In this document: in pieces, positions 1-64,000 of the stretch
Layout of the letters: each line of letters starts with the position of its first letter
Numbering within the stretch: the stretch's first letter is position 1
Assembly (NCBI GenBank): GCA_009015555.1
Contig: GCA_009015555.1_3613.1
Length of the DNA stretch: 64,000 bases
Source: a phage
Reading direction: 5' to 3' (one strand)
Notes under the pieces: model-generated
Databases searched by the model: none
Told to the model about the DNA's origin: nothing
Seen by the model: only the letters and a program-made list of their open reading frames with translations
Position numbers and translations under genes: made by a program

Positions 1-702
1 TCACTGCTTGAACAGTTTGAACTTATCAAGGCCCGTAAGGACTTCGAAGAAGGTTGCCGTGACCTCGGCATCGACTTCGGTGATGATTCAACTGTAGTCA
101 AACCCGCCACTGAAGTCAAGCCTGTTGTGGAAACGCAAAAGTCTGTGACTCCTGTAGCGCCAACTGAAAGCTCCGCTGGAGCGACTATCAAACCCGACGA
201 GGAGATTCCCGTGGAGAAAGAAGTTGATGTAACCAAATCCCAGCAGTTCATTGACCTGATGAAGGCCAACGAAGCTCTGGTGGCGCAGATGAAATCTATG
301 GAAGGCACTCTTACCGCTGCCCAAGAGATCGTCAAGTCCCAAGCTGCTGCTAAACGTGCAATCGCCGTTGAGAAAGCCGCTGGCTTTAGCTTCGTAGCTG
401 CTGACCAGCGCGATGTTGTTGCTGACGTTATCGAAAACCCGGCGCAGGCTGTTCTGGTGGCTGTACTGGAAAAAGCTGCTGCTGATCTGAAAGCGAAAGA
501 CGAAGCTCTGGCTGCTAAAGATCTGGAGATCGAAGAAGTTAAAAAATCCTTCGCAAATGGCAAAGAAGTCGGTGCTGATGGCACTCTGACTGAAGTAGCC
601 AAAGGTTCCGAAGATGCACAGGCCCGCCTGGACCGTGTGATCAAAGAACGCGCTGCGGAACTGGCGAAAGCCGCTAAATCCGCTGAATTTATTAACGCCT
701 AA
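1..702 (+). CDS. head scaffolding protein, 5' partial (reading frame open from window edge)
   Basis: Frame of track ORF 127..702 has no stop back to nt 1; Ala/Lys/Glu-rich helical composition; lies immediately upstream of decoration-like and capsid-like genes. Confidence 0.5.
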   Translation, partial: SLLEQFELIKARKDFEEGCRDLGIDFGDDSTVVKPATEVKPVVETQKSVTPVAPTESSAGATIKPDEEIPVEKEVDVTKSQQFIDLMKANEALVAQMKSMEGTLTAAQEIVKSQAAAKRAIAVEKAAGFSFVAADQRDVVADVIENPAQAVLVAVLEKAAADLKAKDEALAAKDLEIEEVKKSFANGKEVGADGTLTEVAKGSEDAQARLDRVIKERAAELAKAAKSAEFINA

Positions 703-719
703 TCTGGAGAACCTGACAA

Positions 720-1169
720 ATGGCTAAAGCACACGTTGCTACTCTCGAAGGTAACTACTCTGACATCGTTCTGGGCCGTGTTGTCGCTTTCGGCGATACT
801 GGTTGGAACTTCAAAGAAGTGGACATGACCTTCATCGCATCTGATGCGGATGCAGATTCCAAAACTGCTCTGTTCGCTGGTATGCTGGTTGGCGAAGATG
901 GAACCCCTGCTACTGCGGCTGATGGCGTCTTCGGCGTTCTGGTTGACCGTAAGGTTCTGCCGGGCGTTGACCACTACATCGGCGTTTTCGAACCGGGCGA
1001 AAAAGTCCCTATGGTTCTCGCTGTTCGCGGCCTGACCCTGAACCAGTTGAAACTGAAGTATGCTGACGGCTCTGACATTGATGCTGCTGGCATTAAAGCT
1101 CTGGAAGCCCAAGGTAACCAGGTAACTGATAAGATTGTCGGCACCCAGTTCATCGGTTCCGTACTGTAA
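720..1169 (+). CDS. head decoration-like protein (position equivalent to lambda gpD)
   Basis: 149-aa ORF with RBS GGAGAA; located between scaffold and major capsid gene; call by gene order only. Confidence 0.4.
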   Translation: MAKAHVATLEGNYSDIVLGRVVAFGDTGWNFKEVDMTFIASDADADSKTALFAGMLVGEDGTPATAADGVFGVLVDRKVLPGVDHYIGVFEPGEKVPMVLAVRGLTLNQLKLKYADGSDIDAAGIKALEAQGNQVTDKIVGTQFIGSVL

Positions 1170-1188
1170 TTTAACAGGAGATATTTAA

Positions 1189-2187
1189 ATGCAAAACGGC
1201 GATTTCCAGATTCTCGACTACACTGGCCTGATCTCTACCATGCCACGTGTGGACACTCTGCTTCAGAGCATGAACCTGTTCACCGAACATTTCGGTCGTA
1301 CCACTGTTGCCCGTATCGAACGTCTGGATGACGGCGCTGGTGACATCAAGGCTGTTCAGCGTGGCGGTGTGCGTCAGCACCTGGCTAACGATCGTAAAAA
1401 GATCGTCAACCTGAACATCCCGTTCTTCCCTCTGGACCGTTCCATCGACCGTGCAGACATTCAGAACTTCCGTGAGTTCGGAACTGAGAATGCCCCTGCA
1501 ACTGTTGATGCGGAAGTTCAGCGTCACATGGCACGTATTCGTCGTAGCCACGCGATCCTGAAGTCCAAGGCCATGTATGCTGCCCTGAAGGGCACCTCTT
1601 GGTCTCCGGATGACCCGGTTTCTGACTACAACTACTACGAAGTTTGGGGCGCAACTCAGCAGACTGCTGACGTTGACTTCACCAAGCTGGGCGTAGACCC
1701 GATTGAAGTCCTGGAAGCTGAAGCACGTGCTCACATCATCGACTGGGCTGGCGACAACGGTGACAACTACGAGATCGTCGTTCTGGCGTCCCGTCAGTGG
1801 TTCTCCGCGCTGATCGCTCACCCGCAGGTGACTGGTGCGTACTCTCAGTACCCGTCAACTCAGGAAATGCTGCGTCGTCGTCTGGGCGGTAACGCTAACA
1901 ACCGTATCTTCGAGCACAAGAACATCCTGTTCATCGAAGACATTTCCGGGAACATCCCGGCGGGTGAAGCGTACATCTTCCCACGTGGTATCTCTCGTAT
2001 GTTCGAGATCTACTACGCGCCGAGCGACACCCTGCGTGACGCTAACCAGGTGGCTCAAGAACTGTACGTGTTCTTCAAAGAGTCCAACTACCTGCGTGAA
2101 GCGAAGATCGAGTCTGAGACTTCCTTCCTGACTGTGAACAACCGTCCTGAACTGGTTGTTAAGTCCACAGGTAAGTTCACTGCATAA
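1189..2187 (+). CDS. major capsid protein
   Basis: 332-aa ORF with RBS AGGAGA; follows scaffold and decoration-like genes; followed by hairpin plus T-tract. Confidence 0.55.
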   Translation: MQNGDFQILDYTGLISTMPRVDTLLQSMNLFTEHFGRTTVARIERLDDGAGDIKAVQRGGVRQHLANDRKKIVNLNIPFFPLDRSIDRADIQNFREFGTENAPATVDAEVQRHMARIRRSHAILKSKAMYAALKGTSWSPDDPVSDYNYYEVWGATQQTADVDFTKLGVDPIEVLEAEARAHIIDWAGDNGDNYEIVVLASRQWFSALIAHPQVTGAYSQYPSTQEMLRRRLGGNANNRIFEHKNILFIEDISGNIPAGEAYIFPRGISRMFEIYYAPSDTLRDANQVAQELYVFFKESNYLREAKIESETSFLTVNNRPELVVKSTGKFTA

Positions 2188-2193
2188 TTGGAA

Positions 2194-2219
2194 AAGGTCA
2201 CCCTCGGGTGGCCTTTTTT
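2194..2219 (+). terminator. rho-independent terminator after capsid gene
   Basis: GGTCACCC-TCG-GGTGGCC stem-loop followed by TTTTTTATT. Confidence 0.5.
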
Positions 2220-2307
2220 ATTGACTGCGGTATAACTGTACATTTTAAGCAAAATAGTGTACCATTGTAAGATAGGCTTTTGATTATCAACGAAGGAGTA
2301 TCCTATA

Positions 2308-2922
2308 ATGGCACAACCTCATCTGGAAGTGTTCCAGAGCGAATACCACATGCTCAAGTTCTTCGGTCAATACCTGCCGAAACTGGACGTTGACGCATCT
2401 GCCCGCCTGGCACCGTTCCTGTATTCCTATGACAACGAACTGGTGATGGGCCGAAACCTTTATGAGTTCCTGAACCAGATTGAAGCGATGACCGCACTGG
2501 GCATCAATACGATCGCATCTGTTCAGAAAGGTGCTGCATTCCTCGTCTTCTTCGACGAGACCCCTAAGTCTCCAGAGAAGTTCTTGGCTAACATCGGTGA
2601 GATCAAGGCGGCTCGCGCCAACGTGATCCCAGAAGATGTTGAGACCGAGGTGGAATCACCACTGTCCTCTCTGGTACAAACAACTGTAATTGATCCTACG
2701 CCGGAAGTCAAGGAAGAAGTGAAGGAAGAAGAAAAATCTGCTTCTGCCCGCACTGACGAACAAAAGGCAGAGATCCTCGCTCATGCAGAAACCCTGCGTG
2801 ACGACACCAAAAAAGCGGCTGCTAAGGCTGCGCTGGAATCCTACGCTTTGACTATGGAGATCTCTCTGAGCAAGGCTAAGACTTTTGACGCAATGTTGGA
2901 AGACCTGAAAGCTGCACTGTAA
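2308..2922 (+). CDS. hypothetical protein with acidic EVKEEVKEEEK linker
   Basis: 204-aa ORF with RBS GAAGGAG. Confidence 0.55.
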   Translation: MAQPHLEVFQSEYHMLKFFGQYLPKLDVDASARLAPFLYSYDNELVMGRNLYEFLNQIEAMTALGINTIASVQKGAAFLVFFDETPKSPEKFLANIGEIKAARANVIPEDVETEVESPLSSLVQTTVIDPTPEVKEEVKEEEKSASARTDEQKAEILAHAETLRDDTKKAAAKAALESYALTMEISLSKAKTFDAMLEDLKAAL

Positions 2923-2982
2923 TTCCCTCCGGCCCCCGTGCGGGGCCATCCTCCTCCAATCCCGCCTCCGGAGAAGCAAGTA

Positions 2983-5900
2983 ATGGCACAATATGAAGAT
3001 AAGGTCGTGGAAGTTCTGGTGACTCTCCCGGAACCGTCTGCGAGCACCTCTGGTGGTTCTGGTGCGCCTTTCACGGGCATCGAAACCCAAGACACCGTAT
3101 CCACCACACTGATTGGTGATGGTACTCAATCCTCCCCTCTGCAAGCAAACATCAACATCTCCCGTCGTTCAGGAAACCGCCTCCAAGTGGTGAGCACCTC
3201 CAGTGAGCAGGGTCTGTATGTTGCTGGCTCCGACACCAAGGTGTCTGCTAAGGATGGGAACACCGTAACTTACATCTCCGCCCAAGATGCGGCTAACGCT
3301 GGCAACCCGGCCCTGGAAGGTGTATACTCTGATCCGGTGAACGTGTCAACCACGTCACCGAAGAAGACTCTGGAAATTAAGGCTGATCCTACCGGGAAAG
3401 CCAAGACCCAAATCGACGTGATCGTTGATCCAGATTCCATGAACGCCCTGAAGGTAGGCACTGCTGGCCTGAGCGTTCCTGTTTCTGTGGCTCAAGACAA
3501 CACTCTGGAAATCCGCCAGGGTGCTCTGTACGTCCGCCCGCAAGAGACTAAAATCTCCCAAGACCCAAACAACAAGATTCAAGTCAAGTCTGACGGGATT
3601 TACGTTGACACTGTAAAAGGTGATAAAGGTGATACCGGGGCAACTGGCCCGGAAGGCCCTCAAGGCCCACAGGGAGACCCGGGTCCTCAAGGTCCGCAAG
3701 GCCCGCAGGGCGATAAGGGTGATAAAGGTGACACCGGGGACGTAGGACCAGCGGGGGCAACTGGCCCGGCAGGGGCACAGGGTGCTCGTGGCCCAGAAGG
3801 TCCGAAAGGCCCGGCTGGTATTGGTATCAACGTCATCGATCAGCTTGACGAAGTTTCTCAGCTTCCGGCTGTTGCGGAAATGGAACTGGGCGACACTTAC
3901 GTTATTGGACAGAATTTCTGGACCGTTGTCAACGAAAACAACGTGAAGCAGTGGAAGGACATCGGTAACTTCGCGGGGCCTGAAGGTCTGTCTGCTTATG
4001 AAGTTGCAGAAGGCGCGGGCTTCGTTGGTACTGTTGATGAGTGGCTGGAATCCCTGAAAGGGGCTGACGGTATCGGTCTGCAAATTCTTGGTTCCTTCCC
4101 TGACCCGTCCTATCTGCCTGATGAAGGTAACAAGCCGGGTGACTGCTACATCATCCAAGACATGATGTATGTGTGGACAGGTGATGAAGATGGGTGGCAG
4201 ACTGTAGGTCAGATTGGCCCAGAGGGTAAATCTGCGTATCAGGTATGGCTGGCTAACGGTCACACCGGATCTCAGGTTGACTTTCTGAACTCCCTGGTTG
4301 GCCCACAAGGACCGAAAGGTGATAAAGGCGACAAAGGTGATACGGGTGCTGACGGTACTAACGCCAACGCCATCAACCTCTTGGGTAAAGTCGCAGACGA
4401 AGCGAGCCTCCCGGCTGGCGCGGATGCAGGCGATGCCTACCTGATCGGAACTAGCGTTTGGGTCTCCACTGGCAATGACAACTGGGAAAACCTCGGTGCC
4501 TTCCAAGGCCCTAAAGGTGATCAGGGGGATGTCGGCCCTGCTGGCCCGAAAGGCGACAAGGGGGACGCAGGTGACGTAGGCAAAGACAACTACGCATTGG
4601 CGGTAGAGAACGGGTTCCAAGGTTCCCTGAGCGACTACCTGGCATCTCTCAAAGGTGCGAAGGGCGACACTGGCCCGACTGGTCCGCGTGGTCTTACTGG
4701 TCCGCAGGGTGTGAAAGGTGACGCAGGGGAAGGTCTTGCGATCCTCGGATCAAAAGCTGATCCTTCAGAACTACCTTCCAATCCAGTAACTGGTGATGCG
4801 TGGCTGATCGGAGAAGACCTGTACATCTTCAACGGCACTGCTTGGGAGAATGCAGGCCCTGTCCGTGGTCCGAAAGGTGACACCGGAGCCACTGGCCCGG
4901 CTGGAGCTAAGGGTGACAAGGGTGACCAAGGCGAGAAAGGCGACAAGGGTGACCAAGGTGATGTCGGCCCGGCTGGCCCGGAAGGTCCGCAGGGGACTGG
5001 TCTGACGCCGAAAGGTTCTGTTCCTACAGTAGCAGATCTTCCTGACCAAGACAACACCAAAGGCGACTTCTGGGCTGTAGAGGAAGATGGCAATGGTTAC
5101 GCTTGGGATGGGTTGCAGTGGGTTGTTACTGGCCTGACTCGCGGCCCGCAAGGCGAGAAAGGCGACAAGGGCGACAAAGGGGATAAAGGTGATCCGGGGG
5201 ATACTGGTGCCACAGGCGCAGGTGTTATTCCGAAGGGAACTGTAACCTCTGCTGCGACCCTGCCTCCTACCGGGAACACCGTCGGTGATTACTACGTCAC
5301 TGAGGATACTGGGACCGGATACTCTTGGAACGGGACAACCTGGGTTGACTTGGGAGTTGTGCGTGGACCGCAAGGACCGCAGGGCGACAAAGGTGATACC
5401 GGAGACCAAGGTCCGCAAGGTGTGAAAGGTGACACTGGTGCTACAGGCCCTCAAGGCCCGCAAGGTGACATCGGCCCGGGCGTTGAGATCATGGGTAAAC
5501 TCAACAGCACCTCAGAACTGCCTTCAACCGGGCAACTGGGTCAGGGTTACCTGATTGACGGCGACTTCTGGGGATGGACTGGCTCTGCCTACGAAAACCT
5601 TGGACGTATCCAAGGCCCGGTTGGTCCTACTGGTCCTACTGGTGACCCAGGCCCTACGGGTCCGCAGGGTGTCAAGGGTGATAAGGGTGATCAAGGTTCC
5701 TTGTGGATCGTGTTCGACCATGACCCGGGTCCTGCTGATGGTCGTGTAGGTGACTACTTCCTTAACTCCTCAACGTTGCAGTTCTTCCGCAAGACGAACG
5801 CAACCACTTGGGCACCGATGGGTTACATGGGTGGCGGTAACGTTTACGATTCCCCGAAAGACGGCAAGCAGTACGCTCGTATCGACGGGGATTGGGAACT

Positions 5901-6264
5901 GGTCGAAGTTCTGGAAGCGCCTCAAGACAACGGCTACTACGTCCGTGCGAACGGTGCGTGGCAGAAACTGGATCGCTACGACCTGCGTGTCATGTCCGCA
6001 ACTGGCGCACTGGATGCTTCTGTATCCAACGTGTTCACCGTTGACGGAACCACGTCTAAGGCAATCACCATCTCCAACCTGCCAGCGGGTCGTGCGATGA
6101 CTGTGGTTGTTAAGTTCCTCGGTAAAGGTGGGTCCATGACTTGGCCTTCTCCGATGGCATGGTCTAACGGCACCCAGCCAGCACTTGGTACTACCCGTAC
6201 CATCCTGACGTTCTTCTGGGACGGCACGGACCTGACTGGTGTTCAGGCAATGACTGTAGACTAA
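2983..6264 (+). CDS. collagen-like fibre protein (multiple G-X-Y triple-helix blocks alternating with about 45-aa fibre repeats, C-terminal globular domain)
   Basis: Start moved to ATG at 2983 (RBS GGAG; N-terminus [11 protein letters not shown] resembles sheath-like gene at 11084); many [19 protein letters not shown]-type repeats; repeated LP..GD.Y/W..G..W....W.N.G modules. Confidence 0.8.
3604..5700 (+). repeat. tandem collagen G-X-Y coding repeats (ggtgataaaggtgacaccgg-type units)
   Basis: Repeated GGT GAY AAR GGY GAY ACY GG and CCN CAR GGN units visible across the gene. Confidence 0.7.
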
Positions 6265-6270
6265 TACCCC

Positions 6271-6290
6271 AAGGGGGCTTCGGCCCCCTT
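6271..6290 (+). promoter_or_regulatory. GC hairpin with UUCG tetraloop (AAGGGGGC-UUCG-GCCCCCUU), no U-tract
   Basis: Perfect 8-bp stem immediately after collagen gene stop; followed by RBS of next gene rather than a T-run. Confidence 0.4.
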
Positions 6291-6305
6291 CACAAGGAGA
6301 TTCAA

Positions 6306-6956
6306 ATGGCTGTAGATCCTACCAGCAAGGTTTATGCTTGGACACCGATGATTCGTTTGTCCGACATGAAATATCCTGTCTATCTTAGCGACTTCCTCAA
6401 AGAACATACTAACGTAAGTATTGGTTCTTACGTTTGGGAAAAGGACATGCGAGACCTGTGGGGTTATTGCATGGTTCATGATTCTGAAGTTCCTATTGGT
6501 GATGTGGTCACCGAAGGAAAACCGGAACTAAACGAAGAAGATGACCTGTGGTACAAGACTTGGGTTGCTCGTGATTTCTCCCCAGAAGAGATCGCAGAGA
6601 ACTTGGCCCGCGCCAAGGAAGATTATCGTACCCGTGCGTATCAGCAATATACCTCTGACCTTCAGTCGGGTGTGGCTGTTGACGGCGACGTTTTCTCTGT
6701 TGAACCACGAGAACTCCTGAACCTTGAACTGTCCAAAGCGTTTGCGTTTGCAAACTCTGAATCGGATGTTCTGATTCGCAAAGCTGATTACACAGTTTTG
6801 ACTCTACCGTCTGCGGATGCTGTTGTCAAGATTGATGAAATCCTGGCTGCAACTGCCAAGGTCCACCAGAACCTGTTGGCATACGTAAAAACTGTGTATG
6901 ACACCGAAGTCATCACAGACATCCCTGAAGTTCCTCAAACTTTCGTAGGAGAATAA
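6306..6956 (+). CDS. hypothetical protein (possible fibre assembly factor, by position)
   Basis: 216-aa ORF with RBS AAGGAGA; between two collagen-like genes. Confidence 0.55.
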   Translation: MAVDPTSKVYAWTPMIRLSDMKYPVYLSDFLKEHTNVSIGSYVWEKDMRDLWGYCMVHDSEVPIGDVVTEGKPELNEEDDLWYKTWVARDFSPEEIAENLARAKEDYRTRAYQQYTSDLQSGVAVDGDVFSVEPRELLNLELSKAFAFANSESDVLIRKADYTVLTLPSADAVVKIDEILAATAKVHQNLLAYVKTVYDTEVITDIPEVPQTFVGE

Positions 6957-6957
6957 C

Positions 6958-7269
6958 ATGGCAGCAATTGGCGGAGCATCCCTTGGTGTCCTGACTGGTT
7001 ACCAGATCATGGACCAAGCAACAGGAGAGAGCAAGACCATCTCTGAACTTTTTGCAGGTGGTGGCGGTACTCCCGGCCCGAAAGGTGACAAAGGTGATAC
7101 GGGAGACACTGGACCAGCAGGTCCAGCAGGCCCGGCGGGGGCAGCAGGTGCAGACGGTGTTGGAATCGCTGACATCGCAGCGGCTCGCTCAGGCGATACT
7201 GTAACTCTAACCTTCACCATGTCTGACTCTACAACGAAGACTGCATCTTTCGACCTTCCAGCCGCATAA
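6958..7269 (+). CDS. small collagen-like protein
   Basis: 103 aa; [34 protein letters not shown] block; RBS GGAGAA. Confidence 0.65.
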   Translation: MAAIGGASLGVLTGYQIMDQATGESKTISELFAGGGGTPGPKGDKGDTGDTGPAGPAGPAGAAGADGVGIADIAAARSGDTVTLTFTMSDSTTKTASFDLPAA

Positions 7270-7274
7270 TTAAT

Positions 7275-7296
7275 CCGCCCTTAGGGGCGGTTTTTG
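7275..7296 (+). terminator. rho-independent terminator
   Basis: CCGCCC-TTAG-GGGCGG stem followed by TTTTT. Confidence 0.55.
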
Positions 7297-7312
7297 TACA
7301 TAAGGAGACTGT

Positions 7313-8683
7313 ATGGGAACAATGAGGGGTATCACAGGGGAGCAGAACGGTGTATACTTCGGGTATGCACTTTACGATCTCGTTAACGAAAAACTTATCC
7401 CCTTTGACCAAATTGGCGAGGGGGGATCTTCTGTACCCGGCCCACAGGGTCCTCAAGGGGAGAAGGGGGATAAGGGAGACCCCGGTCCTCAAGGACCTCA
7501 AGGTGTCCAAGGAGAGCCGGGCAATCCTGGTGAACCAGGCCCTCAAGGGGAACAAGGCCCTCAGGGCGAGGCAGGGGAAATTGGTCCTCAAGGACCTCAG
7601 GGACCAGTAGGACCAACAGGCCCTCAGGGCGAGAAAGGGGAGAGGGGTGAACCAGGCCCTCAAGGTCCTGAAGGCCCTGCTGGCCCGCAAGGGGAACAGG
7701 GACCCGCCGGGGCAACAGGCCCCGTTGGACCTTCCGGTGCGACAGGTCTTGTATGGAGAGGGAACTATGATGATTCAGTCTCCTACGACGTTAACGATGC
7801 AGTTGGGTATCAGGGTGCCACATATTTCTCTACTCAGCCATCCACAGGTATCCCACCGGAATCTACTGGTACAAGGGTTAACGACCACTGGGCACTAATG
7901 GCCTCAGAAGGTGCGCCGGGACCAGTAGGTCCAGCAGGACCAACAGGCCCGCAGGGTTTGCAAGGACCAGTAGGACCCGCAGGGCCTTCCGGTGCGACAG
8001 GTCCTGCCGGACCCGCCGGACCACAAGGAGAGCAAGGCCCTCAAGGGCTACAAGGACCACAAGGTCAGCGAGGTATTCAAGGTGTTCCGGGTGAAAAAGG
8101 GGAAAAGGGAGATCAAGGACCAGTAGGTCCGGCAGGCCCTGCTGGCCCGCAAGGGGAACAGGGACCTCAGGGGGAGACTGGCCCTAAGGGAGATAAGGGT
8201 GACAATGCCCTCCCGACCATTTCTGGGATTTATGCCTCCCCGATCAACAAAACGAACTCTTGGATTCAACTCCCCGGTAACAACTTGGGGAATGTTCGTC
8301 TTATTCTCTCTGCAAACAACAATGTCTCTCAGACCCGAGTTGGTTTCTCCGCAGGAACTTCGTCAGTGGCGAAGAGGATCGGATTCTCTTATGCACTAAC
8401 AACAACTTACACGGACGTAAATCGTATTAAGACCGGGAGAACCGGCCCCACCTCGATCTCAAATACAGTAGTTTATCCGTCGGACTCTACTATCAACGTG
8501 GGGTTCGGCGACAAGGTAGTCCTTGTTGTTTTTTGCCACGACACCCTTGAAGCATGGGAAGTGACAGTGGCAGGGGTTGCCCAAAAAACTGCTGTGGGCG
8601 ACACAAGTGGGCGTTTGGCTGTACATGCAGTACAGATCTCCGGGGACAGTACGTTACTCACAGGTAATGTCTACAACCCATAA
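7313..8683 (+). CDS. collagen-like protein (two long G-X-Y regions, C-terminal globular domain)
   Basis: 456 aa; RBS AAGGAG; long [19 protein letters not shown] repeats. Confidence 0.75.
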
Positions 8684-8717
8684 TGGCTGGCTTGTGATCA
8701 TTCCCATCCCATAATTA

Positions 8718-8746
8718 AAAGCCGCCTCCGGGCGGCTTTCTTTTTA
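8718..8746 (+). terminator. rho-independent terminator
   Basis: AAAGCCGCC-TCC-GGCGGCTTT stem followed by CTTTTT. Confidence 0.55.
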
Positions 8747-8773
8747 CCTGTCAATGACTTTTTGTGACCAACA

Positions 8774-8782
8774 TGATAAAAT
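8774..8782 (+). promoter_or_regulatory. candidate extended -10 promoter (TGaTAAAAT)
   Basis: TGnTAAAAT motif downstream of a terminator and upstream of next gene; same motif recurs at 9374, 16358, 19961, 42803-42814 (minus) and 59785-59796 (minus). Confidence 0.3.
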
Positions 8783-8812
8783 GGTTGCACTGGCTAAAGC
8801 ATGGAGACTATT

Positions 8813-9340
8813 ATGACCAACGAACAAGTAATTGAGCTTGTCCGTGTCCTCCTTGGTGGGATCACCACTGAGGAAATTTCGGACCAGACGATCATCTTCT
8901 TCTGGACCAAGTGGAAGCTGACGTATGATTTGGATAACCACCCGGAGAAAATTCCGGTGGCCCTGTACAACACCGTTGTTGACTGTGTGCGTTGGTTGAT
9001 CGTACAAGAAGTCTCCAGCGGAAATTCATCAATTCGTGAGAGATTTGAAAAGATCGGTGATGAGACTATCTCCATCAAGGGCGGATCAAGCTGGCAATCC
9101 TGGAAAGACTTCCTTGACTGGCTAGAACTCAACCCGGACTACATTGATCCATCTCTGGCGTTCAATTCCTCACTGGTAATCATCGGCGGTGTGCGTAAAG
9201 ATGAGTTCTTCCGTGTGAAGAATAACCCTAACTCCTACAACGGCTTCATGGAGCAAGGTGTCTACCCTACCCCAGCGATCCCGAAGCAATCCTCGTGGCC
9301 TTGTGACCGTGTTCGGCGCAGTCCGTGGATGGTCCGCTAA
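8813..9340 (+). CDS. hypothetical head-tail joining protein
   Basis: Track ORF 8801..9340; second ATG at 8813 has GGAG spacing; gene order after head and fibre genes. Confidence 0.45.
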   Translation: MTNEQVIELVRVLLGGITTEEISDQTIIFFWTKWKLTYDLDNHPEKIPVALYNTVVDCVRWLIVQEVSSGNSSIRERFEKIGDETISIKGGSSWQSWKDFLDWLELNPDYIDPSLAFNSSLVIIGGVRKDEFFRVKNNPNSYNGFMEQGVYPTPAIPKQSSWPCDRVRRSPWMVR

Positions 9341-9373
9341 AGCGTTGACTTTGTTGCTTTTGCTGACCTATTG

Positions 9374-9382
9374 TGGTAAAAT
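9374..9382 (+). promoter_or_regulatory. candidate extended -10 promoter (within TTGTGGTAAAAT)
   Basis: Exact 12-mer TTGTGGTAAAAT at 9371-9382, also present twice on minus strand. Confidence 0.3.
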
Positions 9383-9402
9383 AACTTTCATGGGGAAATA
9401 CC

Positions 9403-9864
9403 GTGGCAAAGAAGTCATATACTGACATCTCTGAACTGAAGCGGTATTTCAGCCAACTCTCTGATTTAGCTGAGAAAGAAGTGGAGTACGGTTTTTACGA
9501 CGAGAAACACTATTCTGGGCTGAATATGGCGACTCTTGCCGCCATCCATGAAGAAGGCTGGAATAACCTTCCTGAGCGCAACTTCATGTTCTCAACCTCC
9601 ATGCACTTCCAAGAAGGTCTCCGGAAACATATTAAACGTATGCACAACGGGATCATTCAGGGCCGGGGCTTCTCAAGCTACCTGACCAAAATCGGGAAGG
9701 ATGCAGCCGACAGTATTCGCTTCACGATCTCCACGGGTTCATTCAGTAATCCAAAGGTATCAAAAGACTGGGCGAGTTACAAGGGGTTTGATGACGCAAT
9801 GATTCATTACGGTGACTTGTCGAGTGCGGCAACGTACAAAATCGTCAAGTACCAAGGGAAATAA
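9403..9864 (+). CDS. hypothetical virion protein
   Basis: 153-aa ORF, GTG start preceded by GGGGAA. Confidence 0.5.
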   Translation: MAKKSYTDISELKRYFSQLSDLAEKEVEYGFYDEKHYSGLNMATLAAIHEEGWNNLPERNFMFSTSMHFQEGLRKHIKRMHNGIIQGRGFSSYLTKIGKDAADSIRFTISTGSFSNPKVSKDWASYKGFDDAMIHYGDLSSAATYKIVKYQGK

Positions 9865-9874
9865 GGGGTGACCG

Positions 9875-10315
9875 ATGGCACGGGCTTATTCGTTGCTCTC
9901 AAGCAGAAACAGACTAATCCCTCGTGTCGAAGTGCAATGTCGGAAGCGTGAGTGGGTAAAGACAGACCCTGATAGCCCGTTTCTGAACGGCGGGCGGGAA
10001 GTGTTGTACACCCCGTTTACTGCCGTGGAATGCACTATTCAACCGATGCGTGGGAAAGCCATCCGTGACCAGAACAACCAGTTGATGATCGGCGGCGAGG
10101 AGGATTATGACTCCTACACCGTTTACTCTGAAACTCTGCTGTTCCGAGCGCGAGAGGGCACAGAACACCTTTCCGATCAGATGTTGCTGCCGGATTCCGG
10201 CGGCGGTCAGACATGGTTCACAGTGATGAAGGCGGACATGTATCCCTCTTCTGGTGTGCCTCGCTACCGCTACTACCTGATCGCTGTCCCTGTAGGGACT
10301 GAGGGAGGACTCTAA
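9875..10315 (+). CDS. hypothetical virion protein
   Basis: 146-aa ORF with RBS AAGGGGTGA. Confidence 0.5.
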   Translation: MARAYSLLSSRNRLIPRVEVQCRKREWVKTDPDSPFLNGGREVLYTPFTAVECTIQPMRGKAIRDQNNQLMIGGEEDYDSYTVYSETLLFRAREGTEHLSDQMLLPDSGGGQTWFTVMKADMYPSSGVPRYRYYLIAVPVGTEGGL

Positions 10316-11022
10316 TGGCCCTCCCTCTTGATTTTACAAACTCAGATGTCGTGATGGGAGCACTGACCAAGGCTGTCGGTCGTCTCTGTTTGGACGTAAC
10401 GGGTTATGATGTCGTTGAAGCTGATGAGACCATTCCAAAACCGGAAGGGCCATACATCCTCGTAGACCTTACTCTGCTTACCCCTCTCGACTGGGCAACA
10501 AACGAAGTGGTGGATGAAGAAGGTGTCGTTCATACGGCACACAACTATACCGCCAGCTATACCCTCACCGCTTACCGTGGGAAACCTCACTGGGCATTGT
10601 CCCGGGTGCATCAGGCTTTCGGCCTGCCGTTCATTCGTGAGAAATACTTCCCAACGGGGTCCCCTTATGCGTACTCTTCAACCTCGAACATTGCTCGAAT
10701 GCGTGTACCGCTGAACCAGCAAATGTTTGAGAACCGAGCACGAACCATTATCACTTTCAACGCGACATTCGTAGAGAAAGATATTGGGGCGTTCGAGGAT
10801 GTCGAGCACATCATTATCGGGATCGATATTGACAACCCTTCTGGTCCGCCTGTTGGTATTGAAGCAGACTATGACAAGGGTGTCAATCCCGGCGGTGATG
10901 ACCCTGGCCTACCACCAAAGCCTAACCCTCCGATCGTCTACCATGACGCCATCGCTCAGGTTTGTATGGCAACTCCGGTTATTGATAAGCCAGCGCTTAT
11001 CAGTGACAAGACGGGGGAGTAA
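10315..11022 (+). CDS. hypothetical virion protein (neck or tail completion, by position)
   Basis: 235-aa ORF; start overlaps upstream stop (TAATG); RBS GGAGGA. Confidence 0.5.
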   Translation: MALPLDFTNSDVVMGALTKAVGRLCLDVTGYDVVEADETIPKPEGPYILVDLTLLTPLDWATNEVVDEEGVVHTAHNYTASYTLTAYRGKPHWALSRVHQAFGLPFIREKYFPTGSPYAYSSTSNIARMRVPLNQQMFENRARTIITFNATFVEKDIGAFEDVEHIIIGIDIDNPSGPPVGIEADYDKGVNPGGDDPGLPPKPNPPIVYHDAIAQVCMATPVIDKPALISDKTGE

Positions 11023-11083
11023 TCCCCCCACATATTGGCACATTTGTGCTGGTCAATAATCGTTCAGAAGCAGAGGACACAAA

Positions 11084-12505
11084 ATGGCTGAATATCAAGA
11101 CAAGGTTGTTGACGTTGAGGTTAGCCTTGGCACTCAACCAATCGACACCGTTGGCTTTGAAACCCCGATGTTCCTGGCAATGCACGGCAACTTCCCAGAG
11201 CGTATTCGTTTCTACGTGTCCACTGCTGGGATGGTTGCTGATGGATTTGCAGTAGGTTCCCCGGCATATCAGTTTGCCACCAACGCATTCGCAGGGAACT
11301 TCGCCCCGCAGCGTGTGGCAATCGGACGTATGTCTCTGGAATCTACACGTGTGGACTTCACCGGGACCGCAAACACCGAACAGGTTGTCGTTAATATTAC
11401 CTTGAACAAGATGGTCAAGGCTGTTAAAATTAACGTACTGCCTGGAAACACCCCAGCCCAGATTGCTACGGCACTGGCTGATGCAGTTACCGCAGATGCA
11501 GATTTGACTGGCAAAGTCACTGCTGTTGCGAATGGGACTTATGTGACCATTTCAGCGGTATCTCCGAACGTGGTTAGCGTAGGTAAAGGCGCAGGTACTT
11601 ATAAGATCGTAAACGAATCTGGTGAGACTGTTGCAACTGCCCTGCCGTTCGTTCTTGCAGAGAACCACAACTGGTACTTCCTGTCAACGGAAGCCCGTTC
11701 TGATGCAGACATCGTTGCTGCCGCAGAGTTCTCCAAAGCGAACTACAAGCTGCACGTTTACAACTCCACCGATGTGGACGCATACGCCCCCGAGAACTCC
11801 GCTGCCTCCGTGTTCGACACGTTGAAGGCTCTGAGTTATGACTCTCTGGGAACATCCGACGCAGGTGCTGACGTTGACTTCACCGAAGGCTCTGTCATCG
11901 GCGCGATGGCTGCGAACGATCCTTCTTACGGCGACTCCTTGCACCTGAAAACGATGCCGGGTATGGTTCCGTTTGCTGGCTCCGACACTCAGCGTTCCAA
12001 CGCTTGGTCTCGTAACGCAAACATCTACCGTTCCCTGTACGGTGGTGGTAGCTACATCGAAGGTAAAACTTCTTCTGGGCAGTACGTTGACGTGATTCGC
12101 TTCTCCCATTGGGTTAAATTCCGTATGGAAGAATCCGTGTTCGCGTACATGAAGCGCCGTTCTGACATGGGTCTGTCCATGAAGATGAGCGACGAAGACC
12201 TGCCTGTACTGAAGTCTGTTCTGATGAACAACCCGATCAACATCGGTATTCGTAATGGTGGTATTCTGACTGGCTACGACGCTGAAAACAAAGTGTCCTA
12301 CGACCCGACGATCACTATTCCGAAACGCGCCCAGATCCCGACGAATGACCTTGCTGCACGTATCCTGCGTGACGTGAAGGTAGAGCTTGTGTACAACAAC
12401 TCTCTGCACTACGTTAAGATCCGCGCTTCCGTTGTACTGGATCGCCCGGCGGGCCAGAGCACCAACGCTCAGGCCCCGATGTCTTCCTCTGCTGTAGGAG
12501 TGTAA
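11084..12505 (+). CDS. tail sheath-like protein
   Basis: 473 aa; N-terminus MAEYQDKVVDVEV resembles sheath N-termini; followed by 160-aa tube-size gene, frameshifted chaperone pair and tape measure. Confidence 0.5.
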   Translation: MAEYQDKVVDVEVSLGTQPIDTVGFETPMFLAMHGNFPERIRFYVSTAGMVADGFAVGSPAYQFATNAFAGNFAPQRVAIGRMSLESTRVDFTGTANTEQVVVNITLNKMVKAVKINVLPGNTPAQIATALADAVTADADLTGKVTAVANGTYVTISAVSPNVVSVGKGAGTYKIVNESGETVATALPFVLAENHNWYFLSTEARSDADIVAAAEFSKANYKLHVYNSTDVDAYAPENSAASVFDTLKALSYDSLGTSDAGADVDFTEGSVIGAMAANDPSYGDSLHLKTMPGMVPFAGSDTQRSNAWSRNANIYRSLYGGGSYIEGKTSSGQYVDVIRFSHWVKFRMEESVFAYMKRRSDMGLSMKMSDEDLPVLKSVLMNNPINIGIRNGGILTGYDAENKVSYDPTITIPKRAQIPTNDLAARILRDVKVELVYNNSLHYVKIRASVVLDRPAGQSTNAQAPMSSSAVGV

Positions 12506-12508
12506 TAG

Positions 12509-12991
12509 ATGCTGAACCAATCCAAAATCTTGACGATGCAGGCGTATGACCCTGCGAAAGTCCTCGTCTTTATTGGTGGACAGCGTGTCTCTGGATTTGC
12601 AGCGGATACGAAGATCGTTATTACTCGTAACAACGACAACATCACCGTTCATGCGGGTGTTGACGGCGAGATCAGTAACGCACTGTCCCGTGATAACACC
12701 GGGGTCATGACCCTCTCCCTCCAGAACACGGCCCAATGGAACGGCTATCTGGCCCAGTGGCAGCGCCAGGCTAACGTAACTGGCCTGATTTATCTGCCTG
12801 TCCAAGTGGAAGGTTCTCAGGGTCTGTCCCTGAACACCATCGGCTGGATTCAGAAGCAGCCTGACCTGAGCTACGGCTCCGAAGTTGGTCAGATGGACTG
12901 GGAAATCGGTGTACTGGACGCATGGCTGTCTCCTGACCAGATTCAAGGCGTCGCTGCCGGGATCACTGGTCTGGTTGGACTGGACCAATAA
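12509..12991 (+). CDS. tail tube-like protein
   Basis: 160-aa ORF directly after sheath-like gene; RBS GGAG. Confidence 0.45.
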   Translation: MLNQSKILTMQAYDPAKVLVFIGGQRVSGFAADTKIVITRNNDNITVHAGVDGEISNALSRDNTGVMTLSLQNTAQWNGYLAQWQRQANVTGLIYLPVQVEGSQGLSLNTIGWIQKQPDLSYGSEVGQMDWEIGVLDAWLSPDQIQGVAAGITGLVGLDQ

Positions 12992-13062
12992 CAACGTGAG
13001 CCACATGGATGTGGCCTTTTCTCACGGCATGGATTATTCAACAGAAGACACAGGAGTGTATC

Positions 13063-13539
13063 ATGTTTAAGGTTAAGAAGTCCACAGAAGTTGTTCTGTG
13101 CGGCGGAAAGCGTTTCACAATTTATCACTGGTCACCAAGCCAAGTGATTCGTAATATGCCTAAAATTGGTCGCCTGGTGGCGGTCCCGATGGGCACGGTG
13201 GCTGGCTCTGCCCTCTCAAAAGGAGAAGGATTCAGTGACGCCATCCCTACCGCGATCCTTTACATCCTCGACCAGATCGAAGACGGTGGTGAAGAGATCA
13301 TCAACATGCTGCTCGAAGGTGTAGAAGTAGACAGCATGGGTGGCCCAATCGACATTGACGTAGTTTTCGAAGACCACGTTGAAGACCTGATTACTCTGCT
13401 CGGTAAGGTAGTTGAAGTCAACTATGGCTGTTTTTTCGGCAAGAGCGGTTTCGGGACCATCGACACGTTCCTCAAACGTCTGGGGCTGGCGCGAGCGGTG
13501 GAACAACTGGACGAGAATCCGACCCAGACGGAAACCTGA
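13063..13539 (+). CDS. tail assembly chaperone (short product)
   Basis: Track ORF 13009..13539; ATG at 13063 has AGGAG 7 nt upstream; acidic small protein between tube-like gene and tape measure. Confidence 0.55.
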   Translation: MFKVKKSTEVVLCGGKRFTIYHWSPSQVIRNMPKIGRLVAVPMGTVAGSALSKGEGFSDAIPTAILYILDQIEDGGEEIINMLLEGVEVDSMGGPIDIDVVFEDHVEDLITLLGKVVEVNYGCFFGKSGFGTIDTFLKRLGLARAVEQLDENPTQTET

Positions 13540-13808
13540 TCCCGCTAAGTACCGTAGAGAAAGCACTTGAGTATGCACGGAAGAACTCTTCTCTAAAATG
13601 GTATGACTACCTTTACTTCAGGGTAATGGAGCGGTTCAAGGGTGTCAATGAGATCTCTATTGAAGCTGGCGATATGGAAGACCTCCTGAAGAAAAACGAA
13701 TACTTGGACATCCAGGATTTCGTACAGGAAGCCAAGCAGAAGGACATCGATCAGGCACGGAAGAATGCTGAACAAGCTGCCCGCACGAAGAAGTTTAAGG
13801 GAGGATAA
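13063..13808 (+). CDS. tail assembly chaperone, long product via programmed -1 frameshift at T_TTT_TTC (13431-13437)
   Basis: Slippery heptamer TTTTTTC in codons Cys141-Phe-Phe; -1 frame is open from 13416 through 13808 and includes track ORF 13626..13808; canonical G/GT-type arrangement before tape measure. Confidence 0.45.
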
Positions 13809-13810
13809 GG

Positions 13811-13848
13811 GCTGGAGTCGAAAGACTCTGGCCTTTTCTTTTTGAGGC
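13811..13848 (+). terminator. terminator-like hairpin with T-tract (possible attenuator before tape measure gene)
   Basis: GCTGGAGTC-GAAA-GACTCTGGC stem with wobble pairs followed by TTTTCTTTTT. Confidence 0.35.
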
Positions 13849-13872
13849 GTTATAATTGCCGGAGGAGGATCA

Positions 13873-16317
13873 ATGGCAAGTGGAAACGTGATTGTCACCA
13901 AAACAGTCAACCGTACAACGTTTGAGGTGGACAAATCCTCGTATGCCCGGGCGGTCAAACAGATCCGTCAAGTTGGCAAAGAGTGGGAGAAGGCATCTGA
14001 TGCAATCTCTAAACCAAAGAAAGACCCGGCTAAAGCCTACGACAAATCAGCCCAGCAGATGCGCCTGGTGAATAAGCGCTTGGCAGAAACCCGCGCCCGT
14101 GAAGAGAAACGCGCCTCTGAACGCAGCATCGCGCTGGCCCGTCGAGAGGCGAAGGCCAAAGAAGCGATCGCCAAGGTATCCGCTGCTCGTATTAAGCAGC
14201 AGGTACAGCAGATGACCGCCCCTCGTGCCGGAATGAGCGAGATGAAGAAGTTCTACCAGCAGCAAGAGCGTGAGGCCAAGAAGGCTAACCGTAAAGCTAC
14301 GACTGGTATGAATGCAGCATCCCGTCCGATGAACGTTACCCGAATCAACTCTCTCCAACTGCCCCCTCGTGGTGGTCAGGGGACCGGAATGGTGGGTGAT
14401 CCGAATAAAGTTTACAACCCGGAATTGATCGCTGCCCAGAACCGTGCAATGGCAGGTCGAATCCGCAGTCAGTCTCAGGCCCAGGACCGCAGAACCAAGG
14501 CAGAGACACGCCGCAAGGCGGCTGAAGCGGCTCGTGCAGCCCGCATCGAAGATGTTATGGCACAACAGCGTATTCGTTTGTCATCCAAGTATGGCCGCAA
14601 CTATGCGGGCCGTCTTGGTGGAAATGCCGCTGGTCAAGGTATCCAAGATCTGAACCGTCAGTTCCGTACCGGGGCGCTGTCCGCCGGACAGTATCGCCAG
14701 AGTATTCAAGCACTGGAACGCCAGTTCCGTTCGGCACAGGCAAGTGCAGGCGGGTTTGGGGCCGTCATTGGAGACATCCGCTCCCAACTGTTGGGCGCAG
14801 GTGCAGCATACGGTGTATTTGCCGCAGGCGCAAGTGTTCTTCAACAAGGCCAGTTCTTCCAGGGTATGGATGCAACGATGACGATGGTTTCTGATTCATC
14901 CGAAGAAGCTGCAAAAAGAATCCAGTTCTTGAAGGATCAGGCTTATCGACTCGGATTGGATCTTAAAATCGCTTCTCAGGGCTACGTGCAGATGTCCGTC
15001 AACTCCGACGGTATCCTGAATAAGGCTCAGAACGATGAATTGTTCAAAGGCTTCTCTGAGTACGCAACGGCCCTTCAGGTTGACCCGGTTAAGTTCCAGC
15101 GTGGTATCACCGCGATCGGGCAGATGATGGGTAAAGGCCAGATCATGGCTGAAGAATTGAAAGGCCAGTTGGCTGAAGGTATCCCGGGTTCATTGCAGGT
15201 ATTCGTGAAGGCGTCTCAGGAAGCGTTCAACGACACCACCATCGACGTTGAAAAACTCATGGATATGATGCAGAAGGGTGAACTGAAAGCTGCCAAAGTT
15301 CTGCCATTCGTAGCCAAATACTTCGCCGAAGCTGCCCGTAACGGCGGCGCGTTGGATAAGGCATTGCAGAGCAACCGTGTGGCGATGCAACAGATGCAGC
15401 AGACGTGGGTTAACTTCCAGAACGCCATCTTCCAGGGTGGTTTCGGCGAGCAAATGACCCGTGTGTTCCGTGATCTCGCAACAATCCTTGATAGTAACGG
15501 TGAACTGGCAACCAACCTCGGGGCCTTCTTCGGCAATGTGATCGAGGGGTTCTGGGACATGGTTACAGAGATCCACGATGACTTCGTTCTGTTGGACCGT
15601 ATCGTCAGCTACTATGCTGAGAAACTCGGTTACCAAGGTGAACTCCTCAAGGATGTTTTCAACTGGGCAGGGTATGCAGTCGGCATGGCGATCTTCGTCG
15701 GCAGTCTCTACAAAATCTTCGGTATCCTTAGCAAAATCGCTGGACTGCGTGGTGCTCTTAAAGAGATCCGTGGTACAATGGGTGGCGATATGGGCGGAGG
15801 CCGTGGAGGAAGAGGTGGTAGAGGCGGACGTGGGGGCGGAGGCCGTGGAAATGGTTGGGGTGCTCCTCGCGGGGGTGGTGGATTCAAGCTGCCTGTTGTT
15901 CCTGGGCCGTGGCCTATGGTGGCAGGTATCCTTGGATGGAACTGGCTGAACGATGAGGAAGTTAACGCCAAAGCTCAGGCTGTAAATGAGTTCATGGCAC
16001 CTGCCCGTGCAACCCAGTCCCCTATCGAGCAAGCACTCACGGGGGACATGGGTCTCTTCATGAAGACAGCGTTCTACTCTTTGTTTGGTTCCAAGAAGGA
16101 AGCTCCAAGCACAACCATCGATCCTGAACGTTTGGTTACCGCTGGCGCTTCTGGGCCATATCCGGGGCCGTTCCCAATCAATCAGCCTCCTCAAAAGGTT
16201 GAGGGCAACGTGACCATCGAGATCAAGGCTGGCGAATTGAAGAACATGATTCGTGCCGTTGTTGATGAGAACAACCAGTTCAACTTCAACATGCTCATCC
16301 AGGGTGGGCCTAACTAA
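13873..16317 (+). CDS. tail tape measure protein
   Basis: 814 aa; Ala/Gln/Arg-rich coiled-coil composition; internal GGRGGRGGRGGRGGGG tract; RBS GGAGGAGG; position after frameshifted chaperone. Confidence 0.75.
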   Translation: MASGNVIVTKTVNRTTFEVDKSSYARAVKQIRQVGKEWEKASDAISKPKKDPAKAYDKSAQQMRLVNKRLAETRAREEKRASERSIALARREAKAKEAIAKVSAARIKQQVQQMTAPRAGMSEMKKFYQQQEREAKKANRKATTGMNAASRPMNVTRINSLQLPPRGGQGTGMVGDPNKVYNPELIAAQNRAMAGRIRSQSQAQDRRTKAETRRKAAEAARAARIEDVMAQQRIRLSSKYGRNYAGRLGGNAAGQGIQDLNRQFRTGALSAGQYRQSIQALERQFRSAQASAGGFGAVIGDIRSQLLGAGAAYGVFAAGASVLQQGQFFQGMDATMTMVSDSSEEAAKRIQFLKDQAYRLGLDLKIASQGYVQMSVNSDGILNKAQNDELFKGFSEYATALQVDPVKFQRGITAIGQMMGKGQIMAEELKGQLAEGIPGSLQVFVKASQEAFNDTTIDVEKLMDMMQKGELKAAKVLPFVAKYFAEAARNGGALDKALQSNRVAMQQMQQTWVNFQNAIFQGGFGEQMTRVFRDLATILDSNGELATNLGAFFGNVIEGFWDMVTEIHDDFVLLDRIVSYYAEKLGYQGELLKDVFNWAGYAVGMAIFVGSLYKIFGILSKIAGLRGALKEIRGTMGGDMGGGRGGRGGRGGRGGGGRGNGWGAPRGGGGFKLPVVPGPWPMVAGILGWNWLNDEEVNAKAQAVNEFMAPARATQSPIEQALTGDMGLFMKTAFYSLFGSKKEAPSTTIDPERLVTAGASGPYPGPFPINQPPQKVEGNVTIEIKAGELKNMIRAVVDENNQFNFNMLIQGGPN
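15779..15900 (+). repeat. Gly/Arg-rich low-complexity tract inside tape measure gene
   Basis: Encodes GGDMGGGRGGRGGRGGRGGGGRGNGWGAPRGGGGF. Confidence 0.6.
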
Positions 16318-16318
16318 T

Positions 16319-16347
16319 CAAGGGGGCTTCGGCCCCCTTTTTTATTG
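16319..16347 (+). terminator. rho-independent terminator after tape measure gene
   Basis: AAGGGGGC-TTCG-GCCCCCTT stem followed by TTTTATT. Confidence 0.55.
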
Positions 16348-16357
16348 CCTGCATTCA

Positions 16358-16366
16358 TGCTAAAAT
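16358..16366 (+). promoter_or_regulatory. candidate extended -10 promoter (TGcTAAAAT)
   Basis: TGnTAAAAT motif between terminator and next RBS. Confidence 0.3.
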
Positions 16367-16386
16367 ACTAGCACAGGAGGACTTTT

Positions 16387-17250
16387 ATGGCAAGTTACGA
16401 AAACGGTGTTTACGTTCCGTCAACGGAACAAGAGAAGAAAATGAAGGAGGCCGTTGACGACTGGCGGGCTGGAGTCGATCGGAAGGAAAAGGCGGTTTCT
16501 AACGCCAAGGCACGTGAAGACATTCAGTACACCATGTTCGTTTCCGGACTGCGCCGTGGACGGTTGAACGAGTTCGAGAGCAAAAACCAGACAGATGACC
16601 TGGCAATCCTCTTCGACTCAGTTACCAACCATAGTTACACAAAGGACTACAACAAGTCAAGCTATGCGGTGGAGTCAAAGGCAAAAGCCTCTGACCACGT
16701 AACAACGCAGGATGGCAAGTTTACGTTCTCTGGCACAGTTACCGACTCCCCTTACTTGATTGACCCTCGGAACATGATTGATCGGGACACAGATAAGGAA
16801 AACCCGATGCTTGCCCGCCGCCCGGCGAAGGCCATCGAGATTCTCGAACTGATTGCCGACTCACACCAGCTTGTAACTCTCGTCACCGAGGACAATATCC
16901 TCAGTAATTATGTTATCACCAACTTCCAAGTGGATCGTAGTTCAGAGACAGGATCTTCAATCAACGTGCAGGTTACGTTGGAAGAGTTCCGCTTCAAGAT
17001 GGTTAACAAGACCGTAATGGCTCGTACTTCTGACCCCAAGAAGGCTAAAAACGCCAACACCGGGACGAAGCAAACGGCTGAAGGTGGCGCGGTGGATGAC
17101 AGTGCGAAGCAGAAGCGTCAAACACCGTATATCGGGAAGAATGCTGAAACAAAAGAGCGCTGGGAAAACGCAGCTATCGGTACTACTGATTTCGGCGGGA
17201 AGCCGGGGGCGAAGCTACCGTTTGACCCATCTGACCTGATGAGGAAGTAA
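16387..17250 (+). CDS. tail or baseplate protein (post-tape-measure)
   Basis: 287-aa ORF with RBS AGGAGG; gene order. Confidence 0.5.
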   Translation: MASYENGVYVPSTEQEKKMKEAVDDWRAGVDRKEKAVSNAKAREDIQYTMFVSGLRRGRLNEFESKNQTDDLAILFDSVTNHSYTKDYNKSSYAVESKAKASDHVTTQDGKFTFSGTVTDSPYLIDPRNMIDRDTDKENPMLARRPAKAIEILELIADSHQLVTLVTEDNILSNYVITNFQVDRSSETGSSINVQVTLEEFRFKMVNKTVMARTSDPKKAKNANTGTKQTAEGGAVDDSAKQKRQTPYIGKNAETKERWENAAIGTTDFGGKPGAKLPFDPSDLMRK

Positions 17251-17252
17251 TT

Positions 17253-17627
17253 TTGGCTAACACTACAGAACGTACTGTGGTTCGGACCTTTGACTTTGAG
17301 TTGAGTGGCTATCCGGACGAAACATTCCGTGTGGTATTGGACTCCGTGACTTACGAACTCCGATTCATGTGGAATGAACGAGATGACTCATGGTTCATGT
17401 CTTTGGGGGATGTCGGTGCCCAGCGCCCAACCATTACCTCTAAACTGACCTGCTACTCTGACATCTTGGCCCCTTACCGCTATCTTGACAACGTACCTAA
17501 TGGCAACCTTTACCTCTGGCCCCTTGGGGACATCAGAACCCGGGCTGGACGTTTTAACATCGGCCCCCTTAAAGGTATCCAGATGACCTATTCGTCCCTT
17601 ATTGAGGACGTGGAGGATATTGAATAA
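17253..17627 (+). CDS. small baseplate-region protein
   Basis: 124-aa ORF, TTG start with GAGGAAG upstream. Confidence 0.45.
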   Translation: MANTTERTVVRTFDFELSGYPDETFRVVLDSVTYELRFMWNERDDSWFMSLGDVGAQRPTITSKLTCYSDILAPYRYLDNVPNGNLYLWPLGDIRTRAGRFNIGPLKGIQMTYSSLIEDVEDIE

Positions 17628-18619
17628 TGCGAGCTATGGAGAGGACTTATACCCTGGTGATTGGTCGTCCGGTGGTTATCGGCGAGAAGCCCGTTAACAT
17701 CGAGAAGTTTGCCAACACCAGTAAAGGTGATGCCTACGAGATCAAAGACCTCCACATTGAATTTAATGTGAAGAAGGATAACTCGAAGGAACCCAACAAA
17801 GGATACGTCACAGTTTACAACTTGTCAGATGAGGTTGTCAACTATCTCTCTGTAAACCAGCGTGAATCTCTTGCGGTTATGCTTCATGCGGGTTACAACG
17901 GTGACGAAAAGCTGATCTTCTCAGGGACAGTGGAGTATGTAGAGGACGACTTCCCAGAAGAAACGCGAACAACAAAGTTCATTCTCGGCGACGGTACATT
18001 GAACCTGACAACTGCGACCACAGCGCGGTCTTACCGCAAAGGGACTCCTATCAACAGCGTACTCAATGACCTGATTGCTGATTTGAAACTGCCAAAGGGT
18101 CGTGTGATTGACTTTGGTAATCAGACTCTGCAAACCTCTATGGCCTTTACAGGTAACGCTTCCCAGAACCTTGCCAATTTGGCGAAGAATACAGGATCTA
18201 CGTTCTCTGTGCAAGACGGCGCGGTGTATTGGACGAAAGAAGGTTCTCGTTTCAACAACGTGATGTTTGAGATTTCCGAAGAGGGCGGGATGGTTGGCAC
18301 ACCGACACCGAAACAACCATCATCCTCTAAAAAGCTGATTAAGGCTAAAGCTAAGGCCAAGGCGGACGCGGCGGAGGGTAAAAAACCCAAAGCTCCGTCG
18401 AAGAAGAAGAAAGAGCACGACATCAAGGAAGATGTGGGGATGACAGTCTCAACCCTCCTGAATGGTGCGATCCTACCTGAATCGACGGTCTATCTCAACA
18501 CTCGCTACCACAAAGGCTTCTACAAAGTTGCCGAGTTGACGCACAGAGGTGGCTACGAAACCGGGGATTGGATTACCGAACTTGGCCTGGTGGAAACACG
18601 TGGCGAATTGATCAAATAA
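17627..18619 (+). CDS. baseplate hub-like protein
   Basis: 330-aa ORF overlapping upstream stop; lysine-rich internal linker; gene order. Confidence 0.45.
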   Translation: MRAMERTYTLVIGRPVVIGEKPVNIEKFANTSKGDAYEIKDLHIEFNVKKDNSKEPNKGYVTVYNLSDEVVNYLSVNQRESLAVMLHAGYNGDEKLIFSGTVEYVEDDFPEETRTTKFILGDGTLNLTTATTARSYRKGTPINSVLNDLIADLKLPKGRVIDFGNQTLQTSMAFTGNASQNLANLAKNTGSTFSVQDGAVYWTKEGSRFNNVMFEISEEGGMVGTPTPKQPSSSKKLIKAKAKAKADAAEGKKPKAPSKKKKEHDIKEDVGMTVSTLLNGAILPESTVYLNTRYHKGFYKVAELTHRGGYETGDWITELGLVETRGELIK

Positions 18620-18628
18620 GGAGTTGAC

Positions 18629-19372
18629 GTGGCATACGCTGACCGCTATGATGCAGCATTTGGAATTTACATTTCCCGATTCCTGCGTAATAACGTCCAC
18701 ACGAACATTCGTGGGAAGGTGGTTGGGGTGAACTACAGTGGGCCGTCTGTTGATGTTCAACCGATGGCCTACACAGAGTTCCCTTCTGGAACCACAGACC
18801 GATACCCGGTTATTTATGATGTCCCTGTCCTGTTGCCGTCAGGCGCAGGGGGTAAGGCCCGCCTGACCATGCCGATTAAGCCCGGCGACGTGGTAGGTCT
18901 CTCCTTCTCTGAGCGGAACGAGGGGGACAATAACGATCAGAACACTCACCAACTGTTTGCCGGGTGGGCCGTCACCCAGATCTTCACCGATGGCAACTCA
19001 AAGGCGATTCATCCAGACAACGTTGTCTTGGAGAACGATAAAGCCATTATCACCCTGAAGCCTAACGGGGACACTTCCCTTCAGAACCCCAAGGTTACTG
19101 TGGAAGCCCTTGCGGACGGCAACGTCAAGATCAGTAATGGCACCGGGGAGTTCACCATGAGTCCTTCCGGGGAGATCAAGGGCGGAAACAAAGGAGGGTC
19201 ATTCACCCTTCAGTCCTCTGGGCAGTTGATGTGTAACGGAGCACGGATCACCACCTCTGGAAGAATCATTACTGCCAATGGTGTTGACATGGACGACTTC
19301 TATCAGAAGTATATGTCCCACACCCACGGCGGCGTAGAGCGCGGCGGTGATAACACCAATCCGCCGAACTAA
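18629..19372 (+). CDS. baseplate spike-like protein
   Basis: 247 aa; GTG start with AAGGAG; C-terminal HTHGG tip motif resembling metal-binding spike apex. Confidence 0.45.
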   Translation: MAYADRYDAAFGIYISRFLRNNVHTNIRGKVVGVNYSGPSVDVQPMAYTEFPSGTTDRYPVIYDVPVLLPSGAGGKARLTMPIKPGDVVGLSFSERNEGDNNDQNTHQLFAGWAVTQIFTDGNSKAIHPDNVVLENDKAIITLKPNGDTSLQNPKVTVEALADGNVKISNGTGEFTMSPSGEIKGGNKGGSFTLQSSGQLMCNGARITTSGRIITANGVDMDDFYQKYMSHTHGGVERGGDNTNPPN

Positions 19373-19380
19373 GGAGAATC

Positions 19381-19914
19381 ATGGCTACTCAGTTTAAAGA
19401 CCTGCTCCTCGATCCCTTGACCGGGGATCTGGACTTCGGAACCCCGGGAGACCGGGGCATGAGACTGGCTCTTACGAACCAACTGTCCCTGCGCCAGCGC
19501 CTGTATTTGCGTTTCGCAATTTGGGCAGGGGATTGGTACTTTGACGAAACATTCGGATTCCCTTACCGGACCTTCATTGGCAAGAAAACGGTAAAGGCAG
19601 TCCTCGACGGAAGGATCAAGTCGGAGGTTCGGCAAGAGCCGGATGTTCTTCAAATCACCGACTTCCAGTCAACGATGGATGTGGTTGGTCGTTCGTATAA
19701 GTGCTTCTTCACCGTGGTGACTGCCGAAGGTGAAGAGATCAACTTGGCGTTCGTTGGTGAGGACCAGTACCAATATCCTACACCACCGGAGAGCAACGTG
19801 CAACTTTGCGGTGACGAAGGCGTCATCATCAATTTCAAAAACAAACTGTACTACCTTATTAACTTCCAACTGCCGAAATACGGTGACAGTACGTGGGTTA
19901 ATACTTGGAAATGA
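19381..19914 (+). CDS. baseplate protein
   Basis: 177-aa ORF with RBS AAGGAGA; gene order. Confidence 0.45.
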   Translation: MATQFKDLLLDPLTGDLDFGTPGDRGMRLALTNQLSLRQRLYLRFAIWAGDWYFDETFGFPYRTFIGKKTVKAVLDGRIKSEVRQEPDVLQITDFQSTMDVVGRSYKCFFTVVTAEGEEINLAFVGEDQYQYPTPPESNVQLCGDEGVIINFKNKLYYLINFQLPKYGDSTWVNTWK

Positions 19915-19916
19915 CA

Positions 19917-19945
19917 AAGGGAGCCTCTGGCTCCCTTTTCTTTTA
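19917..19945 (+). terminator. rho-independent terminator
   Basis: AAGGGAGCC-TCT-GGCTCCCTT stem followed by TTCTTTT. Confidence 0.55.
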
Positions 19946-19960
19946 ATTCTCAGTGGAATA

Positions 19961-19969
19961 TGATAAAAT
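19961..19969 (+). promoter_or_regulatory. candidate extended -10 promoter (TGaTAAAAT)
   Basis: TGnTAAAAT motif after terminator, upstream of RBS AGGAGG. Confidence 0.3.
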
Positions 19970-20003
19970 ACGCTTATCGCCTAATTTAAGCGCAGGAGGA
20001 GTA

Positions 20004-21488
20004 ATGGCGGAGAATTACGGTTTGACAGGCAGCGGATTTAACCTCCCGCCGATGGACGACCTTGTTCAGGAAACGAAGAAGACTTTCAAGTCCGCCTTTG
20101 GTGAAGATTTCAACACCGAGAGCAACTCCGTTGCCGACAAGCTGATTCAGATTTTTAACGAGCGAGAGTATCAACTCTGGCTCCTGATGGGTTCTGTTTA
20201 CTACGCCCAGACCATGCAGGGTGCCGAAGGCATTTACCTGGATGACCTCTTGGGCAAGCGCGGTATCTACCGCCTCGGCAAGACCCGCAGTACCGGGACA
20301 GTCGTGATGACGATCGACTCCTCAGTCCCGTATAACATGATTTATTCCGCCGCTACTTATACAATCGACACCGATTATGAACTGTCTTCTGACGTTCAGG
20401 TAGCAGGTAATATTGTGGCCCAGCTTATTAAGGGTACTGATTTGTCAGTCGGAACTTACCGCCTGCAAATTCAGAACACAACCGACCAGTCTGTAAAAAC
20501 CCTCTCCCTGAATTTGACCGCGACCTCTGGTCAGCCCTTGATGACATTCTTCGGGCAGATCAAGGACTTTATCGTGAACAACACGATCCTGTCCAACCAA
20601 GATCGTATCTGGATCGATTCCACAGAGGGTGCGCTGTACATCGGTTATGATACTAACAAGAACATGATCGGCTTGTCAAGTCGCGTGGACTTCCGTACTA
20701 ACCCGATGGCTGGCACTCGCAGCATCTCTATGGATGTTCGCTCAATTGAACCGGGCTACATTTCCCGTGATGTCCATTCTGTCCGTAGCATCAACCCGAC
20801 CCCGGGTGGATTTGTTGATATTGATAACCTGTCTGCGTTTATCGACGGCTCTGATGTTGAGTCAGATAACGAATACCGCATCCGTGCAGCGACCTCCATC
20901 AACGAGGGCAAAGCAACCCGCCCGGCGATCCTTGCAGCGTTGCTGAACAAGGTGGAAGGTATCGAGAAGGTTCGTATCTTTAACAACAACACGGACAAGA
21001 CAAACAGTCTTGGAATCCCGCCCTATCGTTTCATGACTGTGTGTTATGGTGGCGGTACTGCTGAGATCAGTCAGGTTCTTTACGACACGATTGCAGCCTC
21101 TAACAACACGTATGGAGACACCTTCTACGATATCACCACAGAAGATGACCAAGTGGAACGTATTTGGCACACCAAGGCCACTGCCCGGCAGTTGGCTATT
21201 CGTGTTCGGTATCGAGGACGACCACTCTCCGTGACAGAGGAAACAACGATTGCCAATGGTTTGGCGACGGCTGTTAATGGAACGATGATTGCGGGCACCC
21301 TGTACAACGTTCGCTTGGTGGGCACTGTGATGAGTTCTACCTCTCCGGACCGTTTCACACAGGTCTATGTGGACATCAAAAACAAGGGCGAGCCGGATTC
21401 AGCATACGTTAACACTGACGTTACCGCAGGGACTACGCAGGTATTCTCCTTGGAGCCGGAAGACGTAATTTTCAGCCAGATTGTGTAA
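20004..21488 (+). CDS. baseplate J-like protein
   Basis: Track ORF 19953..21488; ATG at 20004 has AGGAGG; about 495 aa; position in baseplate block. Confidence 0.45.
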   Translation: MAENYGLTGSGFNLPPMDDLVQETKKTFKSAFGEDFNTESNSVADKLIQIFNEREYQLWLLMGSVYYAQTMQGAEGIYLDDLLGKRGIYRLGKTRSTGTVVMTIDSSVPYNMIYSAATYTIDTDYELSSDVQVAGNIVAQLIKGTDLSVGTYRLQIQNTTDQSVKTLSLNLTATSGQPLMTFFGQIKDFIVNNTILSNQDRIWIDSTEGALYIGYDTNKNMIGLSSRVDFRTNPMAGTRSISMDVRSIEPGYISRDVHSVRSINPTPGGFVDIDNLSAFIDGSDVESDNEYRIRAATSINEGKATRPAILAALLNKVEGIEKVRIFNNNTDKTNSLGIPPYRFMTVCYGGGTAEISQVLYDTIAASNNTYGDTFYDITTEDDQVERIWHTKATARQLAIRVRYRGRPLSVTEETTIANGLATAVNGTMIAGTLYNVRLVGTVMSSTSPDRFTQVYVDIKNKGEPDSAYVNTDVTAGTTQVFSLEPEDVIFSQIV

Positions 21489-21497
21489 GGAGCTAAG

Positions 21498-22142
21498 ATG
21501 GCAGAGGAAATTGTACTGAAGGATGTTAACCACATCCACCCTCTGCCGGATTTCGTGAAGGGAGGTTTTGATTACGTCCCTTCCGATATTTTCACAGGCA
21601 AAGAGAACTTCGAGAAGACCCTCCGGATCTTGTTGGAGCGCCTTGAGTATATCGACCAAAAGATGGTTGAACTTGCTGAACTGCGTACCACATTGAACGC
21701 AGAAGACGCCATCCTTGACGAAATCGGCAGACAGTTGGGCATTTACCGTAACGGCCTGAATGACCCCGAGTACCGTGCTGTTATTATGATCTTGACCGGG
21801 AACAACTCCAAGAGCGGGACCCGCGCCGATATCATTGCCACCCTGAAGCAACTCTTCGGGGAAGACGGAGTTACGACCTACAAGGGGCACAACTACCGTC
21901 TCGATATTAACATTTTCAATACCTGTATGGAAGTCACCGACATCCTGCCGGAGATCATCGACATGCTTCCCTTGGTCACTCACCTCCGTGTGGTTGAGAA
22001 CCAGGGTTACCCATTCGGTTTCAACGGTGACGCACAGGCATTTGGGTTCGCATCGGTTTATGACTCAGAGCGTACCGGGGCAGGTGGCATGTCCACCCTA
22101 ATTTATGTATCGGACGACGAGGAAGACTGGTCGTTCACGTGA
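21498..22142 (+). CDS. baseplate or tail protein (P2 gpI-like position)
   Basis: 214-aa ORF with RBS AAGGAG; precedes tail fibre gene. Confidence 0.4.
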   Translation: MAEEIVLKDVNHIHPLPDFVKGGFDYVPSDIFTGKENFEKTLRILLERLEYIDQKMVELAELRTTLNAEDAILDEIGRQLGIYRNGLNDPEYRAVIMILTGNNSKSGTRADIIATLKQLFGEDGVTTYKGHNYRLDINIFNTCMEVTDILPEIIDMLPLVTHLRVVENQGYPFGFNGDAQAFGFASVYDSERTGAGGMSTLIYVSDDEEDWSFT

Positions 22143-22152
22143 GGAGATTTTC

Positions 22153-23808
22153 ATGGCTAAACCAAAGGACCCTATTTACGTTTGGGCTGCTGCCGACGTA
22201 AACCTTCCAGGCACGGGTCGTCCTAACAAATCAAAACCTATTGACGACTTGCTCGCCAAGGGTTACGATAAAGGACAAAAGCCAGCAGCAGAAGAGTTCA
22301 ACTATATCCTGAATATGTCCTCTGCCTGGGTTAACTGGATCGTCAACGAGAAGTTTCCAGAGCTTGAGGCAGAAATCGCCCGGCTCTTGGCAGAACTTGA
22401 AAACCGCATCAACCAGCAGTTGGCTGTTATCCGTCAGGATATTGCCCAACTGAAGCAAGATGTCGCAGACCTTCGTCGGTATGTCGATCAGAAGGTTCAA
22501 GAACTGAAGCAAGAAATCCAAGGCGTCCGAAACGACCTGAACAAACTGCGTCAAGACTTTGATGCTGCGATTGCTCAAGTCAACGGACGAATTGATGACC
22601 TTGAGCCACGCCTTGTTCCAATCGGTGCCGTTATCCCTTGGCCTGGGGCTACAGTCCCTAACGGCTGGTTGGAGTGTAACGGCCAGGTGTTTAATACCGG
22701 GACAAACCCTAAGCTGTATGGAGTCTTGGGGCGTAACGTTGTTCCTGACTACCGTGGTCTCTTCCTGCGCGGCTGGGCACACGGCTCCGGTGCTAACGAT
22801 CCTGATGCTGGTCGTGCTCTCGGTTCTGTTCAGGGTGACGCCATCCGTAACATCACGGGTTACTTCCCTGCGGATATCGGTCAGTCAGGCTGGATCGGTC
22901 GTTACGTTGGTGGTGTGTTCCGGGACGATGGCGCACTGACCTCTGGTGACCAAGGATCTCGTAGTGGTGAAGTACGTAAGTATAGCCTCGATGCTTCCCG
23001 CCAGGTCCCAACGGCCCCGGAAAACCGTCCGAAGAACGTCGCGGTTATGTACATCATCAAGACTGACCAGGCACAATCCTCCGGAGGCAACTCACCAACG
23101 GCGATCGTCGTCTCTCCAGACACAATCACCAACCGTGTAGGATACACCGTCAAAGCGACTGCGAGTGTACTCCCTGCTTCCATCGCAGGTCAATACCCTG
23201 TAACATGGTCTACTCAAAATGCTGCGGTGGCAACGGTTGATGGTTCTGGCAACATCCGCCTTGTAGGGCCGGGTGAAACCAACATCATCGCTTCCATCTC
23301 TACCGGGATGAACGTAGCGATCCGTGTGACGAGCTATTCTGTTCTGACCAGCATCTCCATTGCTGATCCGGGCCAGATTCCGGTCACAGAATCGAAGATG
23401 CTGGTTGTTACCAAAAACCCGGGGAGCGCGAACGAACCTCTGCAATTCCTGTCAAATAACTCCGGTGTTGCGACTGTGAACGACGCAGGTTACGTAACTG
23501 GTGTTTCCCCGGGAAGTGCCACAATCACGGTTCGTGGTACTCTTTCCGGAGTGTCATCAACTCGTTCAGTGACTATTATCCCTGAGCAAGTGGAGGAGAG
23601 CGTACAGGACAACCGTCTCGGTGCGGTAGGATCTTACATCCCACCCGGCAACGAAATCAGTTGGACTTTCCAAGCCCCTCAAGGTTGTGCTCTGACAGGT
23701 ATCATCGTACAAGACGTCGGGTCCAACTCCGCCGACAACATCGGTGGTGTTTATTACAAACCGATCCAGAAGAAAGTTAACGGCGTCTGGGTCACGATCA
23801 CGGGGTAA
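22153..23808 (+). CDS. tail fibre protein with phage tail-collar domain and Ig-like (Big_2-type) repeats
   Basis: Start at ATG 22153 (RBS GAGGAG); N-terminal KPAAEEFNYILN fibre motif, coiled coil, collar motif PWPGATVPNGWLECNGQ...YGVLG, then repeated VTWSTQNAAVATVDGSGNI-type modules. Confidence 0.65.
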   Translation: MAKPKDPIYVWAAADVNLPGTGRPNKSKPIDDLLAKGYDKGQKPAAEEFNYILNMSSAWVNWIVNEKFPELEAEIARLLAELENRINQQLAVIRQDIAQLKQDVADLRRYVDQKVQELKQEIQGVRNDLNKLRQDFDAAIAQVNGRIDDLEPRLVPIGAVIPWPGATVPNGWLECNGQVFNTGTNPKLYGVLGRNVVPDYRGLFLRGWAHGSGANDPDAGRALGSVQGDAIRNITGYFPADIGQSGWIGRYVGGVFRDDGALTSGDQGSRSGEVRKYSLDASRQVPTAPENRPKNVAVMYIIKTDQAQSSGGNSPTAIVVSPDTITNRVGYTVKATASVLPASIAGQYPVTWSTQNAAVATVDGSGNIRLVGPGETNIIASISTGMNVAIRVTSYSVLTSISIADPGQIPVTESKMLVVTKNPGSANEPLQFLSNNSGVATVNDAGYVTGVSPGSATITVRGTLSGVSSTRSVTIIPEQVEESVQDNRLGAVGSYIPPGNEISWTFQAPQGCALTGIIVQDVGSNSADNIGGVYYKPIQKKVNGVWVTITG

Positions 23809-23813
23809 TTAAC

Positions 23814-24329
23814 ATGCGTATGAATAACTTCAAACACTACAACCCGAAGGCGAAAGCCTTCGGGGACGGTGTTCAATATTTTTCTGATGACAAGGGCCGT
23901 GATTTTTACGAGAGTCTCGGCCTGTTTACCAAGAAATATGCGGTCCTTTTCGATGAGTTCGGAATGGTCCGCTTCTTGGTCAAGTCTGTGGATATTTCTA
24001 TGACTTATCCATTGGGCCTGTCTATTTCTGACCTGAACAGCATCCCAAAGGACTTCGACATCATGAAGGGGCCTTGGATGTTCGATGGGAAGAAAATTAC
24101 CAAGGTGGACTTCGACTTGGCTATCGGAACTGCCAAGCGTAAGAAAGCCATCATGGGGTCTCTGTCCAGCCAGATCACACCATTGGCTGATGCAGTGGGA
24201 CTGGGTGAAGCAACAGAAGAGGAGATTGAGAAATATAATGCTCTTCTGAAACTTCGTGTTAAGCTAAATCGGATCTCTGATGACACTCCCGCGAGTGAAA
24301 TTGATTGGTCTGAGTTCACCGCTGCATAA
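23814..24329 (+). CDS. tail fibre assembly protein
   Basis: 171 aa; C-terminal ITPLADAVGLGEATEEE...LLKLRVKLNRISDDTPASEIDW matches conserved tail-fibre-assembly C-terminal region. Confidence 0.55.
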   Translation: MRMNNFKHYNPKAKAFGDGVQYFSDDKGRDFYESLGLFTKKYAVLFDEFGMVRFLVKSVDISMTYPLGLSISDLNSIPKDFDIMKGPWMFDGKKITKVDFDLAIGTAKRKKAIMGSLSSQITPLADAVGLGEATEEEIEKYNALLKLRVKLNRISDDTPASEIDWSEFTAA

Positions 24330-24337
24330 CCTTTCAG

Positions 24338-24357
24338 GCCGGGTATTTGCCCGGCCC
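24338..24357 (+). promoter_or_regulatory. intergenic hairpin (GGCCGGG-TATTTG-CCCGGCC)
   Basis: Inverted repeat between fibre-assembly gene and membrane-protein gene; no T-tract. Confidence 0.3.
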
Positions 24358-24370
24358 CAGGAGAACACAC

Positions 24371-24709
24371 ATGGCTCTTGATATTATGTTGATTCTGAAG
24401 TCTCTTTGGGGTTTGGTGACTTTCCTTCTGTTGGGGGTACTCAAAATCTTTTATTCCGACTTCAAGAAAATGCAGGAGAAGCAGGACGCTCTTGAAAAAG
24501 ATCTGATTCGGCTTCGTGGTGAGATGGTCAGCAAAGATAGTATTGATGACATCCTGGATCGTAAGATCAAGCATATCACCGACACTATTGGCGACATTCG
24601 TGCCGACATCACTGACATGCGGAAAGAGGCCAAAGAAGAGACTAACGCTCTTCAGAAGGACATCCGCTCCGTACTTAACGTCATGTTGGAGAGTCGTCGC
24701 AACAAATGA
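24371..24709 (+). CDS. membrane-anchored coiled-coil protein
   Basis: Track ORF 24347..24709; ATG 24371 with AGGAGA; N-terminal TM helix then heptad-rich region. Confidence 0.5.
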   Translation: MALDIMLILKSLWGLVTFLLLGVLKIFYSDFKKMQEKQDALEKDLIRLRGEMVSKDSIDDILDRKIKHITDTIGDIRADITDMRKEAKEETNALQKDIRSVLNVMLESRRNK

Positions 24710-25164
24710 TCACGTCCATTATTTTTGGACTCTGCTTCGTCATCCTGGCAACTCGCCCGGATGCCGGGGCCAAGATTATGGCGGGGCTTGGCCTCGCCTA
24801 TCTTGTTCTCGAAAACCTGATGTTTTGGTTTTTCAGCGGGGCCGAGTTCTTCGACATCACGCTGTACTTTACCACAGCTTGGGCATTGGATTCAATACTT
24901 TTATTTGCCGTGGCACTCTTTGTCCGAGGGTATCGTCAGGTCGCTGTTTTGGCGCTGGCCCTGCCTCTGATGCTGGTACAAGTATTCGCAATCCAATATC
25001 CAATCTTATTCCCCGATTGGGTTTATTCCTTCGCCGTACAGGATGCACACAGGTATTTCATCGAGGTGTTTATCTTCGTCTATTCCTGGAAGGACAATAC
25101 AGTCTCCGAGTGGCTCAGAACAGGAACCGTTCTGGCACTTGTTATTGTTGCCCATCTGGTGTGA
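24706..25164 (+). CDS. polytopic membrane protein (about 4 TM)
   Basis: 152-aa hydrophobic ORF; start overlaps upstream stop (ATGA). Confidence 0.5.
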   Translation: MITSIIFGLCFVILATRPDAGAKIMAGLGLAYLVLENLMFWFFSGAEFFDITLYFTTAWALDSILLFAVALFVRGYRQVAVLALALPLMLVQVFAIQYPILFPDWVYSFAVQDAHRYFIEVFIFVYSWKDNTVSEWLRTGTVLALVIVAHLV

Positions 25165-25187
25165 CGCATTGATAATGAAGGTGTTCT

Positions 25188-25451
25188 ATGCTAAAATTCT
25201 TCAAAGACCTCGTAACTTCCCCCATCGAACCTGACAAGGCTTCCCACACGAAGTTCTGGTCAAACGTGGGTATGGCGGCTATGACGGCAGTTTTCCTCTG
25301 GTACGGCTTCAACAACACCCTCCCGGAGTGGTATGTTTGGGTTTATGCACCCACAGTAGTAGCACCTCACCTTCTGAGTGACCTCATCAATCTTCGTTGG
25401 GGTATTGCCAAGAAAGAGTCGGAAGTTTCCAACAACGAAGAATCCAAATAA
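25188..25451 (+). CDS. holin-like small membrane protein
   Basis: 87 aa; one or two TM helices; charged C-terminal tail EVSNNEESK; RBS GAAGGTG. Confidence 0.4.
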   Translation: MLKFFKDLVTSPIEPDKASHTKFWSNVGMAAMTAVFLWYGFNNTLPEWYVWVYAPTVVAPHLLSDLINLRWGIAKKESEVSNNEESK

Positions 25452-25463
25452 GAGGAGATTCGC

Positions 25464-28400
25464 GTGTCATCCAATACTGATATCATTGCCCTGTTGAGCA
25501 GCGATGCTGACAAGGCAGTTGACCAGATCATCGAAGACTCCAAACGTCTTCACATCGTGGTCAACGGGACGGGCACCGAGCAGGCTGTTGCAGAGGATGG
25601 GAGCTTGCTCCCGTCTGTTCGCAAAGCGCTGATCGACAACCTGTATTTCAAAACCCCACCTCTTCCCTGGAGAAACGGTGGGTCTGTCAACGAGTTCAAC
25701 CAGCTTTACTCCTTCACCGACGTAAGCGGGAACACCACTTGGTGGTATGCGCCCGGAGCTACGGTATCAAACCCGGTTGTGATGCGTGACAGCCCGATCA
25801 ATGACGGCAAGTTCAAGGTTTTCTTGGACAAAACCAACATCGCCGATATCTATGCCCCTCTGAACTCTCCGAACTTCGTCGGTAACCCCCGTGTGCCTAC
25901 CCCGGCCCCTGGCGACAACAGCCAAACCGTCCCGACAACCGGGTGGGTTCAGTCAGAGATGCAGGACCTGGAAGACCAGATCATTGCCTCTATGAAGGGT
26001 GATTTCGAAAACATCACCGTCCGTAACGATGCCGTTCTCAAAGACACGTATATCAGCGGTGAGTTCATTGTCACCAGTGATAAGTTGTCCGCTGCCAGCG
26101 CCGAAGCAACCTTCCGTCGTATTCGTGTGGTCGGCACCGCAGACAATACTGAGATCGCTTTTGAGCAGAACACCGCACCTCCAGCGGGGGCGAGCACAAA
26201 GACTAACATCAAGCCGTACACGATGTCAACAGGCATCTTGACGATTGACCAGTTGAAAGGAAAATCTGCCCAGATTGGTGATGTTGCTGTTGCCACGGAC
26301 TCCCTGAATGTCGATGGGTACATGCGTGGGGATTACCTGCATCTGGAAGGTAACAACCGAAACAGCACAACCCGCCCTCAGTTGATCGTTGATGGTATTG
26401 CAGAGATCAATACGCTGCGGGTGACTGGAACCATCGAGGGTGTAAAAGCTGATGTTGATGGCTTGGATATTCATCCTCGTAGTGTTATCATCGACGAAGG
26501 TTTGACGGTTGGCAAAGATACCTCCCTGACAGGAAAGCTGACTGTCGGCGGTACAACCAAGGTGAATAACCTGGAGGTTACTGGAACCCTGTCTGGTGTT
26601 GCTATCAGTGTTGACGGTAAAGACATCAAGCCCCGCTCTGTTAACACCGGGAACTTGGTTGCTACTGGCAACGTGCAGATCAGTGGGACGACCACTGCAA
26701 CCGGGAAGATCACAACTCAAGATCTTGAAGTGCTTGGCACACTGACAGCTAACCTCGACCTGTCCGGGTCGGATCTGAGTGTTGATAATATCAACGTTGC
26801 AGAAACCGCGACAATAAAGGATTTGGTGGTTACCGGAAAAACAACCGGGGTCAAAGGTGACGTTGATGGAACCTTGATCAAGCCTTCTTCTGTTCAGGCA
26901 ACGGGCCTTGTGTCAGCAGGTTCATTGTCTACCAATGCAAATGCCTCTATCGGGGGTAACCTGACGGTGACTGGAGAGTTCCGTCCCGCCAGCATGGAAA
27001 CAGGTGCAGTTGAGGCAGATAGTCTGGTTGTTAATGGTAACATTTCCCAGACGACAGGAACAACCTCTGTAGTCAACCTGGTTGTCACAGGAACGACAAC
27101 TGGCGTAACAGCCGATGTCAATGGTGACGACATTTTGCCTCGCTCCGTGACTACTACTGCGGGGGTTAAAGTCGGAACCACCCTCGACGTAACTGGAAAG
27201 ACTACCCTCGGAGATGTTGATTTCACTGGGGTTGTTACCGGGCTTGAACTTGATCTTTCTCAAAAGAACGTGACAGTTAAGTCAATTGCTGCTGTAGATC
27301 CTTCTGCATTTGGGGATGTGACGACAGATAATCTGACCAACAGCGAGAAGATCATCACTCAAGACATCCAAGTTCTGGGTGATATTCTGGATGCTGCGGG
27401 GAATCCTGTCAACACCTTTGATGTTACAGGCAAAGATATTCTGCCAAACAGTGTTCAATCTGCGACGTTTATTCGCGGAAAAACTCTGGACATCAGTGAC
27501 GGTTCCACCCTCCGTGGCCCTGTCGAGTTCCGTAACGGGCTGACAGTAACTCTTGGAGACATCATGTCGCCCCAAGGGAAGGCAACGTTCAACGATGTAC
27601 AGGTCAATGGTGCATTGACGGACGCTAACGGCAACGTCATCGGCTCCGTTGAAAGCATCAAGGGCAAGGACATTGAACCACGCTCCGTTGTGGCTACCGT
27701 GTCTGTACAGGCCCCTCGTCTCCAATCAACTGGGGATATTTTGGGCCAGAGCGCGACAATCACCAATAACGTCTCTGCGGGGACCTTGGGTGTTTCCGGG
27801 TTGACAAACCTGGCAGAAACTCGTGTGAATGCGAAGCTAACAGGGCAATCCACAGAGTTCGAAACTCTGCTCCTGAAGCGCGTTGCTGGTCAAGATACAC
27901 CTCGCTTGGTTGTGCAGGGGGATTCAGATCTCCAGGGGGACCTGAACGTCTCGGGGACCATTACCGGGATTGTTGACCTGACGGCTCAAGATATCCGTAT
28001 GAACAGCCTTGTGCTCGCCGAGGATCTTTCTGCAAGGAATATTACAGGATCAGGCACGGTTCAGGGCGCTAATGGAATTTTCGGCCAGTCTTCCCAGCCC
28101 ACCACCCAGTACGGTTTGCAGTCTCTTTCCAGCGCTAAGGTAGATAAAAACCTCGATGTTGGAGGAAACTTGCGGGTAACTGGGGCCATTACCGGAAGTA
28201 TGGACTTCACAGGGAAGGATATTACCCCACGGAGTGTCGCGGCGTCAGCCGGAATCGGGGCCGTGGATATCACGGCATCCGGCACGACAACGACGAAGGA
28301 CCTTGTGGTCACCGGGACGACAAGTTTTGCGGGAGACAGCGTTTTCAATGCAGGCCAGGTTAAGTCCAAGTTGTTCACCGTTGACATTGGTACTGATATC

Positions 28401-28688
28401 ACTTCAGGATCGGGGTCTTGGATTCCAGACGGGCTTCAGTCCGTTTATAACGTGACGGTTACCGCCGATACCGTTATCGGTTCCATTGCTCAGTTGCCGG
28501 GCGCGGGGACTTACTTCTTCTATATCGAGCAGGATGCTGTTGGGGGCCACACTGTGACCTTTGACCCAGCTTACCTCAAGATTGGTGATGGAGAAGTGGC
28601 TACAGCGCCAAACGCAATCTCTCTGGTCCAAGTAATCTACCGTGGTAAAGGTTCAATCTTCGACTACGTGATTCTTAACCGAGGTTAA
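25464..28688 (+). CDS. long tail fibre protein with internal about 40-aa tandem repeats
   Basis: 1074 aa; GTG start with AGGAG; conserved fibre motif NSPNFVGNPRVPTPAPGDNSQTVPTTGWV; many repeats of VTG..GV.ADVDG.DI.PRSV. Confidence 0.7.
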   Translation: MSSNTDIIALLSSDADKAVDQIIEDSKRLHIVVNGTGTEQAVAEDGSLLPSVRKALIDNLYFKTPPLPWRNGGSVNEFNQLYSFTDVSGNTTWWYAPGATVSNPVVMRDSPINDGKFKVFLDKTNIADIYAPLNSPNFVGNPRVPTPAPGDNSQTVPTTGWVQSEMQDLEDQIIASMKGDFENITVRNDAVLKDTYISGEFIVTSDKLSAASAEATFRRIRVVGTADNTEIAFEQNTAPPAGASTKTNIKPYTMSTGILTIDQLKGKSAQIGDVAVATDSLNVDGYMRGDYLHLEGNNRNSTTRPQLIVDGIAEINTLRVTGTIEGVKADVDGLDIHPRSVIIDEGLTVGKDTSLTGKLTVGGTTKVNNLEVTGTLSGVAISVDGKDIKPRSVNTGNLVATGNVQISGTTTATGKITTQDLEVLGTLTANLDLSGSDLSVDNINVAETATIKDLVVTGKTTGVKGDVDGTLIKPSSVQATGLVSAGSLSTNANASIGGNLTVTGEFRPASMETGAVEADSLVVNGNISQTTGTTSVVNLVVTGTTTGVTADVNGDDILPRSVTTTAGVKVGTTLDVTGKTTLGDVDFTGVVTGLELDLSQKNVTVKSIAAVDPSAFGDVTTDNLTNSEKIITQDIQVLGDILDAAGNPVNTFDVTGKDILPNSVQSATFIRGKTLDISDGSTLRGPVEFRNGLTVTLGDIMSPQGKATFNDVQVNGALTDANGNVIGSVESIKGKDIEPRSVVATVSVQAPRLQSTGDILGQSATITNNVSAGTLGVSGLTNLAETRVNAKLTGQSTEFETLLLKRVAGQDTPRLVVQGDSDLQGDLNVSGTITGIVDLTAQDIRMNSLVLAEDLSARNITGSGTVQGANGIFGQSSQPTTQYGLQSLSSAKVDKNLDVGGNLRVTGAITGSMDFTGKDITPRSVAASAGIGAVDITASGTTTTKDLVVTGTTSFAGDSVFNAGQVKSKLFTVDIGTDITSGSGSWIPDGLQSVYNVTVTADTVIGSIAQLPGAGTYFFYIEQDAVGGHTVTFDPAYLKIGDGEVATAPNAISLVQVIYRGKGSIFDYVILNRG
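26380..28330 (+). repeat. tandem protein-coding repeats within tail fibre gene
   Basis: Recurring G-K/D-DI-x-PRSV and VTGT motifs at roughly 120-nt periodicity. Confidence 0.5.
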
Positions 28689-28691
28689 TAC

Positions 28692-28716
28692 AGCCGCCTT
28701 CGGGCGGCTTTTATTT
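28692..28716 (+). terminator. rho-independent terminator
   Basis: AGCCGCC-TTCG-GGCGGCT stem followed by TTTATTTT. Confidence 0.5.
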
Positions 28717-28726
28717 TGGAGGTATT

Positions 28727-29923
28727 ATGTTTCCTTTTGCTATTATTCCACCGTTTGTTCTTTCAGGCAAGGAAAAAATCAAGCAGTTTTCGGTTACGTC
28801 TTACGACAGTATGGTCCTGACTGATAAGGGGAACCTGTATGTTACAGGATTCAACCGGGTGGGTGAGCTTGGTGTTGGGGACACAACTAACCGAAATAAC
28901 CAATGGGTTTTGGTAATGCAGGACGTAAACTGGATTGCAAGCAACCGTGAGAAGCTGTGGGCAATTAAGAACGACGGTTCCATTTACACCCCGGATCTTC
29001 GGTCATCCAGTACAACTGCATATACTTGGCAAATCGACACGGTAGCACCTGGAAGTATTGGGGATTTGTCTGGGGATAATATCAAGGAGATTTACAGCGA
29101 CACAGAGAGCGTATATATCCTCAAAAAGGATGGTTCACTGTGGTATCTGGGAAATAACTCTAAAGGCCAAGCTGGAAACGGGGGAACTTCCTTAACCACA
29201 CGCTTTGTGAAGGTTTCAGATGGTGTGGTATCTTGGTCATCCAGTGGACCCACTGTTGTTTTCGTGAAAACAGACGGATACTTCTGGGGCTGCGGATCAA
29301 ATTCCCGAAATATCATTTCCTCTGCTGGCAGCAGTATCACAACCCCTACCCGGATGTTTAGCACCACCCACGCTGACGGAGGTGTTGTAACAGATTACAC
29401 GCTGGCCTCTGACCAAGCGTTTTTGATCAGATATAGTAATGGTAAATATCGTACCAAAGGTCTCAATATCGGACAACTTCCTTCAGGGGATGCAAGTCCA
29501 TACAATACCCTTACGGACGTTCCTGACGGATACACCCCCGGTGATGGAACGGAGCCTCTGGTAAGCAAAACAGGAGGGGTGTCGGCCTCTGGAACTTGGC
29601 CTAACTATAGTGGTCTTTTCTTCTACCATACGGGAGGGAAATTCATAGTCACTGGTCAAGCAAGCGGGAGAATTTCCGGGACCAGCCAAACCAGCGGTAC
29701 ACTCTCAAACTGGACCAATGTCGATGCGGCAAGTGACGAGATCCCATCTATCAAGGGAATGACCTTCGGACTGGGTTGGGTTGCTGCCTACAACGATACG
29801 CAGATTCTGTACTGGGGGTATACGGGAAACTCCTCTGCATATCCGGTTGTGGGATACCTAATGCCCGGACCTTCAAGGCTTGAATATGTGGCACGTTTTG
29901 CAACCCCGCCGATCGAGGCATAA
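28727..29923 (+). CDS. RCC1-like beta-propeller repeat protein (fibre-associated by position)
   Basis: 398 aa; repeated G.N..G.LG.G-type blades (GFNRVGELGVGD, GNNSKGQAGNG, WGCGSNS); RBS GGAGG. Confidence 0.5.
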   Translation: MFPFAIIPPFVLSGKEKIKQFSVTSYDSMVLTDKGNLYVTGFNRVGELGVGDTTNRNNQWVLVMQDVNWIASNREKLWAIKNDGSIYTPDLRSSSTTAYTWQIDTVAPGSIGDLSGDNIKEIYSDTESVYILKKDGSLWYLGNNSKGQAGNGGTSLTTRFVKVSDGVVSWSSSGPTVVFVKTDGYFWGCGSNSRNIISSAGSSITTPTRMFSTTHADGGVVTDYTLASDQAFLIRYSNGKYRTKGLNIGQLPSGDASPYNTLTDVPDGYTPGDGTEPLVSKTGGVSASGTWPNYSGLFFYHTGGKFIVTGQASGRISGTSQTSGTLSNWTNVDAASDEIPSIKGMTFGLGWVAAYNDTQILYWGYTGNSSAYPVVGYLMPGPSRLEYVARFATPPIEA

Positions 29924-29925
29924 TA

Positions 29926-29954
29926 AAAAGGCACCCTAACGGGTGCCTTTCTTT
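29926..29954. terminator. bidirectional rho-independent terminator at the convergence of plus and minus gene blocks
   Basis: AAGGCACCC-TAAC-GGGTGCCTT stem flanked by A-run upstream and T-run downstream. Confidence 0.6.
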
Positions 29955-29967
29955 TTATCATGACAAC

Positions 29968-31200
29968 TTAGAAGGGGATGTCATCGTCGAAATCAACTTC
30001 CGGCGGAGTCATGTCGATATGACCGTTGCTGCTTGTCGCAGGAGTCGATTGTAGAGTCTCCGGTTTAGGGTCCACCTTAGGGTCAGGCTGGGACTGTGCA
30101 GTTTGTGCCACAGAGCCACCAGAACTTTGCTCACCCTTGACGTATGCAGATACGCCCGGGACAACCTCGCTCATGAGACCACGAGCATAAGCCAACAGCT
30201 TACCAGTGATCTCTTCTGGATTGTCGTTCTCACCAACCTGGATATCACGGGTGGCGTTCAGAACAGCATGGCCCACCATCGCACCCAGATCGTAATCAGA
30301 CATACCCTTGTTAGCCGGATCATTTGCAGCGTCCAGCTTCAGATGTTTGGTGACATCATGAACAACCTTGGCTACTTCCACCACCGGAGGGATAGTCAGA
30401 CCGCTACGACGCAGGTTCAGGGCACCGTTCAGTGCATGGCCCGTTTCCATACCGGAGTTGTCCTTCTTGAAACCACCTTTGGAACCGCCCGCACCTGCAC
30501 CAGCAGAACCTTTTGGACCGTAGGCTTTGAAACCTGACAATGTACCATCCTCAGCACGTTGCCCTGCCAGGCGACCACCCACCTGAACTTGGGCGATCTG
30601 CTCTTTGTTCAGAACCACAGAGACTTCATTACCGTTCTCATCCTTCACCACAGCGCCTGTATCGCTCAGGGAGAGGATTTCTCCGTAAACCTTAGTGGTT
30701 TTGCCACCTGGGGCGTTGGACGACGCAGAGGACGTCTGAGAGCCTCCTGCATTGCCTGCCGGGGCGGCATCACGGGCACCGGATTTGTCGGTAATAACGA
30801 TCTTGGATTTCTTACCCTCCGGGGCAGAGCGTTCGTTGCCGTCACTATCAGTCCACTTACGGATCTGGACAGGAACACGAATTGCCATACCCGGCTTCAG
30901 GTCAACCCATACTTCGCCTTCTTTTACCTGATACTGGCTTTCGTATTTCATGTTCTTCACTTCGTGAGTTCCGAAGCTGATCCACACCTGATCTTCACCG
31001 TTTTTAACCAGCAGAGATGCACGGTGAGTGGCAACGATAGTCTTACCCTTGTTCGGACCCTTGTTAATGGGGGTAATTTTCGGACTGCCGTCCTCGTTGA
31101 TGCGTTTAATGTTGATACGTTCGATAGTACCAACAGCCAGGCTTACCGTAGAGTTGTCGATCGGGTTAACTACTTCGGTAATTACTTTAACATCAGACAT
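29968..31200 (-). CDS. single-stranded DNA-binding-like protein with host-SSB-type acidic C-terminal tip (…VDFDDDIPF)
   Basis: 410 aa; RBS AAGGAGAAG; C-terminal nonapeptide matches the E. coli SSB C-terminal tip DFDDDIPF; Gly/Ser-rich linkers; N-terminal region compatible with OB fold. Confidence 0.5.
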   Translation of the reverse strand: MSDVKVITEVVNPIDNSTVSLAVGTIERINIKRINEDGSPKITPINKGPNKGKTIVATHRASLLVKNGEDQVWISFGTHEVKNMKYESQYQVKEGEVWVDLKPGMAIRVPVQIRKWTDSDGNERSAPEGKKSKIVITDKSGARDAAPAGNAGGSQTSSASSNAPGGKTTKVYGEILSLSDTGAVVKDENGNEVSVVLNKEQIAQVQVGGRLAGQRAEDGTLSGFKAYGPKGSAGAGAGGSKGGFKKDNSGMETGHALNGALNLRRSGLTIPPVVEVAKVVHDVTKHLKLDAANDPANKGMSDYDLGAMVGHAVLNATRDIQVGENDNPEEITGKLLAYARGLMSEVVPGVSAYVKGEQSSGGSVAQTAQSQPDPKVDPKPETLQSTPATSSNGHIDMTPPEVDFDDDIPF

Positions 31201-31285
31201 TCACTTCTCCTTCGAGGATAAACAAGGCCCCAGAATTGAGGCCAGGACAACAGGTTACCACATTTACTCAGAATTGCAAGGTGCC

Positions 31286-31471
31286 TTACCAGACACCGAA
31301 CCAAACGCCGACCCCGTGGATAACACCGACCGGGGCGAAGATAGCACCCGCAATCAGGAACAGCCACGACGCAGTTTTGATACACACCACAACGTGGGTG
31401 ATCCATGCGACGATGGATGCGATTACGATTGCCAGCCAACCCAGACCTAAACCTGCCAGTAACTTGTTCAT
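31286..31471 (-). CDS. small membrane protein (2 TM)
   Basis: 61-aa hydrophobic ORF with RBS AAAGGAGAGG. Confidence 0.5.
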   Translation of the reverse strand: MNKLLAGLGLGWLAIVIASIVAWITHVVVCIKTASWLFLIAGAIFAPVGVIHGVGVWFGVW

Positions 31472-31483
31472 TTCCTCTCCTTT

Positions 31484-31861
31484 TTACAAATAGACGCGCT
31501 GCACCTCTTTGTCTGCTTGATCAAACATCAAGTTTGCAGCATTAATGTCCTTAATCATCTCCTCCGTCATCTGATCCGGGCGCAATGCCCGCAGTGAACG
31601 TTTGAAGAGGACTTTCGGATCTTCAGTTACATCTCCCGACACATCGAACATCTTGATGATCATCTTCACCGGAACCTCACGAGAAATCTGTCCGCCGACG
31701 TTGATGGCGTATGTAGCCCCTACTTCAACTTGACGGTGGTCCAGTTCGTACATCAGATTCAGGTTAACGTATTTGTATTCGTCGCAGCGAGTAATGTTCT
31801 TCTGTGCCTGAACACAAACCCAGCCCGGCTCAACAAAAGTGTTATCGAAAATGCTCATCAT
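31484..31861 (-). CDS. hypothetical protein
   Basis: 125-aa ORF with RBS GAGGAAG. Confidence 0.55.
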   Translation of the reverse strand: MMSIFDNTFVEPGWVCVQAQKNITRCDEYKYVNLNLMYELDHRQVEVGATYAINVGGQISREVPVKMIIKMFDVSGDVTEDPKVLFKRSLRALRPDQMTEEMIKDINAANLMFDQADKEVQRVYL

Positions 31862-31889
31862 GTCTTCCTCATCAGTTAATGTTGTGACC

Positions 31890-31917
31890 AGTATACCTAC
31901 ATTCCCGTAGAAGTCAA
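31890..31917 (-). promoter_or_regulatory. sigma70-like promoter (TTGACT, 16-nt spacer, TATACT)
   Basis: -35 at 31917..31912 and -10 at 31895..31890 read on minus strand; overlaps stop of upstream gene. Confidence 0.4.
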
Positions 31918-32564
31918 CTTACTTTTGAAATTACCAGTTTTTGAACGTAGCCCTGCAACAGGGCGTAAGTTACACCACCCACATAACTACCGCCGACAGA
32001 GAGTCTCTCTCCGGCACCGAACCAGTTGGGAACAGAAAAGTTCTGAACTTCCCCGCTCACCATATTTCTCACACGGATCTGCCGAGAGTCCGGGTAAGTT
32101 TCGATCCGCAGATTAAAAACTTGGCCCTGATTACCATTGATCGAGCAACGAACATAATTTCCGCTGTTGTCTGTTGGGAACAATTGGTGCCCTCCAACCC
32201 CAACCATGCCATAATGCGCCAGTCCGGCGACGATCCTTGTGACGTAATCGCCAGAACACCACACCATCTGGGTTGCAGAAGGACTAAGGCTTTGGAAAAC
32301 AACCTCAATCACCATAGGATCTGTGGATAGATCCACTGAATACTGAGTTTGGAAATACCCTTGGCCTTGGGCAGGTATGAACTGCATGACCCTTCCAATC
32401 CCTGCAACATCGACTATCCTTGGGCCTGTGCCGACCAAAGAGAAGGTGTGGTTTTCAGACCAGTCCTTCAAAACAGTCTCGCCGAGAGATTGCCGTGTGG
32501 CATCCACGTAGAGAATGGCATCCTCTTTGCGAGATGACTTCCCTATAATCATTATCTCGTTCAT
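31914..32564 (-). CDS. N-tag family paralog E: ConA/LamG-like jelly-roll protein (N-terminus MNEIMIIGKSS)
   Basis: Track ORF 31914..32567 trimmed to ATG; LamG-like pattern; N-terminal motif shared with four other genes. Confidence 0.55.
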   Translation of the reverse strand: MNEIMIIGKSSRKEDAILYVDATRQSLGETVLKDWSENHTFSLVGTGPRIVDVAGIGRVMQFIPAQGQGYFQTQYSVDLSTDPMVIEVVFQSLSPSATQMVWCSGDYVTRIVAGLAHYGMVGVGGHQLFPTDNSGNYVRCSINGNQGQVFNLRIETYPDSRQIRVRNMVSGEVQNFSVPNWFGAGERLSVGGSYVGGVTYALLQGYVQKLVISKVS

Positions 32565-32935
32565 CAATTTCTCCGAGGTTTTAAAACACCTGATTTTGAA
32601 AGAGGGATCTCATCGGCATCTCTGCCTTTCTCTCCATCTTTCCCGTCCTTCCCGGCCTTTCCTGGTTTGCCCTCCGGGCCTGCCGGACCCGCTGGACCTG
32701 GCACATAAACATACTGCGGTTCAGTAAACGCTGCAATAAACAGCAGTATTGCCCAAGCAACACCATTCACCCACAGTGCAGGCCACATTGAAAAGAATAC
32801 CGACAGCGCCAGAATCAACATCGTATTCCGATGTTCTCTCTTGCGGGCCACGAAGTAAGGGACCAGCCAGAACAGTACAAATACCCAGGCCGAGCCTGAG
32901 AACAACGACCACATCACATCGACAAACTCTGTCAT
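32564..32935 (-). CDS. membrane protein with short collagen-like segment
   Basis: 123 aa; three hydrophobic helices then [27 protein letters not shown]. Confidence 0.5.
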   Translation of the reverse strand: MTEFVDVMWSLFSGSAWVFVLFWLVPYFVARKREHRNTMLILALSVFFSMWPALWVNGVAWAILLFIAAFTEPQYVYVPGPAGPAGPEGKPGKAGKDGKDGEKGRDADEIPLSKSGVLKPRRN

Positions 32936-33228
32936 TTGATCAGCCCCTCTTGGATTTTAATTTGGAGGATCTCCGCATCGATCGAGTAGGTATTGCTGGT
33001 TCGGGTGTAATCTGCATCCCGGTATCGACACATCACACCTTTGGCCTCGCCGTCTCGCTGGACCACCCAGCTTGTGTCATAATTGGGTTGGCTCTTACAC
33101 ACCTTGTGTAATGCCACTACCTCGGTCGGCATCAGCGATTTCTTCGACTCATAATGATCTGGTTTCCCGTCATCGAAAGGATTGCATCCCGAAAGCAGGA
33201 GCGCCGTTAATAAAATCAGTTTCTTCAC
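32932..33228 (-). CDS. lipoprotein (signal peptide with lipobox LLSGC)
   Basis: Track ORF 32932..33306; likely GTG start giving MKKLILLTALLLSGC-NPF; preceded by GGGGGTGG. Confidence 0.45.
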   Translation of the reverse strand: MKKLILLTALLLSGCNPFDDGKPDHYESKKSLMPTEVVALHKVCKSQPNYDTSWVVQRDGEAKGVMCRYRDADYTRTSNTYSIDAEILQIKIQEGLIK

Positions 33229-33377
33229 ATCCACCCCCAGTATTTCGAAAGTTCTGTGGAGATCATGATCCCCACGACATAAGTCATTGAGAAAACCACG
33301 GTCCAATACATGAACCGGGTCCCAGCCATCGCTACCATAATGAACAATATAACAAAAGTTTCAGGCGCGATCAACAT
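33225..33377 (-). CDS. small membrane protein (50 aa, 2 TM), not in ORF track
   Basis: ATG 1 nt after upstream stop; hydrophobic MLIAPETFVILFIMVAMAG...; stop overlaps lipoprotein start. Confidence 0.35.
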   Translation of the reverse strand: MLIAPETFVILFIMVAMAGTRFMYWTVVFSMTYVVGIMISTELSKYWGWM

Positions 33378-33790
33378 TTTGTTGCTCCCTTGCGACGTTT
33401 ATCTTCATCTTCAATAGCCTCGTCTTCTGCCCGGGCCAAGATCTGATAGATTGTCTCTGGATTGTCGAGGAACTCTGTATACTTCTTGATCCTCACTGCC
33501 AACTTGCCACGGATCTTACGCTCCTGCATCTGCTGGTTCTGCATGAAACCACGCTGGTACAGGATGAAATAGTATACCTGCTTTGCTCGATTACGATCGC
33601 AACCCAGTGCATGGGCGAAGTCATTGAAGCAGTCGCTGTCGTGTTTGACCATGAAAATGTCCCAGAACACCTCACGCGCTTTTGCAAGCTCCTCGGGAGT
33701 CACTTTTGGGAACTCCGGGTCGCCATAGCGTGGATGCTTTTTGCCAGCCCACTCGGGTTTTGCCGGATAAACTTTTCTTGTATTGCTCAT
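33371..33790 (-). CDS. hypothetical protein
   Basis: Track ORF 33371..33805 starts at TTG; ATG at 33790 has GAGGAG upstream. Confidence 0.5.
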   Translation of the reverse strand: MSNTRKVYPAKPEWAGKKHPRYGDPEFPKVTPEELAKAREVFWDIFMVKHDSDCFNDFAHALGCDRNRAKQVYYFILYQRGFMQNQQMQERKIRGKLAVRIKKYTEFLDNPETIYQILARAEDEAIEDEDKRRKGATKC

Positions 33791-33828
33791 TTCATCACTC
33801 CTCAAGGTAAAACGTTATTCCACAGGAT

Positions 33829-33844
33829 GGGGGCCGAAGCCCCC
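33829..33844 (-). promoter_or_regulatory. GC hairpin with UUCG loop (GGGGGCUUCGGCCCCC), no U-tract
   Basis: Perfect stem in intergenic region after gene 33857..34549. Confidence 0.4.
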
Positions 33845-33856
33845 GATATTACTTAC

Positions 33857-34549
33857 TTAATCACAGGACGAGGAACTTGAACCGCTGTCATACGAACTGG
33901 AGTCGTAAGAACTGCTGGAAGAAGAACCATAGCTCGAACTGCTGTAGCTGTCGTCAGAAGACGAGTAGCTTGAACTGTACGTTGAGGTCGCAGAGGAACT
34001 GCGGCACTCTTCCACCGGGGCAGGCTGCGCCGCCGGGGTGTCGTCACTCAGGATCGCTCCGGCTGCATAGCCGTACATCGCCGCGTTTACGGGATCAATA
34101 CCGTGAGAAACGACATGACCACCTGTGCTGTGCGGGGTATCGTCAAGACGTCGGCTTGGGGCCGGAGAACCGGACATCTTAGCCTGCTTGATGAACTGAC
34201 GCTTCGCCTTCGGCGGTAGAGTCTTACCCTTCGCATACGCTGGCAGTTCCACACCTTTAAGCTGCTCGTTCAGAGGCTTTGGTGGGGTCTTTTCCACCGG
34301 GGCCTCACGAACAGTCTGGCGAGTTTCTACTGTCACCACGCGCTTGGTGTTTTCTGCTACATTTGCACTTACCAAGACTTGGTTCTTTTCCAGAGGCTCG
34401 TCCAGCGGACGGGTTTCAGCCTTGGTAAAGCGTACCTGACTTACGGTCTGGGCCTGAGATTGTTTGGCGATATACTCGTCAACCTTTGCGTCTTCGATCT
34501 TCGCCGGGGCGAACAGGGCTTTGATCCACGCCACAAATTTCTTGATCAT
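33857..34549 (-). CDS. hypothetical protein with Ser/Tyr-rich low-complexity C-terminal tail
   Basis: 230 aa; RBS AGGAGA; C-terminus SSSATSTYSSSYSSSDDSYSSSSYGSSSSSSYDSSSYDSGSSSSSCD. Confidence 0.55.
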   Translation of the reverse strand: MIKKFVAWIKALFAPAKIEDAKVDEYIAKQSQAQTVSQVRFTKAETRPLDEPLEKNQVLVSANVAENTKRVVTVETRQTVREAPVEKTPPKPLNEQLKGVELPAYAKGKTLPPKAKRQFIKQAKMSGSPAPSRRLDDTPHSTGGHVVSHGIDPVNAAMYGYAAGAILSDDTPAAQPAPVEECRSSSATSTYSSSYSSSDDSYSSSSYGSSSSSSYDSSSYDSGSSSSSCD

Positions 34550-34761
34550 ACTTTCTCTCCTTTCTCGTTGAGAACAGTTAGGTAATTGGTGCCCAGCAAG
34601 CCAGCGGAGATCAGATCATCAATACCCGCCTGCCCGGTAAGGCCGTCTTCGAAACAATCCTTCAGATTGTCGTTGTTGAGCATCCAGTTATTGGCGGCTT
34701 CCTCTGAAGTAAACAGAACGCCCTCCTGACCAACATCCCATTCGCAGAAAATCTCAAACAT
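34546..34761 (-). CDS. hypothetical acidic protein
   Basis: 71-aa ORF with RBS GAGGAGGAAG; stop overlaps next start. Confidence 0.5.
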   Translation of the reverse strand: MFEIFCEWDVGQEGVLFTSEEAANNWMLNNDNLKDCFEDGLTGQAGIDDLISAGLLGTNYLTVLNEKGEKV

Positions 34762-34762
34762 C

Positions 34763-35092
34763 TCACTTCCTCCTCTTATTGTAAACTTCCCTCGCCCATT
34801 TCACAGCCGCTTCAAGTACGTCTCCGTGACATGGGTGGGGATGACAAAAGCATACCAGATCTTTACCTTCCAAATCAAGAAGATCTTCAATGGTAATTTT
34901 CCCGGTACGAATCTGTTCCCACAACCAAACACGGTAGCGTTCGATAGTGGCCCCTCTCGGCTCGTCTTTCGACAGCTTGAAGGGGTTTGCAAACTTAGAC
35001 TGCTGTAGCCCGAAGTGGGGCATCCTGCGTCCTATGTATACAGCATTATCCGGGATTACTTTACTCAGGTGGTAAAAGTTAAGGACCGCCAT
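34763..35092 (-). CDS. DUF4326-like protein
   Basis: 109 aa; N-terminal YIGRRMP...SKFANPF and C-terminal CFCHPHPCHGD Cys/His cluster resemble DUF4326 family as I recall it. Confidence 0.4.
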   Translation of the reverse strand: MAVLNFYHLSKVIPDNAVYIGRRMPHFGLQQSKFANPFKLSKDEPRGATIERYRVWLWEQIRTGKITIEDLLDLEGKDLVCFCHPHPCHGDVLEAAVKWAREVYNKRRK

Positions 35093-35382
35093 TATCGGTC
35101 GGCCTTTAACTTCTTGTCAACCTCCGCCACCATACGGTTCAGTTCAGCCATTTCTTCGTCCAGCTTCTTGTTGATAGGTTTCCCAAACAACCAGAATTTA
35201 TCCTTCGCAAAGTCCACCTTGTCGGCTGTCCACTGGCAAAGGTCTTCCAACTTTCCCGCCAGGAAACTGCCAAAGGCAGCGAGCAGGCTGAACGGAATCA
35301 GTACCGCACGATGTGGGTTAAGCACAATGAGCGCCGTCAGCAGAAGAATGACTTTAGCAAACTTCGACAATACCTTCAACAT
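35092..35382 (-). CDS. membrane protein
   Basis: Track ORF 35092..35403; ATG 35382 with GGAG; hydrophobic N-terminal half. Confidence 0.45.
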   Translation of the reverse strand: MLKVLSKFAKVILLLTALIVLNPHRAVLIPFSLLAAFGSFLAGKLEDLCQWTADKVDFAKDKFWLFGKPINKKLDEEMAELNRMVAEVDKKLKADR

Positions 35383-35383
35383 T

Positions 35384-35617
35384 TTATCGCTCCAAAAGTT
35401 CAACAGCTTGATTCACCAACGCTTGCAGTTTGAGAAGGCCCGCTTTGTCGAGGAGTATGATATCGCAGCCTTCATCATCCCCTCCTTGGTTCAACCCGAA
35501 AGATGAGGATGTTTTGCACACCCACACTTCGGTTTCCCCACCAAGATCCCCGCCATCAATTTTGGCATGGTAGGTCTCAAACTCCGGACGGATACTTGGG
35601 TCAAGTACCAGCTTCAT
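35384..35617 (-). CDS. hypothetical protein
   Basis: 77-aa ORF; start overlaps upstream stop. Confidence 0.5.
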   Translation of the reverse strand: MKLVLDPSIRPEFETYHAKIDGGDLGGETEVWVCKTSSSFGLNQGGDDEGCDIILLDKAGLLKLQALVNQAVELLER

Positions 35618-36018
35618 CAGTTCCCCTCCAAACGAACATGTGGGTCAGCAAGATCATCCAACCCGTAATCCCAGAGGTCCATCCCGAAGTGACGAACGCC
35701 ATCCTCTGGCTCGTAGCCCGGTCGGGTGCATGGAGACACCCAAATACCTTCGACATTTGCTTCGATAAGCCCCTCGACACCAATACGGCTGTATGTCAGA
35801 TAAGGGACCAACACCGGGTCTTTTTCGCCGCAGCCGCAGTCACAGACCCATGCTTTTCCTTCCCCGATATACGGAAGTTTCTCTGCCGGGATGAAATTTA
35901 ACTGTGCCAGAGGGAATCTTTGGATCATCGCCGCCTGGTAGTCCGGGCCTACCAACCCGGATACGAAAGCATTGACTTCTTCAGATTGCTTCTCAACGAG
36001 TTCGCCGTTATTTAGCAT
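35617..36018 (-). CDS. hypothetical protein with CDCGCG motif
   Basis: 133-aa ORF with RBS AAGGAG. Confidence 0.5.
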   Translation of the reverse strand: MLNNGELVEKQSEEVNAFVSGLVGPDYQAAMIQRFPLAQLNFIPAEKLPYIGEGKAWVCDCGCGEKDPVLVPYLTYSRIGVEGLIEANVEGIWVSPCTRPGYEPEDGVRHFGMDLWDYGLDDLADPHVRLEGN

Positions 36019-36355
36019 CCAAAAGCTCCTTCTTGGTTTTGATTTCCTGATTAACTTTCACGTAAACATCCTTGGCGATCGGCTTGTAACAGCGGTTGTC
36101 AGAGAAGATGTACCCGGCCTGTTTGGCTTCGTACTTCTCACACGTTGCATAGTGACGCTTGTAATCACCGTAGTCCATACGAATGACCAGGGGAGACAAG
36201 ATGAACCCCCAAAAAATAACCCCAACCCCCACACCTGCCAGTTTATATTTCCATGACTCACCGAGGCCCTGTACAAATCCAAAAAGTGCGCCTGCAATCA
36301 CGAACACCAGGATAACTTCAGCGTTTTGCATCAAAAACTCAAAGAAACCAATCAT
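36008..36355 (-). CDS. membrane protein
   Basis: 115 aa; two or three hydrophobic helices; RBS AAGGAGAAG. Confidence 0.5.
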   Translation of the reverse strand: MIGFFEFLMQNAEVILVFVIAGALFGFVQGLGESWKYKLAGVGVGVIFWGFILSPLVIRMDYGDYKRHYATCEKYEAKQAGYIFSDNRCYKPIAKDVYVKVNQEIKTKKELLDAK

Positions 36356-36365
36356 CTACTTCTCC

Positions 36366-36587
36366 TTAAAAATCAAACTGTTTAGTTAACTTTTTCATCG
36401 TGCCCTGATAAGACGGGTGTAGTTTGTAATTACACCCCTTCTCAACACACCAATCCGAAGCGGGGTTACGAAGCGCCACCAAACCACACCAGGCGCAGAC
36501 TTGCTTGCCTGCGTGTTTGTCCAGATAGAAGTGGTGACGCTCATAATGGTACTCTTCTTTCTGGCCCTTGTCTACCTTTTTCACCAT
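36366..36587 (-). CDS. small zinc-ribbon-like protein
   Basis: 73 aa; CAWCG...C..KGC cysteine pattern; RBS GGAGA. Confidence 0.5.
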   Translation of the reverse strand: MVKKVDKGQKEEYHYERHHFYLDKHAGKQVCAWCGLVALRNPASDWCVEKGCNYKLHPSYQGTMKKLTKQFDF

Positions 36588-37255
36588 CCGAATTTCTCCG
36601 TTGGGAGGTAAACTTGCTGCTGATTACGCAGAACCAGCCGCAGATCTTTTTGTGGCTCAAGATAGTCAGTCTCGGTCACACGAATAAGGTATCGCCAGCC
36701 CGGCGCACGGGCCTGCTGTGCGGTGTGAAGTTCCCACCAGTCCCATTCCACCACCTGCCCATCCGGTGCGTCGTAGGTGTCGAGAAGGCCCTTATTGTCC
36801 ATCTCACAAACCTGACTGGAGATTCCGGCGTACAGGTTCGGGAGGTTCTCCGTCACGAGGTTGATGTTTCGTGAGGCAATGAACTTCGTCGGGCAATCTC
36901 CGCCGACAACCAGCAGGTGGTAACGAGGTGAGTCGGAACCGATCTGCATGTGGATGTGCGGAGCGCCGGAGGCCGGAGACAGAGACTTCCCGCCACGAGG
37001 AACGCCGTCCGTGTGCCAACCAGGGATCGCAGGGATCATACCCGGCATTAGCATGTGGGTCTTCACGTCAACCACGATATGCTTTTTGTCGCCACGGATG
37101 TTCATCGCTTGCAGGGCGGCGCGGGTCACGTCCCCACCGAAGCGGAAAGCATCATCGAACGATGCGTTCCACAGGCCCTGTGTGTTCTTGATGTCGTCCT
37201 GAGACGGCTTCTCGATCTTATTGCCAAACTGTACTTCGCCACGGTTAAATTTCAT
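36581..37255 (-). CDS. Fe(II)/2-oxoglutarate dioxygenase-like protein
   Basis: 224 aa; PGWHTDG motif resembling the HxD iron-binding dyad of TauD-type dioxygenases, with downstream histidines; call from motif only. Confidence 0.35.
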   Translation of the reverse strand: MKFNRGEVQFGNKIEKPSQDDIKNTQGLWNASFDDAFRFGGDVTRAALQAMNIRGDKKHIVVDVKTHMLMPGMIPAIPGWHTDGVPRGGKSLSPASGAPHIHMQIGSDSPRYHLLVVGGDCPTKFIASRNINLVTENLPNLYAGISSQVCEMDNKGLLDTYDAPDGQVVEWDWWELHTAQQARAPGWRYLIRVTETDYLEPQKDLRLVLRNQQQVYLPTEKFGW

Positions 37256-37264
37256 TTCGTCACC

Positions 37265-37513
37265 TCATTGATATTGGGCTTTCCAGGTAATTCGTCCGGT
37301 CTTGCATACAAACTTGTCTTCAACAACCAAGCCGCTGAAGGCACCGTCCGGGGCGTTGACCACGGAGTTGACCATCCGCTGCTCCCCAGTCTTTACACAT
37401 CCGTCCTTGAAGTCTTGGTATTCCTGCATCAGGTAACCAACGAGACCAAGTATAATCAAACCGCCGATGAAAGTAAACCACAATTTGAACCAAAAGTTAC
37501 TATTTTTACGCAT
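37265..37513 (-). CDS. small membrane protein
   Basis: Track ORF 37265..37567 trimmed to ATG 37513; one TM helix (FWFKLWFTFIGGLIILGLVGYL). Confidence 0.45.
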   Translation of the reverse strand: MRKNSNFWFKLWFTFIGGLIILGLVGYLMQEYQDFKDGCVKTGEQRMVNSVVNAPDGAFSGLVVEDKFVCKTGRITWKAQYQ

Positions 37514-37742
37514 CCGAACCCCCGAAGATCTTGTACGCCTTGCTGTAATCAATGTGCCCTTCCACAACGTGAGTCTCTTTCTTCAGGCACTTGCAGCAGA
37601 TCCGGTACACATTCGTCTGCTTCGACTCCGGGACAACGTATGCCGGAGTGTCGTGGTGCCGAGTGACGTGCAGGTTCTGGGTTATTTCCCAAGTGTGGTC
37701 GCAGGTACGCTCTTTCTTTCTCTTTTTGCTGAACCAACCCAT
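37506..37742 (-). CDS. small zinc-finger protein
   Basis: 78 aa; CDH...CCKC pattern; RBS GGGGGTG. Confidence 0.5.
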   Translation of the reverse strand: MGWFSKKRKKERTCDHTWEITQNLHVTRHHDTPAYVVPESKQTNVYRICCKCLKKETHVVEGHIDYSKAYKIFGGSDA

Positions 37743-37743
37743 C

Positions 37744-37962
37744 TTACACCCCCGGTGGTAAAGTTACGCCGCCGACGCTACGGCAGGCTGACAGGTACTG
37801 GGCTTGCGCCCGTCCGGCGTGAGCACGAAGCTCCTCATTCTCAATGTTCTGGCACTCAATGAACTGGAGCATTTCCCACAGTTTGTCGATAAGGACATCT
37901 TTCTTCAGGGATTTCCAGTGTTTGCGGAAGGCAACCTCATCTTCACTCATCAGTCTTTTCAT
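37744..37962 (-). CDS. hypothetical protein
   Basis: Track ORF 37744..38085 trimmed to ATG 37962 overlapping upstream stop (TAATG). Confidence 0.45.
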   Translation of the reverse strand: MKRLMSEDEVAFRKHWKSLKKDVLIDKLWEMLQFIECQNIENEELRAHAGRAQAQYLSACRSVGGVTLPPGV

Positions 37963-38330
37963 TACATCTTCCTCATTTTCTTGATGTTTTTTGGGGACAC
38001 GTAAGAGATATTGTTGAAAATCTTCATCTCTTCGGTGGAAACGCACACATTGTCTGTTTCTGCACAGAACGTACTGCCGAGCCACACGTACATGCAGCGC
38101 TCATCGCCGATGCCGAAGCATGGCTTGTCCCGGAGGTCACCGAAGATAAAGTTTTCATCCTTGTCCATCGGTTTCCCGTCAATAAAGATAATATACCCCT
38201 CGTCCTTTAGTTGCTGAATCTCAAAGGCCCGGTCAAAACCCTTCATGAAGCGACGGTATGAAGACTTATTCATGAAATCACTTTCGTGGATGATTGCAGA
38301 ACTTACCTGCGTGATTTTGGTGTTGGTCAT
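37962..38330 (-). CDS. hypothetical protein
   Basis: 122-aa ORF with RBS AGGAAAAG; first gene after promoter at 38360-38388. Confidence 0.55.
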   Translation of the reverse strand: MTNTKITQVSSAIIHESDFMNKSSYRRFMKGFDRAFEIQQLKDEGYIIFIDGKPMDKDENFIFGDLRDKPCFGIGDERCMYVWLGSTFCAETDNVCVSTEEMKIFNNISYVSPKNIKKMRKM

Positions 38331-38359
38331 GTCTTTTCCTCTTTGTTGTCGATGAGAGG

Positions 38360-38388
38360 ATTATGCGGGAAATCAGGAAGGAAGTCAA
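38360..38388 (-). promoter_or_regulatory. sigma70-like promoter (TTGACT, 17-nt spacer, CATAAT)
   Basis: Consensus-like hexamers on minus strand between terminator and gene 37962..38330. Confidence 0.5.
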
Positions 38389-38400
38389 CAATTTTGTGCA

Positions 38401-38427
38401 AATAAAAAGGCCACCCGAAGGTGGCCT
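38401..38427 (-). terminator. rho-independent terminator
   Basis: GGCCACC-TTCG-GGTGGCC stem followed by TTTTTATT on minus strand. Confidence 0.55.
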
Positions 38428-38432
38428 TAATC

Positions 38433-38831
38433 TTATTCAGCGTCCAGCGCCGCCAGTTCCGCACGAAGCTCTTCTGGGGTCTTGGACTGAACTTCACGCT
38501 GCTCGGCTTCCGCCAGGGCGTTGATCAGTTTCTGACGCTGCGCCGCCTTGTTCTGCGCTGCAACGCGCTCTGCCGCTTCGGTCTCTTTCACGCCGATCAC
38601 GTGCTTAACGATCTCCAGCTTCAGTTCCAGATCTTTACGCACGGCGTTTTTGTTCTGGGACAGGAAGGACTCTTCCTTCTCTGCATTGATCTGGCGGTTG
38701 ATACCCTTCGCCACTTCATCCAGTTGGGTCAGAGACAGATCGAACAGGTCTTCAGTCGCCAGTGACGCGAAGCGTGGGGAAGCGAAACGGATTTTTGCAC
38801 GTGCTGCGATTTCAAAGATGTTGGTAGACAT
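38433..38831 (-). CDS. hypothetical coiled-coil protein
   Basis: 132-aa ORF with RBS GAGGAGAAA; heptad-rich C-terminal half. Confidence 0.55.
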   Translation of the reverse strand: MSTNIFEIAARAKIRFASPRFASLATEDLFDLSLTQLDEVAKGINRQINAEKEESFLSQNKNAVRKDLELKLEIVKHVIGVKETEAAERVAAQNKAAQRQKLINALAEAEQREVQSKTPEELRAELAALDAE

Positions 38832-38863
38832 TGTATTTCTCCTCAGTAATTAAGTTCGGGTTC

Positions 38864-38892
38864 ATTATGGGGCCTTTCGGCCCCGCTGTCAA
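38864..38892 (-). promoter_or_regulatory. sigma70-like promoter (TTGACA, 17-nt spacer containing GC hairpin, CATAAT)
   Basis: -35 abuts stop of upstream gene; spacer is GCGGGGCCGAAAGGCCC. Confidence 0.5.
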
Positions 38893-40902
38893 TTAAAAAA
38901 TCACTTTCAGTGTGCGGGTGAATGCACCAGTCACTTTCACCGTCAGTTCGTTGCGCTGGGTATCAGAGAAGCCCAGGCCAGACAGTTGTTCGTCAGAGGC
39001 CGGAACCTTCATCTTACCTGCCAGATGCTCGAACACTTTACGGTGCTCGTTCAGTTCGTTACGCAGATACTCGTTGTAGAAACCGCGAGTAGTGCCCGGC
39101 TGTTTTGCGCCTTCCAGCATGAAGAAGTAATGCTTGTTACCAATCGCCTGACCGTCCCAGTGGTTCGGAGAGTTCATGATTACAGACACCTTCTGGAACT
39201 GCTCGGTAGCCATTCCCCACACATCTTTAGACTGCTTGCTGTGTGGCAGTGATTCAATGACCTCCACGCCACCTTTACGGGTGTAACGGAAGGTGATTAC
39301 ATCAACATCGCTACCGCGAGACATCGCCTGTGGACGACTAAACTCCAGCGTTGTATTGCCATGCTCCAGTTCAAGAGTGAAGCCAACACGGTCACGAGAA
39401 CGAACATTGTACTGGTTCACCCACACCTTATAAATACCTTCTTCGATCTGACTCTCGCGTTCGAAGATGATGTTCTCAACAGGGTTCAGATCATCATGCT
39501 TATCCATGCCGTTCATATCCAGGTCCAGATACGCACCGCCACCACGACGATTACCGTAATACAGGTGCTCACCGCGAGGGGTACGCATATGCAGGTCAAG
39601 GTCATCGCCATTGTTCCACGCCAGAGAGATACGCAGGGCACCCTCCACTTTACCACCCGCTGCTTTCACACGCTCTTTAATAGAGTCAGTAACTTCACCA
39701 TTGTAAGACCAGGAGAAGTTGTTGTCCCACTTCAGCATGTTCGGAGCGTCCGGATATACCGGGGCCACCAGAGACACCAGGTTGCCAGTGTGGCGGTTCT
39801 CAACCAGCGCTTCGATGCTTGTTGCCGTCGGCAGAACTTCACGGATGAATTTCTCGATGGAGATCTCTTCCACGTTAGCCGGGCCTTTAACAGGCTTCTT
39901 CGCCCCTTTCAGCAGGTCACCGAACACATCTGTGGCCTTCTGGGTGTTGCGGTCAGCAAACAGCACGTTGTTAACGGTCAGGTCTTCCAGTACAGCGTAG
40001 CGGCGAGGCAGAGAGTCCATCAGACCCAGTTGCTGAACCTTCTCCTGTGCTTTCTTGATCATCGCTTCGGTAACCAGCGCAGTCGGGCGCTTGTAGTTTG
40101 CCGGGGCCATAACCTTTTCCCAGCGCTTAACCGCAGATTCGATATCCATACCGCCGGACAGATCTTCCAGCAGGTTGCCGATCGCAGTATTACGGAACTT
40201 ACCGCGCTCACCCAGCTTCAGGCCGTTTGTCCACACGAACGCTTCTTTACCTGCGGTATCCAGAGCATCGTATTTGTTCTTCAGGTCGAGGAACAGGTTG
40301 ACGCTGGCGATCTGCTCGTTACCACGGTACAGGGAACCCTGTGCGTTCAGTTCGATGATCGTTTCTGCTGCGTCGGCAGTCAGTTCAATCAGGCTACGCT
40401 CCAGAACCTGCACGTTGCTACGAGAGCGGCTCAGGGCAGTTGCGATATCTGAGTTTGGCTTCACGAAGTTCTGCGGCAGAACGGCGTGGAAGTGGTTATA
40501 CGTCACGACCTGATCGTTTTCCAGAACGTTGCTTTGTGCCGTACCCACCTTAGTGGTGAAGTGCAGGAACTCGTCAGCGATCGGTGCTGCATGGATCAGC
40601 TTGGACAGCGAGTCAACCACCGCCTGGTAGTAACCCGGCACCTTGATGTCCCAGATGGAGACACGCTTACCGTCAACGAAGGTCACCACACGACCAACAT
40701 CACGGATGAATTGCTTACAGCAGTTGCAGTCGTACTCACGGCGCTCACGGAACATCAGGTTGGTGCCCGCCGGGAATGAATCGAGATAATGGTTCCACAC
40801 GACGTCTTTGTCAGCAGCCACTTCAAACAGGCCAGTTTTAGCCATCTTGGTCAGTTGTTTCTGGATAGCCAGTACGAAGTTATGATAGTTGTTAGTGCTC
40901 AT
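38893..40902 (-). CDS. large conserved hypothetical protein (669 aa)
   Basis: Long ORF with RBS GAGGAG; bounded by a promoter-terminator unit downstream; no catalytic motif recognised. Confidence 0.6.
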   Translation of the reverse strand: MSTNNYHNFVLAIQKQLTKMAKTGLFEVAADKDVVWNHYLDSFPAGTNLMFRERREYDCNCCKQFIRDVGRVVTFVDGKRVSIWDIKVPGYYQAVVDSLSKLIHAAPIADEFLHFTTKVGTAQSNVLENDQVVTYNHFHAVLPQNFVKPNSDIATALSRSRSNVQVLERSLIELTADAAETIIELNAQGSLYRGNEQIASVNLFLDLKNKYDALDTAGKEAFVWTNGLKLGERGKFRNTAIGNLLEDLSGGMDIESAVKRWEKVMAPANYKRPTALVTEAMIKKAQEKVQQLGLMDSLPRRYAVLEDLTVNNVLFADRNTQKATDVFGDLLKGAKKPVKGPANVEEISIEKFIREVLPTATSIEALVENRHTGNLVSLVAPVYPDAPNMLKWDNNFSWSYNGEVTDSIKERVKAAGGKVEGALRISLAWNNGDDLDLHMRTPRGEHLYYGNRRGGGAYLDLDMNGMDKHDDLNPVENIIFERESQIEEGIYKVWVNQYNVRSRDRVGFTLELEHGNTTLEFSRPQAMSRGSDVDVITFRYTRKGGVEVIESLPHSKQSKDVWGMATEQFQKVSVIMNSPNHWDGQAIGNKHYFFMLEGAKQPGTTRGFYNEYLRNELNEHRKVFEHLAGKMKVPASDEQLSGLGFSDTQRNELTVKVTGAFTRTLKVIF

Positions 40903-40935
40903 ATTTGAATCTCCTCAGTGAATGAAATGGGTTGC

Positions 40936-41220
40936 TTACTTAACTGTTACGAAGTTTACACCAGCTTGCTCAAGGATGTCAATACGCAATTGACGTTCTT
41001 TTCCACGGTAAATGTTTTTCAGGGCTTGACGCTGCTTTTCGAGGCTCTCGTACTCTCCTTCTGGGAAGATACGGATTACCGAATCAGCAGAGTAAATTCC
41101 AACACCCACGGCGTTGATCCCGCCCGTTTTTGTTAGCTTACCCTTTGTCACCAGGTAATAAGGATACAGGTCATACCCCACAATCGCCGTGACTGTCGGC
41201 AGCAGATCATCAGGATTCAT
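40936..41220 (-). CDS. hypothetical protein
   Basis: Track ORF 40936..41244 trimmed to ATG 41220. Confidence 0.45.
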   Translation of the reverse strand: MNPDDLLPTVTAIVGYDLYPYYLVTKGKLTKTGGINAVGVGIYSADSVIRIFPEGEYESLEKQRQALKNIYRGKERQLRIDILEQAGVNFVTVK

Positions 41221-41401
41221 CAGCCTTACCCTCCACTTTTCCAATATATGTCATATCCAGCTTGCTGCTGAATGTTTCGAGTCCGAGTTCATAAACCCCG
41301 TTCTCAACCAGACCAACACCCGGGATTTCGTGATTAATAACTTTTCCAGTGATGGTCCCGTCAGGGTGAACAGTCACCTGAGCCAGTGCTTTAAATGACA
41401 T
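41210..41401 (-). CDS. hypothetical protein
   Basis: 63-aa ORF with RBS AAGGAGA. Confidence 0.5.
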   Translation of the reverse strand: MSFKALAQVTVHPDGTITGKVINHEIPGVGLVENGVYELGLETFSSKLDMTYIGKVEGKADES

Positions 41402-41558
41402 AATCCGTCTCCTTTATCTTCGTCAGATCTTTTATCAGTTGTGCCAGAGAATAATTCTTTGCCACCCACGTGTTGTCTTTGCCAACTCGTTCCGGGTCAC
41501 CAAGATATTGCACTATTTCTTCCAGCGTGTCAAACGATTTGTTGTCACGGGTTTTCAT
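41391..41558 (-). CDS. hypothetical small protein
   Basis: Track ORF 41391..41621 trimmed to ATG 41558 (RBS GGAGTGG). Confidence 0.4.
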   Translation of the reverse strand: MKTRDNKSFDTLEEIVQYLGDPERVGKDNTWVAKNYSLAQLIKDLTKIKETDYVI

Positions 41559-41841
41559 TTTTCCACTCCTGAAACTCTTCCCACTCATCGAACCAACGCT
41601 TGTACTTGGCGAAAGCGGCATTCGCCCGGTCCTCAGTCTTGAACTTTCCTTTCACCGGGTAAATGTCCAGTGCCATCACCAAGGTCGGGTCGATGCTGCT
41701 CGGCCCGGCGACCCAGATCTTCCAGTTGATGTCGAAAGGATCGTTAGAGTAATTCAGGCGGAGACCGTGTGGCTTCCAGTTTCGCCGGGCGAAGTATTCA
41801 ACCGACTTGTCCAGAACGTCGAAGAAATCGTCTTTAGTCAT
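41545..41841 (-). CDS. hypothetical Trp-rich protein
   Basis: 98-aa ORF with RBS GGAGGA. Confidence 0.5.
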   Translation of the reverse strand: MTKDDFFDVLDKSVEYFARRNWKPHGLRLNYSNDPFDINWKIWVAGPSSIDPTLVMALDIYPVKGKFKTEDRANAAFAKYKRWFDEWEEFQEWKNENP

Positions 41842-42035
41842 TAGTCCTCCGCCGGGGCAGTTAACCCCGCCATGTATCGCCGGGCAACTTGGAGTCCCAA
41901 CCTCTCCTGTGGGGTGGCCTCATTGAAACCCTCCCCCATCATCTGTCTCAGTTGGTACTGTGTCACGGCAGACTTGATAGTCTCCTCGTAGCACTCAATC
42001 TCAACTGTGAACTTCACAATTTTCTTCTCGGTCAT
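41841..42035 (-). CDS. hypothetical protein
   Basis: 64-aa ORF with RBS AAGGAGG; first gene after promoter at 42063-42090. Confidence 0.5.
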   Translation of the reverse strand: MTEKKIVKFTVEIECYEETIKSAVTQYQLRQMMGEGFNEATPQERLGLQVARRYMAGLTAPAED

Positions 42036-42062
42036 GATGACCTCCTTTGTTTCGATGGGGCC

Positions 42063-42090
42063 ATATTACCAGAATGAATCTGGACGTCAA
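42063..42090 (-). promoter_or_regulatory. sigma70-like promoter (TTGACG, 16-nt spacer, TAATAT)
   Basis: Hexamers on minus strand between terminator and gene 41841..42035. Confidence 0.45.
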
Positions 42091-42104
42091 CACTTTTCTT
42101 CAGG

Positions 42105-42131
42105 TAATAAAAAACCGCCCCGAAGGGCGGT
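42105..42131 (-). terminator. rho-independent terminator
   Basis: ACCGCCC-TTCG-GGGCGGT stem followed by TTTTTATTA on minus strand. Confidence 0.55.
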
Positions 42132-42757
42132 TATCTTTTCTTGGTTTCAATCTTGATTGAGCGCATCAAGCACCGGGAATGATACAGAGCTTGGTCTTGA
42201 GAACCGCCGATCATGAGATTAAAACTTGTCCCGTCTGCAAGATCTGGGATGGCTTTGTTGTTTATCGTTGGCGATCCATCAACAGTTACAGTGAGGCTCT
42301 TGTTAATAGACTCGAAGATTATCTCGTGATAAACACCTTTTGTCACGGCGGGGCCTGCATTGACCCTGCTGGAATTATACCACCAGTCAAGGTATCCGTT
42401 ACTCAGCATGTTGGCGATCCAAGTGCCAGACCCGTTTCCTTGAATAGATCTCCCCACAAATATCATTGGGTTTGTTGCCGCTGCCTTAACCTTCAGATTC
42501 ATGGTGATCTTCCAGTCATTGTTTAGCAGCTTGTCTGGGGTGGTCCCTCCGCTCAATGCCCCATCTCCAACAAAATCCATCGCTGGCAGGCCCTCGTCGA
42601 GAACCGTCGCGGATGTTCCGGCGGTCCTGTTGAACGTTATCCCGCGATCAGTGAATCCTGAGAATGTGCCCAAGGGATACTTGGTGAAGTCCAACTCGAA
42701 CCAAGTGCTGTACTTTTTCGGATCTCCGCCCCCCGGCAGTACCAACATCTCTTGCAT
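42131..42757 (-). CDS. N-tag family paralog B: ConA/LamG-like jelly-roll protein (N-terminus MQEMLVLPGGG)
   Basis: 208-aa ORF with RBS GGGGG; LamG-like pattern; shared N-terminal motif. Confidence 0.55.
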   Translation of the reverse strand: MQEMLVLPGGGDPKKYSTWFELDFTKYPLGTFSGFTDRGITFNRTAGTSATVLDEGLPAMDFVGDGALSGGTTPDKLLNNDWKITMNLKVKAAATNPMIFVGRSIQGNGSGTWIANMLSNGYLDWWYNSSRVNAGPAVTKGVYHEIIFESINKSLTVTVDGSPTINNKAIPDLADGTSFNLMIGGSQDQALYHSRCLMRSIKIETKKR

Positions 42758-42766
42758 ATTGCCCCC

Positions 42767-42791
42767 TAAAAGAAAAGGGGCCGAAGCCCCC
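42767..42791 (-). terminator. hairpin plus U-tract (GGGGGCUUCGGCCCC then UUUUCUUUU) between polymerase gene and paralog B
   Basis: Perfect stem with UUCG loop followed by T-run on minus strand; lies 5 nt downstream of predicted start site of the motif at 42803-42814. Confidence 0.45.
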
Positions 42792-42802
42792 GGAATACAA
42801 GC

Positions 42803-42814
42803 ATTTTACCACAA
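42803..42814 (-). promoter_or_regulatory. TTGTGGTAAAAT motif (candidate extended -10 promoter)
   Basis: Exact 12-mer also at 9371-9382 (plus) and 59785-59796 (minus). Confidence 0.3.
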
Positions 42815-42831
42815 ATGTGTAAAAATAGCCA

Positions 42832-45468
42832 TTAGTGACAATCTCCCCAGCTTGTGCCCGTCAGGTATTCACCTGTGATGTGGACTGGAGATTTCATCAT
42901 CTTAGCCGCCTGCTCCACGCACTTAACGACCATCTGCCCGACCGGGCAATGAATAATCGTGTACACGCCGTTCTCGTCCGGATCACACTTGAACTTACCT
43001 TCTTTCACACAGTGACCATCCAGAACCAGACCTTTCGCCAGGCACTGCTCAACAAAGGCTTTTGCGGTTGCCTCGTCGTTGAACTTCCATTCTTTCTTGA
43101 ACTTGTGCGGCACTTCAAGCTGGTATTCATCGTGGTAGTAGATGATACGGCGGACGCCTTCATCATACCAGCCACGCTTAACCAACTGCCAGTGCAGCAG
43201 GATACCGACCAGATCGAACAGTGCAGCACCGCCGTTCTGCTGGTATGCGTTCAGCAAGGAGTGTTTGGAGCGGGTGTAGATCTTACGACCATCGAGGCCG
43301 TAGATAAAGCGTTTCCCGGTCAACTCCCAGAACTTCTCAAGTGCTTCTTTACGACCTTTCAGACCGATGTTGCTATCCCAGAATGCGTCGATTACCGCCT
43401 GAGCCTTGTCGAGGGAAATACCCAACATGGAGGCGATCTTCGCGGCCTGGGCACCGTACATGATGCCGTATGTCACACCCTTACCTTCACCACGGGAAAC
43501 CTTCTTACCCGCCGCTTTGGTATACGCTTCAGCGTTTCGGCTGTGGGCGTCACCTGATTCCATGATCCGGAGATATGCCCCGCCGTCGAACTCGTAGGCA
43601 CCCCATGCTGCGATCATACCTTCGAGGTTTGAGCCGTCGATACCAACCTGATATTTCCCTTCAGATGCCCGGAATAAGCCACGCATCTCTTTACCCAGTA
43701 AAACCTTCTCGTCTGGTTTAGGGACGTTAGCCACGATTGTGTGCTTACGTCGCCCGGTGTTGGTGATCCCAGAATAACGCGCCGGGAGTTTACCGTCAAT
43801 ACGCAGTCGTGGGTGGTTCAGCCATCCTGTGTCAACCTTGTCTTCCTTGAGCGGGTCAAGTACAGAACGACGGTTACGCAGAGACAGCCACTTCACGATC
43901 TGCTTTGCCATATGACCGTCAACCTTCTCCAAGTTCGGACACAGGCCGCTCATATCTTTCAACTGCGGAGACGTAGGCAGGCCACGGGCCTTACGTCGCA
44001 ACAGCTTGTACATCTTCTCTTTGTCCTGCCACGCCTTCGGGGTGATGCCGAGGTATTCCAGAATAAGATCCCGGTATTCAACTTGGTCCAACTGCTCAAT
44101 GTACTCACGGACAAGCCCATCGACCTCGTTATCGGGGCGTTGTTTCTTAAACTGGTCCTTCGTCACATCCTTACTGCGCCACAGGGTTGGCTTCCAGCCT
44201 GCATCACGGATAAGGAACTTCTTCACGTCATCTTGGTTACCGATACGCATCGGAATCATAATGTCCGGCATGGTTTGGTTCTTCAGATCCAACATTGCCC
44301 GTGCCATGTCCTCTGGTGAGAGAGGGATCAGGGTCGTTTGCTTGTTGTTCTGGTCCCGGATAAACTGCGGCATCGCTGCCTCATCCTCGACACCATGCTC
44401 ATTGCAATACTTGATTGCTGCCGCCGTCAGGCTACCATCGGCCTTGAAAGACTTCGCCGGGGGACCCTTAAAGTCGAGTGCCTCCCAGTTGACATTATAC
44501 CCCAACTTCTCCAGCCACTTCCACCCAGTCCCGGACAAAGATCCATCGCCCTTGAACGGCTTAGAAGGGAAGGTCGGTTGTGCTGACTTCGCCATCTCTT
44601 TCTTCGGGAGATGGGGTTCAACATCTCCCTCGATCTCTCGCATCATTTGATCGATACGGTCACGAAGTTTAAGTGCCGCCTCTTCGTCGAAAGATACGCC
44701 CTGAATCTCCTGCTCAATCATCAGGTAGTCTGTCAGCATACCACGACGCATGGCATTCTTCCAGTTGATCAGCTTGTACTTCTTGGCGTCCTTATCCTTA
44801 TCTTCATCCTTGTACATGAAGCGTTTGTCATCTACCAGCTTGCCGTCGCAGGCGATCTCCTCCATGAGGGCCGTCCACACCATTTCGTTGATGATAACGT
44901 CTTCGATGATACGATCACAATACTTCCACAGCGGCAGGCCACGCCAGTCTTCGATTGCCACTTTCTGGTTGGCAACACGCATACCCCACGCCTCTAAGCC
45001 GTGAGGGCCGACAGGTTTCATCTTCCCGGTGACCGGGTTCTTTACCATCTCCGGACACCCACGAGGAAGCGGTCGGTCTGGATAAAGAGTTCGAGACATT
45101 GACAGAGTGTCGAACAGGTTAACCTGCTTGCCGTTCAGGGTGCCCATGCACTTAGGGTCGCCGAACATATCATACTGTGTTCCCAACATCTTTTTAAACA
45201 GACGAAGGTCGTAGCCGAACAGGTTGTGGATCGCGATGGATTTAGGCTCCGTCTTGAACCAATCGTTCAACTCCTCAAAGGTACGAATTTTGAAATTCTT
45301 GCCCTTCGATTGGATAAATTTCAACGCCTGATCGTACCCTTCCCGGTTGGGGTCGAGGAAGATATTCCAGTTATCGACCTTATACTCCTTGAACAGGATC
45401 ACGTGAAGCTGGTCTACTTCTTCGAGCAGACCATTGGCTTCAGCATCCCCTACAAACAACCCTTTCAT
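42832..45468 (-). CDS. DNA polymerase, family A, with 3'-5' exonuclease domain
   Basis: Track ORF 42832..45495 starts at GTG; ATG at 45468 has AAGGAG; N-terminal exonuclease motif VGDAEANGL; C-terminal KxxxYG..YG region and HDE motif typical of family A polymerases. Confidence 0.85.
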   Translation of the reverse strand: MKGLFVGDAEANGLLEEVDQLHVILFKEYKVDNWNIFLDPNREGYDQALKFIQSKGKNFKIRTFEELNDWFKTEPKSIAIHNLFGYDLRLFKKMLGTQYDMFGDPKCMGTLNGKQVNLFDTLSMSRTLYPDRPLPRGCPEMVKNPVTGKMKPVGPHGLEAWGMRVANQKVAIEDWRGLPLWKYCDRIIEDVIINEMVWTALMEEIACDGKLVDDKRFMYKDEDKDKDAKKYKLINWKNAMRRGMLTDYLMIEQEIQGVSFDEEAALKLRDRIDQMMREIEGDVEPHLPKKEMAKSAQPTFPSKPFKGDGSLSGTGWKWLEKLGYNVNWEALDFKGPPAKSFKADGSLTAAAIKYCNEHGVEDEAAMPQFIRDQNNKQTTLIPLSPEDMARAMLDLKNQTMPDIMIPMRIGNQDDVKKFLIRDAGWKPTLWRSKDVTKDQFKKQRPDNEVDGLVREYIEQLDQVEYRDLILEYLGITPKAWQDKEKMYKLLRRKARGLPTSPQLKDMSGLCPNLEKVDGHMAKQIVKWLSLRNRRSVLDPLKEDKVDTGWLNHPRLRIDGKLPARYSGITNTGRRKHTIVANVPKPDEKVLLGKEMRGLFRASEGKYQVGIDGSNLEGMIAAWGAYEFDGGAYLRIMESGDAHSRNAEAYTKAAGKKVSRGEGKGVTYGIMYGAQAAKIASMLGISLDKAQAVIDAFWDSNIGLKGRKEALEKFWELTGKRFIYGLDGRKIYTRSKHSLLNAYQQNGGAALFDLVGILLHWQLVKRGWYDEGVRRIIYYHDEYQLEVPHKFKKEWKFNDEATAKAFVEQCLAKGLVLDGHCVKEGKFKCDPDENGVYTIIHCPVGQMVVKCVEQAAKMMKSPVHITGEYLTGTSWGDCH

Positions 45469-45557
45469 ACTCTCTCCTTTTTGGCATACCTCCACTCAGG
45501 ATAGCCCAATGCCTCGTAAAGATCAACCTATCAATACCCGTCCTTGGGTGAATAATC

Positions 45558-46274
45558 CTAAAGTTTTTCGAACACGGGCCACCAGATCCCGTTGTTTACC
45601 GTCGTCTGCAAGTAGGTGTTGTCGAACTGCACATACTTAAAGGGGTACGTTGCCGAGTCCGGGTAGTTAGTGTCAAACCTACCACGAATGAATGCCTTGG
45701 TGGTCAGGTTTCCTTTCACCATTGCCCCGCTTCTCGTAGACCCGGTGTAGTTAGGCTTCGTGACCTTCACCGACTCCGGGACAAAAAGATCATGAAAGTT
45801 GATGACCGCCTTTACCTGATCTGACAATGCCCACATATTGGGCACAAAAAGATCGTATTCCTGAACCGGAGTGAAGTCAGGAACATTTATGGTGGCAGAG
45901 GCTCCATAAACATCGTTGGGCACACCTGACATCAAGCGGACCCGGTAGGTATCCTGCCCAATGGTGATCTTTCTGTCCTGTGCTGTTGCTGCCACCCCTG
46001 GTGGGGTTATTCCAACACCGTCACTACCGAATACCGCCCCTTTGAGATAAACAGCCTGGTAATTGTCCCGTCCGATGGGATGGGAGGGGACAATAATGGT
46101 CTTGCCTCCCTTTGTGTAAATGAAATATTTAAAGGAAGCCGCCTTGGCAAGTATATTCGCCGGGGCAAGATCTGCAACAAGGTCAGCGTGTGATATGAAG
46201 GAACCTTCTGAGAGAATCCCTACATACGTAGCCTCCGCGCCGGGCTTAGAGGCAACAATCAACATTTCCTGCAT
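45558..46274 (-). CDS. N-tag family paralog C (N-terminus MQEMLIVASKPG), beta-rich hypothetical
   Basis: 238-aa ORF with RBS GGAGGG; shared N-terminal motif. Confidence 0.55.
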   Translation of the reverse strand: MQEMLIVASKPGAEATYVGILSEGSFISHADLVADLAPANILAKAASFKYFIYTKGGKTIIVPSHPIGRDNYQAVYLKGAVFGSDGVGITPPGVAATAQDRKITIGQDTYRVRLMSGVPNDVYGASATINVPDFTPVQEYDLFVPNMWALSDQVKAVINFHDLFVPESVKVTKPNYTGSTRSGAMVKGNLTTKAFIRGRFDTNYPDSATYPFKYVQFDNTYLQTTVNNGIWWPVFEKL

Positions 46275-46453
46275 CAGCCCTCCAGTTTAACCATGCACGA
46301 ACCGCTTTTCCATTTGCTTACGGTGCCCAGAACTTCGACCTTGGCCTTGTTCCCTTTGATCTGGCGGATGATCCCACCCTGAAGCTCATTGTAGCCCCAA
46401 TAAATAGCCACCTTGTCGCCCTCTTTAAGAGGGGTCCCACGATAATCAGTCAT
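46274..46453 (-). CDS. small hypothetical protein (59 aa), not in ORF track
   Basis: ATG overlapping preceding mini-ORF stop; stop overlaps start of paralog C and supplies its RBS. Confidence 0.3.
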   Translation of the reverse strand: MTDYRGTPLKEGDKVAIYWGYNELQGGIIRQIKGNKAKVEVLGTVSKWKSGSCMVKLEG

Positions 46454-46538
46454 TATGGTTCCTTATGTCCATGATGTACATGACAACACAAAGGAGGCCC
46501 ACGGCCCCCAAGAAAACTAAACCAAACCAATCCGGCAT
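46446..46538 (-). CDS. mini membrane peptide (30 aa), not in ORF track
   Basis: MPDWFGLVFLGAVGLLCVVMYIMD...; start overlaps stop of gene 46538..47005. Confidence 0.2.
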   Translation of the reverse strand: MPDWFGLVFLGAVGLLCVVMYIMDIRNHND

Positions 46539-47005
46539 CAGTCCACCTCAACAGGCTCGATGAAGTAGTTCTGGCCCTTCTTGACTTGCATGAAGGTCCC
46601 CTCTACCCAAGTACCTGAACCTTGAATACGTGTTTCCGAGATGTCATACTTCGTGTTTGGATCACGTTTTCTGTGAAGCAGTTGGAGAATCAACTCCAGA
46701 CTACTGAAGGAGATCTTGTATTCAAATCCCTCTTTGTCTTCAAAGACCGCCACCGCAGAACTCCTTCCTTTCTCTGTGTGAGAAAACTGGAGAGACATCT
46801 TGCGGGTTTCGTGCTCTATCTCTTCTACACGTTTGTTTTCCGAACCGGGCCGGAACATATGAACAAAGTCACAGAGTGGGAATCGGGCAGCATACACCTC
46901 TTCTGCTTTTGGTGTAAAAGCAAATCCCTCCCATCCTGTGAACCACTTCCCGCCTGACCCGGCTTCCGCCAAGGCAGGGTATGAACGTTTACGAAGTTTT
47001 CCCAT
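46538..47005 (-). CDS. hypothetical protein
   Basis: Track ORF 46538..47008 (GTG) trimmed to ATG 47005; RBS GGGAGG. Confidence 0.5.
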   Translation of the reverse strand: MGKLRKRSYPALAEAGSGGKWFTGWEGFAFTPKAEEVYAARFPLCDFVHMFRPGSENKRVEEIEHETRKMSLQFSHTEKGRSSAVAVFEDKEGFEYKISFSSLELILQLLHRKRDPNTKYDISETRIQGSGTWVEGTFMQVKKGQNYFIEPVEVD

Positions 47006-47958
47006 CACAAACCTCCCGGTAATTTGTATTGATAGATCGTCTTCGAACTATAACCAGATAGCCAGAAGAACAAGTCGCCCACCCTTAAACATGGGCAGTG
47101 GAACTGGTTTGTTGGGACAGAAGCTGTTGTTTTACTACCTGTCAAGATATCGAACTGGTTAAGTACCGTACTGCTTTGTTGGACTGTATATATAACCCCT
47201 TTCCATACGCAAGACGGCATATCATAAGGGGTAAATCCCGGGCTTGTAACTTGTACTGTTGAGATCTGAAGGTTTGTCAAATCCACACGGAGGACATCCA
47301 GATATGGAGAGCCGTCACCCTCGCTTGTGTTCTTTATTGAACCCCCTCCGGTTATATAAACAAACCCGCCCATCAAAGTGGCGTCCCCACCAGACACCCC
47401 GTGAGAAAAAGCACCGGAAAGAACTACGTCTTCCCAAGCCAAGCCATCTATCCGGCACCTGCGGATTGCATTGGATGAAAACCCGGTGGACTTGTAGACA
47501 TTGGCAATAGAGTACACGTAATCGTCATCTACGTAAATAGCTCCATAATCATAAGGCAAGGCGGGATAAGTTTTGTACACACCCGTCTCCAAGTTCAGGG
47601 ATTCGATTACCCCTGTCTTTGTCCTGCCTTGTCCGAAGTAAAGAACTCCCTTATGGAGATAACTGGCGGTATTCAACGGTATGGTTCTTCCAGCCACACC
47701 AGGGACCATACCTGAGTATGCCATGTCGCTCACATTGAAGGTGTGCAAACCATCTGCTTTCAGGACATAGATTTTTCCATTCCAATACCCGATCGCGACG
47801 GCTGCTGTGCTGGTAGGAGAAGAGCCTCCCAAAGTTCCACCACGGGATTGGCCCGGCATCATGGCGGCTGATGCCGACACTAATGCCTCGTCAGCATTAA
47901 CGTCATCCATGTCCACAGGCACCCCTTTCTTCCCTCCTGCCATTAATAACTCGATCAT
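47005..47958 (-). CDS. N-tag family paralog D: Kelch-like beta-propeller protein (N-terminus MIELLMAGGKKG)
   Basis: 317 aa; RBS GGAGGA; repeated G.IY..GG-type blades; shared N-terminal motif. Confidence 0.55.
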   Translation of the reverse strand: MIELLMAGGKKGVPVDMDDVNADEALVSASAAMMPGQSRGGTLGGSSPTSTAAVAIGYWNGKIYVLKADGLHTFNVSDMAYSGMVPGVAGRTIPLNTASYLHKGVLYFGQGRTKTGVIESLNLETGVYKTYPALPYDYGAIYVDDDYVYSIANVYKSTGFSSNAIRRCRIDGLAWEDVVLSGAFSHGVSGGDATLMGGFVYITGGGSIKNTSEGDGSPYLDVLRVDLTNLQISTVQVTSPGFTPYDMPSCVWKGVIYTVQQSSTVLNQFDILTGSKTTASVPTNQFHCPCLRVGDLFFWLSGYSSKTIYQYKLPGGL

Positions 47959-48149
47959 TATTCCTCCACCAACTCGCCCGCGCCGTTGTACCGAGTGTTC
48001 CAGTCCCTCAGCACGGAATCGTACCCGTACTCAGATCTCTTTTCTGCCCCGCACCAGCCGCAGGTTATTACGTGCCTGTCTTGATAATGGGTATCTTCCC
48101 AGTAATCAGGTTGCTTACCACAGAAAGGGCATGGTTTAATATCAGTCAT
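47958..48149 (-). CDS. Lar-family-like restriction-alleviation zinc-ribbon protein
   Basis: Track ORF 47958..48182 trimmed to ATG 48149 (RBS GGAG); MTDIKPCPFCG...CGWCG resembles the Lar-family CPFCG signature. Confidence 0.4.
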   Translation of the reverse strand: MTDIKPCPFCGKQPDYWEDTHYQDRHVITCGWCGAEKRSEYGYDSVLRDWNTRYNGAGELVEE

Positions 48150-48516
48150 CGGACCACTCCTTGTCGTACCCGGCATCTTCACGGGTCATAGCGATATGCG
48201 GGGCATCGCACCCGTCATACCAGTTATCGACAAACATTTTCTCGGACCCTTCTACGATGAACAGGCCCGCCTGCCGTAATTCCTCTTGCAGGTTGCCAAA
48301 CATATTATCGTTCTGGTCGAAGATCACCAGGCCTGCATCATACGACGGTCCGTCTTCATGACGGTAAACGACCATATCACCACTGTAAGTGATCTTCAGC
48401 TTGGAATCGATCTCGTCAAGCCTGTCGGAAACCTCTTGCCAAGAATCCGTGTGCAGATTGCCCAGCGGAGGGTCTAACAGTGCAATGACGCCCACGGTTA
48501 CACGTTGCTCGCTCAT
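48142..48516 (-). CDS. hypothetical acidic protein
   Basis: 124-aa ORF with RBS GAGAGGAG. Confidence 0.5.
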   Translation of the reverse strand: MSEQRVTVGVIALLDPPLGNLHTDSWQEVSDRLDEIDSKLKITYSGDMVVYRHEDGPSYDAGLVIFDQNDNMFGNLQEELRQAGLFIVEGSEKMFVDNWYDGCDAPHIAMTREDAGYDKEWSDD

Positions 48517-48531
48517 GAATACTCCTCTCTA

Positions 48532-49185
48532 TTAATCAAGAACAAATGGTGCCGTCGGCACTGAGAAATTACCGTCGTAACGGGCCACCTTGCTGATACG
48601 GAATTGGTCAAGCCCACCAAACATAGTTTGTTCGCCGAAGCCGATTCTTGCAAAACGGCTTACGTCACTCCACCCTCCGGAAGCAAAGGACGTGGTGGTT
48701 GGTGCCACTTTACCGTTCAGATATAACTTCGTGACTCCCCCTTTGCTCACAATAGCCACATGTGTCCAGTTGGAAAGAGGCCAGTAGTTGGTACTAAAGC
48801 TCAAATAATTCTTCTGGTCCTGAAGATAAACCACACTTTGGTAAACCTTGAGGCAACTCTGAGTACCTGTCCCAAAATACATCCACCAGGAAGAGGCAAC
48901 TGAAGAGTTTCTTGACCAAAATTCGATAGTGAACTCGTCCTCTGGTTTGAAGACGAGATCTGTTTTCTCTGTCGCCATCATCTCAAAATAGCTGGCAGTG
49001 TTAGTACAGTCAAAGTATTTGTTGTTGAATTTTCCGTAACTTCCGGTGCCTACTGTTGCTACTTTTGAAAATTGCCGGGTAGGCTTGGCAACATCAATAC
49101 CTCCCTTGTCTGCTTGCAGGAGAAGGAGAGTTTTATCTCCCTTCATGCCGCCGCCTGCACCAGCCGCCAATAGGATTTCCTGCAC
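48532..49185 (-). CDS. N-tag family paralog A: ConA/LamG-like jelly-roll protein (N-terminus MQEILLAAGAGGG)
   Basis: 217 aa; GTG start with AAGGAG; LamG-type pattern (W.HVAIV...LYLNGK...DQFRISKVARY). Confidence 0.6.
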   Translation of the reverse strand: MQEILLAAGAGGGMKGDKTLLLLQADKGGIDVAKPTRQFSKVATVGTGSYGKFNNKYFDCTNTASYFEMMATEKTDLVFKPEDEFTIEFWSRNSSVASSWWMYFGTGTQSCLKVYQSVVYLQDQKNYLSFSTNYWPLSNWTHVAIVSKGGVTKLYLNGKVAPTTTSFASGGWSDVSRFARIGFGEQTMFGGLDQFRISKVARYDGNFSVPTAPFVLD

Positions 49186-49195
49186 TTTTTACTCC

Positions 49196-49867
49196 TTAAT
49201 GATTGAAGTGGTAAACAGCCCGGGCAAACCCCTCTGGGGTCAGCGATCGTAGCTGTTTGGTCCTCTCCGACTTACCACCTAAAAACTTCCAGCCCCAGAA
49301 GCAGCCTATATGAGGCACAGGCTTCTTGTCAGGCATCACAAAGCCATTCCCTACCCAGAGGCAAGTTTTCTTTGTGTAGGCGTTCCTGTACGGCATTTTT
49401 GGGTGGTACGAGCCTTCAATCTGACTCAAGTACCCTCCATACTCGTAAGGGTCGAAATAATGATCCGGCTTGCGCCACAGCGTACTCATCTTACCCACCG
49501 GGTTCTCGACCATCCAAGGACAGCCAAAAACGTTAGCAACACGCTCTACCATTTTAGCATTATCTATCGACTCCATCAACTCCGATTTCGTCCGGGTATG
49601 CTTGGCCCCGGCTACAGACAGGTTGGTGCAGCTTGGAAATGCAAAGATAATGTCCGGCTTCGGAATACCCGCTTTGGCAACGAAGGCTTCGAAGTCTTCA
49701 TCGATCCAACAATTCACATACTGGATGTTGGGGTGCTCCCGGCGCAGTTCATACTGACCATGATCAGCGGTGTCTGCATTAAAGCAGAACACCTTCCAAC
49801 CATTCAGGGCGTACTCATACCCCATGAAACCAGACCCATCAAACAGGCTCCAGACGACTTTAGACAT
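49196..49867 (-). CDS. DNA cytosine-C5 methyltransferase-like protein (short, divergent)
   Basis: Track ORF 49196..49966 trimmed to ATG 49867; motifs LFDGSGFMG (motif I-like), FPSC (Pro-Cys-type), MVENPVG (ENV-like). Confidence 0.35.
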   Translation of the reverse strand: MSKVVWSLFDGSGFMGYEYALNGWKVFCFNADTADHGQYELRREHPNIQYVNCWIDEDFEAFVAKAGIPKPDIIFAFPSCTNLSVAGAKHTRTKSELMESIDNAKMVERVANVFGCPWMVENPVGKMSTLWRKPDHYFDPYEYGGYLSQIEGSYHPKMPYRNAYTKKTCLWVGNGFVMPDKKPVPHIGCFWGWKFLGGKSERTKQLRSLTPEGFARAVYHFNH

Positions 49868-50114
49868 TACCAACCTCGCCGTGAATTGTGCAAGGGACAA
49901 ATACATCACGTCCGAAACCATCGCGCATCTTAACTTTTTGGTAAGGGAACAGGATGTCGTCTTCATCTGCCGCGATCATGTTTTCGCCGTGTTCGATGTA
50001 AAAACGAAGCTGCCGGATCAGATAGATGGAATCTATACCGGAAGAGTCCAGCAGGTCCTCTTCGTCGTAATCTGCCATGATGCGCTGCTTATCCAGACGG
50101 ACCCAATATTTCAT
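49860..50114 (-). CDS. hypothetical acidic protein
   Basis: 84-aa ORF with RBS GGAGAGAA. Confidence 0.5.
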   Translation of the reverse strand: MKYWVRLDKQRIMADYDEEDLLDSSGIDSIYLIRQLRFYIEHGENMIAADEDDILFPYQKVKMRDGFGRDVFVPCTIHGEVGNV

Positions 50115-50290
50115 TGCATTCTCTCCAAAATGATCCCTGCCTCTTTGGCCTCTTTCACAGGCACATATCCACCATGCCAGTCAAGGATGAACTCCTTGCC
50201 CTGGCGCACGAAGATTTGGTAGCGTCCGTTAACCGTCAACGCCGGAACCTTGCGAGTTGTGCTGACCACTCTTACTGTACCACCCATCAT
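50111..50290 (-). CDS. small hypothetical protein
   Basis: C-terminal 59 codons of track ORF 50111..50461, starting at ATG overlapping stop of upstream membrane ORF. Confidence 0.35.
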   Translation of the reverse strand: MMGGTVRVVSTTRKVPALTVNGRYQIFVRQGKEFILDWHGGYVPVKEAKEAGIILERMQ

Positions 50291-50466
50291 AGCGTACCCC
50301 TCGCAATAAGTCCACCAAAAGACATCAGAACGGCGATAAAGTTGGTGGTAAACACCACCCGGCTCCAGATGCCGTCGCCATAAATCTTGGGCCAGTACAC
50401 CGCAGTTAACATGAAAAACCCATTGGTAATCAGGAAGATCAGGTCTAAAATATCGCGGCAACTCAT
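50287..50466 (-). CDS. small membrane protein (59 aa), not in ORF track
   Basis: Hydrophobic MSCRDILDLIFLITNGFFMLTAVYW...; ATGA overlap with upstream gene; preferred over the W/R-rich overlapping frame. Confidence 0.3.
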   Translation of the reverse strand: MSCRDILDLIFLITNGFFMLTAVYWPKIYGDGIWSRVVFTTNFIAVLMSFGGLIARGTL

Positions 50467-50804
50467 CGTTTAGCTCCTTTCACAGACACAACAACCAAGA
50501 ACTGGAATACCGCCAAGACGCCCATCAAGAATAACCCTGCGATAGTGGCAAAAAATATGAACGGTAAACCGTATACCGATGCCAAAACGCAACCACCGAT
50601 AAACCCAGCCACAATCACCTCAATGCCCTCCAAGATGAACATGGCTTCACATTTCTTGTACTGATCTCGTAAGATAAAGAACAGCGCCACTGCCGAGAAG
50701 GCTATGAGGTAAATAATTAGGGTTGTCGGTGAAGTGATGGGTTTCAGGATTTCCCACCACCAATCCTGTGCCGCCGTCATCAGCCCAATAATCCTGTCAA
50801 TCAT
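50463..50804 (-). CDS. membrane protein (3-4 TM)
   Basis: 113-aa hydrophobic ORF with RBS GAGG. Confidence 0.5.
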   Translation of the reverse strand: MIDRIIGLMTAAQDWWWEILKPITSPTTLIIYLIAFSAVALFFILRDQYKKCEAMFILEGIEVIVAGFIGGCVLASVYGLPFIFFATIAGLFLMGVLAVFQFLVVVSVKGAKR

Positions 50805-51073
50805 GATCCATACCTCGCTTCATAAAGGAAAGTGTCCAAATCTGTTTTGTTGTCCCAGCCCGGCTCGGAGACAGGCATCAGCCAATCTACGTTGAGGATC
50901 AGCATATCCCCTTTGCGGTCGAAGGACTCCCACCAACCGAACTCGTCGGCCTTGCTCAGGAAGACCATCTTCCCGTGGAACTCTTTTGGCCCGGCGTAGA
51001 CCAAGGCATACCCGCCGGAGAACAACGTCCCCTCGTGCAGGTTGCAAGGGTCTTTGCGTGAATCGTCAATCAT
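50801..51073 (-). CDS. hypothetical protein
   Basis: 90-aa ORF; ATGA overlap with upstream gene. Confidence 0.5.
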   Translation of the reverse strand: MIDDSRKDPCNLHEGTLFSGGYALVYAGPKEFHGKMVFLSKADEFGWWESFDRKGDMLILNVDWLMPVSEPGWDNKTDLDTFLYEARYGS

Positions 51074-51234
51074 TTACGTGGTTTCCTCTTTGAGGGTTGT
51101 GGTTCACAGACCCGCGCCCGGTAGCAACTGTACTCAACGTAGCGCCAGGTTTTCTTTAAGTGCTCGATCAGTTCTTTGAGATGTTCCTCGGTCCGGGCAT
51201 AGCCGCACACATGATAACAGTCCCCGACTGACAT
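51070..51234 (-). CDS. small Cys-rich protein
   Basis: C-terminal 54 codons of track ORF 51070..51351 from ATG 51234; CYHVCG...CYRARVC pattern. Confidence 0.35.
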   Translation of the reverse strand: MSVGDCYHVCGYARTEEHLKELIEHLKKTWRYVEYSCYRARVCEPQPSKRKPRK

Positions 51235-51275
51235 CCGGCACTTCACACTGTAGTGTGTTTCGAAGTTCTTGTCAA

Positions 51276-51416
51276 TCACTTCAACAACTCCCCTATCGCC
51301 AGCCCGGCGATCAGAAGCTCCAGCATACCAACCATCATTGCAATCACCCAAATCACCTCATCCACAGGTCGGCGACCAAAACAGTGTGCCAGCAGCGTCA
51401 TGAAAAATGTGATCAT
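51276..51416 (-). CDS. small membrane protein (46 aa), not in ORF track
   Basis: MITFFMTLLAHCF...VIWVIAMMVGMLELLIAGLAIG; ATGA overlap with upstream gene. Confidence 0.3.
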   Translation of the reverse strand: MITFFMTLLAHCFGRRPVDEVIWVIAMMVGMLELLIAGLAIGELLK

Positions 51417-51709
51417 AATCCAAGTTCCTCCGCAGAATAAATGTCGTTGCCCTCATAACCACGGAACAGTACCATCACTGGGTCACAGCGGCCCTTGGTA
51501 GACATGAAACGCGACTTCTCGGCATTCACCAAGTAAACATCTTTGTTCACCGGAAATGTCTTTGGCTGACCCATACCGGGCGTTGCCACCGTGATACGGC
51601 TGTGCTTAGGGATCTTCTTGACGACTTCGACCTGCTTGCCGACCAGCGACTCGATCCCTTCACGTTCTGCGACCATATCCCGCACTACCGGGACCAGTAA
51701 CTTAATCAT
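51413..51709 (-). CDS. hypothetical protein
   Basis: Track ORF 51413..51754 trimmed to ATG 51709 (RBS GGAGG). Confidence 0.45.
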   Translation of the reverse strand: MIKLLVPVVRDMVAEREGIESLVGKQVEVVKKIPKHSRITVATPGMGQPKTFPVNKDVYLVNAEKSRFMSTKGRCDPVMVLFRGYEGNDIYSAEELGL

Positions 51710-51917
51710 CCACAACCTCCACTTCATCTTCAAACAGGCAAACCGACAATCCATCGGTGTTCTTCACCACATAGTACACCGGGGTTCCATCGTAGCCACC
51801 ATAGGGTACACCTTGAACTTCCAGAATATCCCCGACCTTAGTCCGAGTGAACAGGGCCGGGTGCGACCAGCAACGGTTCATGCTGGCTACCTTGACCTTG
51901 ACTTTAGTCACAATCAT
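51702..51917 (-). CDS. hypothetical protein
   Basis: 71-aa ORF with RBS GTAGGAGG. Confidence 0.5.
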   Translation of the reverse strand: MIVTKVKVKVASMNRCWSHPALFTRTKVGDILEVQGVPYGGYDGTPVYYVVKNTDGLSVCLFEDEVEVVDD

Positions 51918-51943
51918 ATAACCTCCTACTGGTTGATAAGGGG

Positions 51944-51972
51944 AGTTTACAGGGGTTTTATCGGGGAGTCAA
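51944..51972 (-). promoter_or_regulatory. sigma70-like promoter (TTGACT, 17-nt spacer, TAAACT)
   Basis: Hexamers on minus strand directly downstream of terminator. Confidence 0.4.
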
Positions 51973-51974
51973 AC

Positions 51975-51998
51975 GAAAAAAGGCCCCCGAAGGGACCT
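51975..51998 (-). terminator. rho-independent terminator
   Basis: GGUCCC-UUCG-GGGGCC stem (one G-U pair) followed by UUUUUU on minus strand. Confidence 0.5.
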
Positions 51999-52003
51999 TT
52001 TTA

Positions 52004-52522
52004 TTATTCTGCCGCTGCTTCAGGCATTGCCTCAGCAACTTCCGGCTCCGGAGTGAATACACGGAAAGAGGTTTCTGTCTCGATAGAGAAACGGTCATTG
52101 TGCCGACGCAGAAATGCGTATACCGAACGGGCCTGCGTGTTTGCGTACATGATCATATCTGCCGGGTGGAACTCCAAACAGGAGTGGCCTGACGCCTGCA
52201 CACGCTGAATAACATTATTCGCCTGCACGGTGATCACTTGGGCGATAAAGTTACGCAGTTCGGTAGATGCCGTTCCAGTACGAACAAACTCCGACAGGTG
52301 CGGATAAAGATATTGCGGCACATTCCGATCCAGCGGATAGAACTGAGAGTCGTTCGGCACAGACGTCGAGAAGGTCACCTTCACAGAGTTACCAAGATTC
52401 TGCAAGATCGCATTCTCAAAAGCGGTTGTCACAATATCGGTGATGTCCACAACCGCACCATTTTTCATCGGCGGGATGTCAAAATCGTTACGTTCGCCAC
52501 CACGTTGACGTTCAATAATCAT
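52004..52522 (-). CDS. hypothetical protein
   Basis: Track ORF 52004..52528 (GTG) trimmed to ATG 52522 with GAGGTG. Confidence 0.5.
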   Translation of the reverse strand: MIIERQRGGERNDFDIPPMKNGAVVDITDIVTTAFENAILQNLGNSVKVTFSTSVPNDSQFYPLDRNVPQYLYPHLSEFVRTGTASTELRNFIAQVITVQANNVIQRVQASGHSCLEFHPADMIMYANTQARSVYAFLRRHNDRFSIETETSFRVFTPEPEVAEAMPEAAAE

Positions 52523-52540
52523 AATCACCTCGAAGTAAAT

Positions 52541-52555
52541 GGGGCCGAAGCCCCG
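52541..52555 (-). promoter_or_regulatory. GC hairpin with UUCG loop (GGGGCUUCGGCCCC), no U-tract
   Basis: Perfect stem immediately after primase-helicase stop. Confidence 0.4.
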
Positions 52556-52559
52556 TTAA

Positions 52560-54632
52560 TTAAAATGGGCAGTCATCATCCATTTCATCAGGCATGTCCG
52601 GGACTTCCGGGATGTCTGGGATAACGACAGGTTTTGTTTGAACAGGCTCCGGAGTTTCCTCCTTCGTCTGTTCCTCTTCCGGAACTTCCAGGCCCAGATC
52701 CTGCTGTTCAACCTGCTGTTCCTTGGCCTCTTCCTGTGCTGCCAGGAACTGCTCGTCCGCCGGAGGGATGTCATCATCCGTCAGGTCAGATCCGGTCTTA
52801 TCTTGGTTCTCCGGAGACAGAGGTTGTGCTGCACTTCCCGTCGGCTCCTGATAAGAATCGTTGCTCGGATCATGTTCCGGGTGGACCGCATACCACTCAC
52901 GGAGAGTTTCGTATGGACTGTCCAAGAACCCCTCTGGCGGTTCCAGATAATCACCTGTGTCGATGTCGTAGAACACCGGGAACTTACCAGCACGACCGTG
53001 CTTACGGTCATCCAACAGCACAAACCAAGAGGTGTTGCGCTGCTTCATTGGAAGCTCCGGGTCCTTATTACGCTCAATACCTACCATGTAGTAGGTGTTA
53101 CGCATCATTGCACGGGAACCAGCAAACTGTGCCGACTGAACCTGACCACCGAACTCGTGAGGCTTACCAGTCTCCGGCTTGTTCAGGTGACAGAAGCAAC
53201 AATACCAGAAGCCCAGTTCCTTCGCAAGTTTGGAGATTTCATCAGAGAAACGCTCCAACTCCACGTTCGCTTCGGATGCAGACATACCCTGCACCAGACG
53301 AGTGATCGGGTCAATGAAGATGTCCTCACAACCCTCTACGATAACCGCATGGCGGATAGCGCCCTTAACCTCGTCCCATACTGCACGACCGTAGTTGTTG
53401 TAGTAGATGATGTTGTCACCTACCTTGTCGGTAGCCTCAATCAGTTCTTCCTGTTTGAAGTAACCACGCTGACCCTCGAAGACTTCCTCACCCCAGATGT
53501 CCCGGTAAGTTCCGTCCTCTTGTGGGATCATCACCTTCTCTGCGTTCACGAAATCCTTGTGGTACAGCTTACCAGCGACCTTCTTACACGTGATCTCGTT
53601 CTCTTCCTCGAACTTGAACACTGCGGCCTTACGGCCCTCTGTACCGATGATGTGCTCCACAAGCTGGTTAAGCCACTCGGACTTACCCATCTTAACCCCG
53701 GCACCGACGAACATACCTTCCCCGAGACGACGGCCCAACGTCAGGCGCGTCATTGTAGGCCAAGGCCATTTCTTCCCGAGTTTAGGGATCTCGTGTGCCT
53801 TCTCACGGAACTGAGAGTAGGTCGCAAAGCCGTCCGGCACGTACTCTTTAGGCTTCATCGCTGCCCAGAAAAGCTGCTGCGCCAAGCCCTTATTGTACAT
53901 GTCACAAGGGTCCATGTCTTCAGGGATATCGACGACTTTCATCTGTGGGATGACAGAATACACTGCCGCCACGGCATCTTTACCCTTCATGATACCCTTG
54001 GCTTTCTCAGTTTCGTTCGCCCGGTCGGCGTCGAAAGCCACAATGATCTCTTCGAACTTACTCAGGAGCTTATAGTTGTTCTTCTGAGACAGGTTCTGTA
54101 CTGCGTTGGATGTGCCGTTGGAGATTGACACAACCGTGAAGTTAGGCTTACGGGCATTGCCGTCCTTCGATTTGTAGTTCTCGCGGAGAACCTGCCACAA
54201 AATCGCTGCATCGTACTCACCTTCGGTGATGAAGATCATACGCTTGGACGACTTGTTGGCACCTTCCAGGCCAAACAGATCACAGGCTACTGACTGGAAG
54301 CCGATGGTGCTGAAGTGGCCCTTCTGCTGCTTAGGGATGGTCAGGTCGCGCTTCTTAAAACCAACGATCTTTCCTTCCAAAGTATATGGAAAATAATGCG
54401 CTTCCGGCGTCATACCGTCCTTAGCAGACAGTTTTGTGCGAATACCGAAGCGTTCAGCCGTCTTCTCATCAATCCCGCGCTCTGGGATCGCCTTGAAGGG
54501 ATACGTCTTTACATCTTCAACTGTCTCTTCAACTCGCTGCACTCCGCCTCCAAAACCACGGGTGGTTGACGCCTTCGGGTTGGTGTACCCCGTCTTATAT
54601 CCACCGAACAACCCTTCACCAAATGTGCTCAC
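52560..54632 (-). CDS. DNA primase-helicase (TOPRIM primase domain fused to DnaB-like helicase)
   Basis: 690 aa; GTG start preceded by GGGAGG; FITEGEYDA TOPRIM-type motif; P-loop GAGVKMGKSE in C-terminal half. Confidence 0.75.
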   Translation of the reverse strand: MSTFGEGLFGGYKTGYTNPKASTTRGFGGGVQRVEETVEDVKTYPFKAIPERGIDEKTAERFGIRTKLSAKDGMTPEAHYFPYTLEGKIVGFKKRDLTIPKQQKGHFSTIGFQSVACDLFGLEGANKSSKRMIFITEGEYDAAILWQVLRENYKSKDGNARKPNFTVVSISNGTSNAVQNLSQKNNYKLLSKFEEIIVAFDADRANETEKAKGIMKGKDAVAAVYSVIPQMKVVDIPEDMDPCDMYNKGLAQQLFWAAMKPKEYVPDGFATYSQFREKAHEIPKLGKKWPWPTMTRLTLGRRLGEGMFVGAGVKMGKSEWLNQLVEHIIGTEGRKAAVFKFEEENEITCKKVAGKLYHKDFVNAEKVMIPQEDGTYRDIWGEEVFEGQRGYFKQEELIEATDKVGDNIIYYNNYGRAVWDEVKGAIRHAVIVEGCEDIFIDPITRLVQGMSASEANVELERFSDEISKLAKELGFWYCCFCHLNKPETGKPHEFGGQVQSAQFAGSRAMMRNTYYMVGIERNKDPELPMKQRNTSWFVLLDDRKHGRAGKFPVFYDIDTGDYLEPPEGFLDSPYETLREWYAVHPEHDPSNDSYQEPTGSAAQPLSPENQDKTGSDLTDDDIPPADEQFLAAQEEAKEQQVEQQDLGLEVPEEEQTKEETPEPVQTKPVVIPDIPEVPDMPDEMDDDCPF

Positions 54633-54808
54633 TTCTTACCTCCCTCTTTCGGAGATTCAACCATTGTGGCAACATAAATCGTACTGCCATTGGGGTTAGT
54701 TCCCACAGAAACAGACCCTTGCAAGGTGTAACCGTAATCCCTGATCCATTTTCGGATCTGGCGCTCTAACTCCACCGGGTGAGTATACACCAACAGTTTA
54801 ACTTCCAT
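54629..54808 (-). CDS. small hypothetical protein (59 aa), not in ORF track
   Basis: ATG overlapping upstream stop (TAATG); stop overlaps primase GTG start and contains its RBS. Confidence 0.3.
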   Translation of the reverse strand: MEVKLLVYTHPVELERQIRKWIRDYGYTLQGSVSVGTNPNGSTIYVATMVESPKEGGKK

Positions 54809-55083
54809 TAAAAACCCCCGTCTTCTTCCAAAAACGCACGTGACATTTCGGCATCACGAATTTGAGCCGAGATCTCAGCATAAATCACTTGACGGGGAAT
54901 GTCAATGTCCAGCACATCACCTTCGAAGTAGACGGAAACCGAAATGATGTCGAGGTAATCCTCTGCATCCCAGTCGCTTGCGGCGTTGGGAATGCCCTTA
55001 TACAGCATCACTTCGGCTTCGACTACAACTTCCTGTCCGAAATCCTTGTGAAAATATGGGAACTCTACAGTTGTGCTACGCAT
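54808..55083 (-). CDS. hypothetical acidic protein
   Basis: 91-aa ORF with RBS AAGGAG. Confidence 0.5.
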   Translation of the reverse strand: MRSTTVEFPYFHKDFGQEVVVEAEVMLYKGIPNAASDWDAEDYLDIISVSVYFEGDVLDIDIPRQVIYAEISAQIRDAEMSRAFLEEDGGF

Positions 55084-55118
55084 GATAACTCCTTATTGAT
55101 GATTTCTTAACTGATCTG

Positions 55119-55310
55119 TTACTTCTTACCGGAAATTTGGTCTTCTCTGACCTGTGTCTTGACTCCATCCGGCATTTCGACCAGATAAGCATTGCAGGTC
55201 AGGTATTCCTGTTGAAGCAGGACCTTACCTTCCCCGCGATAATCCCAGCGCTGATTGCCCTGGTCAAAGAGAACAACGTCGTTGATCTCATAAGCAAAAA
55301 CAGGTTTCAT
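55119..55310 (-). CDS. hypothetical protein
   Basis: 63-aa ORF with RBS GGAG; ATGA overlap with upstream gene. Confidence 0.5.
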   Translation of the reverse strand: MKPVFAYEINDVVLFDQGNQRWDYRGEGKVLLQQEYLTCNAYLVEMPDGVKTQVREDQISGKK

Positions 55311-55522
55311 CGGAACTCCACCGCAGATACCTTTTCGAAACCATCCTCTGCGAGGTGCTTTTCGAACAGCTTTAGTAAACGTTCAGGGGTCGTACAGGCG
55401 CTCCCCGGGTAAATCAACCACATATAACCCTCAGCGCAGTTCAGGTTGATGGCGTATCCCAGCCCTGCGGCCCGATCAAAATCCCCTTCACCCTTCTTCA
55501 CCAAACAACGGACATCTTTCAT
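55307..55522 (-). CDS. hypothetical protein
   Basis: Track ORF 55307..55591 trimmed to ATG 55522 overlapping upstream stop. Confidence 0.45.
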   Translation of the reverse strand: MKDVRCLVKKGEGDFDRAAGLGYAINLNCAEGYMWLIYPGSACTTPERLLKLFEKHLAEDGFEKVSAVEFR

Positions 55523-55788
55523 CTTGGCCTCGTATGTGAATGGTCCGGCACAACGTACTTGGAGATAACTCCGACCAGCTTGGTCCGGCACTGCTGGGTC
55601 GCACCATAGGTCTTAACGGTATCCATGATGTCGATCACCAGCTTGTTGAACAAATCCGGGCGGATTCGAGGAGTTTCACGCTCACGCTGTAAAAGCTCCT
55701 CAATCGCGCTCTCAGCGATTTCTGCCATTTGCTGGGCGTTTCCATGACATGCCTCGTCAAAACGCTCCCAGTGGCGTTCTGCGGTCAT
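55519..55788 (-). CDS. hypothetical protein
   Basis: Track ORF 55519..55911 trimmed to ATG 55788. Confidence 0.45.
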   Translation of the reverse strand: MTAERHWERFDEACHGNAQQMAEIAESAIEELLQRERETPRIRPDLFNKLVIDIMDTVKTYGATQQCRTKLVGVISKYVVPDHSHTRPR

Positions 55789-55795
55789 TCTGACC

Positions 55796-55960
55796 CTATT
55801 CTGCTGCTCGGTTTCCACGGACTTCGATCTCCAGCTTAATTGCCGCCAACATTTCTTCCAGTTCTGCTTTGTTCTTCTCCACACGGCGAAGATCATCACG
55901 GCCCAGATCACGCAGGGCCAGAAGGTGACTCATGGACAGATTGCTCAGGTCTTTAGTCAT
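55796..55960 (-). CDS. small hypothetical protein
   Basis: Track ORF 55796..56167 trimmed to ATG 55960 with GAGGAG. Confidence 0.4.
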   Translation of the reverse strand: MTKDLSNLSMSHLLALRDLGRDDLRRVEKNKAELEEMLAAIKLEIEVRGNRAAE

Positions 55961-56381
55961 TGAGAGACTCCTCATATTTTTCCACCAGAGCATCAACAAA
56001 GTACGCATGGTGAACCCACGCAGATGCACATCCGTCTTTGTGAAGCTCTTCGGAGATTTCTCTACGAAGTTCTGCCGCAGGACCAACAATATTGCGGACG
56101 TGTTTGTCAAACGACTCCCAAGCGTTGGCCCGGCCCTCTTTGCCGGGGTCTCGTTTCGTCGTGTCAATTACGAAACAACCCTCTCCCCGGCGAAGCTCGT
56201 CGGAAGCAGAACGGTACATGGACCCGGTTTTACCGGAGAAGAAAACGGATTTCTCCGTCATCTTCGTGATCACTGCCATCTCGAATGGCTTGGCCCCGGC
56301 ATTTCCCCGGGAAAAGGCGATGTGGTCACCCACACGCGCCTCGATTCCGAAACAGTCCTTAATCACCACACACCTCAACAT
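55953..56381 (-). CDS. hypothetical protein
   Basis: Track ORF 55953..56465 trimmed to internal ATG 56381. Confidence 0.4.
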   Translation of the reverse strand: MLRCVVIKDCFGIEARVGDHIAFSRGNAGAKPFEMAVITKMTEKSVFFSGKTGSMYRSASDELRRGEGCFVIDTTKRDPGKEGRANAWESFDKHVRNIVGPAAELRREISEELHKDGCASAWVHHAYFVDALVEKYEESLND

Positions 56382-56577
56382 CAGTTTCGAAACAGTAGAA
56401 GCCCTCGCATACCGTGCCGTCTTGGCGGGTAAAGTTGACGATGACCTCATCGTCATCGGCGTCAACAGAGACTACGACGCCCTTATCCCCCGGACTAACC
56501 CCGTCGAGGCTATAATCTTCCAGATTTTCCGGATTGAAGATAACCTTTTCGCCTACCGCTACCAGTTTGTTGCTCAT
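56359..56577 (-). CDS. hypothetical acidic protein
   Basis: 72-aa ORF with RBS GGAGGTGAGG; ATGA overlap with helicase stop. Confidence 0.5.
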   Translation of the reverse strand: MSNKLVAVGEKVIFNPENLEDYSLDGVSPGDKGVVVSVDADDDEVIVNFTRQDGTVCEGFYCFETDVEVCGD

Positions 56578-57935
56578 ACCTCACCTCCAAAAATTTCAGG
56601 GAATGTCTCATGATAGAACTTACGGACACCTTGGTCAACAATAATGTCCTTCACACGTAGGCGCTTCATCAGGCGAAGACCTTCGGTGCTCGTCGCTCGG
56701 GACAGCATAACATAGGCTTGGCCCGGCGTGAAGGTGCCGAAACCTAAATCAATGTTCACTTTACCCAGCGTCAGGCCCTGTGCTTTGTGTCCGGTGATAG
56801 CATAGCCCAATTTGAACGGGAACTGCAAGTATTTCCCGATCTCTTTGTCAACCAGTACGGTCTGCTTCTCCATCACCTTGACAGTCTGCTTGGTGCCGTC
56901 TTCCAGTTCGATCTCCTTTTCAACCTGGACCATCTTTTCTTCCGGGACCTGTGTCACGTTGGTCCACTCGTACTTGCCGATGTGGATCGGCTTTCCGTCA
57001 ATGTCCACGATGACAAAAGTCTTGGCGATTTTCTTGATGATCCCCACCGTACCGTTGACGTAATCTGGCTCCTTTTTCTTCTGGTCGTTGTCGTTAACAA
57101 CAATCATGACCTTCAGACCTTCTTTCAGGTTCAGAACTTCGTTGACCGGACGCTCCGGGAACTCGCCCGAGATCTTGGCTTCGAACACATGAGGCTGGGC
57201 CTTGATCTTCTCAAACTCCCGCTGGTTGATTTCCTCTGCGAGTTTGTTGGTGGTCGTTAAAGTCACCGCCCCTGGCAGGGCCGGGCCGAAACAGTGTTGG
57301 TTGAAGTAATCAACCGCCGCCCCGACGTTATTACCCACACGGATGTTGTTCAGGTGTTGAGCGAACACAGGATCAGACTGGCGGTGTACCTTCGGAAGAT
57401 ACGCATTGGTAAAATCCAGTTGGTTCCAAATATCCGAACCGAACGGGATTTCATTGCCGTGCAGTTCACGGAACATCGCCGTCTCTTCGCGCTTCAGAAC
57501 AGGCTTGATCTGGAAACCGTCGCCAAACATGATGACCTGAAGGCCACCGAAAGGCTTGTTTACCTTGCGGTGATAACGCAGCTTCATGTCGATCTCCCGC
57601 AGCTTGTCGCTACGAATCATGGAGATTTCGTCGAACACGATAGCGTCCAGCGCATTAGATGCCATCAGCATCGCAGGCTTCTTGGACTTCGCTTTGTAAT
57701 CTTCCTTGGTGGTAACACCAAACGTCAGACCAAAAGCCTTGTGAGCGGTGATCCCTGAAATGTTCAGCGCCGCAATCCCTGTCGGTGCAACGAACAGGAA
57801 ACTGTCAGCGAAGAACTCACGCAGAGTGGCAATCATCAAGCTCTTGCCAGATCCACCTGGCCCGGTGATGAACACGTTATCACCCGCCATGATGGCTCGC
57901 ATTGCTTCTTCGTTACCAATTACTGTTTTACCCAT
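56574..57935 (-). CDS. SF1B DNA helicase (PIF1/RecD/Dda-like)
   Basis: 453 aa; Walker A GPGGSGKS, Walker B VFDEISM. Confidence 0.8.
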   Translation of the reverse strand: MGKTVIGNEEAMRAIMAGDNVFITGPGGSGKSLMIATLREFFADSFLFVAPTGIAALNISGITAHKAFGLTFGVTTKEDYKAKSKKPAMLMASNALDAIVFDEISMIRSDKLREIDMKLRYHRKVNKPFGGLQVIMFGDGFQIKPVLKREETAMFRELHGNEIPFGSDIWNQLDFTNAYLPKVHRQSDPVFAQHLNNIRVGNNVGAAVDYFNQHCFGPALPGAVTLTTTNKLAEEINQREFEKIKAQPHVFEAKISGEFPERPVNEVLNLKEGLKVMIVVNDNDQKKKEPDYVNGTVGIIKKIAKTFVIVDIDGKPIHIGKYEWTNVTQVPEEKMVQVEKEIELEDGTKQTVKVMEKQTVLVDKEIGKYLQFPFKLGYAITGHKAQGLTLGKVNIDLGFGTFTPGQAYVMLSRATSTEGLRLMKRLRVKDIIVDQGVRKFYHETFPEIFGGEV

Positions 57936-58120
57936 TACGCCTCTGCCTCAAATTTGGTGGTGCCAATGATTTTGGCCTCACTGATTTCAATATTCGTGTG
58001 GCCTTTCTTTGCCAAACGGCTGGCCTTCAGTGTTGCCGCCTGCGGATCGTCAACTTTGGCGCGAACGCTTTGACCATAACCCGCATCGGATGATACCAGA
58101 AAAACAGACTTCTCTTCCAT
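57935..58120 (-). CDS. hypothetical protein
   Basis: 61-aa ORF with RBS AAGGGGAG. Confidence 0.5.
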   Translation of the reverse strand: MEEKSVFLVSSDAGYGQSVRAKVDDPQAATLKASRLAKKGHTNIEISEAKIIGTTKFEAEA

Positions 58121-58129
58121 ACACTCCCC

Positions 58130-58318
58130 TTAATCGTGAGCCAAACAAGCAGTGATTACAGTTGCCAAGAGGAACATCAAGGCTCCCCACCCCATCAAAT
58201 ACGGGACCTGGGATGAGAACTGTGCCATCATCTCAGGGAAAAAGAACTGTGCGCCCCAGCGGGCCGGGAATATCCAAACCAGCATGAATGTAATGAACAG
58301 AATGATAAGATTTCTCAT
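58130..58318 (-). CDS. small membrane protein (2 TM), holin-like by size and position
   Basis: 62 aa, hydrophobic; RBS AGAGGAAAAGG; start overlaps stop of hydrolase gene. Confidence 0.45.
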   Translation of the reverse strand: MRNLIILFITFMLVWIFPARWGAQFFFPEMMAQFSSQVPYLMGWGALMFLLATVITACLAHD

Positions 58319-58848
58319 GTCGCCTTTTCCTCTTTTGGTTTATAAAACACATGGTAGCCGATAGTGGCTGTTTTCGTAAAGAACTTTCTCCAGTATGGCT
58401 TGACCTTCTTCGTGTGGAAGTGAGTCGCACCATGTGTTGGGTCCAGCTTGTTGTACAATACCTCATTATTCCGGATCTTGTAAAGGAATCTCGCAATATC
58501 TTGTGCGACCATCCAAGACTCCCGATCCCTGACTGCATAGCCGTTTCTTGCCATTGTCCAGGAAAATTGTGCAGATTGATACACAACCTTCCTGACTGAC
58601 CCGGGATACCCGTCGTGCTTTAGCCTGTTCAGAGTAACAAATCCAACCGCCATCTGTCCACTGATATTTTCCCCACGCGACTCGAAATAAATATTGCAGG
58701 CCAGTGCGTTGACCGACGAGTCATTGTTTTTGCACACATGAACAACCGGGGCGAGCTTTTTCTTCGGTGCGTTATCTTTTGCCAAAGCAGATACTGGGGC
58801 GAAAGATAAAGCGCTGGCTGCGAATAGTGCAGCGATGCTCTTTTTCAT
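58315..58848 (-). CDS. secreted cell-wall hydrolase, SleB-type
   Basis: 177 aa; N-terminal signal peptide MKKSIAALFAASALSFAPVSALA; NIYFESRGE...GQMAVGFVTLNRL motif of SleB-type hydrolases. Confidence 0.6.
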   Translation of the reverse strand: MKKSIAALFAASALSFAPVSALAKDNAPKKKLAPVVHVCKNNDSSVNALACNIYFESRGENISGQMAVGFVTLNRLKHDGYPGSVRKVVYQSAQFSWTMARNGYAVRDRESWMVAQDIARFLYKIRNNEVLYNKLDPTHGATHFHTKKVKPYWRKFFTKTATIGYHVFYKPKEEKAT

Positions 58849-58897
58849 CCAAACTCCTAAATGAGAAAGGCCCAGTTTATCACTGAGCCTTTAGAAG

Positions 58898-59299
58898 TCA
58901 AGCCTTTTTGGAGGCTTGAGCGAGAACTCCCTTCTTAACATCTTCCCAAAGAGAATTGAGGAAAGGGTCGTTGGTGATCACGTCGGCATACCAAGGGCCG
59001 TAGATACGGTACACGGAATCGACGGTGATCGCGTACAAATGCCCAGAATGGACGGCAAGGCCAGTCACGTAGCCAGTACGCACTTGGGTCCCATCCTTAC
59101 CTGTCTTCCGGCGCTTCGCCTCATTGAACTCGATATAACCTGTCAATGTGACAATCTTCTCCGGGACCTGAAGATCCGGGAGTTTTTCGTGGCTAAGGAC
59201 CTGATTCCCAGATTTACATCCCTCCAGGCACAGATTTCCGCCGTACTTCTTCCCGTACTTACGGGCAAACTCAGCCATTTTGATCGTGGACAATTTCAC
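58898..59299 (-). CDS. hypothetical protein
   Basis: 133-aa track ORF (GTG start; alternative ATG at 59278 would give 8-nt overlap with macro gene). Confidence 0.45.
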   Translation of the reverse strand: MKLSTIKMAEFARKYGKKYGGNLCLEGCKSGNQVLSHEKLPDLQVPEKIVTLTGYIEFNEAKRRKTGKDGTQVRTGYVTGLAVHSGHLYAITVDSVYRIYGPWYADVITNDPFLNSLWEDVKKGVLAQASKKA

Positions 59300-59801
59300 T
59301 CTCCTTCAGAACATAAATGGTCACATCGAAGTCTCTCAGGCGACCTTCAATCATCCGAGATATGATACCCCAATCGCCACCTGCGAGTCCAGCCCCTATT
59401 TTTGGTAGCCCGATACGAAGGTCTTGGGTACTCATATCCAGAGTACGACACTTGGCATGGAGAGATACCGCCATTGCAGACAGGGCCGAACGCAATGCCC
59501 AGTAATCGAGGTCCATCTTACCCTCTCTGCGCCCGGTGAAGGTGTATTGACCGTACAGATTGTAAACCAGTAAACCATTTTTGCAGAAGGCCGACGACAA
59601 AGTTCCCAGTTTAGCCCGATCACCACGGGTGGTCATTTGGTCTGCCGTCCACGCTTCCGGAAAAGCTGACGCAATCTTTGGGGCAATACCAGACTTCATG
59701 GTATTCATGCAGTTACAGCAGTGGGCTATCACGTTTACCTCTCCAGCCTGCGCCGCAGAGATCAGATCGCCCACACGGTATGTCATTTTACCACAAGGCA
59801 T
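59271..59801 (-). CDS. macro-domain-like (ADP-ribose binding or processing) protein
   Basis: Track ORF 59271..59882 trimmed to ATG 59801; VNVIAHCCNCMNTMKSGIAPKIASAFPE near N-terminus and GLAGGDWGII near C-terminus resemble macro-domain motifs. Confidence 0.45.
   Translation of the reverse strand: MPCGKMTYRVGDLISAAQAGEVNVIAHCCNCMNTMKSGIAPKIASAFPEAWTADQMTTRGDRAKLGTLSSAFCKNGLLVYNLYGQYTFTGRREGKMDLDYWALRSALSAMAVSLHAKCRTLDMSTQDLRIGLPKIGAGLAGGDWGIISRMIEGRLRDFDVTIYVLKESEIVHDQNG
59785..59796 (-). promoter_or_regulatory. TTGTGGTAAAAT motif inside 5' end of macro gene (candidate internal promoter)
   Basis: Third exact copy of the 12-mer. Confidence 0.25.
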
Positions 59802-59802
59802 A

Positions 59803-60015
59803 TTAAAGTTCACCCCGCTTCGCCTTCTGGCACATCTGGAGAACGTCATAGCAAGACTGCTTGACGATCCACGGCTCGCCACGGTACAGGGTAATCAGGG
59901 TTCCCTTGCGGTCTTTCCCTTCTACTTCGGTCACCTGCGGGTGAAACTCCCGGATATTTGCAACATCGAGGCAGATTGGTTCTTCAGACGCTAGTTGGTT
60001 CAGGTATACGAACAT
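59803..60015 (-). CDS. hypothetical protein
   Basis: 70-aa ORF with RBS AGGAGGG. Confidence 0.5.
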   Translation of the reverse strand: MFVYLNQLASEEPICLDVANIREFHPQVTEVEGKDRKGTLITLYRGEPWIVKQSCYDVLQMCQKAKRGEL

Positions 60016-60023
60016 AAACCCTC

Positions 60024-60284
60024 CTACAGGTATTGATTTTCAAGCCACTGCGCCGCCTCATCAGGGGACTTGCAGTCTCGCTTTTCGTTGATGGTGAACC
60101 AGCCGTCAACACAATGACACGCCCAGTCCTCTTCATCCTCTTCCTCAGCACGTTCTTGAACCTCAACGTGCCAAGTGCCGTCCCAGTTCTGGTCGATAAT
60201 TACCTGAACCTCATTGTGGAGTTCTTTTTCCACACGGTCAGCAACTTCATTGAACTGATCCATAATATCAATTTCATTTTCCAC
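60024..60284 (-). CDS. hypothetical acidic protein
   Basis: Track ORF 60024..60290 (TTG); GTG at 60284 has AAGGAGA upstream. Confidence 0.45.
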   Translation of the reverse strand: MENEIDIMDQFNEVADRVEKELHNEVQVIIDQNWDGTWHVEVQERAEEEDEEDWACHCVDGWFTINEKRDCKSPDEAAQWLENQYL

Positions 60285-60651
60285 TTTCAATCTCCTTCAG
60301 TTTGAGAGACAGAGCTTCAACTTCCCTCTTGAGGTCCTCAGCCAACAGCGTTGTCCGGGACCACTCTCGGGCTTTCTCCATGAGTTGGCGACCAATAGCG
60401 AGCGCCTCAGTGGCGCACACAATTTCACCTTTGCTGTAACGAACTTTCACAGTGCTGTTGTATGGAACATCACACCAACCGACCGCCCCAAGGTTAGTGT
60501 AGTGGCTGAATTTGTACGGCCCCCACACCTTCCCCGTCTTTTGGTTAAAGACCCAGAAGTCATCACCCCGTTTCAGTTGCGGGTTCCAACTTTTGTCGAT
60601 CTCTTCCTGATAGCGATAATCGGTCGGTTTGTATTCAGGACGTCTTGACAT
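60274..60651 (-). CDS. hypothetical protein
   Basis: 125-aa ORF with RBS GAGAAGG. Confidence 0.5.
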   Translation of the reverse strand: MSRRPEYKPTDYRYQEEIDKSWNPQLKRGDDFWVFNQKTGKVWGPYKFSHYTNLGAVGWCDVPYNSTVKVRYSKGEIVCATEALAIGRQLMEKAREWSRTTLLAEDLKREVEALSLKLKEIESGK

Positions 60652-61096
60652 GTTTGCCTTCTCCGGTCCCCATGCAATTCAGTTCTCGGCCTGTACGCAT
60701 CTCTAAAAATGCCTTCAGGTCCCCAAACTTCCCTGTTGCCACCGCTCCTGCTGGCGCTCGGTTGTAGTCCCAAGTGTCCTTCGCCTCCTCGATATCACCA
60801 ACCCGAGTTTCGACCTGCTTACGGAATTTGTATGCAGAGAACTTCGACTTGATTTTTCTGGGCGGTACATAACGCATCGTATCACAGAACCCACCGTGCA
60901 GACGGACCTTGTTCTGGTGCAACTTAATGCAGCGTTTTGTGTACTCTTCGAACTCCACTTTGAACGCCGGGTGAATCAATTCTTCAGGGGCCGTAATCGT
61001 CACTTCACGGTAATTGCCGTTACCGTCATTGTGGTAAACGATCTCGGGCTTACCCGCCAGAACTGTCACCTCAAAATCTTCAATCGTAAATTTCAT
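60635..61096 (-). CDS. hypothetical protein
   Basis: 153-aa ORF; 17-nt overlap with downstream gene. Confidence 0.5.
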   Translation of the reverse strand: MKFTIEDFEVTVLAGKPEIVYHNDGNGNYREVTITAPEELIHPAFKVEFEEYTKRCIKLHQNKVRLHGGFCDTMRYVPPRKIKSKFSAYKFRKQVETRVGDIEEAKDTWDYNRAPAGAVATGKFGDLKAFLEMRTGRELNCMGTGEGKHVKTS

Positions 61097-61139
61097 CTAA
61101 AAAGCCCTCTCTGTTTCCAATGAGGGCAGATTACATGAC

Positions 61140-61328
61140 TTACTGGTCGGTGTCAACCTTTTCGATAAACACAATGTCGCCATACTTCAATTTACGACGT
61201 TTGTCTTCGTCCTGCTCTTGGTTCAGGTTGAATGAACCCTTACCATTAGAACGACGCCAGCCAGATGCTCCCGTGAACTGCTTCAACAGGGCCGCAAAGT
61301 CTTCTTTCGTCACTTCAACCTTGTGCAT
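61140..61328 (-). CDS. hypothetical protein
   Basis: 62-aa ORF overlapping upstream stop. Confidence 0.45.
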   Translation of the reverse strand: MHKVEVTKEDFAALLKQFTGASGWRRSNGKGSFNLNQEQDEDKRRKLKYGDIVFIEKVDTDQ

Positions 61329-61651
61329 TACAGGCTCCCCGGCAGTACCAGTTTAGGACCCTCGCCCTTCTTAGATTCACGGATACGCTCACGAACGTAT
61401 ACCTCGATGTCCGTCGGACGCCACAGTTCAACAGCGACAACCTGGAATCGACCAATGTGGGCACCCGGTTGTTTGTCCATGTGGTTAGCCATCAGTTTGG
61501 CGCTGTCTTCGTCAGCAAACACAGCTTTCACCACAATCGGATGACCGTCATCGGTCTGCCCGAGGCTCATGGAAGGCACATTGTGCCCGGCGGCGGTGTC
61601 GTCGATTGCATACATCAGGGTGGTGCCGCCAACGTTATTAGTCAGTTCCAT
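61328..61651 (-). CDS. hypothetical protein
   Basis: Track ORF 61328..61708 trimmed to ATG 61651 with GGAGA. Confidence 0.45.
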   Translation of the reverse strand: MELTNNVGGTTLMYAIDDTAAGHNVPSMSLGQTDDGHPIVVKAVFADEDSAKLMANHMDKQPGAHIGRFQVVAVELWRPTDIEVYVRERIRESKKGEGPKLVLPGSL

Positions 61652-61856
61652 CAATTTTCTCCACTTTGCTACCAAAAGAGGCCATAAAACAACGGCCCTC
61701 GTCTCCACCGAACGGGATCATCACGGTCCCGCCGATGATAATTGCATCATCACTTGCCAGGATCGGCTGGCTCATGATCGGCTTGCCGAACAGGTCGCAA
61801 TCACACACGTATTTGAACGTGTCGCCAACCTTGATGTCTTGTGCCAACACTTGCAT
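61638..61856 (-). CDS. hypothetical protein
   Basis: Track ORF 61638..61949 (GTG, no RBS) trimmed to internal ATG about 61856. Confidence 0.3.
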   Translation of the reverse strand: MQVLAQDIKVGDTFKYVCDCDLFGKPIMSQPILASDDAIIIGGTVMIPFGGDEGRCFMASFGSKVEKIDGTD

Positions 61857-61860
61857 CCGA

Positions 61861-61980
61861 TTACCCCACGCAGACTTCGTACCAGCCGCATTTTGTGCAT
61901 TCACGAACAAAAGCGTGTACGCTGCCCTTGGTAATGAACTTATGCTCACAATTTTGCTGCTTCACAGATTTTACTGTCAT
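61861..61980 (-). CDS. small zinc-ribbon-like protein (39 aa)
   Basis: Internal ATG of track ORF 61861..62052 giving MTVKSVKQQNCEHKF...CTKCGWYEVC; ATGA overlap with upstream gene. Confidence 0.3.
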   Translation of the reverse strand: MTVKSVKQQNCEHKFITKGSVHAFVRECTKCGWYEVCVG

Positions 61981-62321
61981 ACAACACCCCTCGGTTTTAC
62001 CAGTTCCAGATCTGATTGCGGGATGAAGTAGAACCCGCTGCGATAGAACCATTCGTACCCGTCGCTACCTTCCTGTACCTCGGCATCGCTCACATAAAAC
62101 GACTTGCCGTTGAACTTGTCACGAACAAAGTCGCCACGGGTAAAGCCCGGGATGCCACACTTACGAACGTGATAAAGCTCATGACGAACTCCCTCGAACG
62201 CCCCACGCAGATCCATAACCTCACGAAGCTCGAACTCTACGTCCTCTTCGTCGTTACCGATCCCGTGGATTTTGGCATCAATCCGGGTCAGCAGGTCCTC
62301 TACTGTAGCCCAATCTGTCAT
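61977..62321 (-). CDS. hypothetical protein
   Basis: 114-aa ORF with RBS GGAGGACAAAGG. Confidence 0.5.
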   Translation of the reverse strand: MTDWATVEDLLTRIDAKIHGIGNDEEDVEFELREVMDLRGAFEGVRHELYHVRKCGIPGFTRGDFVRDKFNGKSFYVSDAEVQEGSDGYEWFYRSGFYFIPQSDLELVKPRGVV

Positions 62322-63049
62322 CCTTTGTCCTCCAACTCCAGAGGCTTCATGCCCAGCGCCTTGATCCCGGTGCGGGTGATCAGGCTGTTGAGGGACGCTT
62401 CAATCTCTGCATTGGCACGGGCCATGACCGTCTCCGAGTGCTCAGTGAAGGTATGGAGTGCATATGCCGTTACTTCTGGCAGCTTGGCATGAATGGTCTG
62501 GAACTTCTCCATCGCCGCCTGCAACTCTCCCTTGTTGGCCTTGCCTTTGGCAATCAATGCCGACAGCGCTTCCAGACCCTCTGCATGGCGTTTCATCATG
62601 ATCTTGAGGGATGCCTCAATCTCACGGTTGGCCTGCTCGGTACTGGTGTTCTGCCCATCAATCAGAGGAAGGTTACCCTGCCCATGAGGGGTAATGTAAC
62701 GCAAGGTACACGGTACACCATTCCCGCTGTGGGATGCAACCAAACCTGCCCACTGGTAAGCTGTCAGTTCCAGTTCCAGCACACGCCCTCCACGGCTCTG
62801 TGGCTGGCTGCGGTAATTAGGAATACCGTAGGCCGTCTCTTCATACGCCAGGTCGATACGCAGCGCTATGCGCTCATTGTGGATGATGTCCGAACCAAAC
62901 ATCTCCGTATTGCCACCGGACGGGTGGGTCAGGGTGATGCGACCATACGCCGGGTGCTCTTGGATAATACGATCACAACCTGAACCCGTCATTTCAGAAC
63001 GGATCGTTGGTCGTTCCTTCGGGTAAGGTTTGAACTCCTCTTTACTCAT
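62318..63049 (-). CDS. hypothetical protein
   Basis: 243-aa ORF with RBS AAGGTGG; ATGA overlap with upstream gene. Confidence 0.55.
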   Translation of the reverse strand: MSKEEFKPYPKERPTIRSEMTGSGCDRIIQEHPAYGRITLTHPSGGNTEMFGSDIIHNERIALRIDLAYEETAYGIPNYRSQPQSRGGRVLELELTAYQWAGLVASHSGNGVPCTLRYITPHGQGNLPLIDGQNTSTEQANREIEASLKIMMKRHAEGLEALSALIAKGKANKGELQAAMEKFQTIHAKLPEVTAYALHTFTEHSETVMARANAEIEASLNSLITRTGIKALGMKPLELEDKG

Positions 63050-63249
63050 TTCGCCACCTTAATTACATAGTCGGAAGTTTTCTTGGTGGTTTTCGTCTCA
63101 CCGTAATGGGAATACTCTACGATGACCATCCCCATACCTTTAGAAAACCCTTTCACGGTGCCACGGGTCAAGGCGTGGCGGTTATATTCGGTGAAGGCGA
63201 CATCATCACCCTCTTTCAGTTCATTGCCCACAAAATCACGCATTTGCAT
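63046..63249 (-). CDS. small hypothetical protein
   Basis: Track ORF 63046..63366 trimmed to ATG 63249 with GAGGAG 10 nt upstream. Confidence 0.4.
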   Translation of the reverse strand: MQMRDFVGNELKEGDDVAFTEYNRHALTRGTVKGFSKGMGMVIVEYSHYGETKTTKKTSDYVIKVAK

Positions 63250-63481
63250 TGGCTCGTTGCTCCTCAAAGAACAGTTGGTCTGCCAGTGCATTAAGGTGAT
63301 CCGCCATCTGGCGGGCCTGCTCACGGGTAAGTCGGATACCTGCACTATCACGGTCCCCGTTTTCAATGTCTTTCATCCAGAGTTGGATGAGAATCATACC
63401 AGGGTTCGCTTTTGATTCCATCACCTCGATGTCACCACGATAGAAACGAGTATCTTCTTTCAAATTCAGGTACTTTTCCAT
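63236..63481 (-). CDS. hypothetical protein
   Basis: 81-aa ORF with RBS AAGGGGAAG. Confidence 0.5.
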   Translation of the reverse strand: MEKYLNLKEDTRFYRGDIEVMESKANPGMILIQLWMKDIENGDRDSAGIRLTREQARQMADHLNALADQLFFEEQRANANA

Positions 63482-64000
63482 TATTTCTTCCCCTTACGTT
63501 TAAATTTATTGTGGCCCTTACCACGGCGGAGTCGCCCCTGCTCCCAGTCACGTGCTGGCTTGTCCAGCTTCGCAATGTTGGCGAAGTCTTTGAAGTTCCA
63601 CGTGTCGAAAGAGTCAACACATACAGACAGGCCATGCTGATCTGCGATAATCCGCTTCACCATCCCGCTGATTCCGCCGCCACCGACAATTGCGACCCTG
63701 CGGAGCTTGCTTTCGTACATCTCGATGGCTTTCTCCACAGAGATCTCGTCAAGCTGCGACATGTCGAGGTCTTCCTTCTTGGCACCGTACATCAAAGAGT
63801 ACAAAGCAGTCTTCAATGCAGGCTTGGTGCCGAAGTAGATCTGCACTTTATACTTTCTTGCGAGCGCTGTCAACTGAGACATTACGTCTGCCGCCGCACG
63901 GGCCACAATGTTGGCATCGGGGATTGCTTCGATGAACATAGGTGGCGCAGGCCAGCCGATCATCTCTTCAATTTCTTTGTTGCGCTCCAGAGTCTCTTGC
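63481..64000 (-). CDS. hypothetical protein, 5' partial (N-terminus beyond window), Gly-rich loop VAIVGGGGISG
   Basis: Frame of track ORF 63481..63963 remains open to the window edge; Gly-rich loop could be a nucleotide-binding motif; basic C-terminal tail. Confidence 0.45.
   Translation of the reverse strand, partial: QETLERNKEIEEMIGWPAPPMFIEAIPDANIVARAAADVMSQLTALARKYKVQIYFGTKPALKTALYSLMYGAKKEDLDMSQLDEISVEKAIEMYESKLRRVAIVGGGGISGMVKRIIADQHGLSVCVDSFDTWNFKDFANIAKLDKPARDWEQGRLRRGKGHNKFKRKGKK

What the first reader, a model, noticed from the sequence alone, without database searches (positions are those of the whole stretch)
33857..34000. Ser/Tyr-rich low-complexity tail
Gene 33857..34549 ends in a 47-residue stretch that is almost entirely Ser, Tyr and Asp. 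This is unusual for a phage early protein and could be a modification substrate or a self-associating region.
Basis: seen in the sequence. Interest (0 to 1): 0.4.

Follow-up and report, generated by a model that had tools for sequence, protein, structure and literature searches.

The report
Conserved serine-tyrosine tail, phage protein
A small phage protein of unknown function really does end in a floppy tail made almost only of serine, tyrosine and aspartate. The tail is kept by evolution and has a fixed 20-residue tip, so it is probably a flexible docking arm held at the cell membrane, but its target is unknown.

Summary
Gene 33857..34549 (minus strand, 230 aa) ends in 47 residues with 30 Ser, 6 Tyr and 5 Asp, far beyond chance. 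All six Ser codons are used and there is no DNA repeat.

The window is a Certrevirus (CR3/CR8-like, Vequintavirinae). The protein belongs to phrog_13005, function unknown.

The tail is present in about 100 relatives, down to roughly 30% body identity. It has two parts:
- a variable, indel-rich Ser/Tyr spacer (27-54 aa overall);
- a nearly invariant tip, SSSSYDSxSYDSGSSxSSCD-COOH.

Two Cys bracket the tail in most members. AlphaFold gives pLDDT below 50 for the tail.

Remote relatives keep the hydrophobic patch and the tail but replace the N-terminal amphipathic helix with a true transmembrane helix. Its charge pattern places the tail in the cytoplasm.

Best reading (confidence about 0.35): a membrane-tethered early protein whose disordered tail is a spacer plus a docking tip, or a multivalent aromatic/Asp motif array.

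Not excluded: self-association, modification, metal binding, export to the periplasm. No modifying enzyme or partner was identified, and the function remains unknown.

It is a real, unusual but uncharacterised feature of moderate interest.

The parts
33857..34549 (-). CDS of the 230-aa protein (phrog_13005), stop codon included
   Evidence: ORF list. PHROG match E=3.2e-149 over the full length. 94-98% identical to the CR8 and PBES02 orthologues, with CR3 differing at about 5 of 230 residues.
34511..34549 (-). N-terminal amphipathic helix MIKKFVAWIKALF (residues 1-13), the putative peripheral membrane anchor
   Evidence: K3 K4 W8 K10 L12 F13 are at least 90% conserved. AlphaFold predicts a helix at 3-12. 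Hydrophobic moment is 0.57. Remote relatives carry a real TM helix in its place.
34295..34450 (-). Variable beta-rich insert (residues 34-85), replaced or absent in some relatives
   Evidence: AlphaFold predicts strands at 35-80 with pLDDT 75-79. This is the most divergent segment: 72% nt identity to phiTE and 36% to F1M1E. It is missing in P0061, P0062 and P0066.
34175..34294 (-). Conserved basic motif TPPKPLNEQLKGVELPAYAKGKTLPPKAKRQFIKQAK (residues 86-125)
   Evidence: K91 L93 P103 Y105 L111 P112 P113 A115 K116 are invariant in 62 sequences.
34046..34102 (-). Small-residue hydrophobic patch GIDPVNAAMYGYAAGAILS (residues 150-168); start of the conserved C-terminal module
   Evidence: Too weakly hydrophobic for a TM helix here: Kyte-Doolittle 0.77 and Hessa dG +10.6 over 19 residues. 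AlphaFold helix at 153-163, low confidence. Conserved as D-x-x-L/A-x-G-A/Y-x-x-G-Y-x-x-A-D in remote relatives.
34004..34006 (-). Cys182 (VEEC), the first of the two Cys that bracket the tail
   Evidence: 84% column conservation. 91 of 112 family members have exactly two Cys, one at each end of the tail.
33920..34000 (-). Variable Ser/Tyr/Asp spacer (residues 184-210)
   Evidence: Column majority 0.37-0.77 with up to 58% gaps. In-frame indels give total tail lengths of 27-54 aa.
33860..33919 (-). Conserved tip SSSSYDSSSYDSGSSSSSCD-COOH (residues 211-230)
   Evidence: S214 Y215 D216 S217 S219 D221 S225 C229 D230 are at least 92% conserved and S228 is invariant. The same signature appears in remote relatives, with the terminal Cys replaced by Trp or Phe in some.
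33828..33845 (-). GC-rich hairpin (GGGGGC-UUCG-GCCCCC) 10 nt after the stop, with no U tract
   Evidence: Conserved in all Certrevirus loci. A5-4 and SSBI34 have different but still self-complementary sequences there.
33371..33790 (-). Downstream 139-aa gene (phrog_12333), a syntenic neighbour in all distant relatives examined
   Evidence: BLASTP links the downstream genes of the window, A5-4, SSBI34, L018 and L019, E 1e-37 to 6e-10 against the window copy. Alignment A3. No Pfam or PDB match, and the fold search was not significant.
34546..34761 (-). Upstream 71-aa gene (phrog_9656), whose stop overlaps the start as ATGA
   Evidence: Conserved upstream in A5-4 and SSBI34.

Best explanation
The 47-residue tail is a selected, intrinsically disordered C-terminal arm of a phage protein that is probably expressed early and held at the cytoplasmic face of the inner membrane by its N-terminal amphipathic helix.

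The arm has two parts. The first is a length-variable Ser/Tyr/Asp spacer (residues 184-210). The second is a nearly invariant 20-residue tip, SSSSYDSxSYDSGSSxSSCD-COOH. In it, aromatic or Cys residues followed by Asp recur every 4-7 residues, and the chain ends in a free 'hydrophobic-Asp' carboxyl terminus.

I propose it works as a flexible docking tail. The tip, helped by the upstream Tyr-Asp units, would bind a partner that is conserved across Enterobacterales hosts or encoded by the phage, and so bring or hold that partner at the membrane.

Shown: the anatomy, the conservation, the protein-level selection, the predicted disorder, and the interchange of N-terminal helix and TM helix in relatives.

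Inferred: membrane tethering, cytoplasmic location, docking function, early expression. The partner is unknown.
For: 1. Selection acts on the protein, not on DNA. All six Ser codons are used and there is no DNA tandem repeat. Where the DNA has diverged, changes in the tail are mostly synonymous: 14 synonymous against 3 non-synonymous versus KaOmega, 14 against 1 versus POP15, 7 against 2 versus PBES02.

2. The tail is deeply conserved. It is present in 17 sequenced phages infecting Cronobacter, Pectobacterium, Enterobacter/Pantoea, Klebsiella, Escherichia and Salmonella, and in 102 of 112 distinct family proteins.

3. It has a spacer-plus-tip structure. No column in 184-210 reaches 80% conservation and gaps reach 58%. 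In 211-230, 15 of the 20 columns are at least 80% conserved, 10 of them at least 92%. 97 of 112 proteins end in Cys-Asp.

4. The pattern is not random. Aromatic residues are more evenly spaced than in shuffles in 27 of 28 non-redundant tails. [Y/W/F/C]-Asp dipeptides are enriched at p<0.05 in 68% of them. In remote relatives the terminal Cys is replaced by Trp or Phe (SSWD, SSFD, GGDF), which points to a hydrophobic contact rather than thiol chemistry.

5. Disorder is predicted. pLDDT is below 50 over nearly all of 168-230 with a 62-sequence alignment, and the tail falls on the disordered side of the charge-hydropathy boundary.

6. Membrane tethering and a cytoplasmic location are supported. 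The N-terminal helix is amphipathic, with moment 0.42-0.70 and a conserved Lys inside it. Relatives sharing the patch-plus-tail module carry a strong N-terminal TM helix instead (Kyte-Doolittle 2.5-3.3). That helix has 0 basic residues before it and, in 9 of 10 cases, 3-7 after it, which means N-out/C-in. Their second patch is not TM-competent in 9 of 10 cases.

7. Near-identical tails (1-3 differences in 47 residues) occur in phages of three host genera whose N-terminal halves differ strongly. This implies a partner that does not vary with host.
Against: No partner has been identified and there is no experimental evidence of any kind.

The AlphaFold model is poor overall (mean pLDDT 54.7, pTM 0.19). 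Low pLDDT is only a proxy for disorder.

The topology argument is borrowed from remote relatives, and P0101 has a second patch that could span the membrane.

The module is dispensable in some lineages. P0059, seen on 48 contigs, has an in-frame deletion of it. DU_PP_I has a nonsense mutation at the Cys codon.

Synonymous counts inside a Ser-rich stretch are inflated by alignment ambiguity.

Even spacing of Tyr fits homotypic association equally well.
Confidence: 0.35

Rival explanations
1. Homotypic 'sticker-and-spacer' tail. Evenly spaced Tyr (and Cys) act as stickers in a poly-Ser spacer. They would drive weak self-association, or clustering of the membrane-tethered protein, in the manner of FUS-type low-complexity domains.
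For: The composition is Ser/Tyr-rich, with motifs such as SYSSSSYGSS that resemble the FUS segments SYSGYS and SYSSYGQS (LARKS; bioRxiv 10.1101/153817, PMC8551513). Aromatic residues are more evenly spaced than in shuffles in 27 of 28 tails. Tethering to a membrane would lower the concentration needed for clustering (inference).
Against: The tail is only 27-54 aa. It carries 5 Asp plus the C-terminus and no basic residue, giving a net charge of about -6 that opposes self-association. It has only 2 Gly, whereas Gly is a hallmark of LARKS (PMC8551513). The strongest conservation lies in a specific terminal motif rather than in composition, which points to a specific binding site.
Confidence: 0.2
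2. Modification substrate. The Ser/Tyr hydroxyls (or the Cys) are phosphorylated, glycosylated or otherwise modified by a host or phage enzyme. The tail would then act as a decoy or sink, or be switched on by the modification.
For: 36 of the 47 residues carry hydroxyl groups. Asp next to Tyr or Ser resembles acidophilic kinase sites (own knowledge, a lead only). Tail composition is under purifying selection.
Against: No kinase, glycosyltransferase or other protein-modifying enzyme was found among the nine neighbouring genes. None is a consistent neighbour in remote loci either. The AAA_33 genes in L021 and L025 belong to RNA-repair or nucleotide-metabolism clusters. Replacement of the terminal Cys by Trp or Phe, and of Tyr by His or Trp, in relatives does not fit a hydroxyl-specific modification.
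Confidence: 0.12
3. Metal- or cation-binding tail. The recurring Tyr, His, Cys and Asp side chains on a flexible Ser backbone would chelate a metal (Zn, Fe, Ca), with acid-plus-Cys sites at both ends (EEC ... SCD).
For: The residues at the periodic 'sticker' positions across the family are Tyr, His, Cys and Asp, all of them metal ligands. Exactly two Cys bracket the tail in 91 of 112 members.
Against: Several relatives have Trp or Phe at these positions and no Cys at all (P0100, P0103, P0105, P0107). There is no recognisable metal-binding motif and no Pfam match.
Confidence: 0.08
4. Exported tail. The hydrophobic patch at 150-168 spans the inner membrane (N-in, C-out). The acidic, Lys/Arg-free tail would then lie in the periplasm, closed into a loop by a Cys182-Cys229 disulfide, and act on the envelope, for example in superinfection exclusion.
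For: The segment before the patch is strongly basic and the segment after it is acidic. The tail has almost no Lys or Arg. There is an even number of Cys, confined to the tail, in 91 of 112 members. Neighbouring genes encode envelope proteins: a lipobox ORF and membrane ORFs. The patch is TM-like in a few relatives (P0101, SSBI34, P0072).
Against: The patch is far below TM hydrophobicity in the window protein and in most relatives (Kyte-Doolittle 0.5-1.5, predicted dG +2.5 to +18). The N-terminal helix has a conserved Lys in its core, so it is not a signal peptide. In relatives with a real N-terminal TM helix, the positive-inside rule puts the rest of the protein in the cytoplasm. Cys is interchangeable with Trp or Phe.
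Confidence: 0.07
5. No specific function. The tail would be a tolerated low-complexity expansion produced by replication slippage, or a passive solubility or spacer segment.
For: Length varies through indels (27-54 aa). The module has been lost in some lineages (P0059, P0087, P0092, P0093).
Against: There is no DNA repeat and all six Ser codons are mixed. Synonymous changes greatly outnumber non-synonymous ones. The terminal motif is conserved across proteins with about 30% body identity and across different N-terminal architectures.
Confidence: 0.05

Closest known systems
phrog_13005 and Pfam DUF7206 (PF23836), uncharacterised phage protein families
   Same: The protein matches phrog_13005 over its full length (E=3.2e-149). 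DUF7206 covers the C-terminal part, Ser/Tyr/Asp tail included, of the distant relative P0086 (65 bits, residues 113-194). P0086 is tied to this family by profile search (E=7.7e-31).
   Different: Neither family has a known function. The window protein itself scores only 12.5 bits against DUF7206, below the 25.6-bit cutoff. No paper in the searched library mentions DUF7206.
[quoted passage not shown]
   Same: The design is the same: a low-complexity, length-tolerant disordered linker ending in a short, conserved, acidic tip with a hydrophobic residue next to the free carboxyl terminus. This is a functional analogy for 'spacer plus docking tip'.
   Different: There is no sequence relationship. 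SSB's linker is Gly/Gln/Pro-rich and its tip ends ...DDDIPF, with the hydrophobic residue last. Here the linker is Ser/Tyr-rich and the tip ends Cys-Asp. The body is not an OB fold, and the protein is probably membrane-tethered rather than DNA-bound.
FUS-type low-complexity domains and LARKS segments (bioRxiv 10.1101/153817; PMC8551513)
   Same: Both are Ser/Tyr-rich with regularly spaced aromatic residues. Motifs such as SYSSSSYGSS resemble FUS SYSGYS and SYSSYGQS.
   Different: This tail is much shorter (47 aa against more than 150). It is Gly- and Gln-poor, carries a net charge of about -6, and has a sequence-specific conserved terminus. No phase behaviour has been tested.
Amphipathic membrane-targeting helices of MreB (N-terminal MLKKFRGMF), MinD and FtsA (own knowledge, not tested here)
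   Same: The N-terminus MIKKFVAWIKALF has the same look: a basic, amphipathic helix of about 11 residues at a chain end. It is interchangeable with a TM helix in relatives.
   Different: This is only a resemblance recalled from memory, supported by a hydrophobic-moment calculation. There are no binding data.
Serine-rich tails that are known modification sites: class IIb microcins (siderophore attached to the C-terminal Ser) and Gram-positive serine-rich-repeat or Ser-Asp-repeat adhesins (O-glycosylated). Own knowledge.
   Same: They share a Ser-dominated low-complexity C-terminal or repeat region.
   Different: This protein has no leader or signal peptide, no LPXTG motif, and no maturation or glycosyltransferase genes nearby. 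The tail ends in Cys-Asp, not Ser. The repeat is degenerate and short, and the tail is probably cytoplasmic.

Membership tests
phrog_13005 (phage protein family, unknown function) | Significant full-length match to the family profile | tested here: met
   E=3.2e-149, 496 bits, residues 1-230 aligned to profile positions 1-230 of 230.
Pfam DUF7206 (PF23836) | Score at or above the gathering threshold of 25.6 bits | tested here: not met
   The window protein scores 12.5 bits, E=0.24, on the tail only. Only 3 of 62 family members pass E<0.01. The relative P0086 scores 65 bits. The relationship is therefore transitive, not direct.
Vequintavirinae / Certrevirus orthologue group (CR3_041, CR8_042, phiTE_004, CB7_41) | Orthologous position and high identity in sequenced Certrevirus genomes | tested here: met
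   95-97% nt identity over 3 kb to CR8 and CR3. The gene order is the same: 71-aa gene, this gene, then a gene of about 139 aa. Protein identity is 98% to CR8 and 94% to PBES02; CR3 differs at about 5 of 230 residues.
FUS-like prion-like / LARKS low-complexity domain | Low-complexity composition dominated by Ser/Tyr/Gly/Gln, with few charged residues | tested here: not met
   Ser is 64% and Tyr 13%, but there are only 2 Gly and no Gln. There are 5 Asp, and the net charge is about -6.
FUS-like prion-like / LARKS low-complexity domain | Regularly spaced aromatic 'stickers' | tested here: met
   The spacing coefficient of variation is below the shuffle mean in 27 of 28 non-redundant tails, with p<0.05 in 32% of them.
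FUS-like prion-like / LARKS low-complexity domain | Reversible self-assembly (hydrogel, fibril or condensate) of the isolated domain | not testable with these tools
   This needs purified protein.
Integral membrane / tail-anchored protein with an exported C-terminus | A hydrophobic segment able to span the membrane, just before the tail | tested here: not met
   The best 19-residue stretch, GIDPVNAAMYGYAAGAILS, has Kyte-Doolittle 0.77 and summed Hessa dG +10.6 kcal/mol. The same patch is sub-threshold in 9 of 10 TM-anchored relatives.
Sec/SPI-exported protein | N-terminal signal peptide with an uninterrupted hydrophobic core | tested here: not met
   The hydrophobic stretch FVAWIKALFAPA is interrupted by Lys10, which is at least 90% conserved. 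The helix is amphipathic, with moment 0.57. No dedicated signal-peptide predictor was available.
Serine-rich repeat / Ser-Asp-repeat glycoproteins; class IIb microcins | Export signal plus dedicated modification or maturation genes in the locus | tested here: not met
   No such domain was found in the nine flanking genes by Pfam or PHROGs. There is no leader peptide.
Early gene of Certrevirus | Transcription early in infection from a sigma-70-like phage early promoter | tested here: inconclusive
   The gene lies in the array of small co-directional ORFs that PMC7344957 calls the 'likely early gene region'. The nearest consensus-like promoter with a terminator is at 38360-38428 on the minus strand. 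The published consensus TGTTGAC-N16-19-TATAAT has no exact match in the window. No expression data exist.

The most novel reading that the evidence does not exclude
The tail would be a phage-borne, membrane-tethered 'sticker-and-spacer' domain. Its periodic Tyr/Cys-Asp units on a poly-Ser chain would drive multivalent clustering, forming a two-dimensional condensate at the inner membrane early in infection. This would concentrate a host or phage client, perhaps the product of the conserved downstream gene. If so, it would be a bacterial-virus counterpart of eukaryotic prion-like low-complexity domains, present as a portable module in several groups of large lytic phages.
Probability: 0.1. Interest if true: 0.7.

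Novelty: new variant of a known kind. Interest (0 to 1): 0.35.

Why it matters
Most early genes of large lytic phages have no known function, and low-complexity tails in them are usually dismissed as noise. This tail can be shown by sequence alone to be under selection. It also has a definable motif (spacer plus SSSSYDSxSYDSGSSxSSCD tip) and forms a portable module shared by membrane-anchored proteins in several phage groups.

That gives a concrete experimental handle, namely a 20-residue peptide bait. With it one could look for a host or phage target that appears to be conserved across Enterobacterales.

If the tail proves to be a docking or clustering device at the membrane, it would add a disordered short-motif mechanism to the known ways phages take over their hosts. 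If not, the cost of testing is small.

Tried and rejected
- **DNA-slippage or repeat origin.** Rejected: Tandem Repeats Finder found nothing, and all six Ser codons are mixed.
- **Overlapping gene in another frame or on the opposite strand.** Two alternative frames are open over the tail in many relatives but are interrupted in PcCB7V, DU_PP_I and, for one frame, the A5-4 group and SSBI34. Open frames are expected from Ser-codon composition, so this was rejected.
- **RNA element.** There was no Rfam hit at gathering threshold in the window or in the phiTE locus.
- **Unusual DNA-level conservation of the tail.** The window and phiTE tails are almost identical while the N-terminal half is about 72% identical. 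This is mosaicism of the whole C-terminal half. Other pairs show ample synonymous change in the tail.
- **Transmembrane-helix or periplasmic-loop idea.** Weakened by the hydrophobicity values and by the topology of TM-anchored relatives.
- **Structure route.** The AlphaFold model of the protein is poor (pLDDT 54.7). Foldseek against viral models found only a homologue. The profile search of PDB sequences found nothing.
- **Downstream partner gene.** It has no Pfam or PDB hit. The single-sequence AlphaFold model is poor (pLDDT 61) and all Foldseek matches against PDB have E>2.
- **Family libraries.** NCBIfam gave no significant family match: nothing for the window protein, and only one chance-level hit (transketolase, E=0.03) for a relative. 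PADLOC was not run.
- **Literature.** Searches for DUF7206, for polyserine phage tails and for Vequintavirinae early-gene transcriptomics returned nothing on this gene. The CB7 paper does not mention CB7_41.
- **tblastn.** Its low-complexity filter cut every match at residue 183, so tails had to be read from the fetched loci.
Full report
**Observation.** The minus-strand ORF 33857..34549 encodes 230 aa. It has a GGAGAG ribosome-binding site, and its start codon overlaps the stop of the upstream 71-aa gene as ATGA. Codons 184-230 (34000..33860) read SSSATSTYSSSYSSSDDSYSSSSYGSSSSSSYDSSSYDSGSSSSSCD. That is 30 Ser, 6 Tyr and 5 Asp in 47 residues. With the window's own Ser frequency of 6.4%, the chance of at least 30 Ser in 47 residues is 1.7e-24 per position. 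No other six-frame ORF stretch in the window exceeds 38% Ser. All six Ser codons are used about equally and Tandem Repeats Finder reports nothing. The bias therefore exists at protein level, not as a DNA repeat. The observation and its coordinates are confirmed.

**Where it comes from.** The surrounding 3 kb is 95-97% identical to Cronobacter phages CR8 and CR3, and it also matches other Certrevirus genomes of the Vequintavirinae. The protein is phrog_13005, function unknown, at E=3.2e-149. It has no Pfam family above threshold; DUF7206 scores 12.5 bits against a cutoff of 25.6. The gene lies in a co-directional array of small ORFs, none of them functionally annotated. The CB7 paper calls this array the 'likely early gene region' on the basis of promoter predictions (PMC7344957). 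In the window, the nearest consensus-like promoter with a terminator on this strand is at 38360-38428. The published consensus has no exact match. 'Early' is therefore an inference.

**Conservation test.** tblastn found the gene in 32 phage records, but its low-complexity filter cut every alignment at residue 183. I therefore fetched 17 loci and translated the annotated genes. Every one carries a Ser/Tyr/Asp tail. The CDS lengths differ by multiples of three (597-732 nt). All end in ...Cys-Asp except DU_PP_I, where the Cys codon has become TGA and GAT TAA still follows.

A search of 5.8 billion proteins gave 86 relatives, and a profile search over 1.84 billion cluster representatives added more. 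Among 112 distinct sequences:
- 102 have a tail of 27-54 aa, median 45;
- 97 end in Cys-Asp;
- 91 have exactly two Cys, one just before the tail (VEEC) and one at the penultimate position.

The exceptions are a few frameshifted or truncated entries and P0059, seen on 48 contigs, which has an in-frame deletion of the whole C-terminal module.

**Selection.** Where the DNA has diverged, tail changes are mostly synonymous: 14 synonymous against 3 non-synonymous versus KaOmega, 14 against 1 versus POP15, and 7 against 2 versus PBES02. The caveat is that Ser-rich alignments inflate synonymous counts. The near-identity of the tail DNA between the window and phiTE or CB7 reflects mosaicism of the whole C-terminal half, not a special DNA element. 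Phages of Cronobacter, Pectobacterium and Enterobacter carry near-identical tails (1-3 differences in 47 residues) although residues 34-85 differ strongly.

**Anatomy of the tail.** Column statistics on a 62-sequence alignment split it in two. Residues 184-210 are variable and rich in indels, with a majority residue at 37-77% and up to 58% gaps. Residues 211-230 form a tip, SSSSYDSxSYDSGSSxSSCD. In the tip, S214 Y215 D216 S217 S219 D221 S225 C229 D230 are at least 92% conserved and S228 is invariant. The arrangement is not random. Aromatic residues are more evenly spaced than in shuffled tails in 27 of 28 non-redundant tails. [Y/W/F/C]-Asp dipeptides are enriched at p<0.05 in 68% of them. AlphaFold2 with the family alignment gives pLDDT below 50 over nearly all of 168-230. 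The tail also lies on the disordered side of the charge-hydropathy boundary.

**The rest of the protein.** From N- to C-terminus:
- an N-terminal amphipathic helix, MIKKFVAWIKALF, with a conserved Lys in its core;
- a variable beta-rich insert at 34-85, the only part with pLDDT above 70;
- an invariant basic motif, PPKxLNEQLKGVELPxYAxGKxLPPKAKRQFI;
- a short small-residue hydrophobic patch, GIDPVNAAMYGYAAGAILS;
- an acidic stretch with Cys182, then the tail.

The patch is too weakly hydrophobic to be a transmembrane helix here (Kyte-Doolittle 0.77, summed Hessa dG +10.6).

**Remote relatives.** The profile search, and a second search with only the C-terminal module, found proteins of 120-190 aa that keep the patch (for example DNFLTGAMVGYxxAD) and the tail signature (...SSSSSYDSGSxSSDSGSSSSS[C/W/F]D) but have other N-termini. 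Some have another amphipathic helix (MGILKKIWNWL). Others have a genuine TM helix. In ten TM-anchored members:
- the helix is strongly hydrophobic (Kyte-Doolittle 1.7-3.3, at least 2.5 in nine of the ten);
- it has no basic residue before it and, in nine of the ten, 3-7 after it, which means N-out/C-in;
- the second patch is not TM-competent in nine of the ten.

This supports membrane tethering and a cytoplasmic tail. It weakens my initial idea of a periplasmic, disulfide-closed loop. In these relatives the terminal Cys is often Trp or Phe (SSWD, SSFD, GGDF), which points to a hydrophobic contact rather than thiol chemistry.

One distant member, P0086, matches Pfam DUF7206 at 65 bits over its C-terminal part including the tail. 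The module is therefore already catalogued, but only as a domain of unknown function. No paper in the library mentions it. All loci examined are phage early or nucleotide-metabolism regions.

**Context.** The downstream gene (139 aa, phrog_12333) is a syntenic neighbour even in the most distant Vequintavirinae-like loci. Shared descent could explain that on its own. It has no Pfam or PDB match and no significant fold match. A GC-rich hairpin without a U tract follows the stop codon. In A5-4 and SSBI34 it is replaced by different self-complementary sequences.

**Interpretation.** The best-supported reading is a membrane-tethered, probably early phage protein whose C-terminus is a disordered spacer carrying a conserved docking tip, or an array of aromatic-Asp motifs. 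The design parallels the SSB disordered linker plus acidic tip that recruits many partners (PMC7145534). The target would be invariant across host genera or encoded by the phage. I put this at about 0.35.

The rivals are:
- homotypic sticker-spacer association (0.2), which fits the even Tyr spacing but is opposed by the short length, the net charge of -6, the low Gly content and the motif-level conservation (PMC8551513);
- modification substrate (0.12), with no enzyme in the neighbourhood;
- metal binding (0.08);
- exported disulfide loop (0.07);
- no specific function (0.05).

None of these can be settled computationally. The decisive experiments are listed separately.

**Novelty and interest.** Low-complexity regions in phage proteins are usually Ala/Gly/Pro-rich and poor in aromatic residues and Cys (PMC6821194), so this tail is atypical. 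It is also demonstrably selected and modular. Still, the protein belongs to known, uncharacterised families. The same gene is already present in deposited genomes, annotated as hypothetical, and no function or partner emerged here. I rate it as a new variant of a known kind (a disordered spacer-plus-tip tail), with an interest of about 0.35.

Noticed in passing
window 33828-33845 (minus strand); L013 and L017 just after the orthologous stop codons: A GC-rich hairpin (GGGGGC-UUCG-GCCCCC) sits 10 nt after the stop codon and has no U tract. It is conserved in all Certrevirus loci. In A5-4 (GGGGCCGAAAGGCTCC) and SSBI34 (GGGGCGTTATACGCCCC) it is replaced by different self-complementary sequences. 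The structure is therefore conserved rather than the sequence, perhaps as an RNA-stability or processing element. In SSBI34 it lies inside a TTGACA-N17-CATAAT promoter-like spacer.
   Followed up: partly
window 32932-33306 (minus strand): The ORF has a lipoprotein-type lipobox (LILLTALLLSGC), so a small phage lipoprotein is encoded two genes downstream. It belongs to phrog_15849, function unknown.
   Followed up: no
window 32564-32935 (minus strand): A 123-aa ORF has hydrophobic N-terminal segments and a collagen-like Gly-X-Y run ([25 protein letters not shown]). The Pfam Collagen match has E=6.6e-5, below the family threshold.
   Followed up: no
window 31914-32567 (minus strand): A 217-aa ORF matches phrog_6011, 'virion structural protein'. 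It lies directly next to the array of small ORFs presumed to be early.
   Followed up: no
L006 (DU_PP_I) 2134-2148; proteins P0059, P0055, P0075: Natural variants of the tail gene exist. DU_PP_I has TGA at the conserved Cys codon, with GAT TAA still following. P0059 (128 aa, on 48 contigs) has an in-frame deletion of the whole patch-plus-tail module but still ends ...SGSPSCD. P0055 and P0075 are frameshifted.
   Followed up: partly
L005 754-1296 and L006 754-1296, against window 34763-35092: PcCB7V and DU_PP_I carry an I-CreI-like homing endonuclease ORF at the position where the window and CR3/CR8 have the DUF4326 (NrdA.1-like) gene.
   Followed up: no
L021 4904-5407: The 168-aa gene next to the remote relative P0101 has a signal peptide, a Ser-rich stretch, a Gly-rich zipper, and a C-terminal ...GGMMLMDALTEDEGEKAL that resembles the family's hydrophobic patch. 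It may be a second, related module.
   Followed up: no
L023 3332-5483: The remote relative P0098 lies just after a PspA_IM30 gene, an Ion_trans channel gene and an 81-aa ORF in a 120-kb phage contig. This is a membrane-related neighbourhood.
   Followed up: no
window 33846-33859: After the stop codon the window has TAAGTAAGTAATATC where CR3 and its relatives have TAAGTAATATC(C). This is a 4-nt TAAG duplication that creates a second in-frame stop.
   Followed up: no

Follow-up and report, generated by a model that had tools for sequence, protein, structure and literature searches.

Within the 64,000-nucleotide window analysed here, the whole stretch taken from a Certrevirus phage (Vequintavirinae) with ~95.6% identity to Cronobacter phages PBES 02, CR8 and CR3, one short minus-strand gene encodes the heptapeptide PGWHTDG. 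A sequence-only reading had likened this motif to the iron-binding HxD dyad of TauD-type dioxygenases and, together with a methyltransferase-like gene, had seen in it a hint of DNA modification capacity. The locus therefore raises the question of whether the gene encodes an Fe(II)/2-oxoglutarate (2OG) enzyme and, if so, what that enzyme might act on. Residue conservation and predicted models led us to a reading that we hold to be probable: the gene would encode a stand-alone, single-domain Fe(II)/2OG-dependent oxygenase belonging to a large phage-restricted family.

A coding gene from a large phage-restricted family

The reading frame opens with an ATG at 37255-37253 on the minus strand (Table 1). 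Its Shine-Dalgarno sequence shares nucleotides with the TGA stop (37265-37267) of the small ORF before it, which couples the two genes tightly. Comparison with close relatives gave dN/dS of 0.02-0.09, which identifies a real coding gene under strong purifying selection. The reality of the gene is thus backed by the Shine-Dalgarno sequence, by dN/dS and by its homologues: at E ≤ 1e-3, the search around the query gave 402 clusters when grouped at 90% identity, and 886 clusters were counted at 50% identity. Around a distant branch we counted 1,842 clusters at 90% identity, and the overall family comprises ~1,800-2,200 clusters at that level.

The only named family matched by the 224-aa protein was PHROG 1843, which carries the label "unknown function" (E 1.3e-80); the match runs over residues 1-224 and covers positions 5-222 of the 222-position profile. 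Neither Pfam nor NCBIfam has a model for this family. A literature search found no paper on it, the sole match to "ORF132c" being a different gene, in Aeh1. All copies in GenBank phage records are annotated as hypothetical, and "hypothetical protein" is also the label of every gene in the corresponding region of the PBES 02, CR8 and CR3 records. The family is undescribed and phage-restricted; the kind of enzyme itself is thoroughly known. Longer members have either N-terminal extensions without a Pfam domain or tandem duplications, neither of which gives a functional clue.

We found the family in 473 of 50,697 GenBank phage records, or ~1% of sequenced phages, with hosts spanning three bacterial phyla. 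Besides Certrevirus, the carriers include T4-like coliphages of the JS98/Dhakavirus type, T4-like phages of Aeromonas and of Serratia/Yersinia, and phages of Mycobacterium (PegLeg-type), Gordonia and Bacillus. In the Lysinibacillus and Peribacillus genomes the copies, at 53-56% identity to the query, are prophage genes lying between replication genes and the terminase. Copies 50-55% identical were present in lytic Gram-negative myoviruses, in T4-like phages and in temperate Bacillaceae prophages. On contigs of 190-320 kb we placed five distant members, every one of them inside a large T4-like or jumbo phage. All seven genomic contexts that we inspected were prophages or large phages, and no cellular, non-phage setting was found among them. 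The ten most frequent genera in the organism names of carriers (19 further names occurred), which include Escherichia, Aeromonas, Mycobacterium, Klebsiella and Gordonia, represent aerobic or facultative hosts. Such hosts fit an O2-dependent enzyme, although phage collections are sampled unevenly, which confounds the correspondence.

Invariant residues and predicted fold

An HxD tripeptide alone occurs trivially by chance; what gives the one in PGWHTDG its significance is conservation across the family. We aligned 122 representatives that were at most 50% identical to each other (mean column identity 20%) and checked every column. The only invariant ones were H81, D83, H177, R188 and R192. Each of these five residues was present in 356 of 356 sequences, that is, in all full-length homologues collected, down to ~25% identity. 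This bears out the proposal that the motif could form the HxD part of an iron site with a histidine further downstream, and it singles out which histidine that would be: of the four that follow the motif (H100, H102, H113 and H177), H113 is shared by close relatives only (147/356), and neither H100 nor H102 is conserved. T123 is nearly as constant as the invariant five (T in 347/356), and 343/356 sequences have T or S at position 194. Conservation counts also picked out R210, Q212 and Y216 in the C-terminal tail, together with an almost invariant G223-W224 terminus. The tail, perhaps a lid over the active site or a contact within an oligomer, was modelled at pLDDT 50-64 with a shallow alignment and 77-92 with a deep one.

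Table 1. Features of the predicted oxygenase locus and its surroundings (positions in the window)
Feature	Position	Strand	Remarks
Predicted Fe(II)/2-oxoglutarate-dependent oxygenase ORF	36581..37255	minus	224 aa + stop; PHROG 1843 member
Shine-Dalgarno GAGGTGA	37260..37266	minus	5 nt upstream of the oxygenase ATG; read from sequence
PGWHTDG, residues 78-84	37004..37024	minus	Read from sequence
H81	37013-37015	minus	Proposed proximal iron ligand, end of DSBH strand II
D83	37007-37009	minus	Proposed proximal iron ligand, end of DSBH strand II
T123	36887..36889	minus	Strand IV (123-126), near-invariant
H177	36725..36727	minus	Proposed distal iron ligand, DSBH strand VII (177-179)
R188-x3-R192-x-T194	36674..36694	minus	DSBH strand VIII (186-196)
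C-terminal tail, residues 197-224	36584..36667	minus	Conserved, ends in G223-W224
73-aa Cys-rich ORF (…CAWCG…CVEKGC…)	36366-36587	minus	PHROG 7020, function unassigned; next downstream
Hairpin terminator	38428-38407		Perfect 9-bp, GC-rich; both strands in the scan, T-tract on minus only
Sigma-70-like promoter TTGACT-17-CATAAT	38388-38360	minus	Consensus match, just after the terminator
Near-consensus sigma-70 promoters (11/12 matches)	38892-38864; 35120-35091	minus	Consensus scan
669-aa protein	38893-40902	minus	PHROG 1735, E 4.5e-289; no Pfam domain
Two Laminin_G_3/concanavalin-A-like lectin proteins	42131-42757; 48532-49185	minus	Paralogous-looking
398-aa RCC1-like repeat protein (beta-propeller)	28727-29923	plus	End of structural-gene block

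The predicted models contain a double-stranded beta-helix (DSBH, or jelly-roll) core, the fold that such an enzyme should have, and they place the conserved distal histidine on strand VII. DSSP of the two models gave strand I at 59-69, a bridge for strand II that stops at H81, III at 111-118, IV at 123-126, a helical insert at 141-154, V at 160-162, VI at 167-172, VII at 177-179 and VIII at 186-196. The strand order, with H81 after I/II, H177 on VII and both R188 and R192 on VIII, corresponds to the canonical arrangement. From this placement we infer that H81, D83 and H177 would converge on one metal site. As modelled, the five catalytic-type residues are at the textbook positions of a 2-His-1-carboxylate triad with its 2OG-binding arginine. 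Which arginine would serve 2OG is ambiguous: R188 lies 11 residues and R192 15 residues after the distal histidine, both on strand 186-196 and within the ~9-15 residues usual for the basic residue that binds the 2OG C5-carboxylate, and R192 stands within an R-x-S/T sequence, so that R192-x-S/T194 likewise fits the classic RxS motif.

The best structural neighbours were PhyH-like enzymes, at 8-14% identity and TM-scores of 0.3-0.4, and the Foldseek list also contained HalD. The cupin/DSBH fold serves non-oxygenases as well, and the structure-match lists further included the cupins YjgK, lyxose isomerase and acireductone dioxygenase (ARD), the latter two lower down, and a dTDP-sugar isomerase. 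A search of BFVD returned uncharacterised phage proteins first and then cyanophage oxygenases (E about 1e-3).

In three relatives of 455-482 aa (P0216, P0255 and P0269) the domain is present twice in tandem. Their copy 1 retains PGWHTD...LHR...R and copy 2 has lost HxD (W-R-T/S-G). Judged by these residues, the second copies look like pseudo-enzyme partners, and we treat them as an internal control. The N-terminus of P0255 is signal-peptide-like (MFFRILVLMSISACLSHSTAHA), an unexpected feature in a 2OG-dependent enzyme.

Relation to known 2OG oxygenases

We searched Pfam, NCBIfam and the PDB with the single sequence and three family profiles, and no match was significant. The 224-aa protein gave no Pfam-A match even at E ≤ 10, none in NCBIfam and none of significance among PDB sequences. 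The best PDB-sequence match, to the lysine halogenase BesD, was at chance level (E 0.39) and spanned the distal histidine and arginine, while a sub-threshold match to gamma-butyrobetaine dioxygenase (E 1.1) covered the segment containing H177. Two of 42 family members matched Pfam HalD (PF23169), again below threshold (E 0.0012), as did the degenerate copy of P0269 with PF13759. Profile-profile comparison by hhalign was made against E. coli AlkB alone and against alignments of AlkB (78 sequences from genome contigs), of the cyanophage TauD family (22 sequences) and of PF13759 (4 sequences). The probability was ≤1.1% for every AlkB, TauD-family and PF13759 comparison; at that level, the only informative fragments paired H177 and R192 with the distal histidine and RxT of the PF13759 family. 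The proposed assignment as an oxygenase rests on predicted structures and motif logic, with no significant sequence link to known 2OG oxygenases.

The likeness to TauD proved to be local. Direct comparison of E. coli TauD (W-H99-T-D101...T126...H255-x10-R266-x3-R270) with our protein (W-H81-T-D83...T123...H177-x10-R188-x3-R192) shows an identical catalytic grammar. The spacers differ, with 39 residues from D to T against 24 in TauD and 93 from D to H against 153. T126 of TauD, a hydrogen-bond donor to the C5-carboxylate of 2OG, has a possible equivalent in T123. The other TauD residues include the Fe ligands, R266 as anchor of the 2OG C5-carboxylate and R270 as anchor of the substrate anion; ScoE R310, at the position equal to TauD R270, binds the substrate carboxylate (PMC7949033, PMC9304159). 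Membership of the TauD/TfdA family (PF02668) failed by Pfam (no match at E ≤ 10), by fold ranking (the closest structural neighbours are not TauD-like) and by profile, where hhalign gave 0.2% against the 22-sequence cyanophage alignment, whose seed matches PF02668 at 7e-10.

Other named families were no closer by sequence. Pfam gave no match to PhyH (PF05721) at E ≤ 10, despite the best structural neighbours being PhyH-like. The PhyH-like enzymes compared (ColD, EasH, EvdO2, AusE/AndA, AsqJ, EctD, SadA, GriE and the proline hydroxylase H11) are 30-60 residues longer than our protein, and they are biosynthetic or cellular whereas its family is phage-restricted. BesD/HalD (PF23169) is the only known family that sequence methods touched, with all matches sub-threshold. 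These halogenases have HxG/A, in contrast to the invariant HxD of the phage family, which is of the hydroxylase type. AlkB (PF13532) gave no match at E ≤ 10 and an hhalign probability <1% against the 78-sequence profile. TET/JBP (PF12851) likewise gave no match at E ≤ 10, and neither a TET/JBP structure among the top 60 nor a DNA-modification context was found.

Also among the closest known systems are the PF13759/PF13640 genes of cyanophages and pelagiphages and the PhyH and TauD genes of cyanophages, likewise stand-alone phage 2OG oxygenases of unassigned substrate; phage P-HM1, for example, has a TauD-type gene besides its PF13759 gene. These are recognised by Pfam whereas the present family is not, and the two are separate sequence families (hhalign ≤1.1%). 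Their hosts also differ, being marine cyanobacteria and SAR11 in the one case and Enterobacteria, Aeromonas, Actinobacteria and Bacillaceae in the other.

Genomic context and transcription

On the minus strand the gene is surrounded by small hypothetical genes; at a greater distance come DNA polymerase A and two helicases, one DnaB-like and one PIF1-like. Capsid, neck and baseplate genes occupy the plus-strand half of the window. The cysteine-rich ORF next downstream overlaps the 3' end of the oxygenase gene by 7 nt and is probably translationally coupled to it, and its family was absent among the neighbour families common to at least two lineages. The terminator and promoter at 38428-38360 probably mark the start of the minus-strand transcription unit that holds the gene, and the promoter-like site at 38388-38360 suggests early transcription by host RNA polymerase. 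Together with the near-consensus promoters on the same strand, these signals suggest an early region split into several host-RNA-polymerase units. The scan, which scores consensus matches only, returned 7 promoter-like sites against 3.7 expected.

Several other genes in the window attracted attention. Just upstream of the oxygenase transcription unit lies the large, conserved 669-aa protein, whose counterpart in phage P7_Pc is called a "coil containing protein". Both lectin-domain genes sit inside the replication module, one of them directly downstream of DNA polymerase A, and given this position the PHROG label "major tail protein" on one of the two looks like a misannotation.

We clustered by BLAST the ORFs from 80 IMG/VR loci and from annotated phages and prophages, and no neighbour family was common to more than three of 25 lineages. 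With no recurring neighbour, the enzyme is taken to work alone, without a dedicated partner gene. Adjacency to RtcB in two actinophages was confined to those two lineages. NAD-salvage genes (NAMPT/NAPRTase, NMNAT-Nudix and once PARG) lay within 7-10 kb of a family member in ~7 of 31 lineages (L168, L169, L171, L156, L160, L101 and L106), but they were never operonic and none is in the window; in L171, NAMPT was only two small genes away. This proximity might come from an accessory region common to large phages, or it might point to the substrate. RNA-repair and tRNA-processing genes were found near family members in ~8-9 of 31 lineages, again never operonic. They comprised RtcB, PF09414 RNA ligase, CCA-adding/PolyA_pol, TROVE/Ro and Thg1, each in one or two lineages (L086, which is PegLeg, L087, which is Smoothie, L003, L100, L164, L172, L150 and L168). 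The window contains none of these genes and no tRNA genes.

The earlier suggestion of DNA modification or alkylation repair found no support at this locus. Thirty window ORFs were scanned, comprising most of those of at least 170 aa and four shorter ones, with seven large structural-side ORFs left out; none had a methyltransferase Pfam domain, and no window ORF of at least 100 aa contained a DPPY-type or SAM-binding motif; the supposed methyltransferase-like gene was thus not supported by the ORFs scanned. There was no TET/JBP or AlkB signal and no modification-gene context, and nothing links the 36581-37255 gene to DNA modification. Its standing as a lone gene, and its occurrence in phages of very different DNA chemistry and in temperate prophages, argue against a dedicated DNA-hypermodification role.

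Proposed mechanism and alternative readings

We infer metal and 2OG binding, the chemistry, the roles of the arginines, the substrate class and the timing of expression as follows. The facial triad of H81, D83 and H177 would hold Fe(II), and 2OG would chelate the iron with its C5-carboxylate salt-bridged to R188 on strand VIII, probably aided by T123. O2 would then drive oxidative decarboxylation of 2OG to succinate and CO2, giving an Fe(IV)=O species that would hydroxylate or otherwise oxidise the prime substrate. R192, four residues beyond R188 on the same strand, would bind an anionic group of that substrate (carboxylate, sulfonate or phosphate), a role proposed because its position equals that of TauD R270 and ScoE R310. 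With such a role, the likeliest substrate class would be small anionic metabolites, for example amino acids, organic acids or nucleotides; we would rank a host protein behind them and a nucleic acid last. The gene would be expressed together with its neighbours from a minus-strand early/middle unit, and no dedicated partner gene would be needed.

An oxygenase of this fold could instead act on macromolecules. Hydroxylation of a host protein that is universally conserved (EF-Tu, RNA polymerase or one of the ribosomal proteins, for instance) would serve host takeover, and the enzyme would then resemble prolyl hydroxylases (PHD/PPHD) or the ribosomal oxygenase YcfD. Yet neither PF13640 nor JmjC/cupin_4/8 was matched, the H-x10-R-x3-R pattern with its second invariant arginine is that of small-molecule enzymes (TauD/ScoE) and not of P4H, free-amino-acid hydroxylases are among the best Foldseek matches, and the 224-aa protein is without an extra substrate-recognition domain; we regard a host-protein hydroxylase as unlikely. 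Quite improbable, in our judgement, is an oxygenase of nucleic acids, whether an AlkB-like demethylase of phage DNA or RNA or a TET/JBP-like base hydroxylase acting on DNA or tRNA. Besides the missing Pfam and profile matches to these families given above, dozens of hydroxylases of small molecules and proteins rank at least as high as the AlkB-type structures, and with a pI of 6.4 the protein is slightly acidic. Neither here nor in other lineages did we find a nearby partner for DNA modification such as a methyltransferase or glycosyltransferase, and lytic Gram-negative myoviruses, T4-like phages and Bacillaceae prophages are unlikely to share one DNA modification. As for RNA, the repair neighbours described above are never conserved across lineages.

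The jelly-roll core might also belong to a cupin that is not an oxygenase at all, for example an isomerase, a protein that binds or sequesters a metal or another ligand, or a scaffold without catalytic activity. The top Foldseek match in the PDB is indeed such a protein, YjgK (E 2.5e-4), the other cupins named above were matched too, and no sequence method confirmed a 2OG-oxygenase ancestry. The sub-threshold sequence matches all point towards 2OG oxygenases, and we hold a non-oxygenase cupin to be very improbable. A stand-alone Fe(II)/2OG-dependent oxygenase, most likely acting on a small anionic metabolite, remains the reading that we prefer.

Implications for phage biology

For annotation, these results correct the attractive but unsupported idea that this Certrevirus phage modifies its DNA. 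The family, which includes members in the well-studied JS98 group and in PegLeg-like mycobacteriophages, ranks among the larger families of phage proteins that still carry the label "hypothetical", and the proposed Fe/2OG assignment with five named residues makes it directly testable as an enzyme. Since identity stays at 50-55% across lytic Gram-negative phages and Bacillaceae prophages and no partner gene accompanies it, the substrate is probably common to all bacteria. We raise, as a tentative idea that is possible but not favoured, that this gene is the founding example of a phage-specific oxygenase clade whose target, a host metabolite, signalling molecule or macromolecule conserved universally, would be oxidised for takeover or counter-defence. 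To our knowledge, phage-host chemistry in which a stand-alone 2OG oxygenase inactivates or rewires a host molecule by oxidation has not been documented. The identity of the substrate could bring to light a new form of chemical host manipulation by phages.

What the first reader, a model, noticed from the sequence alone, without database searches (positions are those of the whole stretch)
38893..40902. Large unassigned 669-aa early protein with its own promoter-terminator context
It is the largest unassigned early gene, sits next to the polymerase, and is followed by a consensus-like promoter and terminator. I recognised no catalytic motif.
Basis: seen in the sequence. Interest (0 to 1): 0.45.

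Follow-up and report, generated by a model that had tools for sequence, protein, structure and literature searches.

The report
Widespread two-gene phage cassette, function unknown
The 669-aa gene is real and belongs to a very large, uncharacterised phage protein family (DUF8224) whose main body resembles no solved structure and which, in this long form, always travels with a small partner gene, so it is a good lead to a new phage function, although nothing here shows what it does.

Summary
The ORF (38893-40902, minus strand, 669 aa) is real. The window is a Cronobacter phage CR3-like Certrevirus, and the gene is 98.8% identical to CR3_055. It is a full-length member of PHROG 1735 and Pfam DUF8224. 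Both are catalogued without a function, and no paper I could search mentions them.

1. It is not a lone gene. The 132-aa gene directly downstream (38433-38831, PHROG 2018) accompanies it in 116 of 116 sources examined: virulent phages of Gram-negative and Gram-positive hosts, phage-plasmids, a conjugative element and actinobacterial chromosomes. In those chromosomes a 2.5-kb promoter-plus-two-genes block lies at unrelated sites.
2. Residues 416-556 are a DUF2135-family beta-sandwich with a TerD-like fold. A shorter form of the family lacks both this insert and the partner.

The "serine protease" and "RNA polymerase" labels on orthologues have no support. The consensus promoter after the gene drives the partner, and the "terminator" is a hairpin inside that promoter's spacer.

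Function is unresolved. My best guess, at low confidence, is an accessory enzyme of the phage DNA/nucleotide programme with a cation-binding regulatory add-on.

The parts
38893..40902 (-). CDS, 669 aa: long-form DUF8224 / PHROG 1735 protein (orthologue of CR3_055)
   Evidence: ORF list. 98.8% nt identity to CR3. PHROG 1735 over its full length, E 4.5e-289. PF26675 = DUF8224 on homologues up to 99% identical.
39943..40902 (-). N module, residues 1-320: alpha/beta subdomain (1-145) plus helical subdomain (146-320). Carries family-wide invariant R54, C59-x-x-C62, H137, R193, Y270, R272, R300, R301.
39877..39942 (-). Low-confidence, poorly conserved linker, residues 321-342
   Evidence: pLDDT below 50.
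39658..39876 (-). M module, residues 343-415: small alpha/beta unit (invariant W392, N394). In short-form relatives it joins directly to the C module.
   Evidence: Model. HMM coordinates of short forms: 3-401 then 558-639.
39235..39657 (-). Inserted beta-sandwich, residues 416-556: DUF2135-family domain with TerD-like fold. Invariant acidic cluster D434, D436, D460, D462, E476, N477, with D433 and N464 nearly invariant.
38896..39234 (-). C module, residues 557-669: basic alpha/beta unit (family median pI 9.35). Invariant P579, E611, E625 shared with short forms.
38433..38831 (-). Partner gene, 132 aa, PHROG 2018: composition rich in helix-forming residues, mildly acidic, no Pfam family. Obligate companion of the long form.
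   Evidence: PHROG 2018, E 1.5e-41. Homologous in SFP10, CcrSwift and BCP78. Present in 85/85 viral and annotated loci, 23/23 genome loci with room, and 116/116 sources overall; absent from the short-form loci. No Pfam or name.
38864..38892 (-). Sigma70-like promoter TTGACA-N17-CATAAT between the two genes, facing the partner. Its spacer contains a GGGGCC-GAAA-GGCCCC hairpin (38869-38884).
   Evidence: Conserved in Certrevirus relatives, with a compensatory stem change in L010. RNA fold -15.6 kcal/mol, z -2.0.
40953..40982 (-). Promoter-like site upstream of the large gene (TTGACA-N18-TAAACT, 10 of 12), inside the 3' end of the preceding ORF
   Evidence: Consensus match only; not tested further.
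38407..38428 (-). First terminator-like hairpin (9 bp, T-rich tail) downstream of the pair; probable end of the two-gene unit

Best explanation
Shown: the ORF encodes a long-form member of the phage family DUF8224 and is the first gene of a two-gene cassette; the second gene is the 132-aa PHROG 2018 protein. The family has a roughly 535-aa core (N + M + C modules) that also exists alone as a short form. In the long form a DUF2135-family beta-sandwich with a TerD-like fold is inserted between M and C, and the partner gene is always present.

Inferred: the core is an enzyme or ligand-binding machine of the non-structural phage programme (DNA replication, recombination, nucleotide and nucleic-acid repair). 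It probably binds a phosphate-bearing ligand, either a nucleotide or a nucleic-acid end. The binding site would be the residues invariant across both forms: R54, R193, Y270, R272, R300, R301, E611 and E625, plus a likely metal site made of C59-x-x-C62 and H137.

Inferred: the inserted beta-sandwich, with its invariant acidic cluster, binds a divalent cation (Ca2+ by analogy with the TerD fold). Together with the partner, whose composition suggests a helical protein, it regulates or localises the core.

Inferred: the cassette is accessory rather than essential and moves horizontally as a self-contained unit.
For: - Family and size.
- Two architectures: HMM coordinates of short forms run 3-401 then 558-639.
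- Partner linked to the long form only.
- Beta-sandwich identity. Its acidic invariants. The domain is acidic (median charge -4.9).
- Sequence identity is unusually high for a phage accessory gene: 40-47% between phages of enterobacteria, Caulobacter, Bacillus and cyanobacteria and about 40% to actinobacterial copies. That suggests an enzyme with a universal substrate (inference).
- Residues invariant across long and short forms are mostly Arg, Tyr, His, Cys and Glu.
- Neighbourhoods are consistently non-structural. Near this gene or its relatives: PolA; clamp, clamp loader, RegA and MazG; NrdJ and ligase; RtcB and NAD salvage; RNR, PNK and ligase; PhoH and ThyX; TK, SSB, RecA, ThyA, Sak, UvrD, dUTPase and Tmk; PD-(D/E)XK exonuclease, SbcC-like ATPase and methylases.
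- Accessory: the sister phage CB7 lacks the segment.
- Functional in bacteria: dN/dS 0.31 and 0.17.
Against: - No catalytic motif, cofactor site or substrate has been identified, so 'enzyme' is inferred only from conservation.
- Being near DNA-metabolism genes is expected for almost any non-structural phage gene, so that association is weak.
- One family member lacks the C-x-x-C motif, so that site may be structural.
- Ca2+ binding is by analogy only. The domain has no sequence relationship to TerD and lacks TerD's GDN(R/L)TGEGDGDDE motif.
- The co-evolution test did not single out the beta-sandwich as the partner's contact. The partner tracks the N subdomains slightly better (r about 0.70 against 0.59).
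- Neither protein is strongly basic overall, which does not favour bulk nucleic-acid binding.
Confidence: 0.35

Rival explanations
1. Counter-defence or host-takeover effector. The pair is made early by invading DNA elements (phages, phage-plasmids, a conjugative element) to neutralise a host immunity pathway or repair its damage. It might act on a signalling nucleotide, a depleted metabolite or a cleaved RNA. This overlaps the best explanation, but it predicts a host-genotype-dependent phenotype.
For: - Early sigma70-type promoter setting.
- Patchy, dispensable distribution within a genus, with truncated remnants in Dickeya phages.
- Carried by phages and also found beside a TraG/TrwB coupling protein in Flavonifractor.
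- Short forms lie beside known damage-repair or counter-defence genes: RtcB and NadM/Nampt, PNK plus ligase.
- Thg1-like genes in 3 loci.
Against: - Known anti-defence proteins are usually small and fast-evolving; this one is 669 aa and 40-47% identical across phyla-level host ranges.
- Intact chromosomal copies under purifying selection sit in ordinary actinobacterial neighbourhoods, which is hard to reconcile with a purely anti-host role.
- No link to any specific defence system was found.
Confidence: 0.25
2. Defence, superinfection-exclusion or addiction (toxin-antitoxin-like) cassette that benefits whichever replicon carries it.
For: - A self-contained promoter-plus-two-genes block with sharp ends sits at unrelated chromosomal sites in ten Micromonosporaceae.
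- Low dS (about 0.25) suggests recent spread.
- A few flanks hold McrBC, an SLFN-type helicase or RHS genes.
- The fold resembles TerD, and the ter operon is classically linked to phage inhibition (my own knowledge).
Against: - No PADLOC match for either protein or for short forms.
- Rare in cellular genomes (25 loci from 185,579 species in a pattern-limited scan, several probably phage contigs binned into MAGs) but common in virulent phages (555 phage records).
- Most flanks are housekeeping genes.
- A 669-aa toxin 40-47% identical across phyla would be atypical.
Confidence: 0.1
3. Self-mobile selfish element: the large protein is a new kind of recombinase or homing enzyme that moves its own cassette.
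For: Sharp cassette boundaries with unrelated flanks, and no integrase or transposase among the commonest flank families.
Against: - No terminal inverted or direct repeats at the ends.
- Always a single copy per record.
- Fixed syntenic position within phage genera.
- No nuclease or recombinase motif or fold.
Confidence: 0.04
4. It is what GenBank records call it: a serine protease (PcCB7V) or a DNA-directed RNA polymerase (LPST94).
Against: - No Peptidase_S8 or RNA-polymerase family in Pfam or NCBIfam.
- None of the subtilisin, chymotrypsin or Clp/Lon-type sequence patterns scanned is present.
- The subtilase matches rank below TerD and are best explained by their non-catalytic beta-jelly-roll/P-domains (inference, supported by weak P_proprotein hits).
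Confidence: 0.02
5. A virion-packaged protein injected with the DNA.
For: In a Kuttervirus virion preparation, 'putative DNA-directed RNA polymerase' gp179 and gp180 gave 3 and 1 spectra (PMC10892097). By gene order these may be the pair, but I did not verify that mapping.
Against: - The counts are at contamination level, as the authors themselves warn.
- The gene lies in the early/replication region behind sigma70-type promoters, not in the structural module.
Confidence: 0.03

Closest known systems
Pfam DUF8224 (PF26675) / PHROG 1735, long form
   Same: Full-length membership: PHROG 1735 at E 4.5e-289 over residues 4-669. All close and distant homologues carry PF26675. Same ~670-aa architecture in 9,552 cluster representatives.
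   Different: Nothing differs; it is a typical member. The family itself has no known function and no paper in the searchable library names it.
Short-form DUF8224 (~535 aa; e.g. PaMx74_08, B1VFA_018, Burkholderia and Priestia prophage copies)
   Same: N, M and C modules are homologous (E 1e-36 to 1e-60). They share invariant R54, C59, C62, H137, R193, Y270, R272, R300, R301, W392, N394, E611 and E625.
   Different: Short forms lack residues ~402-557 (the beta-sandwich) and have no PHROG 2018 partner nearby. They are commoner in temperate prophages.
DUF2135 domain of YfaP-like proteins (alpha-2-macroglobulin operon)
   Same: Residues 416-503 align to a RefSeq 'DUF2135 domain-containing protein' at 98.4% hhalign probability, 43% identity, sharing LRxxLSW...DLDLH...P.GEH..YGN...GG.LD.D. 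DUF2135 is also the most recurrent weak Pfam hit (7 of 60 members).
   Different: Here the domain is an insert in a cytoplasmic phage protein, not part of the yfaS operon. The Pfam DUF2135 model itself is not reached (E 0.3). DUF2135 also has no known function.
TerD (tellurite-resistance, Ca2+-binding beta-sandwich; PDB 2kxt, 2qz7, 2qng)
   Different: No sequence-profile relationship (hhalign 0.4%; no PF02342 hit). TerD's GDN(R/L)TGEGDGDDE Ca2+ motif is absent. A TerB gene follows the pair in only one contig.

Membership tests
DUF8224 (PF26675) / PHROG 1735 | Significant full-length match to the family profile | tested here: met
   PHROG 1735 E 4.5e-289, residues 4-669 onto profile 2-673. PF26675 is precomputed on homologues up to 99% identical and named DUF8224. 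My local Pfam copy predates the model.
DUF8224 long-form cassette (defined here) | PHROG 2018 partner gene adjacent on the same strand | tested here: met
   Window 38433-38831, PHROG 2018 E 1.5e-41. The same arrangement holds in 84 of 85 viral and annotated loci plus one inverted order, and in 23/23 genome loci.
DUF2135 | Homology of the beta-sandwich to a bona fide DUF2135 domain | tested here: met
   hhalign of alignment A7 against the Citrobacter WP_311393506 DUF2135 protein: 98.4%, E 5.5e-15. tblastn H108, 41% identity.
DUF2135 | Pfam PF09906 model reached at its gathering score | tested here: not met
   E 0.3, 11.6 bits against a cut-off of 22 for the window protein. Best of 60 relatives E 0.0039.
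TerD family (PF02342) | TerD-type beta-sandwich fold | tested here: met
TerD family (PF02342) | Sequence or profile homology to TerD | tested here: not met
   hhalign probability 0.4% against the verified 2kxt sequence. No PF02342 hit even at E up to 10.
TerD family (PF02342) | Ca2+ binding through the acidic GDN(R/L)TGEGDGDDE motif | not testable with these tools
   The motif is absent. An analogous invariant acidic cluster exists (D434, D436, D460, D462, E476), but metal binding needs experiment or model coordinates.
Subtilisin-like serine protease (label in PcCB7V) | Asp/His/Ser catalytic triad motifs and a Peptidase_S8 domain | tested here: not met
DNA-directed RNA polymerase (label in LPST94) | Match to any RNA-polymerase family or fold | tested here: not met
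Known anti-phage defence systems (PADLOC-DB 2.0) | Match of either protein to a defence-system model | tested here: not met
   No family at E up to 1 for the large protein. None at E up to 0.1 for partners, bacterial copies and short forms.
Toxin-antitoxin module | One product toxic and neutralised by the other | not testable with these tools
   Only the two-gene cassette shape is suggestive. No sequence evidence.

The most novel reading that the evidence does not exclude
The DUF8224 core is a previously unrecognised protein fold carrying a new biochemical activity in phage DNA/nucleotide metabolism or counter-defence. In the long form this activity is gated by a cation-binding DUF2135/TerD-fold insert together with an obligate small partner. 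The promoter-plus-two-genes unit spreads horizontally as a self-contained cassette among phages, conjugative elements and bacterial chromosomes.
Probability: 0.4. Interest if true: 0.75.

Novelty: categorically new. Interest (0 to 1): 0.55.

Why it matters
DUF8224 is one of the larger blocks of phage dark matter. It has 9,552 cluster representatives at 50% identity and appears in 555 of 50,697 deposited phage genomes. Those include whole genera used in biocontrol and therapy work, such as Kuttervirus, Certrevirus and Bacillus Bastillevirinae.

The protein is unusually well conserved for an accessory phage gene. It can be modelled with confidence, and yet two thirds of it matches no solved structure.

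This analysis turns a lone hypothetical protein into a defined, testable unit:
- a two-gene cassette;
- two architectural classes, which amount to a natural domain-deletion experiment;
- a short list of invariant residues to mutate;
- a probable metal-binding insert;
- bacterial copies under purifying selection that could be studied without a phage.

If the core proves to be a new enzyme, it would add a function to the standard phage replication or counter-defence toolkit and allow thousands of genes to be annotated.

The novelty rating reflects distance from any characterised system. It is not a demonstrated new mechanism, and the family itself is already catalogued.

Tried and rejected
- Sequence libraries gave nothing informative. 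Tried: Pfam on the whole protein, on four separate domains and on 60 family members, NCBIfam, PADLOC twice, and PDB by sequence and by profile.
- TerD membership was rejected by hhalign despite the fold match.
- 'Serine protease' and 'RNA polymerase' labels were rejected.
- A third conserved gene was sought by clustering all flanking ORFs of 85 loci. Only antisense shadow ORFs recurred. TerB, MoxR/DUF2201, PhoH, Thg1, the BCP78 ATPase and SFP_0121 are each lineage-specific.
- A divergent partner beside short forms was sought with a broadened HMM at E up to 50. None was found.
- Guilt by association in ten actinobacterial insertion sites gave heterogeneous, mostly housekeeping flanks.
- Terminal repeats at the cassette ends: none seen.
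- A mirror-tree test for which domain the partner tracks was not discriminating.
- Domain charge analysis gave no strongly basic surface apart from the C module.
- Literature searches for PF26675, DUF8224, phrog_1735, DUF2135, five protein accessions and TerD-like phage proteins found nothing relevant.
- The CB7 virion proteome is uninformative, because CB7 lacks the gene.
Full report
**1. The observation**

An ATG-to-TAA open reading frame of 669 codons lies at exactly 38893-40902 on the minus strand. A GAGGAG ribosome-binding site sits 8 nt upstream of its start. The window is a Certrevirus of the Vequintavirinae: the gene is 98.8% identical in DNA to CR3_055 of Cronobacter phage CR3, which is annotated as a hypothetical protein.

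The gene is not adjacent to the DNA polymerase. That gene (42832-45495, Pfam DNA_pol_A) is 1.9 kb upstream, with about six small ORFs between. On the minus-strand early/middle arm only the polymerase and a 690-aa ORF are longer. I infer the 690-aa ORF is the primase/helicase by synteny with CB7_73.

The sequence immediately after the stop codon is TTGACA-N17-CATAAT, an 11-of-12 match at 38892-38864. This promoter faces the next gene. The first terminator-like site is at 38428-38407, after the next gene. The promoter-plus-hairpin arrangement is conserved in Certrevirus relatives, and one of them (L010) carries a compensatory stem change. A sigma70-like early/middle promoter consensus has been described for this genus (PMC7344957).

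**2. Family**

- The local Pfam-A copy, NCBIfam, PADLOC and PDB sequence and profile searches gave nothing.
- PHROGs places the protein, over its full length, in PHROG 1735, which has no known function (E 4.5e-289).
- Every homologue in the large protein collection carries the newer Pfam entry PF26675, which is named DUF8224.
- The family is very large: more than 4,500 hits in the word-indexed search and 9,552 cluster representatives at 50% identity. Of those, 2,246 score below 1e-30, and the best 150 listed are almost all 650-700 aa and match over the full length.
- In deposited phage genomes it occurs in 555 records. These include Kuttervirus and other Ackermannviridae, Vequintavirinae, Caulobacter phiCbK-like siphoviruses, Bacillus Bastillevirinae, and Vibrio, Cellulophaga and cyanobacterial phages. 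Identity to the window protein is typically 40-55% across this range, falling to about 30% in the most distant full-length members.
- No paper in the searchable library mentions PF26675, DUF8224, phrog_1735 or five orthologue accessions.

**3. Anatomy**

An AlphaFold2 model built from a 48-sequence alignment has mean pLDDT 84. It resolves into five parts:

| Residues | Part |
|---|---|
| 1-320 | N module: alpha/beta subdomain plus helical subdomain |
| 321-342 | Disordered linker |
| 343-415 | M: small alpha/beta unit |
| 416-556 | Beta-sandwich |
| 557-669 | C: alpha/beta unit |

*The beta-sandwich.*
- The sandwich is not a TerD-family member by sequence. hhalign against the verified TerD sequence gives 0.4% probability.
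- It is a true homologue of the DUF2135 domain of a YfaP-like protein encoded in an alpha-2-macroglobulin operon: 98.4% probability, E 5.5e-15.
- It carries an invariant acidic cluster: D434, D436, D460, D462, E476 and N477.

**4. Two forms and a partner**

The gene immediately downstream (38433-38831, 132 aa, PHROG 2018) is homologous to the gene in the same position in Salmonella phage SFP10, Caulobacter phage CcrSwift and Bacillus phage BCP78.
- With an HMM of this partner, 85 of 85 viral and annotated loci contain it. In 84 it lies directly downstream on the same strand, often overlapping or a few bases away. In one it lies directly upstream.
- All 23 cellular-genome loci with room downstream also have it.
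- No third gene recurs.
- The partner has no Pfam family and no name in any source. Its composition is rich in helix-forming residues and it is mildly acidic.

A shorter form of DUF8224, about 535 aa, consists of N and M joined directly to C. It is itself a large family (2,280 hits). This form lacks the beta-sandwich, and no partner was detectable in any short-form locus examined. The insert and the partner therefore go together.

A distance-matrix co-evolution test did not identify which module the partner tracks.

Residues conserved across both forms are R54, C59, C62, G70, H137, R193, G242, Y270, R272, R300, R301, W392, N394, P579, E611 and E625.

**5. Distribution and mobility**

- *Accessory.* The sister phage CB7 lacks the whole CR3_044-057 segment, pair included. 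Dickeya Limestonevirus phages retain only an ~80-residue N-terminal fragment.
- *Plasmids.* Most plasmid hits are large (roughly 117-360 kb) non-mobilizable replicons, probably phage-plasmids.
- *Conjugative element.* In Flavonifractor the pair lies next to a TraG/TrwB coupling protein.
- *Chromosomes.* In ten Micromonosporaceae genomes the only DNA shared between loci is a ~2.5-kb block at 84-93% identity.
  - It begins about 70 nt upstream of the start codon, taking in a TAGGAT box and a Shine-Dalgarno sequence, and ends within a few bases of the partner's stop codon.
  - The flanks are unrelated. They are mostly housekeeping genes, with occasional McrBC, SLFN-type helicase or RHS genes.
  - Eight of ten large ORFs and all ten partners are intact. 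dN/dS is 0.31 and 0.17, and dS is about 0.25. That indicates recent spread and function in bacteria.
  - No terminal repeats were seen.

**6. Neighbourhoods**

Both forms lie in the non-structural part of phage genomes. Genes found nearby:
- PolA in the window;
- clamp, clamp loader, RegA and MazG;
- PhoH, MoxR/DUF2201 and ThyX;
- NrdJ and ligase;
- RtcB and NAD salvage;
- RNR, PNK and ligase;
- TK, SSB, RecA, ThyA, Sak, UvrD, dUTPase and Tmk;
- a PD-(D/E)XK exonuclease, an SbcC-like ATPase and DNA methylases.

This excludes a structural or lysis role. It is otherwise weak evidence, because most non-structural phage genes share such neighbours.

**7. Interpretation**

*Shown:* family membership, the two architectures, the obligate partner, the identity of the insert, the absence of any solved structural relative for residues 1-415, and the accessory, cassette-like distribution.

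*Inferred:*
- The core is an enzyme or ligand-binding machine acting on a phosphate-bearing nucleotide or nucleic-acid substrate. This rests on unusually high cross-phylum conservation and on the Arg/Tyr/His/Glu invariants with a Cys-x-x-Cys...His site.
- The acidic beta-sandwich binds a divalent cation and, with the partner, regulates or localises the core.

I give this 0.35. A counter-defence effector role (0.25) is the main rival and is not mutually exclusive with it. Defence/exclusion/addiction (0.10), self-mobility (0.04), virion packaging (0.03) and the two database labels (0.02) follow.

**8. Verdict**

The gene is a typical member of a catalogued, wholly uncharacterised family. The new results here are the two-gene cassette, the insert-partner linkage, the DUF2135/TerD-fold assignment, the lack of any solved structural relative for the core, and cassette-level transfer into bacterial chromosomes. 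Interest is moderate to high as a lead (0.55). No mechanism has been demonstrated.

Noticed in passing
window 38864-38892 (minus strand): A near-consensus sigma70 promoter whose 17-nt spacer is itself a 6-bp GC hairpin with a GAAA loop. It is conserved across Certrevirus relatives, with a compensatory G:C to C:G swap in L010. A different hairpin occupies the same intergenic spot in a Klebsiella-phage-like contig (L014). It could set the ratio of the two gene products.
   Followed up: partly
window 42131-42757 (minus strand): A 208-aa Laminin_G_3/ConA-like protein (Pfam E 1.7e-6; PHROG label 'major tail protein') sits among early genes beside the DNA polymerase. Phage CB7 has a mass-spectrometry-confirmed 'structural protein' (CB7_55) beside its polymerase, though on the opposite side of the gene. 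Homology between the two was not tested.
   Followed up: no
window 42832-45495 (minus strand): The family A DNA polymerase is a single uninterrupted 887-aa ORF here. In the sister phage CB7 it is split into several pieces by HNH-containing introns.
   Followed up: no
L096-L102, L105, L106, L110 (Actinoplanes, Paractinoplanes, Micromonospora), about locus positions 4930-7440: A 2.5-kb promoter-plus-two-genes block at 84-93% nt identity lies at unrelated chromosomal sites, with no terminal repeats and no nearby mobility genes detected. dS of about 0.25 suggests recent inter-genus spread. How it moves is unexplained.
   Followed up: partly
L121 8755-9195: A TerB-domain gene directly follows the DUF8224 pair in one metagenomic phage contig. 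This is intriguing given the TerD-like fold of the insert, but it was found in only 1 of about 120 loci.
   Followed up: yes
Hits H82 and H83 (Dickeya phages Ds23CZ and Kamild): Limestonevirus phages keep only an ~80-residue N-terminal fragment of DUF8224 at 53% identity (compare PHROG 21434, 93 aa). This looks like a decayed or truncated copy.
   Followed up: no
L125 2314-3399 (Hymenobacter canadensis plasmid): A 361-aa hypothetical protein has a C-terminal domain 41% identical to the DUF2135-like insert. It lies in a three-gene operon next to an integrase and an AbiEii toxin gene, so the insert domain occurs in other uncharacterised mobile contexts.
   Followed up: no
L131 4492-6507 (Salmonella phage LPST94) and L002 5001-7004 (Pectobacterium phage PcCB7V): Public records label orthologues 'DNA-directed RNA polymerase' and 'serine protease'. 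Neither label has any support in sequence, motif or fold searches, and both are likely to propagate by annotation transfer.
   Followed up: yes
L116-L119 2539-5932: In one environmental phage lineage the pair follows a DUF2201/vWA-like gene, a MoxR-type AAA_5 ATPase and PhoH. All are widespread phage accessory genes of unclear role. The arrangement is lineage-specific.
   Followed up: yes
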